The notes under the pieces were generated by a model that was given only the letters and a program-made list of their open reading frames with translations, was not told the DNA's origin and did no database searches. From contig JAKZVY010000169.1 in assembly GCA_047515825.1 (NCBI GenBank), positions 1 to 32,004 on the forward strand: DNA of 32,004 bases, given 5' to 3'. The position numbers and the translations under genes are program-made. Shown one piece after another: positions 1 to 32,004 of the stretch. Origin of the DNA: Dehalococcoidia bacterium. GTDB taxonomy: Bacteria > Chloroflexota > Dehalococcoidia > Lucifugimonadales > UBA1123. How positions within the stretch are numbered: the first letter of the stretch is position 1; each line of letters starts with the position of its first letter.

Positions 1-1281
1 TGGGACGACTACAGAGTGCAGATCAAGACAAGACATGGCGAGAGCTTCAACAAGAGTATCGTGGATCACTGCTACAGCTATTGGCAAGTTCATCAACTTC
101 ACTTCATCCAGAAGTATCCAGATCTGTACGAGAATGTAGCCATACTTAATCTCTTGTCAGAAGAGGTCAAACGGAGCATTTTACGCCCGTCTGCACCAAA
201 TACGGAATACCTTACCGACTTCAAAGGAATGCGACACTCTTTTGACGCTCTTTCATTCTGGATTACTGTTTACCAACGTGAGCGCAATCGGACATTCGCG
301 AAGATTGACGAAGCAAATGGTGTCAGGCGTCTTGACGAGGTCCAAGTCGACAATTATCGGGGAAGGCTCACAGGCCTTGCCAGTATGGCAGTAGACCGCT
401 TCGACCTGACTCGCCAAGATTTATACGCGTTCTTGCGCCAACTGATCGGACTTTACGAGGACTACAGGAAAGATGAACGCTATAGGCTCTCAGATGAAAT
501 AGAAAAGGATATTTTCGCTTGTGAGCATGTTATCGGACTGTACGCTGGAGATACACGAGAGAAGATGGCGGACGAACTGTCTGCGCATTACCCTCACTGG
601 AGCGTGCGAACATTTTGTCACTTAGATCTTGCGACTAAGGAGCACGACTATGCAGCAGGCATAATCAATCGTGTCTTGAAACCCTGTATCTCTGAATTAC
701 AAGAACGTTACAAGACTATTTGCTCGTTTTCAGAAGCAGAGAGTAACCATCTCTTGGATTATTGTGAAACAGAAGGATTAGGATTGCTACTGACCGCTCT
801 GGGTGGCATGGTGGCAGTAGGCAATGAAGAAGGTCGCGATAAGTTCCGACGAGTGCAGAGATACATAAATCTAAAAAATGTTCTAACGTCATACGAATAC
901 TTGCTAAAGAGCCTAGGAGAGAAAGCTCACCTAGGTGTTGAGGGCAAGACTCTAACTAAGGCTATCAGAATAGTTATGCAGAAAGAGAACTGGTTTAGCT
1001 TATTTGATGTGAGGGCAAATGGGGGCATCTTGCATGCTAACAACACAGAAGGCTTCTTGAATAATCTAGACACACTGCTTAATGACGATCGGTTAAAGAC
1101 TTCCGTAGAGGGATACTGGGCGCAAATGTTTCTAGTGACATGCCTAGCAAGGAATTGTACTGTTCATTCCTATCCGAGCGAAGACAGGTACTACGGTGAC
1201 TTATTCGGCCCGATGCTGGACGCGGTAATCGTAGCTATGCTTTATACGTGGAAACTCGCGGAAAGTGAGGATTGGGTGTGA
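1..1281 (+). CDS. hypothetical protein, 5' end off-window; C-terminal HEPN-like R-N-x3-H motif
   Basis: Frame 1 is open from nt 1 (WDDYR precedes the GTG at 16) to TGA 1279-1281. The 421+ aa are non-repetitive. LARNCTVHSY (R 1150-1152, H 1165-1167) fits the HEPN Rx4-6H signature near the C-terminus. A sampled line (61-120) is 43% GC, against ~60-70% in neighbouring genes. Confidence 0.6.
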   Translation, partial: WDDYRVQIKTRHGESFNKSIVDHCYSYWQVHQLHFIQKYPDLYENVAILNLLSEEVKRSILRPSAPNTEYLTDFKGMRHSFDALSFWITVYQRERNRTFAKIDEANGVRRLDEVQVDNYRGRLTGLASMAVDRFDLTRQDLYAFLRQLIGLYEDYRKDERYRLSDEIEKDIFACEHVIGLYAGDTREKMADELSAHYPHWSVRTFCHLDLATKEHDYAAGIINRVLKPCISELQERYKTICSFSEAESNHLLDYCETEGLGLLLTALGGMVAVGNEEGRDKFRRVQRYINLKNVLTSYEYLLKSLGEKAHLGVEGKTLTKAIRIVMQKENWFSLFDVRANGGILHANNTEGFLNNLDTLLNDDRLKTSVEGYWAQMFLVTCLARNCTVHSYPSEDRYYGDLFGPMLDAVIVAMLYTWKLAESEDWV

Positions 1282-1352
1282 GTAGGGTCCTGCTCCGCCC
1301 ATCCTGAATTGCTCGGGGAAAACGGAGGCGGAGTGCTATGCCGCCCCTCTGG

Positions 1353-1372
1353 ATTCCGGCGTGCACCGGAAT
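1353..1372. repeat. REP-like hairpin (ATTCCGG-N6-CCGGAAT followed by GAATGACGG)
   Basis: Perfect 7-bp inverted repeat at 1353-1359 / 1366-1372. The flanks tggattcc...ggaatgacgg resemble the arms of the palindrome at 30258-30324. Confidence 0.4.
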
Positions 1373-1448
1373 GACGGTGGGAGTATCGCTCTGGATTTCG
1401 GTTCAGGATCGGAGTGTATGGCAGGCCCTGTGCCCGAGTGACGCTCTG

Positions 1449-1490
1449 GAGCCTGTTTCTGCCGGGTTCGAGGCTTGTGCTACGATGTGT
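1449..1490 (+). promoter_or_regulatory. promoter-like element, copy 1 (TTCTGC-18 nt-TGcTACGAT) upstream of vapBC-1
   Basis: -35-like TTCTGC at 1457-1462, an 18-nt spacer, then an extended -10 TGC+TACGAT at 1478-1486, about 50 nt upstream of the ATG at 1539. The first 19 nt (GAGCCTGTTTCTGCCGGGT) recur exactly at 2424-2442. Confidence 0.4.
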
Positions 1491-1538
1491 AAGCTTGGAT
1501 AGGCACGGGTACGATACCTTGCTGGGAGAGGACTTGGG

Positions 1539-1793
1539 ATGATTGCGAACGTAAAGGCGAGATTCTCCAACGGCGTACTGACGCCGCTCGAGCCGCTCGA
1601 CCTCGAAGAGGGCAAGGAGGTGGTCGTGTCGATAGAGGACGCGCCTCCGCCGGCTAAAGGGAAGGAGTCCATTCTGGAGATGTTCGAGAGGCTCCGCAAA
1701 TCCGTCCCGCCCGAGGCGTGGGACAATATGCCCACGGATGGGGCCAAGAACTACAAGCACTACCTGTACGGTCATCCAAGGGTTGAAGACTAA
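1539..1793 (+). CDS. AF2212/DUF104-type antitoxin (VapB-like), copy 1
   Basis: The N-terminus MIANVKARFSNGVLTPLEPLDLEEGKEV is the hallmark of DUF104 antitoxins that pair with PIN toxins. RBS gggagagg lies upstream. The TAA overlaps the toxin ATG as TAATG. Confidence 0.8.
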   Translation: MIANVKARFSNGVLTPLEPLDLEEGKEVVVSIEDAPPPAKGKESILEMFERLRKSVPPEAWDNMPTDGAKNYKHYLYGHPRVED

Positions 1794-2221
1794 TGACCGT
1801 AGTCTTCGCTGACGCGGGCTACTTCATAGCGAACTTGGACGGCAGAGACCCGTTGCACGAACGGGCGAGGGAGGTGGCTGCGGGGCTGGGATTGTTTAGG
1901 ATCACGACAAGCCAGATGGTCGTTACCGAAGTGCTCAACTACGTGTCACGGGGAGGTGAACACCTTCGGAGCCTTGCCGTGCAGATGGTCCGAGAGTTAG
2001 AGGACAATCCCGATGTCGAAATCGTCCCGCAGACGGATACGCAGTTCAGGAACGCGGTGGAAAGGTACGCTTCTCGAAGCGACCAGAGGTGGAGCCTCAC
2101 CGACTGCGCGAGCTTTCTTCTGATGGAAGAACGGGGCATAACCGAAGCGCTGGCTTATGACCGCGATTTCCAGCAGGCCGGGTTCATCGCCCTACTGCGC
2201 GATGAGTCGCTGACCCCGTGA
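1793..2221 (+). CDS. vapC: type II toxin-antitoxin system VapC family toxin (PIN domain), copy 1
   Basis: 142 aa. PIN acidic residues are at the expected positions (FADAGY, TEVLN, LTDCASF, AYDRDF). It is translationally coupled to the upstream antitoxin. Confidence 0.85.
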   Translation: MTVVFADAGYFIANLDGRDPLHERAREVAAGLGLFRITTSQMVVTEVLNYVSRGGEHLRSLAVQMVRELEDNPDVEIVPQTDTQFRNAVERYASRSDQRWSLTDCASFLLMEERGITEALAYDRDFQQAGFIALLRDESLTP

Positions 2222-2240
2222 ATATCCTCCACGCACTACT

Positions 2241-2393
2241 GATCCGCCGCCGATCGATCGTCTCAAGCAAATGATGGGCAACTTGGCGCGGGCGGACATA
2301 GCAGTCGGCTACTTCTTCATGTCCGGTTTCGACGCCGTGGCGGACAAAACCTCGCGCGGCTGGAGTCCTGGCCTGTATCTGAGTACGGGATAG
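2241..2393 (+). pseudogene. fragment resembling the N-terminus of a PLD-like nuclease/helicase defence protein
   Basis: Reads DPPPIDRLKQMMGNLARADIAVGYFFMSGFDAVADK, then TAG at 2391-2393. The '..A..I.IAvGYFf.SGf' pattern is typical of HKD/PLD-domain N-termini of restriction/helicase proteins. Only ~50 codons remain, with no plausible start. Confidence 0.35.
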
Positions 2394-2423
2394 TTCTACG
2401 CCGGGGTGACGGTCCGGCGCTTC

Positions 2424-2465
2424 GAGCCTGTTTCTGCCGGGTCCGCAGCCTGTGATACGCTATGT
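2424..2465 (+). promoter_or_regulatory. promoter-like element, copy 2 (paralog of 1449-1490)
   Basis: GAGCCTGTTTCTGCCGGGT at 2424-2442 is identical to 1449-1467. An extended -10-like TGA+TACGCT sits at 2453-2461. About 34 of 42 positions match copy 1 by eye. Confidence 0.35.
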
Positions 2466-2508
2466 ATCAGAAACCGACAATAGAAAGTCAGTTCATGCGG
2501 GGGAAGTT

Positions 2509-2872
2509 ATGGCCGTGAAGAGGGAGAATGCACCTTCCAGCCCTGAAGAGCCGGCGAGCGTCCCGCCTCACTTGGCGCAGAGCGTCATAGACAAGATGCG
2601 CGCACGAGGGACGCCACTCGGGGAGTGGGATGTCCGCCGACGCTGACGCGGACACCAGCTATCTGGAGTGGGATATAGACCATCTTGTGTATGACCTGTG
2701 CGGCCTGACGGAAGAGGAGGACACGGCTATAGGGCGCAGTTTGGGCCTGACACGCCAGACCGAGGAGGAGGAAGCCGCGCTGTTCAAATGGATACTGGAA
2801 GGCAGGACAGGAGAGTATGTCAGTAAAGAAGCTGTGATGGAAACCCTAAGAAACCTGCATGGAGGGGATTGA
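2509..2872 (+). pseudogene. collapsed remnant of a type IIG / BREX PglX-like methyltransferase-restriction protein (two frames)
   Basis: ORF 2509-2646 ends ...RGTPLGEWDVRRR, like the start of a TaqI-like specificity domain. Overlapping ORF 2630-2872 contains EWDIDHLVYDLCGLTEEED. That matches the near-C-terminal 'EIDxLVYxLYGLTEEEI' motif of Eco57I-family enzymes. The roughly 1000-aa body of such an enzyme is missing. Confidence 0.5.
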
Positions 2873-2874
2873 AA

Positions 2875-3120
2875 GTGATCGCGAAAATAAAAGCCAGATA
2901 CTCGAACGGCGTTCTAACGCCGCTCGAACCGATTGAGCTCAATGAGGGAGATGAAGTCACTATCTCTGTGGGAACTCGCTCGCCCTTGTCGTCGGAGGAG
3001 AGACGCGAAATGCTGCGGTCTCTCGTGGGCGCATGGAAGGGGCGGGTTGACGGAGAAGCTATGAAGAGACAGATCTACGAAGCCCGACGAGTAGGTTCCC
3101 GGGAAGAGCCGGTTCCTTAG
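2875..3120 (+). CDS. AF2212/DUF104-type antitoxin (VapB-like), copy 2
   Basis: (M)IAKIKARYSNGVLTPLEPIELNEGDEV is paralogous to 1539-1793. GTG at 2875 lies 7 nt after the ggagggg RBS. An alternative TTG start is at 2869. Confidence 0.8.
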   Translation: MIAKIKARYSNGVLTPLEPIELNEGDEVTISVGTRSPLSSEERREMLRSLVGAWKGRVDGEAMKRQIYEARRVGSREEPVP

Positions 3121-3124
3121 TGCC

Positions 3125-3517
3125 GTGGAGTACCTGATCGACTCAGACTGGGTGATTGATTGTCTGAACGGAATCCACAGGGTTGCTCGACGTTTCGACG
3201 AACTGCAACCATATGGGGTGGGTATCAGCATCGTTTCAACCGCAGAACTTTTTGATGGGGCTTATGGCTCGATGGATCCTGAGCGTGAGGAGCTTGTATT
3301 GTCCGAATTCCTCTCTCACCTCGAGGTGGTCAGACTCGACGAAGACGTCTGCCGAATCTTCGCCATGGAACGGCGTAGGTTGAGGGCCGTCGGAACACCT
3401 ATTGGAGATATGGACCTGTTCATTGGTGCAACAGCAATCCGACACGGGTTGACGCTGCTCACCAACAATCGAAGGCACTTCGAGCGCCTGCAGGGCTTGA
3501 GCATTCTTTCTGTGTAA
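3125..3517 (+). CDS. vapC: type II toxin-antitoxin system VapC family toxin (PIN domain), copy 2
   Basis: 130 aa from a GTG start. PIN motifs are LIDSDW, STAEL, GDMDLFIGATA and LLTNNRRHF. It begins 4 nt after the antitoxin stop. Confidence 0.85.
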   Translation: MEYLIDSDWVIDCLNGIHRVARRFDELQPYGVGISIVSTAELFDGAYGSMDPEREELVLSEFLSHLEVVRLDEDVCRIFAMERRRLRAVGTPIGDMDLFIGATAIRHGLTLLTNNRRHFERLQGLSILSV

Positions 3518-3546
3518 CTTCTGAATCAGACTTTCGGAGCTTGTCA

Positions 3547-4452
3547 ATGCCGACTATTCGACACTTGGTGCAGACGGCGCGGATTACGCGGGAGTGGGTG
3601 GAGGGCGACCTGTTCCCGCTGTGCGAGTCGCTGCGGGGTCAGGCGGAGCGCGAACCTGTTATGCGCGGCAAGGCGCTCTATTGCCTGTTCTACGAGCCGA
3701 GCTTCCTGACGCGCACGTCGTTCGAGCGGGCCGCCGGACTGCTGGGAGGGGAGGCACATCACACCGAGGACGCATCGCAGTTTTTCCCGGTACACAATCC
3801 GAGAAACATCGACGACATCACAAGCATCCTGGCCAGCTTGCAGATCGACGTGGTTGTCATCAGGACGGGGGACGCAAATGTAATCGAACGCGCCGCCGCA
3901 GTGGACGCGGTGCCCGTAATCAACGGCGGGAGTCCGAACGATCATCCGACGCAGGCGCTCGCGGACCTGTACACGCTGCACAGGGAGATCGGCGGCATCG
4001 ACGGCAAGACGGTCGCCATCGTTGGCAGGCCGGAACACCGGAATGTCAGCGCCCTGCTCACGGGCCTCGCGATGTTCGACGGGGTGAAGGTGATCGTGGT
4101 GGCGTTCAGCGGCGGTATCCCGGTGGAGATCGTCCAGCATTGCGCAGAGAATGGGCTGAGCCTGACGACGGTGGATGACATATCGGCGGTGTCGGAAGCC
4201 GACGCGATCTACCTCAACGGTCCAAGGACTGCCGCGCACATGCAGCTACTTGTGTCGCGTGGCCACGAGAGGCTGGTGATAGACGAAGCTTTCATGGACT
4301 CGCTCAAGCCGCACTGCATCATCATGGACCCCATGCAGCGTACGGGGGACTTTACGATTGCGGTGGAGGACGAGCGGTTGGCGTTCTACCGCCAGGCCGA
4401 GAATTCGCTTTACGCGCGGATGGCGGTGCTGCACCAGACGTTCGTGGAATGA
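3547..4452 (+). CDS. aspartate/ornithine carbamoyltransferase-fold protein, divergent
   Basis: NDHPTQALADLYTL matches the conserved HPTQ motif, and length and layout match ATCase/OTCase. STRTR is replaced by SFLTR (3700-3714) and HxLP by DPMQ (4327-4338). ATG at 3547 lies 7 nt after ggag; an alternative TTG is at 3541. Confidence 0.75.
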   Translation: MPTIRHLVQTARITREWVEGDLFPLCESLRGQAEREPVMRGKALYCLFYEPSFLTRTSFERAAGLLGGEAHHTEDASQFFPVHNPRNIDDITSILASLQIDVVVIRTGDANVIERAAAVDAVPVINGGSPNDHPTQALADLYTLHREIGGIDGKTVAIVGRPEHRNVSALLTGLAMFDGVKVIVVAFSGGIPVEIVQHCAENGLSLTTVDDISAVSEADAIYLNGPRTAAHMQLLVSRGHERLVIDEAFMDSLKPHCIIMDPMQRTGDFTIAVEDERLAFYRQAENSLYARMAVLHQTFVE

Positions 4453-4458
4453 GGAACG

Positions 4459-5778
4459 CTAGACGGGCGACCAGAATGCGAGAACTCCGGGGGCGAGGAC
4501 TTCGATAGTCCGCATCGGGCCGGTGTCGAGTACGTACACGCGGCTGGCGGACTGCGACCTGAGTCCGGCGTCGACGGCGCGGTCGCGCAGGATTCCCGCG
4601 AACACCAGGTACCGGCTGTCCGGCGACCATGGTTGGTGCGAATAGGCGTATTGGTCGAAGAACTGGAGCACCGTCATCTGGTCCGGGGAAGGTATGAAGT
4701 CGACCAACTCCTCGATCGCTCCAGTCGCTACGTCGAGGATCGTCCAGCCGAGTCCACGCCCCGGACCTCTGAGCGCCGCGAACGCTATTCTTGAGCCGTC
4801 AGGCGACCAGAAGTATGCCAGCACGTTCTGATCGACTCGCACCGTCTCCTGGAAAGAGACACCGTCCAGGATCCTGAGTCCGCGGTATACCAGCACGGGA
4901 GTCCTGCCGTATAGCGCGAGTCGGGCATCGTCCGCAACGGCCAAGTGGGAGCCGTCGCTCGACCAGAGGAATGCGGTGTTCTGCCCTCCCACGGCGGCTG
5001 CCTTTATGTTGACCTTGTTGTCGACCGGCCAGACGGGGACAGTGTACACACCGTGCGCGAGTGTTCCCACGGGGCTGGATGCGGCGATCACATCGTGCCC
5101 GGGACGCCAGGCAGGGACGCGATACCCGTCGGACGGTTCAAGCCAGAGGCTCTTAGCCTTTGGGTCGTCGTCCATCTGGACCAGGAAGTGCTGCCCGCCC
5201 CGGTGTACGGCGAGATGGCCGGAGTCGGATGACCATGACATCCACAACGGACCGCTGTCTAGCAGGAACCGGGGCTCGTCGTCAGTCGTCCTATCGCTGA
5301 GGAAGAGCGACAGCCCACGGTTTTGGGTGACGACCACGAAGGCCAGCTTCTTGCTGTCCGGCGACCAAAGAGGATAGTGAACGACTCCCTCGGCCAGCAG
5401 ACCGGCGAATCCAGGATCGCCTTGATGGACTACGCTGTACTCCTGAGAGATCCTGTCGTAGGAGTCCAGCGCGATGAACTGCTGACCCTGGGCGTCCCTA
5501 GTAACCCTTGAGTAGGCGATGTCGCGCCCGTTCGGGGACCAAGTAGGCCAGGTGAAGACGCCGTCGTCGGGGGTGATCAGAAGCTCCCCCGTACCGTCGG
5601 GGGAGTATGTGCGTATCCGGGCGTCCGAGCCGACGACGGCAATGCGGTTGACTGTGTAGTCGGGGGGCCACTGGAACCCATCTCCCGGGGCACCTGCACG
5701 ACTTCCCACAACGGTCAGCACGATCACCACGGACGCCAGTACGGCCACGCCGGCGTACAGTCTGAACGAGCCGGTCAT
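4459..5778 (-). CDS. PD40/TolB-like beta-propeller repeat protein with N-terminal membrane anchor
   Basis: N-terminal hydrophobic helix (LYAGVAVLASVVIVLTVVG). Recurrent WSP[DN]G / WSPDS / WSSDG motifs typical of PD40 blades. Its ATG overlaps the nadC stop as ATGA at 5775-5778. Confidence 0.8.
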   Translation of the reverse strand: MTGSFRLYAGVAVLASVVIVLTVVGSRAGAPGDGFQWPPDYTVNRIAVVGSDARIRTYSPDGTGELLITPDDGVFTWPTWSPNGRDIAYSRVTRDAQGQQFIALDSYDRISQEYSVVHQGDPGFAGLLAEGVVHYPLWSPDSKKLAFVVVTQNRGLSLFLSDRTTDDEPRFLLDSGPLWMSWSSDSGHLAVHRGGQHFLVQMDDDPKAKSLWLEPSDGYRVPAWRPGHDVIAASSPVGTLAHGVYTVPVWPVDNKVNIKAAAVGGQNTAFLWSSDGSHLAVADDARLALYGRTPVLVYRGLRILDGVSFQETVRVDQNVLAYFWSPDGSRIAFAALRGPGRGLGWTILDVATGAIEELVDFIPSPDQMTVLQFFDQYAYSHQPWSPDSRYLVFAGILRDRAVDAGLRSQSASRVYVLDTGPMRTIEVLAPGVLAFWSPV

Positions 5779-6659
5779 CGCTCGATAGCCATGTCGAGTC
5801 CGACGTTCAGGGCGCGCGCCGAGTGAGTCAGCGCGCCCACAGAGATGATGTCGACCCCGGTCTCAGCAATCGCACGTACAGTCTCAAGCGTTATGCCGCC
5901 GGACGCCTCCAGCACAGCGCGGCCCGCCGCGACCTTGACGGCGGCGGCCATCTGCTCGACTCCCATGTTGTCGAGCAGTACGAGGTCTGCTCCAGCGTCC
6001 AGCACCTCTTCGAGCTGCTCAATGGTCTCGACTTCGATCTCGACCTTGATGGTGTGCGGCGCGCCGTCGAGCGCCCGCCTGACCACGTCGCCAATGCTCA
6101 TGCCCTGGAGCTCCATCGCCTCGATGTGGTTGTCCTTGATCAAGATTCCGTCCGCAAGGTTACGGCGATGGTTCTGTCCGCCGCCCATGACTACAGCGTA
6201 CTTCTCCAGCTTGCGGAGTCCGGGCGTGGTCTTGCGAGTATCCACGATCCGAGCGTCCAAGCCCTTGACCGCATCGACGTAGCGGCTCGTCTCAGTGGCT
6301 ATTCCGCTCAGTCGCTGGACGAAGTTCAGTGCCGTCCGCTCGGCCTTGAGCATAGACGCCACGCTGCCCGTGACGGCCGCGAGTTTGTCGCCGGGGGCGA
6401 CCCTGGAGCCGTCTTCGGTGACGGTCTCGACTTGCAAGCTCGGATCGAGTCGTCGGAACACCGCGGCGGCCACCTCGATACCTGCCAAGACCCCCGGTTC
6501 GCGGGCGGTCATGTCCGCCCTGCCCGACAGGTCGCCGTCTATGAGGATGTCGGTGGTGGGATCACCCATACTCACGTCCTCGGCGAGGGCCGAGTCAATG
6601 ATGTTCAGGATATCGGGGGTAATCAGCACTGTACTTCCCGTTCGTAAAATGAAGCCCAT
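5775..6659 (-). CDS. nadC: carboxylating nicotinate-nucleotide diphosphorylase (quinolinate phosphoribosyltransferase)
   Basis: ALAEDVSMGDPTT, KAERTALNFVQRLSGIAT, DTRKTTPGLRKLEKYAV..GGG.NHR and LIKDNH are classic NadC blocks. Confidence 0.9.
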   Translation of the reverse strand: MGFILRTGSTVLITPDILNIIDSALAEDVSMGDPTTDILIDGDLSGRADMTAREPGVLAGIEVAAAVFRRLDPSLQVETVTEDGSRVAPGDKLAAVTGSVASMLKAERTALNFVQRLSGIATETSRYVDAVKGLDARIVDTRKTTPGLRKLEKYAVVMGGGQNHRRNLADGILIKDNHIEAMELQGMSIGDVVRRALDGAPHTIKVEIEVETIEQLEEVLDAGADLVLLDNMGVEQMAAAVKVAAGRAVLEASGGITLETVRAIAETGVDIISVGALTHSARALNVGLDMAIER

Positions 6660-6718
6660 TCCCGACTGGTTGGGAATGGGCCTTTTGGTCTTCGATTGGC
6701 TAAGAGAGTCCGGCCTGT

Positions 6719-7930
6719 CTATACCACTGCCAACATGCGGTCAAGCGCGACTCTCGCCTCCCGCGCGGCGTCTTCCTCGACCTCGATGCGGTTCACCACG
6801 ACGCCTTCGTTGAGGCCGTCCAGCACCCATGAAAGGTACGCGGGGTGGATCCTGTACATCGTGGAGCAGGGGCAGATAACCGAGTCCAGGCAGAACACCA
6901 GCTTGTCTGGGTTCTCGGCGGCCAGCCTGTTGACTAGGCTGATCTCGGTGCCGATTGCCCACTTCGATCCCGCCGGAGCGTTCGCGATCATGTCCCTGAT
7001 GTACTCGGTGGAGCCGTTGTAGTCGGCTGAGGCCACGACGTCCATTGTGCATTCGGGATGGACGAGGATGTTGACGTCGGGATGCCTGTCGCGCGCCTGC
7101 GCTATCTGATCTACCGTGAACCGTGTGTGGACCGAGCAGTGTCCCTGCCACAGGACGACCTTCGCATCGGCGAGTTGCTGTTCCGTGTTGCCGCCCATCT
7201 CCTTGAACGGGTTCCACAAAACCATCTCATCGACGCCGATGCCCATCTTGAGACCGGTGTTGCGTCCGAGGTGCTGATCGGGCATGAAGAGGACGCGGCT
7301 GCCCCGTTCAAATGCCCACTCGAATGTGGACGGAGCGTTGGAGGAGGTGCAGACGATGCCCTCGTTGCGTCCGCAGAGCGCCTTGATGTCGGCGGTCGAG
7401 TTCATGTAGGTGATCGGAACGATGCCGCCGCGGTCTCCGAGGACATCGGTAAGGTCGTCCCAGCAGTCGAGCACGTCGTCGATCTGGGCCATATCGGCCA
7501 TAGAGCATCCGGCTGTCAGGTTGGGCAGGATGACCTTCTGGTGCGGGCTGCTCAGAATGTCGGCGGTCTCGGCCATGAAGTGGACGCCGCAGAAGATGAT
7601 GTACTCGGCGTCATCCTGCGAGGCGGCGAACTGGGACAACTTGAAGGAGTCGCCCTGGAAGTCGGCGAACCTTATCACCTCGTCACGCTGGTAGTGATGT
7701 CCGAGGATGACGAGCCTGTCCGCCAGTTTCGCCCGCGCCTCGAATATCCTGGAACCGAGGTCTTCCGGCGTCATTCGCATGTATTCGAGCGGCAGCTTCT
7801 GCCAGCGCACGCCCACGGCGAACTCGTCCGCCAGAGTCCTGGACACCAGCTCGTCATCGTCTGTGCAGAACGCTGACTGCTCTATCTCAGTAATCGGAAT
7901 CGTCGGAGTCTTTTTCTCAGCAATTACCAT
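6719..7930 (-). CDS. nadA: quinolinate synthase NadA
   Basis: LGHHYQRDEV, CGVHFMAETADIL, AGCSMADM, VHPEC and CPCSTM are the cysteine and substrate motifs of NadA. It lies immediately upstream of nadC. Confidence 0.9.
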   Translation of the reverse strand: MVIAEKKTPTIPITEIEQSAFCTDDDELVSRTLADEFAVGVRWQKLPLEYMRMTPEDLGSRIFEARAKLADRLVILGHHYQRDEVIRFADFQGDSFKLSQFAASQDDAEYIIFCGVHFMAETADILSSPHQKVILPNLTAGCSMADMAQIDDVLDCWDDLTDVLGDRGGIVPITYMNSTADIKALCGRNEGIVCTSSNAPSTFEWAFERGSRVLFMPDQHLGRNTGLKMGIGVDEMVLWNPFKEMGGNTEQQLADAKVVLWQGHCSVHTRFTVDQIAQARDRHPDVNILVHPECTMDVVASADYNGSTEYIRDMIANAPAGSKWAIGTEISLVNRLAAENPDKLVFCLDSVICPCSTMYRIHPAYLSWVLDGLNEGVVVNRIEVEEDAAREARVALDRMLAVV

Positions 7931-7953
7931 CGTACTCCAATCCTAGGACGAAA

Positions 7954-9255
7954 CTAGGCCACCTGCCGCCCGACGACGACCCGCTCCAGAGGCTCGCCCT
8001 GAAGAGACCACGGGCCGGTGCGGTCGATCCTGACGTCGACTAGCTTCCCGGTCAGGTCATCGGGCGAATCGAAGAAGACCAGCTTATCGTTACGGTTACG
8101 TCCAAACCACCTGCCTCTACGTACCCCTTCCACCAGCACCTCCTGCCCGCTGTCCATCAGCTTAGAATTGATCTCAGCCGACACTTGCTCCTGAATCTCT
8201 TCGATCACCTTCAACCGCCGCTGTTTCTCGGCAGCCGGAACGTCGTCATCCATGAGCCTGGCGGATATGGTTCCGGGCCTCGTCGAGTAGGCAGCGGAGT
8301 GAACTTTGTCGAACTTGATATCCCGCACCAACTCGACCGTTCTCTCGAACTGCGCCTCTGTCTCGCCGCAGAATCCGACGATCAGGTCGGTCGCCAGCGA
8401 CACGTCGGGAATCCTGTCCCGGATCCTGTCGATCTTCTCCCTGTACTCCTCGTTGGTGTACCCGCGACGCATGTCGGCGAGCACCTGGTCGTCTCCGGCC
8501 TGAAACGGCAGGTTGACGTGCTCGCAGACCTTGTCGAGGTCTGCCACGGCGTCGATTATGTGGTCGCTCATGTCGTTCGGGTGGGACGTGAGGAAGCGGA
8601 TTCGGTCCAGTCCCTCTACTTCGTTGACGGCGGCCAGCAGGTCGCCCAGGTCTATGCGCCCGGGGAGGTCGTGCCCGTAGGAATCGACGTTCTGTCCGAG
8701 CAGCGTGACCTCTTTCACTCCGCGCCGAGCCAGGTGCTCCGCCTCGTTCACGACATCCTCCACGACACGGCTGACTTCCCTGCCCCGCCGGTACGGGATG
8801 ATGCAGAAAGAGCAGAACTTATCGCAACCGTGGATGATGGGGATGTAAGTCGTCACATTGGGCGTCGCGGACAGGGGGCCTACGCAGCCTTCGGGGTCGA
8901 TTCCGAGCCGGTCGCCCAGCAGCTCGATGAGAGGGTCGTACTGCTGGGGCTGCATGAACACGTCCACGTACGGGAACCTATCGGCAAGGGAGTCCTTGCG
9001 CGGCCCAACCATGCAGCCCATCAAGCCGAGTACCTTTTCTGGGTTGCGCTCCATGACGGGTTTGAGGTGGGTCAACATACCGACCACGCGGTCTTCGGCG
9101 CTCTCTCTGACGACGCAGCTATTCAGGACTATGACATCGGCTTCGCGCGCGGACTCGCCGGGGGCGAGGCCCATCTGACCCAGCGCGCTTTCGAGGCGCT
9201 CGGAGTCTGCCTTGTTCATCTGGCAGCCTATTGTCCAGACGTAGTAGCTCTGCAT
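7954..9255 (-). CDS. miaB: tRNA (N6-isopentenyl adenosine(37)-C2)-methylthiotransferase MiaB
   Basis: N-terminal TIGCQMN (UPF0004 cluster), radical-SAM CDKFCSFCIIPYRRGRE, and a C-terminal TRAM-like segment. Confidence 0.9.
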   Translation of the reverse strand: MQSYYVWTIGCQMNKADSERLESALGQMGLAPGESAREADVIVLNSCVVRESAEDRVVGMLTHLKPVMERNPEKVLGLMGCMVGPRKDSLADRFPYVDVFMQPQQYDPLIELLGDRLGIDPEGCVGPLSATPNVTTYIPIIHGCDKFCSFCIIPYRRGREVSRVVEDVVNEAEHLARRGVKEVTLLGQNVDSYGHDLPGRIDLGDLLAAVNEVEGLDRIRFLTSHPNDMSDHIIDAVADLDKVCEHVNLPFQAGDDQVLADMRRGYTNEEYREKIDRIRDRIPDVSLATDLIVGFCGETEAQFERTVELVRDIKFDKVHSAAYSTRPGTISARLMDDDVPAAEKQRRLKVIEEIQEQVSAEINSKLMDSGQEVLVEGVRRGRWFGRNRNDKLVFFDSPDDLTGKLVDVRIDRTGPWSLQGEPLERVVVGRQVA

Positions 9256-9430
9256 TCAGGCCCGTTCTCTCAGTTATGCACGGTGGCTCTCTGTGCCAAC
9301 GCGCCCGCCGAAACCATGACAGCTTGGCAGGCGCTGGTTTCCCGATGTATGCGTACCGTGCAGATTAGAAAGAACTATATCAGAGAATACACCTATCATC
9401 AAGGAAATAGATTGTGAATTTCGGTACTAT

Positions 9431-9468
9431 TGCAACGTGTGATTACGAATATCGTAGCACACGTTCAA
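9431..9468. promoter_or_regulatory. imperfect 38-bp palindrome (operator-like) overlapping a minus-strand TGcTACGAT extended -10-like box
   Basis: AACGTGTG (9434-9441) and CACACGTT (9458-9465) are perfect inverted repeats, with inner arms TACGA/TCGTA. On the minus strand the centre reads gtgCTACGATattcg. It lies ~180-200 nt upstream of the miaB ATG, in a lower-GC 337-bp gap. Confidence 0.35.
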
Positions 9469-9592
9469 CTAGGTGACGCTCTCACAACCGGTGTGATTCC
9501 CCCAGATGGTGAAGACAGAGCGATTCGATAAATTTTTCACAAATTCCCGTATGTTGGATGCTCTGCCCAGTTTCGGCATACCTATGTCACGG

Positions 9593-10048
9593 CTACACGC
9601 CGATGGGGTCGAAGTCTGCTTGGCTTCCGATCCAGACATCCCCACCCTCGAAGAACTCCTTCTTCCAGATGGGGACGATCTGCTTGATGCGGTCCACGCT
9701 GAAGTGGCAGGCCTCGAACGCCTCCTTGCGGTGCGCGGACGATACGGCTACTACCAGGCTCGCCTCGCCGATCTCCAGCCTGCCGAGCCTGTGCGAGATC
9801 GCGACGCCGGTCAGGTCCCAGCGTTCGCACATCTCAGCCGCGACCTGCTCCAACTGCTCGTCGGCCATCGGGCGGTACGCCTCGTACTCCAAGGCGAGCA
9901 CCTTGCGTCCGGCGGTGTTGTCGCGCGTGGTGCCGACGAAGACGACAATCGCGCCCGCGCCGGGGTGGCGGACGCGGGCCTCAACGTCACCAGCATTCAA
10001 CTCGTCATTCGTAATCTCGATCATCGGCAGACATACCTCCAAACTCAA
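9593..10048 (-). CDS. moaE: molybdopterin synthase catalytic subunit MoaE
   Basis: GAIVVFVGTTRD, LEYEAY, HRLGRLEIGE, SSAHRKEAF and PIWKKE are MoaE blocks. Its ATG overlaps the moaD stop as ATGA. Confidence 0.85.
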   Translation of the reverse strand: MSLEVCLPMIEITNDELNAGDVEARVRHPGAGAIVVFVGTTRDNTAGRKVLALEYEAYRPMADEQLEQVAAEMCERWDLTGVAISHRLGRLEIGEASLVVAVSSAHRKEAFEACHFSVDRIKQIVPIWKKEFFEGGDVWIGSQADFDPIGV

Positions 10049-10287
10049 CCGCCGCTGACCGGGGGAATGAGCGCGGCCTCGTCTCCGTCGGTGAGGATGA
10101 AGTCGTGGTCACGGTACTCGTTGTTGACGGCTACGACAAGGCGATCGGCGGGCGGCAGTCCGGGAACCAGGGCGGTCACGGAGCTCGCGAGGTCTCCCAC
10201 CGTATCGCCGGGTTCCATATCGACTACCAACCGTCCGGTTCCGGCCTTCTCACGATAGCTGGCGAATAGATACACCGTAATCTTCAA
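10045..10287 (-). CDS. moaD: MoaD/ThiS family sulfur-carrier protein
   Basis: 80 aa with a ubiquitin-like pattern, ending in the diagnostic C-terminal PPVSGG. It is coupled to moaE. Confidence 0.8.
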   Translation of the reverse strand: MKITVYLFASYREKAGTGRLVVDMEPGDTVGDLASSVTALVPGLPPADRLVVAVNNEYRDHDFILTDGDEAALIPPVSGG

Positions 10288-10306
10288 TTGGCACGTCGAT
10301 TCCCGA

Positions 10307-11065
10307 CTACCACGTCAGCGCCCCGCCGTTGACGTGGATTGTCTGACCAGTGATGTAGTCCGCGGCGTCCGATGCCAGAAACACGACCGTCTTGCCGATC
10401 TCCTCAGGCAGTCCGAGGCGTCCAGCGGGAATTCCCTCAACTTCTCCGGCGGTCGGGGCTGCCTGGCGTCCAACTCGGGTGGTGTCGAACGCGCCGGGGA
10501 CGATGTGGTTGACGCGGATTCCGTGCGGGGCAAGCTCGACGGCCAGCGCGCGAGTCAGGCCCAGCGCGCCCATCTTCCCGGCGCAGACGTGTGCCCACTC
10601 CGCCCTGCCCTTGAAGGCGTTGAGGCCGGACACGTTGATGATCCTGCCCCAGCCGCGCTCGATCATCTTAGGGACGACGGCCCGACAGGTGTAGAACGGG
10701 CCGTCCATGTTGACGGCGTTGATTTCGCGCCAGTCAGTAGATGTCATCTCAATGAACGGCTTCGAGGCGCGCATTCCGGCGTTGTTGACGAGAATGTCCA
10801 CCCGTCCGAACTCGGAGATCGCGGACCCCACCATGCCAAACGCTCTGTGCTCGTTTCCGACGTCAGCGATCCTGACGATGGCGCGTACTCCGAACTCTCG
10901 CGCCTCGGCCGCGACCGTCTCGGCTTCGTCGCGGTTGGAGCGGGCGTTCACCACCACATCCGCGCCGTGCTTGGCGAGCTCCAGAACGGTGGCGCGTCCG
11001 ATGTTACGGCCGGAGCCGGTCACGAGGGCGACTTTGCCTTGCAGACTACCTTGTTCCATCGTCAC
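10307..11065 (-). CDS. SDR family oxidoreductase (FabG-like fold, atypical active site)
   Basis: TGSGRNIGRA cofactor motif, NNAG, INVSG, the pattern of ..K....GLTRALAVELAPHGIRVN.IVPG, and a C-terminal ITGQTIHVNGG. No Tyr lies between catalytic Ser146 and Lys164 (see findings). Confidence 0.85.
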   Translation of the reverse strand: MTMEQGSLQGKVALVTGSGRNIGRATVLELAKHGADVVVNARSNRDEAETVAAEAREFGVRAIVRIADVGNEHRAFGMVGSAISEFGRVDILVNNAGMRASKPFIEMTSTDWREINAVNMDGPFYTCRAVVPKMIERGWGRIINVSGLNAFKGRAEWAHVCAGKMGALGLTRALAVELAPHGIRVNHIVPGAFDTTRVGRQAAPTAGEVEGIPAGRLGLPEEIGKTVVFLASDAADYITGQTIHVNGGALTW

Positions 11066-11072
11066 TACCTCC

Positions 11073-12062
11073 CTACTCTCCCGTCTCTTCGGCTGGGAAC
11101 TCGTTCAGAATCTTCTCAAGGCGCGGATCAAATACTTCCTTGAGCTTGGGGAGGTGTTCGATCATCCAAGCCCTGGTCTCCTTTAGCTTCTCGGGCGGGT
11201 CGTCTATTGTGCCGTCTTCCGCTAAGTTGACACCGTCTCTCCTTAAGCTCACGGTGAAGAAACTGTAGGCTTGGTACTTGTGCCATTCCAACTTGGGGCC
11301 GAGGCAAGCCTCAATCTGAGCTTTGGACCCTTGTAGTTCTTCGAACATCCGCTTGTTGCGCTCGATGCTGTCCCAAGTTCGGACATACAGAGACACCTGT
11401 GCCCCGTTCTCCCATAGGCTAACCGCGTAGCCTATATCTGGGTTGAAACTAGAGGGGAAGAACCGACCCGTGAAGTCAAAGTACTGAGTTGACCGATTGG
11501 CAAAGCGCGTCTGAAGCATCTCGTTGATCAGCGGCTGGAAGAAGTCGCGGAATTGCCGAGCGCGCGGTGAAATCGTCGGTTGGTAGTCTCGCCTCTCCCA
11601 ACCTCCTGGGTAGACGACCTTGCGAAAACTAGGATTGTCGAACGAGTCGCCGGTCTTAGTGACCGAGACCTCAACACCGTAGAACTCGATCTCGTCGCTC
11701 GTCCATCGGTTGAGCCAGTCCAGCGCATCGCCGTGTTCATTCATGAACTCGGGAACTACCCATATGACGATGTGTGCATCGACTCCCGCCGCATAGGTGA
11801 GCGCTTGGCCGAGATGGCTATGATCAGTCCAATCGTATTGGTTCTCTATGGCGACTTTGACACGTTTGTTGACTTCATTCGCTAGGATGTCGAGAGAGAA
11901 CGGACCCACTTGGTACTCCGTCTGGACCAACTCCAGCTTCAGTCCAAGCGCATCGCCCAGCAGGTTCAGGTTTTCAGCGAGCCAGGGCGTGAAGTCAAGC
12001 GCCTCGTGCGGCCATTTCTCGCGGACATCCACCTGCTGAGTTGTATCTCCCGTCTCCGCCAT
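11073..12062 (-). CDS. DUF4268-like protein with N-terminal PD-(D/E)xK-type nuclease core
   Basis: PWLAENLNLLGDALGLKLELVQTEYQVGPFSLDILA...VAIENQYDWTDHSHLGQALTYAAG matches the pattern I recall for this nuclease-like family (D...IENQ...HLGQ.LTYAAG). Sampled lines are 48-55% GC versus ~70% in the adjacent SDR gene. Its stop lies 7 nt before the SDR start, with GGAGG in between. Confidence 0.7.
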   Translation of the reverse strand: MAETGDTTQQVDVREKWPHEALDFTPWLAENLNLLGDALGLKLELVQTEYQVGPFSLDILANEVNKRVKVAIENQYDWTDHSHLGQALTYAAGVDAHIVIWVVPEFMNEHGDALDWLNRWTSDEIEFYGVEVSVTKTGDSFDNPSFRKVVYPGGWERRDYQPTISPRARQFRDFFQPLINEMLQTRFANRSTQYFDFTGRFFPSSFNPDIGYAVSLWENGAQVSLYVRTWDSIERNKRMFEELQGSKAQIEACLGPKLEWHKYQAYSFFTVSLRRDGVNLAEDGTIDDPPEKLKETRAWMIEHLPKLKEVFDPRLEKILNEFPAEETGE

Positions 12063-12421
12063 TACTTATCCCCTTCTCTCTTGCCGGTGTCTCCCTGGCG
12101 AATCACGAAGTCTCGACGGTCCTTGTATAGCAGGGCGCGGTTTAAAACGTAGTCGTCGGTATCCAGGTCGATGTCGGGGCAGTTGGTCATCGTCCAGTAC
12201 TTGTACTCGCCCAAGAAGAGTTACTTTCGCTTCTGGTGGAAGAATCTGCACTCGACGCCCTCGCCTCGCGCTATGCGGGCGCAGAACGCGGACAGAAGCT
12301 CCTGCTGACCATCCTTCTTGATGACCACATACTCGTGTGGCCACGTGTCGCGGTACGTAACCGCCTCACGCCACGGAGCACGGGCTATCAACTCCATGAT
12401 CTCGGTAGTGTTTCGCTCCAA
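12062..12421 (-). pseudogene. small conserved-looking ORF (119 codons) interrupted by an in-frame TAA
   Basis: Reads MERNTT...ECRFFHQKRK-TAA(12221-12223)-LFLGEYKYWTMTNCPDIDL...GKREGDK-TAA(12062-12064), all in one frame. The final TAA overlaps the ATG of the downstream nuclease-like gene as TAATG, implying the 3' half was (or is) translated. Confidence 0.55.
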
Positions 12422-12448
12422 CCCAATAGCCTCCCCACCATGTCGTAT

Positions 12449-13651
12449 TCAATCACTCATCGCCGCGGAACTGACTACCTCGGAATCGTGGAGGGACTGG
12501 ATGTGGGTGTCGTCGTAGCCGAGGATGTCGCGTAGTATCTCAGTTGTGTGCTCCCCCACCACGGGAGCGGAGCCGACGACCATCGGCGTCCTGCTGAACT
12601 TGATCGACTTGCCCGTTACCCACATCGTGCCGGCGATGGGGTCCGGCACCTCCATCATGATCTCCCGCTCTGTCATGTGCGGGTCTTTCGCGGCCTGCGC
12701 GGTATTGTTGACAGGCGAGCACGGTACGCCGTGCGCGGCCAGATGGTCGGCGGCCTCCTGCATGTTCCGGTCGATGAACCACGCGCCCAGCTCGGACTCC
12801 AGGGCATCGGCGTTCTGTCCGCGCAGATCCCTGTTGGCGAAGCGTTCGTCCTCCAGCCATTTGGGTTTGTCCATCGCCTCGACCAGCCTGCGCCACATCG
12901 ACTCGTTCGTCGCCGCAATTATGATCCAACCGTCCTTTGTCTCGTAGGTGCCGCCGGTGCCGCTGCCGTTGCCATCGCGGGGCTGCTCGTATCCGTCGCC
13001 GAGGTACGCGGAGATCGGTATCTCGTTCGCGGTGTATCCCGTGTCGGCGAGGCACACGTCGAGCGCCTGTCCCTTTCCTGAGATCTCGCGTTCCCTGAGC
13101 GCGGCCAGAGCGCCGATAGTCGCGTGAAGCGCTGTGATCCGGTCTATCAGCGGGAAGAACGTGCGCACCGGCGGGTCGTCAGGGAAGCCGGTAAGCGACA
13201 TCAACCCACCCATCGCCTGGCCTATCGGATCGAATCCGACGCGGTCCCGGTACGGCCCATACTGGCCATAGGCGGAGACGTTTATCATTATGATCTTCGG
13301 GTTGAGCTTGCTGATCTCTTCGTACCCGAACCCCATGATGTCGATGGTGCCCGGCCTGAAGTTCTGGAGGAAGAAGTCGGACTCTTTGACGAGGTCTCTA
13401 AGCACATCCTTGCCCTCGTCGGTGCGGAGGTTGATGGCGAGGCTCTTCTTTCCAGAGTTGTACTGGACCCAGTAGGCGCTCTGGCCCCTGACGCGCGGTC
13501 CGTTGCGGCGACTCTCGTCTCCGGAGACAGATTCGACCTTGATGACCTCGGCGCCCATGCGGGCGAACATCAGGGCACAGCGGGGGCCCGCCTGGTAACG
13601 TCCGAGGTCGAGGAGCCTGAGGCCCTCCAGCGGGGAGTCGAGGTGGGTCAT
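12449..13651 (-). CDS. CoA transferase (family III, CaiB/BaiF-like)
   Basis: N-terminal LEGLRLLDLGRYQAGPRCALMFARMGAEVIKVE and overall length are typical of family III CoA-transferases. Confidence 0.9.
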   Translation of the reverse strand: MTHLDSPLEGLRLLDLGRYQAGPRCALMFARMGAEVIKVESVSGDESRRNGPRVRGQSAYWVQYNSGKKSLAINLRTDEGKDVLRDLVKESDFFLQNFRPGTIDIMGFGYEEISKLNPKIIMINVSAYGQYGPYRDRVGFDPIGQAMGGLMSLTGFPDDPPVRTFFPLIDRITALHATIGALAALREREISGKGQALDVCLADTGYTANEIPISAYLGDGYEQPRDGNGSGTGGTYETKDGWIIIAATNESMWRRLVEAMDKPKWLEDERFANRDLRGQNADALESELGAWFIDRNMQEAADHLAAHGVPCSPVNNTAQAAKDPHMTEREIMMEVPDPIAGTMWVTGKSIKFSRTPMVVGSAPVVGEHTTEILRDILGYDDTHIQSLHDSEVVSSAAMSD

Positions 13652-13657
13652 ATATTC

Positions 13658-14434
13658 TTAGTCCCGTCCCTTTCTGTCCAGGAATGGCTTGAAGCCTTCC
13701 AGCACCGGAGTTGGCGCGAGCTTGCCTGCTTGGGCGTCTAGCTCGTTCTGGTAGTGCGATCTCCACTCGTCGCCGATGTCCCGGATCAGGAGGTCCTTGA
13801 CCCCCTGCACCATCCTGGGGTCGTTCGCCGCGATGAGGCCCGCGAGTTCAATCGCCTTGTCCATCAATTGGTCGGAGGGCACCAGATGATTCAGCAGTCC
13901 GATGCGGTACGCCTCCTCGGCCTCGACCACCCGCGCCGTGAACAGAAGCTCCTTGGCGAGCGGCCAGCCGACCTGCTGGGGCAGGCTCCAGGTGGAGTTG
14001 ACCCTGCCGTACTGGACGGCGAGGAATCTGAACCGCGTGCGCTCGCAGCCCACGCGAATGTCGAAGCTCGACGCCAGCACCGCACCGCCTCCGAAGGCAA
14101 GGCCGTTCAGCGCCCCGATGGTCGGCTTGCGCGCTGTAGCTATGTGCCACGAGTACTCGGGCCTGCGAGGATCCGGGGGCGGCGGATTGTCCGACTTGGC
14201 GTGCTCAGCCATCTCGTGGATGTCCGCGCCGGCCGAGAACGCTCTCTCGCCAGCGCCAGTGAATATGATCGCGTGTACGTCGTCGTCGTTCTCCAACTGA
14301 GTGACGGCTCCGTCTATCTCGCTGAACAGCCTGCGGTTCATGGCGTTCAGCACCTCTGGCCGGTTGAGCTTGATAACTCCGATGTGGTCCTGGATGTCTA
14401 GGAGGAGGTGTTCGTAAGTCAATGGCTTCTCCAA
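13658..14434 (-). CDS. enoyl-CoA hydratase/isomerase family protein
   Basis: IKLNRPEVLNAMN, FTGAGERAFSAGADI and ALNGLAFGGGAVLA are crotonase-fold motifs. Confidence 0.9.
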   Translation of the reverse strand: MEKPLTYEHLLLDIQDHIGVIKLNRPEVLNAMNRRLFSEIDGAVTQLENDDDVHAIIFTGAGERAFSAGADIHEMAEHAKSDNPPPPDPRRPEYSWHIATARKPTIGALNGLAFGGGAVLASSFDIRVGCERTRFRFLAVQYGRVNSTWSLPQQVGWPLAKELLFTARVVEAEEAYRIGLLNHLVPSDQLMDKAIELAGLIAANDPRMVQGVKDLLIRDIGDEWRSHYQNELDAQAGKLAPTPVLEGFKPFLDRKGRD

Positions 14435-14454
14435 TTGCGGGTCTGGCTTGCGCC

Positions 14455-14483
14455 ATTATATGAACGGCCCGAATAGGGGTCAA
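14455..14483 (-). promoter_or_regulatory. near-consensus sigma70-type promoter for the crotonase/CoA-transferase operon
   Basis: The minus strand reads TTGACC (14483-14478), a 17-nt spacer, then TATAAT (14460-14455). The predicted TSS is ~14 nt upstream of the ATG at 14434, with a ggaga RBS between. Confidence 0.55.
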
Positions 14484-14560
14484 GAATGCATGCGCAGCGT
14501 AAAGGATGCACTGCCGAATGTGGACAACCGTGATGTTAGGTCTATCCTCAAGTTCTGCCG

Positions 14561-15289
14561 TCAAAATGGGATCGTCTTTCCGACCTCTTTGAGTCGTTGG
14601 CGCCGCTGTCTCATATCAGGTAAGGCCCTCTCCACTACGTCCCAGAAGGCGGGGGAGTGGTTCATCTCGGTGAGATGGGCAAGCTCGTGTACGACTATGT
14701 ACTCGGCCAGCGGCGGCTCCAGCATCATCAACCGCCAGTTGAAGTTCAGAGACCCCTTCACGGAACAGCTTGCCCAGCGCGACTTCTGGTCGCGGACGTG
14801 AATCACTATTTCCGATCTGTCTCCCCTGCCCAGATGGGGCCACCAGCGGTCGACGGTCCCCGGCAGCCGCTCAGAGGCGCGAGCGCTGTACCACTCAACG
14901 AACGCGCGGTATATCTCCTCACCGTCTCTGACGTTCCTGGGAGCGACAATCCGGAAGCGCCGCTGGTCGAGGCGAACATGCGGGAACCATACGTCGGCAC
15001 GACTCACGATGATCCTATTGCCCCGCCCCAGGTACGGAAGTATCCGCCCGTGAGCGAACCGTTTCGACGGCGGTTCGGGTTTCGTCTCCGACGTATGCTC
15101 GATGATCCAGGCTGCCCGCTTGCGGACTATCGCTCGAATCTCGGCATCCGGCAGAGTCGAGGGAGCGAGTACCCGGGCGACGCCGTCTTCCATCTTGAGC
15201 TGGACGGTCTTCTTGCGACGCCTGCTGCGCCGTACCTCGTACTCGATGGCGGTCTTGCCCAATTCGATGGTGTGCCAGGACATGCGCAC
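14561..15289 (-). CDS. M48 family metallopeptidase (YgjP/DUF45-like)
   Basis: WASCS...LNFNWRL followed by the zinc motif HELAHL..MNHS..FW is typical of the YgjP/SprT-like family. Confidence 0.8.
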   Translation of the reverse strand: MRMSWHTIELGKTAIEYEVRRSRRRKKTVQLKMEDGVARVLAPSTLPDAEIRAIVRKRAAWIIEHTSETKPEPPSKRFAHGRILPYLGRGNRIIVSRADVWFPHVRLDQRRFRIVAPRNVRDGEEIYRAFVEWYSARASERLPGTVDRWWPHLGRGDRSEIVIHVRDQKSRWASCSVKGSLNFNWRLMMLEPPLAEYIVVHELAHLTEMNHSPAFWDVVERALPDMRQRRQRLKEVGKTIPF

Positions 15290-15324
15290 AGTTTACTAGG
15301 CCCCGCTCGGAAAGTCTCCGCTCG

Positions 15325-15353
15325 ATTCCACACGGGCCGGGTTTGTGTATAAT
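15325..15353 (+). promoter_or_regulatory. candidate promoter for the acyl-CoA synthetase gene
   Basis: ATTCCA (15325-15330), a 17-nt spacer, then consensus TATAAT (15348-15353), 40 nt upstream of the preferred ATG at 15394. The -35 is weak. Confidence 0.4.
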
Positions 15354-15393
15354 GGGGCCGACTTCAGAACCTGCGATGATCGGAGGAAGATTC

Positions 15394-17151
15394 ATGACTA
15401 CCGGCTCTTCGTTCGAGACTATTGGCAAACCTCCGGTCGATGAATTCGAGGTCTCCCCGAATATCGACCGCGAGAATGTCACGGAGTTCGACTGGCAGAC
15501 CATGTTCGACGAGTTGGACTGGCTTCCTGGCGGGGGGTTGAACAAGGCCCACGAAGCGATCGACCGGCACGCCAACGGCGCCAAGCGCGACACGCTGGCG
15601 ATGATATGGGAAGGCAAGAACGGCGAGCGCGAGGACTACACCTTCGGCGACCTCAAGCGCCAGACGGACAGGTTCGCGAATGTACTCAAGAGCCTGGGGA
15701 TCGAAACGGGCGACCGCGTGTTCACCTTCATGGACCGTGTTCCCGAGCAGTATATCGCCGTCTTCGGCATACTCAAGGCGGGCGCGATCGCCGGGCCTCT
15801 ATTCTCAGCATTCGGGCCGGACCCGGTCAGGGACAGGCTTCAGGACTCCGGGGCCAAGGTGCTCATCACCCAGCCCGACCTGCGTCGGAAGATCTCCGGC
15901 ATAATCCCTGAGCTGTTCGACCTCCAGCACATCATCATCGTCAACAAGAACGGTCGCGACCCAGCCCCGATCGACGCTCAGGACCTCGACTACTACGAGG
16001 AGATGGGCAAAGCTCCTGCCGACTTCACCACCGTGGCGACGTCCCAGTTCGACTACTCGATAATGCACTACACGTCCGGGACTACCGGCAAACCCAAAGG
16101 CGCCGTCCACCGCCACCAGGCCGTCGTGCAGCAGTACGCCACCGGCAAGTGGGCGCTCGACTTCCACGACGACGACATCTACTGGTGCACCGCCGACCCG
16201 GGGTGGGTGACCGGTACCTCGTACGGGATGCTCGCGCCCTGGACGAACGGCGTCACCCAGCTCATATACGAGGGCGGATTCAGGGCGAGCGCATGGTACG
16301 AGCAGATCCAGAAGCACAAAGTGACCGTCTGGTACACCGCTCCGACCGCCATTCGAATGCTCATGAAGGCCGGAGACCAGGTTCCGAAGCGGTACGACCT
16401 CTCTTCGCTGCGCTTCACCGCCAGCGTCGGGGAGCCGCTGAACCCGGAGGCGGTCGTCTGGGGCAAAGAAGCCATCGGTCACGCCTTCCACGACAACTGG
16501 TGGCAGACGGAGACCGGGGCCATCATGTGCGCGAACTATGCCTCCATGCCGATCAAGCCGGGGTCGATGGGGCGCCCCATTCCGGGCATCGAGCTGGGTA
16601 TAGTCGATGAGGACTTCAATCCTGTCCCACCGGGCGAGGACGGCAACCTGGTCGCCCGTCCCGGCTGGCCCTCAATGTTCCACACCTACTGGCAGAATAC
16701 GCCGATGTACAACTCCAGGTTCAAGAAGGGCTGGTACATTACCGGCGATACGGCACGTATGGACGAGGATGGCTACTTCTGGTTCGTCGGACGCGCGGAC
16801 GACGTGATCAATACGGCGGGGCACCTCGTGGGGCCGTTCGAGGTCGAGAGCGCGCTGATCGAACACGAGGCCGTGGCCGAAGCGGGAGTGATCGGCAAGC
16901 CGGACCCCATCGCAATGGAGATCGTCAAGGCGTTCGTTTCGCTCAAGGACGGCTACGCGGAGACCCCGCAGCTCCGCCGTGAGATCATGCAGTTCGCCAG
17001 GACGAAGCTCGCGGCTGCGGTCGCGCCGCGCGAGATCGACTTCATCCCCGGATTGCCGAAGACCCGGTCGGGCAAGATCATGCGACGTCTGCTTAAGGCG
17101 AGGGAGCTCGGCCTGCCGGAGGGCGACACGAGCACGCTGGAAGAGGACTAG
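15394..17151 (+). CDS. AMP-forming acyl-CoA synthetase (acetate/short-chain acyl--CoA ligase family)
   Basis: MHYTSGTTGKPKG, WWQTETG, YITGDTARMDEDGYFWFVGRADDVI and PKTRSGKIMRR are the adenylate-forming motifs. ATG at 15394 follows a ggagga RBS. The ORF-track start at 15343 overlaps the -10 box. Confidence 0.9.
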   Translation: MTTGSSFETIGKPPVDEFEVSPNIDRENVTEFDWQTMFDELDWLPGGGLNKAHEAIDRHANGAKRDTLAMIWEGKNGEREDYTFGDLKRQTDRFANVLKSLGIETGDRVFTFMDRVPEQYIAVFGILKAGAIAGPLFSAFGPDPVRDRLQDSGAKVLITQPDLRRKISGIIPELFDLQHIIIVNKNGRDPAPIDAQDLDYYEEMGKAPADFTTVATSQFDYSIMHYTSGTTGKPKGAVHRHQAVVQQYATGKWALDFHDDDIYWCTADPGWVTGTSYGMLAPWTNGVTQLIYEGGFRASAWYEQIQKHKVTVWYTAPTAIRMLMKAGDQVPKRYDLSSLRFTASVGEPLNPEAVVWGKEAIGHAFHDNWWQTETGAIMCANYASMPIKPGSMGRPIPGIELGIVDEDFNPVPPGEDGNLVARPGWPSMFHTYWQNTPMYNSRFKKGWYITGDTARMDEDGYFWFVGRADDVINTAGHLVGPFEVESALIEHEAVAEAGVIGKPDPIAMEIVKAFVSLKDGYAETPQLRREIMQFARTKLAAAVAPREIDFIPGLPKTRSGKIMRRLLKARELGLPEGDTSTLEED

Positions 17152-17229
17152 TCTCGATAGTGGCCGGTCTTCAGTGGCCGTGATGCGAGAGTTGCCCACA
17201 ACGCTCGAAATTTCTATAAGGAGATTCAC

Positions 17230-18464
17230 ATGAAGCTCTGCTGGTTCCACCTGATGCCCTACCGGTATCTGCCGCCCGACTTCGAGGAGAAGTACCGCAG
17301 CGTGTGGGTCGACGTTCCCAGCCGCCTGTTCGATCCGATCAAGGCCAACCAGCTCTACAACGAGTATCTGGACGAGCTTGAGTTCGCCGACCAGGTTGGC
17401 TTCGACGGCATCTGCATCAACGAGCACCACAACAACGCCTACGGCATAATGCCGTCGCCAAACATCCCGGCCGCTACGCTGACGCGGCGGACGCAGGACG
17501 CGGCGATAGTCGTTCTGGGCAACAGCCTCGCGCTGTACAACCCGCCTCTGCGTGTGGCGGAGGAGTTCGCGATGCTCGACTGCATAAGCGCGGCGGGCGT
17601 CTCGTCGCCGGATTCCCGGTTGGGACGTCCATGGACACCAACTACGCCTACGGCGAGACGCCTGCGAACCTGCGGGAAAAGTACTACGAGGCCCACGATC
17701 TAGTAATGAAGGCGTGGACCGAGCCGGAGCCGTTCGCGTTCAACGGGAAGCACAACCAGATCAGGTACGTAAACATCTGGCCCCGGCCGCTCCAGCAGCC
17801 TCATCCTCCCGTCTGGATACCGGGCGGCGGGTCGGTCGAAACATGGGAGTGGACCGCCCGGATGGACTACGTCTATTGCTACCTCAGCTATTTCGGCTAC
17901 AAGCGCGGCATACAGGTCATGGACGGTTTCTGGAAGGAGATGGAACGGCTCGGTGTGGACGATAACCCCTACCGTGCCGGCTTCCTCCAGCTTGTCTGCG
18001 TGGCCGAAACCGACGAGAAGGCCAAGGAGCTTTATGCCGAACACGTCGATTACTTCTACAAGAAGTGCCTTCACGTGTATGAGGGATTCGCCGAGGCGCC
18101 CGGCTACCGCACGATTCGCACCATCAAGTCCGGCGCGGTACAGCAGGTCGGCGCCAACGCCAGCAGGTTCAGGCAGAATCTGACCTGGGAGGACTACGTT
18201 GAGCAGGGATACGTAATCGCCGGAAGTCCAAAGACGGTCATCGAGAACCTGCGCAAGGCGGTGGAGGGACTGCGAGTCGGGCACCTGATGACCCTGCTGC
18301 AGATCGGCTCGATGCCCCGTGACCTGACGATGAAGAACACCGAGCTGTTCGCGACACAAGTCAAGCCCTACCTCGAAGATATGTGGGACGAGTACGAAGA
18401 CCGATGGTGGCCCCAGCCGGTGGACTTGGCTGACCGCGCGGAACCTGCTGCGGTTGGTGGCTGA
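17230..18464 (+). pseudogene. LLM class flavin-dependent oxidoreductase, frameshifted near 17590
   Basis: ORF 17230-17703 reads ...AEEFAMLDCIS, then drifts out of family. The next frame reads GGRLVAGFPVGTSMDTNYAYG... and continues as ORF 17631-18464. Joined, they give a typical ~410-aa luciferase-like monooxygenase. The shift lies in GCGGCGGGCG (17589-17598) and fits a 1-nt deletion. Confidence 0.8.
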
Positions 18465-18545
18465 CTATCGAACCGATAGTCATACACGGAGGGTGGGACT
18501 TGTGCCCGCCCACTCCATACCCATAGTACGACACGGGAAAACGCA

Positions 18546-19349
18546 ATGACCACGACAGCGGCGGCTGAGACGCAGACAGTTCAGGTCGGGCCTATAACCA
18601 CAAAGTATCTGAAGAAGGGTGAAGGACACCCGCTTCTCTATCTTCACGGCGCTTTTGGATACAAGGGCTGGCCGGAGTTCTTGGACAAGCTCTCGGAGAA
18701 CTTCACGGTCTATGCGCCGACGCATCCCGGATTCGAAGGCGACAGCGGCATTGACCACATCGAAGACCTCCTCGACCTCACCCTCTATCATGCCGATCTG
18801 GTGGAGTCGCTCGGACTGGACAGCCCGCATATAGTCGGCCACTATTCGGGCGCGATGGTGGCGGCTGAAATGGCCGCGGTCTGCTCATGCAATGTCGGGA
18901 AGCTAGTCCTCGCCGCGCCCGCCGGACTCTGGCGGGATGACGACCCCGGACTCGACTACAACACCACTCCGATAACCGAAACGCGCGAAGCTCTGTTTGC
19001 CGATCCGGACTCTGACGCCGCTTTGGGGTTGTACCCCGTTCCTAAGGATGACGAGGAGCTGGGCTGGCAGATCATTCGCAGAGTGCAATCTCTGAACGCG
19101 GTGGGCAAGTTTCTGTGGCCGATCCCGGACAAGGGACTCGTCCGCCGAGTTCACCGGATCAAGAACCCGACGCTCGTCGTGGTCGGAGATGGCGATAAGA
19201 TCGTCCCGGCCGCCTACGCAGACATGCTGACTTCACGCATCTCTAACTCCGAGTCGCGAGTGATGAAGAACGCGGGCCACATGTTCCCGCACGAGCATCC
19301 TAGCGAGTTCGCGGAAATCGTTCTGGACTTCCTCTCGGAGGGAAACTGA
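18546..19349 (+). CDS. alpha/beta hydrolase fold protein
   Basis: LLYLHGAFG (oxyanion region), a nucleophile-elbow region IVGHYSGAMVAA, VVVGDGDKIVP (acid) and NAGHMFPHEHP (His). Confidence 0.8.
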   Translation: MTTTAAAETQTVQVGPITTKYLKKGEGHPLLYLHGAFGYKGWPEFLDKLSENFTVYAPTHPGFEGDSGIDHIEDLLDLTLYHADLVESLGLDSPHIVGHYSGAMVAAEMAAVCSCNVGKLVLAAPAGLWRDDDPGLDYNTTPITETREALFADPDSDAALGLYPVPKDDEELGWQIIRRVQSLNAVGKFLWPIPDKGLVRRVHRIKNPTLVVVGDGDKIVPAAYADMLTSRISNSESRVMKNAGHMFPHEHPSEFAEIVLDFLSEGN

Positions 19350-19368
19350 CCGCGGACTCTTGACCAAT

Positions 19369-21118
19369 CTACTCGCGCGGCACTATCGGCAGCTTGACGT
19401 GCGACGGGTACTCGGACGTGTGAAAGATCGTCTGGAGAGCAGGGACCATCGCGGAGTCCGACCCTATCTCCTCGCCCGAGTTCGTGTTGCGATCGAACCG
19501 GGGGAAGTTCGAGCTGGATATCTCCAGACCGATCCGATGCCCCTTTTTGAACACGTTTGACGTGGCCCAGAGATCGATTGTGTACTCGTACACGCTCCCC
19601 GGCTGAATCGGGGGACGCCGGCTGCCTGGGATTGCGGAATCGTGCCCTGATAATCCCGTCCGTCAGATTACGAGCGTAGCCCGACGGCTCCACGTCTACC
19701 AGCTTCGCGGTGAAGTCCGTATCGGCGGCGCTGGTCGAATTGAACAGCGTCACGCTGACCGGCCCAGTCACCTCGACGTCCTGGTCCAGAGCGGCGGTAG
19801 AATAGACCAGTACGTCCTCCCTACCCTCGACCCAGCGCTGGTCATAGGCGCCGCTTGCCATGAACGCGGGATCGCAGCACAGACCGCCGCCAACCGTCGG
19901 CACCGGATTGGCGGGGTTGTACACGAACACGTCCGGGGCTTCGTCGCCGGGCTCCTGCTGACTCAGAGAGCCGTTGCCGTTGAGAGTGTTCGCTCTCCCT
20001 TTGCTGTGCAGGTAGAAGCTGGTCACCTCGGCCCTGGAGAGAGGCCACTCGTCCTCGTAGCGCCACACGTTGTCGCCCATGACGAATATCCGCACCGGAC
20101 TGTCGTCAGCGACGCCGTTGTCCTCGCCCAGCAACACGTAGTCATAGAACCTGAGAATTTCACCCATCATGTCGATGGCGGCTGGTGCTGCCCTCGTTCC
20201 AAAGTTGTACTCGCCGGATACCGACTGCATTGGCCCATGCACCCACGGGCCGATTGTCAGCCTCTGTCCGTTGCGCGCGGCGTCCGTCGCGCCCATGCTC
20301 CGCATCCGTTCATAGTTTTTGATCGTGCCTCCCAGGAAGATGTCGTACCAGCCGCCGAAGTTGAACGCCGGTATCCCGATCTCGGAGTGAGATTCCTCTA
20401 TGCACACCTGCTTCCAGTAATCATCGTACTCCGGGTGGGCCATCCAGTCGTAGTAGTACGACGCGATCTCCCTCTTCAGTTGCGGCATGTCTCTCATCGG
20501 CATGTACTGAAACCACTGCGTGAGGTCGTCTTTCGCGGCGATTAGCTCAGACAGGTCCTCATCGTGAAGGTGGAAGCGTTGCGCGAGATTGGCCCAGTTA
20601 GCGGAAGTCAGCGACCCCATGGTCCATGAGAGGTTGAATCCGAGCTCGAACGCGCCGCCCTGCCATGCCCAGCCCTCATGATAGTCGGACGCCGTGACAC
20701 CCGGTGCGATTCCGGCCAGCGACGGCGCACCGGACTTGGCCGCGAGCCACTGAGTCGCGCCGACGTACGATGTCCCGTACATTCCGACCTTGCCGTTACA
20801 CCAGGGCTGGGAAGCCACCCACTCCACCGAGTCGTACCCGTCGTTGACCTCGTTGAAAAACGTGTAGAAGTCCCCTTCCGACGTGTACCTGCCCCGGACG
20901 TCCTGGATCACCACTGCGTAGCCGTGGCTCGCGGCTCGGATGGCGTCGAGGATGCCCGTCCGGTTCTGAGGGGAGGACTTGTCGTATGGCGTCCTTTGAA
21001 GCAGCGCCGGCGTCGGACCGTCCACTCGCGGCCTGAACACGTCCGCATAGGTGGTGATTCCGTCCCGCATCATAATCGGTACGCTGTGGTCGAAGGTTAC
21101 TGAGTACGAGCCGGGCAT
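19369..21118 (-). pseudogene. CocE/NonD family hydrolase (S15 X-Pro dipeptidyl-peptidase-like), frameshifted in a G5/C5 run
   Basis: The N-terminal ~500 aa (MRDG...RTPYDK, YGTSYVGATQW) lie in one frame. The conserved C-terminus YEYTIDLWATSNVFKKGHRIGLEISSSNFPRFDRNTN lies in another (ORF 19369-19593). The frames meet at GGGGG 19610-19614. ATG at 21118 lies 5 nt after GGAGG. Confidence 0.8.
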
Positions 21119-21345
21119 ATTGGCCTCCATGCAGCGGTACGGCCTAATGATTCGCCGCATCCGCGATCTCGCTGAATGTAGCACAGCTACCCCATGCGGG
21201 CAACCTTATGGGCGGTTTGGAGCGTGCCAATCAAACCGACTACAGCGGAATGGCGTATACTAATCTAGCGGCCTGCGCTCTCCGCGTCCGGGCGCTCGCT
21301 CCGGGATCCCGTGGCACGCAGCGCAGAGCCTCCTTGGAGGCATCG

Positions 21346-22338
<993 letters not shown>

Positions 22339-22349
22339 GAGACCTCCGG

Positions 22350-23237
22350 ATGCTGTCTCCCGACTTGGTAGAGCAGATCAAGCAAATCGAGATCAGGTCC
22401 AGGCGCCTGGTTACCAGCGTGCTCGCGGGCGAGTATCAGTCGGCGTTCAGGGGCAGGGGCGTGGAGTTCGACGAAGTCCGTCCTTATGTTCCGGGCGACG
22501 ACGTCAGACGCATCGACTGGAACGTCACCGCCCGGATGGCCGAGACCTACGTCCGCCGCTACCAGGAGGAGCGCGAGCTGACCGTCATGCTGGCGGTGGA
22601 CGCAAGCGGATCGTCTGAGTTCGGGACCGCCGACAGGTTCAAGCGCGACCTTGCGGCTGAAATGGCTGCTGTGCTGGCATTCGCGGCCATCTCCAACGGC
22701 GACCGCGTCGGACTTATGGTGTTCACCGACCGGGTGGAGTTGTTGCTGCCGCCGAAAAAGGGCCGCAGGCACGTTCTGAGGATGGTGCGTGATCTCTTGG
22801 TGTTCAACCCCGAGAGCTCCGGTACAGACATCAGCCTCGCCCTCACGACAATGAACCTCCTGCTCAAGCAGCGCAGCATCGCGTTCCTCATCTCCGACTT
22901 CATGGTCCCGGTGGAGAGCTACCGGCAAGGACTTGCCGCCTCTGCCCGCCGCCACGATCTTGTCGCCGTGGACGTGCACGACCCCGCTGAGCGAGAGCTG
23001 GGTCGCGTCGGCATCATCGCCCTCGAGGACGCCGAGACCGGAGACCTAATATGGGTCGATACCGACGACGAGTCGTGGCGCAGGGCATTCGCGAGGCAGG
23101 TCGCGGACCACGAAGACAGCAAGGTTCAGGCCATGCGGTCGCTAGCAGTAGACCGTATCTCCGTTCAGACCGGGCGGGAGTACATCGCGAGCTTGAACGA
23201 CTTCTTCAAGCAGCGTGCCAAGAGGCGCCCACGTTGA
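22350..23237 (+). CDS. DUF58 domain-containing protein (VWA-like, MoxR partner)
   Basis: GEYQSAFRGRGVEFDEVRPYVPGDDVRRIDWNVTAR is the DUF58 signature. The MIDAS-like motif is VDASGS. Confidence 0.9.
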   Translation: MLSPDLVEQIKQIEIRSRRLVTSVLAGEYQSAFRGRGVEFDEVRPYVPGDDVRRIDWNVTARMAETYVRRYQEERELTVMLAVDASGSSEFGTADRFKRDLAAEMAAVLAFAAISNGDRVGLMVFTDRVELLLPPKKGRRHVLRMVRDLLVFNPESSGTDISLALTTMNLLLKQRSIAFLISDFMVPVESYRQGLAASARRHDLVAVDVHDPAERELGRVGIIALEDAETGDLIWVDTDDESWRRAFARQVADHEDSKVQAMRSLAVDRISVQTGREYIASLNDFFKQRAKRRPR

Positions 23238-24205
23238 GGGCCGCATCCATACTCGCCGTGATACTGGCCTGTATCCTGATCCGGGCGGGAGTGGCGTCGG
23301 CGCAGGCCCTGCCGGTGGGCGTCGGACTGACCGTCGAACCCGATTCAGTAACGGTCGGCGACCCCTTCACCATAACCCTGTCAGCTAGTCACTCCCCGGA
23401 GTATCACGTGATGTTTCCCAGGGTTCCCTCCGACTGGGGAGAGTTTGAGATTCGGAGCCAGCGCCCGCTCCCGACCGTCGACAACGGCGATGGGACCCTT
23501 AGGTCGTCGACCGCGATCGAGGCCATTCTGTTCAAGCCCGGCACACACGCCACGCCTTCGCTGAGCGTGTCGGTGCGCCGCCCGGACGGAACGGTAATCT
23601 ACCGGCCTGCGCGCCCTATCGACGTCACAGTCGTCTCAGTTCTTACGCCGGACGACACCGAGAAGAGAGGCATCAGGCCGCAGGCCGACATACCGGTACC
23701 CGCCGTTTGGCCGTGGGCCGCCGGGGGAGCCGCGGCTCTGGGTCTGCTGGCGGTGGCTGGCGGATACCTGTGGCGAAGGAAGTTCATGGGCGACGCCAAC
23801 CTGCCCCCTCAGCCGCAGACTCTGCCGGCCGAAGTAGCCCTCGCTGAGCTGGACAGGATCGAGGCGTTGAATCTTCCGGCCCAGGGCCGCTTCGAAGAGC
23901 ACTACATCCTCGTTTCAAACTGCCTGCGTCAGTACATCCAGAGACGTTTCGCAATCCCCGCGCTCGATCTGACCACATGGCAGATCAAGGACATGCTGAC
24001 GACCCGCAGATCCCGCGGCGTCGACCTCCGCGGCTTTGGCCATGTCCTGGACGAGTCCGACCTTGTAAAGTTCGCGAGGTTTCTGCCAGTACAGGATGAG
24101 GCCATGGCGGTGATACCGCAGTCCAGGGACCTCATCCTCCGCGTCAGGGCCGGGAGCGCGCGGTTCGCCTCATACTTCGGCGAGAGGAGCGAGGATCCGA
24201 GATGA
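23234..24205 (+). CDS. membrane protein of the Bat-type operon (signal peptide, beta-rich ectodomain, TM helix, DUF4381-like tail)
   Basis: A TTG start overlaps the DUF58 stop as TTGA. Cleavable-looking leader ILAVILACILIRAGVASAQA. TM helix WPWAAGGAAALGLLAVAGGYLW. It occupies the slot of the small membrane gene in Bat operons. The ORF-track N-terminal extension (23051-23233) lies inside DUF58. Confidence 0.7.
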   Translation: MRAASILAVILACILIRAGVASAQALPVGVGLTVEPDSVTVGDPFTITLSASHSPEYHVMFPRVPSDWGEFEIRSQRPLPTVDNGDGTLRSSTAIEAILFKPGTHATPSLSVSVRRPDGTVIYRPARPIDVTVVSVLTPDDTEKRGIRPQADIPVPAVWPWAAGGAAALGLLAVAGGYLWRRKFMGDANLPPQPQTLPAEVALAELDRIEALNLPAQGRFEEHYILVSNCLRQYIQRRFAIPALDLTTWQIKDMLTTRRSRGVDLRGFGHVLDESDLVKFARFLPVQDEAMAVIPQSRDLILRVRAGSARFASYFGERSEDPR

Positions 24206-25191
24206 CGGATATCCAGTTCGCTACCCCTGCCCTGCTTCTCCTGCTCCCGGTGGTGCTGTTGATCGCGCTGCTGCCGCTGTACGCGAGAGAGAGGACGAGG
24301 CCCCCGTCTCTCAGATTCGCCAGCACCTTCGCGGCCCGGACCGGGTCGCGAAGTCTGAAGCTGAGACTCAGGCCCTTCATCCCCGTACTCCGCTGGCTTG
24401 CGCTGGCGCTGCTGATCATCGCCGCCGCGCGGCCACAGACCACGGACGCTAGGGAGATACTCAGAGGCGAGGGTATCGACATCACGCTTGCTCTCGACAT
24501 CTCCGGGTCCATGGCGGCGTTCGACTTCGATCCCATCAACCGTCTCGAGGCGGCCAAGCAGGTCATCTACGAGTTCATCGAGAGGAGAGAGTACGACCGC
24601 ATCGGGCTGATTGTCTTCGCTTCCGAAGCGTTCGTGCACAGCCCGCCGACGGTGGACCACGACGCGCTCCTGTTCCTGCTCGAAGAGGTCAATCTCGCAT
24701 CGGTCCTGCGTCTGCACGACGGCACTGCCGTTGGGATGGGCCTTGCCGTGGCCGCCAACATGCTCAAGGACTCCGAATCCGAGAGCAAGGTCATCGTCCT
24801 GCTCACCGACGGTGTCAACAACAGCGGCGACATCGACCCTCTAACCGCGGCCGCGGCGACCGAAACACTCGGCATCCGCGCCTACACCATAGGAATGGGA
24901 AACCCCGACGACAGGCTCGGCCCGCTGCGTTCCGGCTTTATCAGGGGCGATCTCGACGAGGAGACGCTCCGGCAGATAGCGGACAGTACAGGCGGCAAGT
25001 ACTTCCGCGCCACCGATACCGATGGCCTGCGCACGATCTACGAAGAGATCGACAAGCTGGAAAAGTCGGAAGTGGAGGTGTCCATTTACGCCCAGCATCG
25101 GGAGCTTGCGGGATGGTTCCTGCTTGCGGCGCCCGTCCTCCTTCTCCTTGAGATTCTCGCCCACGCGACCATTTTCCGGCCGATCCCATGA
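24202..25191 (+). CDS. batA: VWA domain-containing protein (BatA-like)
   Basis: Two N-terminal TM helices and RPQ, then the VWA MIDAS LDISGSM, ..TDG.NN and a C-terminal TM. ATGA overlaps on both sides. Confidence 0.85.
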   Translation: MTDIQFATPALLLLLPVVLLIALLPLYARERTRPPSLRFASTFAARTGSRSLKLRLRPFIPVLRWLALALLIIAAARPQTTDAREILRGEGIDITLALDISGSMAAFDFDPINRLEAAKQVIYEFIERREYDRIGLIVFASEAFVHSPPTVDHDALLFLLEEVNLASVLRLHDGTAVGMGLAVAANMLKDSESESKVIVLLTDGVNNSGDIDPLTAAAATETLGIRAYTIGMGNPDDRLGPLRSGFIRGDLDEETLRQIADSTGGKYFRATDTDGLRTIYEEIDKLEKSEVEVSIYAQHRELAGWFLLAAPVLLLLEILAHATIFRPIP

Positions 25192-26216
25192 CATTCCAGA
25201 ACGCACAGTACCTGATTCTGCTGGCCGCGCTTCCGGTGGCGGTGGCGATCATCGCGCTCTCCATCAGGAAACGCACCGATTCGATGAGGCGCATAGGCGA
25301 CCACGACCTGGTCACCAGGTTGGCGCGCACCGCCAACACTAGGGGGCGGATGGTACGCAGGGTGCTGATCTTGGCCGCGCTGGGGTTGGCGGTCGTCGCG
25401 CTCGCCAGACCTCAGTGGGGCGAGAGCAGCCAGATCGTGGAACGCCGCGGCATACAGCTCATAGTCGCTCTGGATATATCGAAGTCCATGCTTGCCGAGG
25501 ATCTGAAACCCAACCGGCTGGAACGGGCCAAGTTCGTAATCTCGGATCTGATCGGGCACCTCACCGGCGACGAATTTGGCCTGGTTATCTTTTCCGGGTC
25601 GGCCTTCGTCCAGTTCCCACTGACGTTTGACTACGCGACCGCAAGGACTTTCCTCGACAACGCCTCGCCTAGGATGATAGCGACCCAGGGAACGGCGATA
25701 GCACGCGCAATTGAAGTATCCATGGGAGGGTTCGACAGCAAGCGTCTCTCTCAGAAGGTCATCGTGATCGTCTCGGACGGCGAGAATCACGAAGAGGGCG
25801 CGCTAGAGGCCGCACACAAAGCCGCCGAAGAAGGCGCCGTCATCTTCACGGTCGGGGTCGGGACCTCAGAGGGGCACACGATCCCCGACGTTGATCCGTT
25901 TGGAGAAGTGAGGGGCCCCCTGACCGATCGGCAGGGCAACCTCGTGGTGTCCAGAATGAACGAAATGGTACTGAGGCAGATCGCTGTGGAGGGCGGCGGA
26001 AAGTTCTACGCCGAGTCCGCCAGTACCGCCGAGTTGCTCGCCCAGGAGCTGAACACCCTTCAGGAGGCCACCTCAGACGCCGAGTTGCAATCCAGGAAGG
26101 TGGAAAGGTTCCAGATTTTCGCGGTGGTCGCGATTCTTCTGTTAATTGCGGCTGAGCTAGTCTCTGAGCGCAGGCGCATCGCGCCTCCGGTCCGGGCACG
26201 GGGGCAGGAAGCATGA
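25188..26216 (+). CDS. batB: VWA domain-containing protein (BatB-like)
   Basis: N-terminal TM helices, ARPQWG, MIDAS LDISKSM, VSDGENH and a C-terminal TM anchor. Confidence 0.85.
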   Translation: MTFQNAQYLILLAALPVAVAIIALSIRKRTDSMRRIGDHDLVTRLARTANTRGRMVRRVLILAALGLAVVALARPQWGESSQIVERRGIQLIVALDISKSMLAEDLKPNRLERAKFVISDLIGHLTGDEFGLVIFSGSAFVQFPLTFDYATARTFLDNASPRMIATQGTAIARAIEVSMGGFDSKRLSQKVIVIVSDGENHEEGALEAAHKAAEEGAVIFTVGVGTSEGHTIPDVDPFGEVRGPLTDRQGNLVVSRMNEMVLRQIAVEGGGKFYAESASTAELLAQELNTLQEATSDAELQSRKVERFQIFAVVAILLLIAAELVSERRRIAPPVRARGQEA

Positions 26217-27019
26217 TCCCGCGATTCGTCTTCATCGCTTTCGCCTCACTGCTGGCGATGCTCGCCGCCGCCGGCTGTGACCGCGAGGGGCCTGACGCGG
26301 CGAGAGAGGGGAACGACGCCTTCGCCTCGGAAAGATACGGGGACGCCAGGGAAGCGTACGACCGCGCCCTTAAGACGATGCCCGACCGTCCCGAGCTTGA
26401 CTACAACTCGGGCAACACCCTTTACCGCGAGCAGCGATTCGCGGAAGCCGGAACACGCTATGACGACGCCTTCCCCGATGCCGAGCGCCTGCTTGCCAGA
26501 GACACCGCCTTCAACTCGGGCAACGCGCAGTTGGAAGCTGGCAATCTCGAAGAGGCGATTGAGCTGTACAAGCAAGCGCTCAGGATCGACCCGTCCGACC
26601 AAGACGCCAAGCACAACCTCGAGCTTGCCCTGGAAGAGATCGAAGAGCAGCAGCCCGAAAACGAGGGCGAGGAGGAGCAGGAAGACCCTGAAGAAGGCGG
26701 CGAGGAGGGCGAACAGGAGCCGCAGCCCGGACCTGGGGAGCCGCAGCCCGACGACCAACAGGGTCAGCAGGACCAGCAGCAGGGCCAGCAGGATGAGAAC
26801 GAAGGACAGGAAGGCAATGAGTCCGACGGAGGGGAAAACGAGCAGCCCAGCGACCAGCAGCCCAGCGCTGAATCGCCGCGTCAGCAGGAGGTGCCGCCAA
26901 CCGGACTGACTGAGGAGGAGGCGCGGCGGCTTCTCGACTCGGTCCCAGATAACACGCTTCAAGACAGGATCAGGCGCAGAGATACCATATCCGGCCCCCG
27001 TCCTGAACGGGAGTGGTGA
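26213..27019 (+). CDS. batC: tetratricopeptide repeat protein (BatC-like) with an acidic Q/E-rich tail
   Basis: Lipoprotein-like leader (LAMLAAAGC), TPR units (YNSGNTLYREQRFAEA; FNSGNAQLEAGNLEEAIELYKQALRIDP), then a ~90-aa E/Q/G/D low-complexity region. Confidence 0.8.
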   Translation: MIPRFVFIAFASLLAMLAAAGCDREGPDAAREGNDAFASERYGDAREAYDRALKTMPDRPELDYNSGNTLYREQRFAEAGTRYDDAFPDAERLLARDTAFNSGNAQLEAGNLEEAIELYKQALRIDPSDQDAKHNLELALEEIEEQQPENEGEEEQEDPEEGGEEGEQEPQPGPGEPQPDDQQGQQDQQQGQQDENEGQEGNESDGGENEQPSDQQPSAESPRQQEVPPTGLTEEEARRLLDSVPDNTLQDRIRRRDTISGPRPEREW

Positions 27020-27030
27020 GGAATCAGCCC

Positions 27031-28785
27031 ATGAATCGCATCGCAGCAGTCGCAGCCCTGTTAGCTGCCATCCTCGGCGGCCTGATCTTCGCTCTGCCTC
27101 TGGGTGCCCAGACCGTGGACGTCACCGCCGAAGTTGACCGTACCGACCTTCGCATGACGGAAGACGTGACTCTCACTATAACGGTGCTCGATCGCACCGC
27201 CAGCCCGCCCACGCTGCCCTACATCGACGGTCTCAGTCTGGTTGAGAGGTCCATCTCGTCCTCGCATACCTTCGAAAACGGGCGCCTCCAGGGGAAGTTC
27301 CAGTTCATATTCCGCTTCACTCCAACCCGGACCGGCACAATCGTCATAGGTCCTGTGACCGTGGTTTTAGACAACACTGAATACCAGACCGATCTGATCA
27401 CTCTGTACGTCGAACCGGCCGCCATTCAGCCCCCTGCCCTCGCTCCGCCCAATCCTGTGGCAACCGTTCAACCGACGCGACAGGCCAGCACAAGCTACTT
27501 CGCGGAGGCCGAGGTCGATGACTATAGCCCATTCGTGGGAGAGCAGATCACATACACACACAGGGTCTTCACACCCGCAGACAACACGTTCTACAACATC
27601 CTGGTCACCAGGGGACTCTACGACCCGCCCGACTTCGCCGGATTTTGGAACCCCGTGGAACCCGAAGAACGCGAATACACCACCACCGTCAACGGACGCA
27701 ACTACCATGTGTCGGAGACAGACACTATTCTGTTCTCAATTCTGTCCGGTGACGTGACCATCGGACGCGGCACAATGTCGCGATTCGGCCCCAACCGTCA
27801 GGCTACGCAGTCCAACCAAGTGGATCTAAACGTCCGCCCTCTGCCTTTGAACGAGCCCCCGGCGTTCACCGGCGCCGTGGGCAAGTTCACCATCGACTCG
27901 GCGGTGAACAAGGTCATGACGACCGTCGGAGATCCGATAACTCTTCGGGTCACCATTGTTGGGGAAGGCAACATAGAAAAGCTCCCCGGTCCGCTGTGGC
28001 CAAAGCTTACGGGATGGCGTTCGTTCGACGGCGCTGGGTCTGACAGGACCAGGGTCGTCAACAGAAGGCTGGTCGGCAGCAGGTCCGATGAGCTTCTGAT
28101 TATTCCCGAATCTCCGGGTAGTTTCGACCTCCCCCCTGTTGAGTACGCCTACTTCGATCCGGATGCTGAAGAGTATGTCACAATCTCGACCGATCCGATA
28201 AGTGTGGAGGTGCTGCCCGACCCGGACGCGGTCGATGCCGCCCCATCGGTCTCCGATGTGGACGAGGCGATGGACGAAGAAATGGCCATCGCCGACATAC
28301 GGGGCATCAAGCCTCCCCCGGCCAGAATCCGCGCAAGAAACGGCTCGGTGGCCGCAAGTCCCACGTTCTGGGCACTGTGGCTTCTGCCGGTTGTCGGCCT
28401 CCTGGCCTTCGCCGGCCGGGGGGTGTTCGAGCGCATACGGAAAGATGGGGACGGCGTCGACAGCGGCACGGAGGCGCGCCAGCGCGCTCTGGCCCGGCTC
28501 GCCGCGCTCGCGCCTACGACCTCCACTCCGGACGCCGCCGCCTCAGCGCTGCACGGGTATCTGGGCGCCCTGCTCGGACAGTCCTCTACCCGGCTTCTGA
28601 CCAAGGACATAGTATCGCGAGTCCGGGATCTGGGAGCGTCCGATGAGACCGCTGACCTGCTGGCAAGCACTCTCGAAACGCTCGACGAAGCCAGGTTTGC
28701 GGGGGATGGGTCGCCCGATCCAGCTGCCGCGCTGAGCAGCGTGGCTGAGGTCGTTCTGAGGATCAGCAGGGAGGTGGACGCGTGA
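27031..28785 (+). CDS. batD: BatD family protein
   Basis: Signal peptide and repeated beta-sandwich-like segments (VTAEVDRTDLRMTEDVTLTITV; GPVTVVLDNTEYQTD.ITLYV), a late TM helix (FWALWLLPVVGLLAFAG) and a cytoplasmic tail. ATG at 27031 lies 8 nt after gagga; an alternative GTG is at 27013. Confidence 0.8.
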   Translation: MNRIAAVAALLAAILGGLIFALPLGAQTVDVTAEVDRTDLRMTEDVTLTITVLDRTASPPTLPYIDGLSLVERSISSSHTFENGRLQGKFQFIFRFTPTRTGTIVIGPVTVVLDNTEYQTDLITLYVEPAAIQPPALAPPNPVATVQPTRQASTSYFAEAEVDDYSPFVGEQITYTHRVFTPADNTFYNILVTRGLYDPPDFAGFWNPVEPEEREYTTTVNGRNYHVSETDTILFSILSGDVTIGRGTMSRFGPNRQATQSNQVDLNVRPLPLNEPPAFTGAVGKFTIDSAVNKVMTTVGDPITLRVTIVGEGNIEKLPGPLWPKLTGWRSFDGAGSDRTRVVNRRLVGSRSDELLIIPESPGSFDLPPVEYAYFDPDAEEYVTISTDPISVEVLPDPDAVDAAPSVSDVDEAMDEEMAIADIRGIKPPPARIRARNGSVAASPTFWALWLLPVVGLLAFAGRGVFERIRKDGDGVDSGTEARQRALARLAALAPTTSTPDAAASALHGYLGALLGQSSTRLLTKDIVSRVRDLGASDETADLLASTLETLDEARFAGDGSPDPAAALSSVAEVVLRISREVDA

Positions 28786-29582
28786 AACGCATCGCCGCCG
28801 CTGCGTCACTCGTCCTTGTGCTGATGCTTCTCTCTTACCCGTCAGAAGCCTCGGCGAACGAGCCTTTCGACCTCGACGCCTTCACGGCGGCGAACCTGCT
28901 CTACGAAGACGGCAGCTACCAGGAAGCGGCGATGAGCTATGAGCACCTGGTTGGGCTGGGCTACGATGATTCCACCCTCTACTACAACCTCGCCAACTCC
29001 TATTACCGCACCGGCGACTTTGGACGTGCCGTGATCAACTACCTCAGGGCCGAGCGTCTCGCGCCATTCGACGCGGACATCCGCGCCAACCTGGAGCTGG
29101 CGCGGTCGCAGCGCGAAGACAAGGGCCACAGCAGCGAACCGGTCCCGGCGCTCGCGCAGATTGCCGAGCTCGTCCCGTGGGTCTCGACCAACCAAGCCGT
29201 CATGTCGGCGCTTGCGCTCTGGCTTGCGCTCGGGGCTATCGTCTACGCCTACTTCCGAATCAGACATGGCAGATGGGGAATCTGGCTGGCCCGCGCGGGG
29301 GTTATCGCGGCACTTGGTCTACTGACCTCCGTCGCGCTTGCTTCGGGAGGCTATGCCCAGCAGTCCCATTGGGAGCAGGTCGCGGTCGTGACGGCGGTGT
29401 CCACCGATGTGCGCGCTGGCCCCGGACACCAGTATCCAGGTCAGTTCAGCGTCGGCGCTGGAAACGAGACGAACCTGATCGACACTCGCGGCGGATGGCA
29501 CAAAATCGGCATCCCCAGGACTGGCATCGAGGGCTGGATACCCGCCCACGACGCCGAAATCGTCTGGCCGCCGGGAGACTGA
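28782..29582 (+). CDS. batE: TPR plus SH3 domain protein (BatE-like)
   Basis: Signal peptide, TPR units (YYNLANSYYRTGDFGRAVINYLRAERLAP), TM helices, and a C-terminal SH3-like GWHKIGIPRTGIEGWIPAHDAEIV. GTGA overlap with batD. Confidence 0.8.
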   Translation: MKRIAAAASLVLVLMLLSYPSEASANEPFDLDAFTAANLLYEDGSYQEAAMSYEHLVGLGYDDSTLYYNLANSYYRTGDFGRAVINYLRAERLAPFDADIRANLELARSQREDKGHSSEPVPALAQIAELVPWVSTNQAVMSALALWLALGAIVYAYFRIRHGRWGIWLARAGVIAALGLLTSVALASGGYAQQSHWEQVAVVTAVSTDVRAGPGHQYPGQFSVGAGNETNLIDTRGGWHKIGIPRTGIEGWIPAHDAEIVWPPGD

Positions 29583-29584
29583 AC

Positions 29585-29652
29585 CGTGGGCGGAAATTCA
29601 CAGGGGCAGCGGGGTACGCAACCTTACGCCGCCAGCGCGTACTGAGAACACC
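29585..29652 (+). repeat. ~67-nt direct repeat, copy A
   Basis: CGTGGGCGGAAATTCACAGGGGCAGCGGGGTACGCAACCTTACGCC...TGAGAACACC aligns by eye at roughly 80% identity with 30312-30378. It starts 3 nt after the batE stop. Confidence 0.7.
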
Positions 29653-29666
29653 TCTTGATAATAGAC

Positions 29667-29696
29667 TTGAACCCCAATCCAACCCCATGCTATCCT
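29667..29696 (+). promoter_or_regulatory. candidate promoter facing module 1 (TTGAAC-18 nt-TGcTATCCT)
   Basis: -35 TTGAAC at 29667-29672, an 18-nt spacer ending in TGC, and -10 TATCCT at 29691-29696. No ORF follows. Module 1 begins ~30 nt downstream. Confidence 0.3.
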
Positions 29697-29727
29697 ATTG
29701 CCCAGAACCCATGTCCGCGCCACATCG

Positions 29728-29838
29728 GGAACGGGGGCAGATAGTGCAGCAACGGTGCAGAAAGTGCACTAACCGCCCCAAAGCTGGACCGCCCTTCCCT
29801 TAGCTTTGGAACGGGGGCAGACAGTGCAGATAGTGCAG
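29728..29838 (+). repeat. module 1: AGTGCAG-type direct repeats x3, 8-bp-stem hairpin, AGTGCAG x2
   Basis: Repeat words at 29743, 29754, 29763, 29823 and 29832. Stem CCAAAGCT 29778-29785 / AGCTTTGG 29802-29809 with a 16-nt loop. A 22-mer, GGAACGGGGGCAGA[T/C]AGTGCAG, occurs at 29728 and 29808. Confidence 0.75.
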
Positions 29839-30019
29839 GAAAACTTAAAAATCTTTTTGAAGGGCTCCGCCCCAAGAACAACCTCACCCCGTGCTCGGAT
29901 GCGGGACCCGGCACAGTCCACTCTGACTATTCCCAACAACTATTCACCACCAACATCCCGTATCTTTGGGTCTTTCGCGCAACACATGAAGCCATGTTCC
30001 TGAACCATAACGTCACAGA

Positions 30020-30139
30020 CAGTGCCATTTCGGCAGAGGTCAGTGACATTTCAAGAAGAATCAGTGACATTTCGCCTCGCCCCGCTAAAGCTGGACCGAC
30101 CGACATACAGCTTTAGACCAGTGACAAAAGTGACATTTC
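30020..30139 (+). repeat. module 2: CAGTGACATTTC-type direct repeats x3 (21-bp phasing), 8-bp-stem hairpin, AGTGACA x2
   Basis: 12-mers at 30020, 30041 and 30062. Stem CTAAAGCT 30085-30092 / AGCTTTAG 30109-30116 with a 16-nt loop starting GGACCG, as in module 1. AGTGACA at 30120 and 30129. Confidence 0.75.
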
Positions 30140-30257
30140 AAACAAAAACTTTTCCCACTATGCCAGAGTGCCTTTCCCACATCACCAGTAACCGATCTCG
30201 CCGACTCTCCATCACCCTGTGGGGCATCCTCTACACGTGCATGGCTACCCCTCGGTC

Positions 30258-30324
30258 ATTCCCGCGAAAGCATGTCCCGTACTCCGATACGGGGGCTTGC
30301 CCTCGTGGAAACGTGGGCGGGAAT
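30258..30324. repeat. nested REP-like palindrome (ATTCCCGC ... GCGGGAAT enclosing CCCGTA-N6-TACGGG)
   Basis: Outer arms at 30258-30265 / 30317-30324 and an inner hairpin at 30276-30281 / 30288-30293. The flanks gtcattcccgcgaaagc ... gcgggaatcc match the widespread palindromic element that yields spurious 'AFAGMT' peptides. The right arm is part of repeat copy B. Confidence 0.5.
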
Positions 30325-30378
30325 CCACAGGGGTAGCGAAGTACGCAACCTTACGCTGCTGCGTGTGTTGAGAACACC
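30312..30378 (+). repeat. ~67-nt direct repeat, copy B
   Basis: CGTGGGCGGGAATCCACAGGGGTAGCGAAGTACGCAACCTTACGCT...TGAGAACACC is the partner of 29585-29652. Confidence 0.7.
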
Positions 30379-30524
30379 GACCGAAATCCACCACTGATGT
30401 CCGTAGAGGCGCTTCGTGAAGCGCCCCCACCCGCCAACGCTGCAATGCCATCGTAATCTGGGATCGACCCCTTTGACCCTTTCTTGGACGCCATGTGCGC
30501 GCTAGAATTAGCGACCAGTGTTTC

Positions 30525-31826
30525 ATGGCTGTTACTTCACACTTCAGACCCCGCCACGCCCGCCTACCGACGACCTTCGAGGCATTCCGCAACCGCGGTT
30601 TCAGTCTTCTGTGGCCCGCGAACTTCTTCGCGTACGTCTCCCGCTCGATGCAGATGACCCTCCTGATCTGGCTGGTGCTCGACCTTACTAGCTCGCCGTT
30701 CAGGGTGGCTCTGGTCGGTTTCTTCGGGATGGCGCCGTTGCTGCTGTTCGGCGCAGTGGGGGGTGTGCTGGTCGATCGCGTAGACCGTCGTCGACTTCTC
30801 ATAGCGATGCAGTTGCTCAACCTGACTGCCGGAGTCGCGATGGTCACTCTGCTGCTGACCGAGATGGTGCAGTACTGGCACGCCTACCTAGTCGTGCTCG
30901 CCAGCGGACTCGGATGGGCATTCGACATGCCATCAAGACGCTCCATAGTCCTCGACCTGATCGGCAGAGCGAAAGTAACCAATGCCATGGCCTTGGACTC
31001 GATGGGGATGCACGCGAGCAGGATGGCCGGACCCGCGCTGGCGGGCGGATTCATCGCCGCGGTCGGCGTGACCGGCGGGTACTACGCCATAATCGCGCTC
31101 TACTCGCTCTCAATCGCGTTTCTGGCTCCACTCAGGCTGCCGGCCCGAGTGTCGCAAGTGGCTTCTATGAGCATCGCCAGGAATCTGGCCGATGGCTTCG
31201 CATACGTGCGCACTGATCGCATCATCCTGACTACGGTGATTATCACGGTGTTGATGAACCTGCTGCTGTTCCCGTACATGCAGATGGTACCCGTCATAGC
31301 GCGTGACACGCTCGGCATCGGACCCGGACTCATGGGCATTCTTATGGGCGCGGACGGCCTCGGCGCGATCATCGGCTCGGTATCCATCGCGTCGGCGCGC
31401 CAGATCAAGTACCACGGGCGAGTCTATCTGGCAGGATCGCTAATTGCCCTGACAATGGTGCTCGTCTTCGCGGCGTCCAGGTGGTTCGCCTTGTCGCTTC
31501 CAGTGCTGGTACTGCTCGGACTCGGTGCCGCCGGTTTCGCAACGATGCAGTCCACGATAGTGGTTCTCGCGGCGAGAGAGGAGATGCGTGGACGCACGCT
31601 CGGAGTGATTTCACTCGCGATTGGAGCCGGTCCTATCGGCGCTCTGATGATAGGAGCGGTCGCCGAGGCGACATCTCCGGCGACCGCGGTCACCATCTTC
31701 GCGAGCCTCGGACTGATCACGGTCGGTACGGTTGGATGGCTAATGGCCGAGATCCGCGGCCCGGTGGGTCAGCCATCTGAGCGTGTCCAGGTGGAGTCCC
31801 CGATACCCGTCGTTCAGAGGACATAG
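30525..31826 (+). CDS. MFS transporter (MFS_3 / EntS-like)
   Basis: About 12 predicted hydrophobic helices. N-terminal FRNRGFSLLWPANFF....S..M......W and VDRVDRRRLL loop motifs are typical of this MFS subfamily. ATG at 30525 is preferred because a TAGAAT box (30503-30508) overlaps the GTG at 30495. Confidence 0.85.
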   Translation: MAVTSHFRPRHARLPTTFEAFRNRGFSLLWPANFFAYVSRSMQMTLLIWLVLDLTSSPFRVALVGFFGMAPLLLFGAVGGVLVDRVDRRRLLIAMQLLNLTAGVAMVTLLLTEMVQYWHAYLVVLASGLGWAFDMPSRRSIVLDLIGRAKVTNAMALDSMGMHASRMAGPALAGGFIAAVGVTGGYYAIIALYSLSIAFLAPLRLPARVSQVASMSIARNLADGFAYVRTDRIILTTVIITVLMNLLLFPYMQMVPVIARDTLGIGPGLMGILMGADGLGAIIGSVSIASARQIKYHGRVYLAGSLIALTMVLVFAASRWFALSLPVLVLLGLGAAGFATMQSTIVVLAAREEMRGRTLGVISLAIGAGPIGALMIGAVAEATSPATAVTIFASLGLITVGTVGWLMAEIRGPVGQPSERVQVESPIPVVQRT

Positions 31827-31835
31827 CTCTTCAAC

Positions 31836-32004
31836 TTAACCGGCCGTAGGCCGGGCGCCGAATGACGCCCTGAACCTGTACAGCGTCATCTCAGGCTCGA
31901 TCGGCGCCACCGGCAGGTACTCCTCTTCGACGATCTTGGCGACTACGAACCAGGGGCCGTCCTCGGATAGCGCCTGTAGCAGCGCCGACTCCAACTCTTC
32001 TTCG
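31836..32004 (-). CDS. partial CDS (3' end only), unknown enzyme C-terminus
   Basis: The minus strand is open from the window edge: EEELESALLQALSEDGPWFVVAKIVEEEYLPVAPIEPEMTLYRFRASFGARPTAG, then TAA at 31836-31838. It is convergent with the MFS gene, and composition matches the host. The function call is not supportable from 55 aa. Confidence 0.5.
   Translation of the reverse strand, partial: EEELESALLQALSEDGPWFVVAKIVEEEYLPVAPIEPEMTLYRFRASFGARPTAG

Follow-up and report, generated by a model that had tools for sequence, protein, structure and literature searches.

The two repeat-hairpin-repeat modules (M1 and M2) found downstream of batE are probably orphan cis-sites, left without their rep gene, of a one-gene replication cassette of SAR202-type Dehalococcoidia with a Rep-iteron origin of the SaPI/P4 type. 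They lie in a window of 32,004 nucleotides from a Dehalococcoidia bacterium, the whole stretch of DNA that was analysed. Neither module has an adjacent rep gene, and searches with Rep (tblastn) yielded no gene or remnant in the window or in contig L001 from a 98%-identical strain. In relatives, the same architecture forms a family which occupies a fixed position behind rep genes, passes through a series of deletions and diverges in its repeat words jointly with the C-terminus of Rep. By analogy with SaPI and P4 we infer that a Rep would bind these modules, that they may have origin activity, and what current role, if any, M1 and M2 could have. The repeat-hairpin-repeat curiosity has thereby received a testable assignment as the cis site of a P4/SaPI-type helicase-initiator.

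The two modules and their locus

Direct reading of the sequence located both modules where the initial annotation had reported them, in a gap whose mechanical ORFs match no Pfam family, in agreement with its statement that no credible ORF is present. The features of the window described here are on the plus strand. M1 is preceded by a promoter-like site (TTGAAC-18 nt-TATCCT, 29667-29696) which is oriented toward the module and, from direct reading and homologues, represents 'type B' of the family. The conserved leader motif GAACCCATGT (29705-29714) starts 8 nt past the -10 box and reads AAGAACyCATGTAC in L005, L036 and L027. The upstream words, putative iterons, occupy 29734-29760 (GGGGCAG at 29734, AGTGCAG at 29743, GGTGCAG at 29754) and are followed by an inverted word that complements the direct one (GTGCAC / TGCACT, 29763-29770) and the central inverted repeat (29778-29809), which consists of CCAAAGCT (29778-29785), a 16-nt loop GGACCGCCCTTCCCTT beginning with GGACCG, and AGCTTTGG (29802-29809). 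The downstream words (29814-29838) are GGGGCAG at 29814 and AGTGCAG at 29823 and 29832, and the A/T-rich tract at 29840-29858 is equivalent to TATTTCAAAAAACTTTTT of the family. M1 is devoid of the central A/T spacer found in the modules of relatives. The words originally listed for M1 were all present; AGTGCAC at 29763, which had been counted as a third direct word, aligns instead with the inverted word of the family. Two additional GGGGCAG words, at 29734 and 29814, had been missed and give M1 the 3+3 arrangement of its relatives. In L001 the downstream word set of M1 contains one extra 9-nt unit compared to the window, a difference between 98%-identical strains which suggests relaxed constraint.

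The leader motif of M2, GAAGCCATGT, lies at 29988-29997; the upstream promoter of this module is degenerate in the window and intact at the same position in relatives. Its upstream words (30021-30073) are AGTGCCATTTC at 30021 and AGTGACATTTC at 30042 and 30063, summarized as AGTG[C/A]CATTTC. They have an exact spacing of 21 nt, and the combination of near-identical 11-mers with unrelated spacers points to conservation of the sites and away from a tandem duplication of recent date. The central inverted repeat (30085-30116) comprises CTAAAGCT (30085-30092), a 16-nt loop GGACCGACCGACATAC that also starts with GGACCG, and AGCTTTAG (30109-30116). It is followed by the downstream words AGTGACA at 30120 and AGTGACATTTC at 30129 (30120-30139) and by the A/T-rich tract TTTCAAACAAAAACTTTT (30136-30153). 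Beyond each module lies a small hairpin. The copy CCCGTACTCCGATACGGG at 30277-30294 is present at the same position in L153/L154 and at other loci of the related chromosome OY761144.1, where a repeat with this hairpin is often located downstream of modules; the first copy, CCCGTGCTCGGATGCGGG at 29888-29905, is tied to that repeat only via its likeness to the second.

The block is bracketed by a 72-nt direct repeat that was absent from the initial annotation. The first copy starts at the batE stop codon (29581-29652), the second lies at 30308-30378; they are 727 nt apart and, depending on the method, 83-87% identical. An att site or a dispersed repeat was rejected as an explanation of this sequence, since the related loci compared contained no other copy. 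Its folding revealed no significant excess over shuffles (z -0.9 and -1.9). The window contains no tRNA or tmRNA gene, which makes a tRNA-linked att site unlikely. What had appeared as an odd gene-free gap is a rearranged locus: relatives carry a three-gene ABC-transporter operon or just about 85 nt at this place, and they exhibit three locus states, none of which can be aligned base for base across the module ends. The module is kept at the same intergenic position in genomes of about 80% identity.

The module family and its rep genes

A related Dehalococcoidia chromosome of 3.4 Mb (OY761144.1) contains at least 20 copies of the module architecture, 18 obtained by matching the hairpin pattern and two more via synteny and via the gene. 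The 18 pattern matches were distributed over the plus (12) and the minus strand (6). The family layout consists of three words spaced by 9 nt, usually an inverted word, an AAAGCT/AGCTTT hairpin, three further words and an A/T tract, the latter being present with every module. Word offsets are fixed among the 18 sites sharing this layout (-56, -47 and -36 upstream; +4/5, +13/14 and +22/23 downstream). The inverted word, at -14/-16 in 9 of 16 copies, varies along with the direct word, and no other word is inverted. At its centre, the module combines a 15-18 nt A/T-ish spacer with the G+C-rich inverted repeat, the main A/T tract being placed beyond the second word set. M1 and M2 are the only sites in the window with the family pattern. 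They had been regarded as paralogues paired locally, but belong to a dispersed family in which they are only distantly related, resembling each other in the hairpin and the A/T tract alone. Outside OY761144.1, the genome scan gave 19 hairpin-pattern matches, including two other Chloroflexota contigs, which were rejected as chance. The search for further copies in metagenomes, suggested in the initial annotation, recovered 110 stretches with the hairpin pattern (loop N9-12); none had flanking words, so all of them look like chance matches.

Chance, or neutral slippage generating repeats around a fortuitous hairpin, was weighed as an origin of the modules, and slippage does take place, as the strains differ in the number of 9-nt units. 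However, of 1000 dinucleotide shuffles of the gap, only 6 contained a perfect 8-bp hairpin flanked on each side by two or more copies of one 7-mer, against two cases observed, so that the frequent occurrence in shuffled controls which the initial annotation had allowed for did not materialize. The window has exactly two occurrences of the 28-nt hairpin pattern common to M1 and M2, which none of 100 shuffles reproduced. Together with more than 20 copies of fixed geometry in the relative and the conserved intergenic position, this family evidence refutes an accidental origin, to which we assign practically no probability.

Clustering of the genes around the 18 copies revealed no conserved neighbour except ORFs traversing the repeat itself, and these ORFs led to the finding of rep remnants. 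In all seven full-length loci read, which represent five distinct genes (L155, L156, L157/L158, L160 and L161), the beginning of the module overlaps or abuts the stop codon of a gene for a protein of 431-477 aa, and 5-10 words of 7-9 nt extend from the stop codon onward. The AAAGCT hairpin is absent from L159, which has words and A/T tract, and is replaced in L160, with an intact rep, and in L153. The Rep proteins are mutually 55-100% identical and contain D5_N and SF3 helicase domains, and their C-terminal part can be aligned to the winged-helix end of PriRep5 from SaPI5. Matches were obtained to Pfam DUF5906, to NCBIfam TIGR01613 ('phage/plasmid primase, P4 family', 1.7e-46) and to PHROG 864 (DNA primase, 3.5e-56), and no primase-domain family of Pfam or NCBIfam was matched. 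The sole PDB match was 7OLA (PriRep5 of SaPI5, E 1.3e-16), with an alignment reaching chain residue 741 of 797. This alignment and weak Pfam matches (Pox_D5, RFX) suggest a C-terminal winged helix in Rep; an AlphaFold model based on a 34-sequence alignment was too poor to confirm it (mean pLDDT 41.8). Relatives of Rep were not found in IMG/VR, nor was any extrachromosomal or viral relative.

The initial annotation had named attP regions, iteron origins, ParR-type centromeres and paired sRNAs without choosing among them and had deemed an assignment to a known class impossible, on the grounds that the window contains neither an integrase nor a Rep or Par gene. With the 20 or more copies in OY761144.1 and modules downstream of P4/SaPI-type Rep genes, that verdict is superseded, and of its four candidates the rep-adjacent modules of relatives support the iteron origin.

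A complete cassette comprises a sigma-70-type promoter, rep and the module, and measures about 1.9-2.2 kb. Homologous promoters (TTGACA..CCCCATGCTATCCT) are located upstream of modules in L005, L036, L027, L151 and L020. The promoter-like site noted earlier in front of M1 is homologous to this family-wide promoter, which is that of the rep gene, although it scored under the threshold of the promoter scan tool. The distance from promoter to module amounts to 1384-1474 with the full gene, to 442-452, 325-327, 262, 220-221 and 153 in internal deletions that retain the first codons and the C-terminus, and to 62-167 in gutted units, with a value of 62 for M1. The window contains two such fully gutted units, M1 and M2. 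In the L020 cassette, a methyltransferase-HNH gene takes the place of rep. A right-end motif, TCAAyWAACTTGATAC-N5-GACTCAAC, is present once per unit and never at left ends, and has no significant match in the window. It has TTGAYAC in common with the -35 box, a stretch of 7 nt that is too short to interpret.

The occurrence of the cassette at about 20 dispersed sites with no obvious transposase, the variable cargo between promoter and module exemplified by L020 and a layout resembling arm sites around a core would be compatible with an attP-, attC- or res-like site at which recombination excises and inserts the cassette, the words serving as arm or accessory sites and the inverted repeat as crossover core. 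We consider this improbable. The five distinct rep genes of full length have no conserved integrase or recombinase beside them; their neighbours are unrelated housekeeping, restriction-modification or IS genes. The window contains no integrase. The half-sites are separated by 16 nt, whereas those in tyrosine-recombinase cores are typically 6-8 nt apart. Terminal inverted repeats were not noticed by eye, the right-end motif does not recur at left ends, and the word changes track the C-terminus of Rep.

This last relationship is apparent from a comparison of copies. The words vary between them (GGTGCAG, GCGGCAG, GTGGCAG, AGGGCAG, GGGGCCC, AGTGACATTTC) and are identical on both sides of one copy; L161 resembles M1 in its word type (AGTGCAG/GGGGCAG). 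The Rep proteins P0121 and P0122 of the same genome, with the words GCGGCAG and AGGGCAG, respectively, have 96.1% identity in residues 1-380, which drops to 71.7% for residues 381-440; four more Rep pairs exhibited the same N-to-C identity gradient. These sequence comparisons suggest that the iteron sequence is matched to the C-terminal domain of Rep, a correlation which is partly confounded by linkage.

The hairpin stem was informative with respect to a possible function as RNA. The difference between M1 and M2 at the second stem pair had been taken as compensatory and as a sign of selected pairing. Among 16 family copies, this is the sole variable pair (CG in 4, UG in 4, UA in 3, unpaired in 5), and the invariance of the remaining seven pairs offers no covariation support for RNA pairing. 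Transcribed from the cassette promoter, either within the 3' UTR of rep or, where the unit is gutted, as a short RNA, the module might act in termination, in RNA processing or stability, or in the control of copy number. A conserved promoter is aimed into every module, the plus strand allows an extension of the central hairpin by G-U pairs and could pair the inverted word with the first downstream word in an outer helix, and the folding of M2 exceeds that of shuffles (z = -3.7). Such a function nevertheless appears unlikely given that the folding of M1 does not surpass that of shuffles (z = -1.0), that no U-run follows the stem and that a terminator scan was empty at the modules. An Rfam search of 29000-31000, proposed in the initial annotation, gave a noise match alone (SNORD41, E 3.6). 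The direct repeats on either side cannot pair mutually, and their match to the divergence of the Rep C-terminus would be left unexplained.

Proposed function and significance

For the favoured assignment as Rep-iteron origin sites, we propose that the words of 7-11 nt are iterons, each of which would be bound by the winged helix of one Rep subunit, in analogy to SaPI Rep and P4 alpha. Helicase hexamers would be placed on the flanks of the central inverted repeat by two groups of about three iterons each, together with an inverted one, the duplex would open at this repeat and the neighbouring A/T tracts, and the word sequence would determine the responding Rep variant. In the window, rep would have been deleted completely from two units, leaving promoter and module head to tail in a rearranged intergenic region. 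M1 and M2 may be inert relics, or sites that bind, and so titrate or exploit, a matching Rep encoded elsewhere in the genome. About twenty active origins per chromosome would be hazardous; hence many or all copies may be silent.

Binding by Rep could also serve a purpose other than initiation, namely autoregulation, copy control by handcuffing or titration, or a partition-like role. All evidence for the association with Rep counts equally here, the G+C-rich centre would be a poor unwinding element, and iteron plasmids are known to contain orphan iteron clusters by which the initiator is titrated. On the other hand, an A/T tract accompanies every module, no second candidate origin was seen within the approximately 2-kb cassette, and the sites that follow rep in SaPI, P4 and pRN1 either are the origin or have to be present in cis for replication to occur. 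The chances of a non-origin site thus seem small.

The cassettes are unusual in being solo, with no integrase conserved nearby, and highly multiplied. It is conceivable, if somewhat doubtful, that the unit of promoter, SF3 helicase-initiator and iteron/hairpin is an undescribed selfish 'rep-ori cassette' multiplying in SAR202/Dehalococcoidia chromosomes without a dedicated recombinase. MITE-like derivatives reduced to the ori (M1 and M2), a rapid switching of iteron and winged-helix specificity and one syntenic locus at which Rep is 81% identical, versus 94-96% for its neighbours, are in line with selfish spread, which would then depend on some mechanism coupled to replication or on recombination by the host. 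The host may instead have domesticated the cassettes, e.g. for local over-replication or as Rep decoys. As far as we found, a stand-alone rep-ori cassette present about 20 times in a 3.4-Mb chromosome of an uncultured marine lineage has apparently not been described. Active sites would constitute extra built-in origins or Rep sinks in a bacterial chromosome. Promoter, rep and module together are a candidate minimal replicon for a phylum without genetic tools.

Comparison with known systems

Several known classes were rejected. Origins of iteron plasmids (RepA/TrfA/pi) have iterons of 17-22 bp together with DnaA boxes and an AT-rich unwinding element, as opposed to words of 7-11 nt here, and the gap contains no DnaA box with up to one mismatch. 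An attP site of a tyrosine integrase was discarded on account of the wide half-site spacing and the lack of an integrase in the window or beside cassettes, a ParR/parC-type centromere, in which two sets of repeats of about 10-11 bp adjoin a parMR or parAB operon, because the precomputed Pfam tables list no Par gene next to any cassette, and a structured small RNA because of the invariant stems, the lack of Rfam matches above noise and the lack of terminators at the modules. With MITEs, the modules share a nested deletion series and many short copies in which nothing but the cis parts of a longer, autonomous element is left. They differ in that neither terminal inverted repeats nor target-site duplications nor a transposase could be identified at the cassettes.

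In the SV40/polyomavirus core origin, an SF3 helicase-initiator acts on short words flanked by an imperfect palindrome and an A/T tract of about 17 bp, and the words of the module are similarly flanked by the inverted repeat and TTTCAAAAAACTTTTT. The four pentamers of SV40 are arranged as inverted pairs, and there is no sequence relationship. In phage P4, a satellite of about 11 kb with an integrase, a second repeat-bearing cis site (crr) adjoins the alpha gene, and alpha has a TOPRIM primase domain, whereas the Reps described here match no primase-domain family of Pfam or NCBIfam. Alpha belongs to the same family as these Reps, TIGR01613, and its winged helix binds origin repeats (PMC4234260). 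The minimal replicon of pRN1, which encodes ORF904, consists of a promoter, rep and a downstream stem-loop (PMC4234260), parts that agree with the promoter and module kept throughout the deletion series. It differs in its 100-nt stem-loop without iterons, in a rep with a prim-pol domain and in being an archaeal plasmid, not a chromosomal multi-copy element.

SaPI Reps recognise iterons of 5-6 nt with a C-terminal winged helix, and 6-12 such iterons follow rep directly, divided equally between the two sides of a central region, with some in opposite orientation (PMC9371898). A PICI or phage satellite island as such, 5-15 kb long with att sites and with integrase, repressor and packaging or capsid-remodelling genes, was rejected, as no integrase is conserved beside the rep genes and no relatives of Rep were found in IMG/VR. 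The cassettes stand alone, with no integrase, repressor, packaging gene or island of about 15 kb, they occur in about 20 copies per genome along with deletion derivatives, and their host phylum is Chloroflexota. Their centre is a G+C-rich conserved inverted repeat, whereas that of SaPI is AT-rich, and their words are 7-11 nt long at 9-nt spacing and mostly of the same orientation, with a single inverted word in 9 of 16 copies. Common to both are a self-loading SF3 helicase initiator with a C-terminal winged helix, predicted in the present Reps, for which PriRep5 (7OLA) is the only sequence match of solved structure, and short, element-specific iterons downstream of the rep ORF that form two sets around a centre; the lone inverted word may correspond to the oppositely oriented iterons of SaPI.

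Modules M1 and M2 in the batE-MFS gap

The initial annotation described two repeat-hairpin-repeat modules, M1 and M2, and all of their elements were found when the sequence was read directly. In M1, the words (short repeated units flanking the hairpin, putative iterons) lie at 29743, 29754 and 29763 upstream and at 29823 and 29832 downstream of the stem (29778-29785/29802-29809), which encloses a 16-nt loop beginning GGACCG and is followed by an A/T tract at 29840-29858. M2 carries the words AGTG[C/A]CATTTC at 30021, 30042 and 30063, a stem at 30085-30092/30109-30116 with a 16-nt loop also beginning GGACCG and, downstream, two further words (30120, 30129); its A/T tract occupies 30136-30153. 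Two extra M1 words, GGGGCAG at 29734 and 29814, had been missed, and AGTGCAC, listed as a third direct word of M1, is instead the inverted word (the complement-strand version) of the module family. The two modules share the pattern AAAGCTGGACCG-N10-AGCTTT, of which the 32 kb window holds exactly two instances and 100 shuffles none. Of 1000 dinucleotide shuffles of the gap, 6 produced a perfect 8-bp hairpin with a single 7-mer repeated at least twice on either side (2+2 copies); the real gap has two such structures. The architecture of M1 and M2 is not a product of chance. No tRNA was detected in the window and no Rfam match above noise in a scan of 29000-31000, and mechanical ORFs of the batE-MFS gap had no Pfam match.

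Only in their hairpin and A/T tract are M1 and M2 alike. Several modules of OY761144.1, a complete Dehalococcoidia MAG chromosome of 3.4 Mb, are approximately 73% identical to M1, whose mix of words is closest to that of the related locus L161. The near-identical contig L001 (98% identical to the window) has three downstream AGTGCAG units in M1 (L001 11040-11075) vs two in the window (29823-29838), a 9-nt unit-number polymorphism between strains. A small hairpin, CCCGTACTCCGATACGGG, has its second copy at 30277-30294, which matches a separate dispersed repeat often found downstream of modules (L010, L012 and L033 of OY761144.1; L153/L154 9624-9651); the first copy (29888-29905) resembles it by eye only.

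A dispersed module family linked to rep

A scan for the hairpin pattern in one genome per species returned 37 stretches, 18 of them in OY761144.1; the other 19 were chance matches in coding sequence of unrelated bacteria. JGI metagenome contigs searched with the same pattern yielded nothing of similar architecture. Within the searched collections, modules of the hairpin type were found only in this lineage and its relatives. The 18 copies lie on both strands along the whole chromosome, between unrelated genes, and all share the architecture seen in the window. Three tandem 9-nt units, each ending in the word and the final one extended to 11 nt, are followed by a short A/T-ish spacer, the inverted word, the hairpin (CCC-AAAGCT / GGACCG plus 10 pyrimidine-rich nt / AGCTTT-G), three further units of the same word, TATTTCAAAAAACTTTTTCC and, about 25 nt beyond it, TAAACTTGATAC-N5-GACTCAAC. 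Word offsets from the hairpin are constant (-56, -47 and -36 upstream; +4/5, +13/14 and +22/23 downstream). The words themselves vary among copies (GGTGCAG, GCGGCAG, GTGGCAG, AGGGCAG/AGTGCAG); both sides of any one copy carry the same word, and the inverted word follows suit (CTGCACC, CTGCCGC, CTGCCAC, TGCCCCC). The conserved right-end motif, (GAG)TCAAyWAAC-TTGATAC-N5-GACTCAAC, was located at L155 10481-10515 and in the corresponding position of 22 further loci, with no significant match in the window. The motif, a possible target of a DNA-binding protein, includes three half-sites resembling GWSTCAA, and its middle part is similar to the cassette promoter around -35 (TTGACAC).

Across 16 distinct copies, seven of the eight base pairs of the stem are invariant. 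The remaining pair, previously interpreted as compensatory, reads CG in four copies, UG in four and UA in three, and is unpaired in five. Given this invariance and the mixed scores of single-stranded DNA folding against shuffles (M1 z -1.0, no better; M2 z -3.7, better), pairing of the stem is plausible; a protein site of palindromic sequence, or a cruciform, would have the same appearance.

Several copies have an upstream ORF that stops 24 nt short of the hairpin. At 291 aa, the longest of these remnants matched the Pfam family DUF5906 and, at 3.5e-56, PHROGs annotated 'DNA primase'; its full-length relatives (431-477 aa, D5_N plus DUF5906), here termed Rep, give an NCBIfam match at 1.7e-46 to TIGR01613, 'phage/plasmid primase, P4 family'. 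The sole match in a PDB sequence search was PriRep5 of SaPI5 (7OLA/7OM0, E 1.3e-16); the alignment with 7OLA reaches residue 741 of a chain of 797, close to its C-terminal end. Homologues from phages and plasmids, annotated as P4-family primases, share 25-39% identity. Seven full-length loci on four chromosomes or contigs were read, representing five distinct genes (L155, L160, L156, L157/L158 and L161), and in all five the module starts at or overlaps the rep stop codon. The more distantly related L159, a sixth gene, is followed by words, inverted word and A/T tract without the AAAGCT hairpin. Reps with an adjoining site share 100%, 92%, 78%, 70%, 59% and 55% identity; the AAAGCT...AGCTTT inverted repeat is kept down to 59% (L161), absent at 55% (L159) and replaced in L160 and L153.

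The two full-length Reps of OY761144.1, with words GCGGCAG vs AGGGCAG, are 96.1% identical over residues 1-380 vs 71.7% over residues 381-440 (L160 vs L155). The same C-terminal excess of divergence was seen in every other pair, with values against L155 of 85% vs 61% for L156, 72% vs 53% for L157, 63% vs 45% for L161 and 57% vs 38% for L159. The upstream words encode the last 8-12 Rep codons (L155 10300-10359, L156 10290-10347, L157 10380-10434; tails ...SAAGAADARQA, ...GADGADRVQN and ...AGAQGAQRGQE), so that an iteron change also alters the protein tail. Excess C-terminal divergence together with differing words is the pattern that would be expected of co-evolving initiator/iteron pairs, as a correlation between two physically linked parts. 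At the syntenic loci L155 and L156 of two genomes, Rep is 81% identical and the words are GCGGCAG vs GGTGCAG, and the flanking proteins are mostly 94-96% identical (one truncated ORF, 84%). Rep-site pairs either evolve very fast or are replaced in situ by paralogues.

Promoters, deletions and the batE-MFS interval

Nearly every copy is preceded by a sigma-70-like promoter (TTGACA-N17/18-TATCAT, TATAAT or TATCCT). The distance from promoter to module is 1384-1474 nt in units with a complete gene, 442-452, 325-327, 262, 220-221 or 153 nt in units with internal deletions, where the first codons (MLDPEIKSLLSEFDK...) are joined to the C-terminal region of rep, and 62-167 nt in gutted units without coding remnant. 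In the window, TTGAAC-18-TATCCT and the accompanying GAACCCATGT, 62 nt upstream of M1, are homologues of the 'type B' promoter and leader found at L005, L036, L027, L151 and L020; M2 retains the leader motif (29988-29997) with a degenerate promoter. M1 and M2 are best read as orphans of a cassette (promoter, rep and module) of the P4/SaPI helicase-initiator type, copies of its putative iteron/hairpin site that lack rep. At L020 3010-4880 of OY761144.1, the cassette promoter type and a module accompany a 523-aa ORF in place of rep, which shows DNA-methyltransferase and HNH-like motifs by eye and clusters with two ORFs near other modules (L007, L033). Called N6_N4_Mtase and MvaI_BcnI genes adjoin rep in L156.

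The window organism is a SAR202-type Dehalococcoidia, of which OY761144.1 is a relative (MFS 86% identical). The initial annotation proposed a comparison of batE-MFS synteny, which revealed three states among close relatives: a 3-gene ABC-transporter operon followed by a ~1-kb spacer with promoter and module (L149, L153/L154); two modules and no operon (window 29583-30524, L001); and only ~85 nt (L162). The interval is a rearrangement hot spot. Measured from the MFS gene, M2 sits where L149 and L153 have their modules (words GCGGCAG and AGGGCAG, respectively), reflecting either concerted word turnover at an orthologous site or unit replacement. A previously overlooked 72-nt direct repeat (29581-29652 and 30308-30378; copies 83-87% identical, spaced 727 nt, the first beginning at the batE stop codon) brackets promoter, M1 and M2. 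It has no further copy in the window or the related loci compared, does not fold significantly better than shuffles, and might have arisen as a junction product when the ABC operon was removed by rearrangement. A hairpin upstream of the MFS gene, GTAGAGGCGCTTC/GAAGCGCCCCCAC (30403-30430), is conserved in L149, L151 and L153, with one position altered on both sides (CTTC/GAAG vs CATC/GATG); a regulatory or terminator-like role at the MFS locus is possible.

Comparison with known Rep-origin systems

The Rep of SaPIs combines a self-loading SF3 helicase and an initiator, and its C-terminal winged helix reads iterons of 5-6 nt (PMC9371898). Six to twelve iterons lie directly downstream of the rep ORF in two halves about an AT-rich central region, with at least two in opposite directions on each side (PMC9371898). 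In P4 alpha, a winged helix binds the origin repeats, and the minimal replicon of pRN1 consists of a promoter, rep (SF3 helicase plus winged helix) and a downstream stem-loop whose integrity is required; the authors suggested that such proteins assemble on a stem-loop 3' of their own gene (PMC4234260). The Dehalococcoidia module joins the themes of SaPI/P4 and pRN1, having putative iterons on both sides as well as a conserved inverted repeat, with the A/T tract placed beside them. The two cis requirements of pRN1 are the same two cis parts that were retained throughout the deletion series. The module is probably a Rep-binding, origin-type element; continued activity of M1 and M2 is less probable.

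The five distinct full-length rep genes have no integrase, capsid, repressor or partition gene as a conserved neighbour; the genes around them are housekeeping, restriction-modification or IS genes, and IMG/VR contained no Rep relatives. The cassette therefore seems to be the repeated unit. At least 20 modules occur in OY761144.1, against only two intact rep genes in the protein listing, and several other genomes encode two or three Rep paralogues each. Terminal inverted repeats were not found, and the right-end motif does not recur at left ends. The solo, multiplied cassette may constitute a distinct kind of selfish element, although this is less likely than not. It is this solo and multiplied state that sets the cassette apart from known Rep-origin systems.
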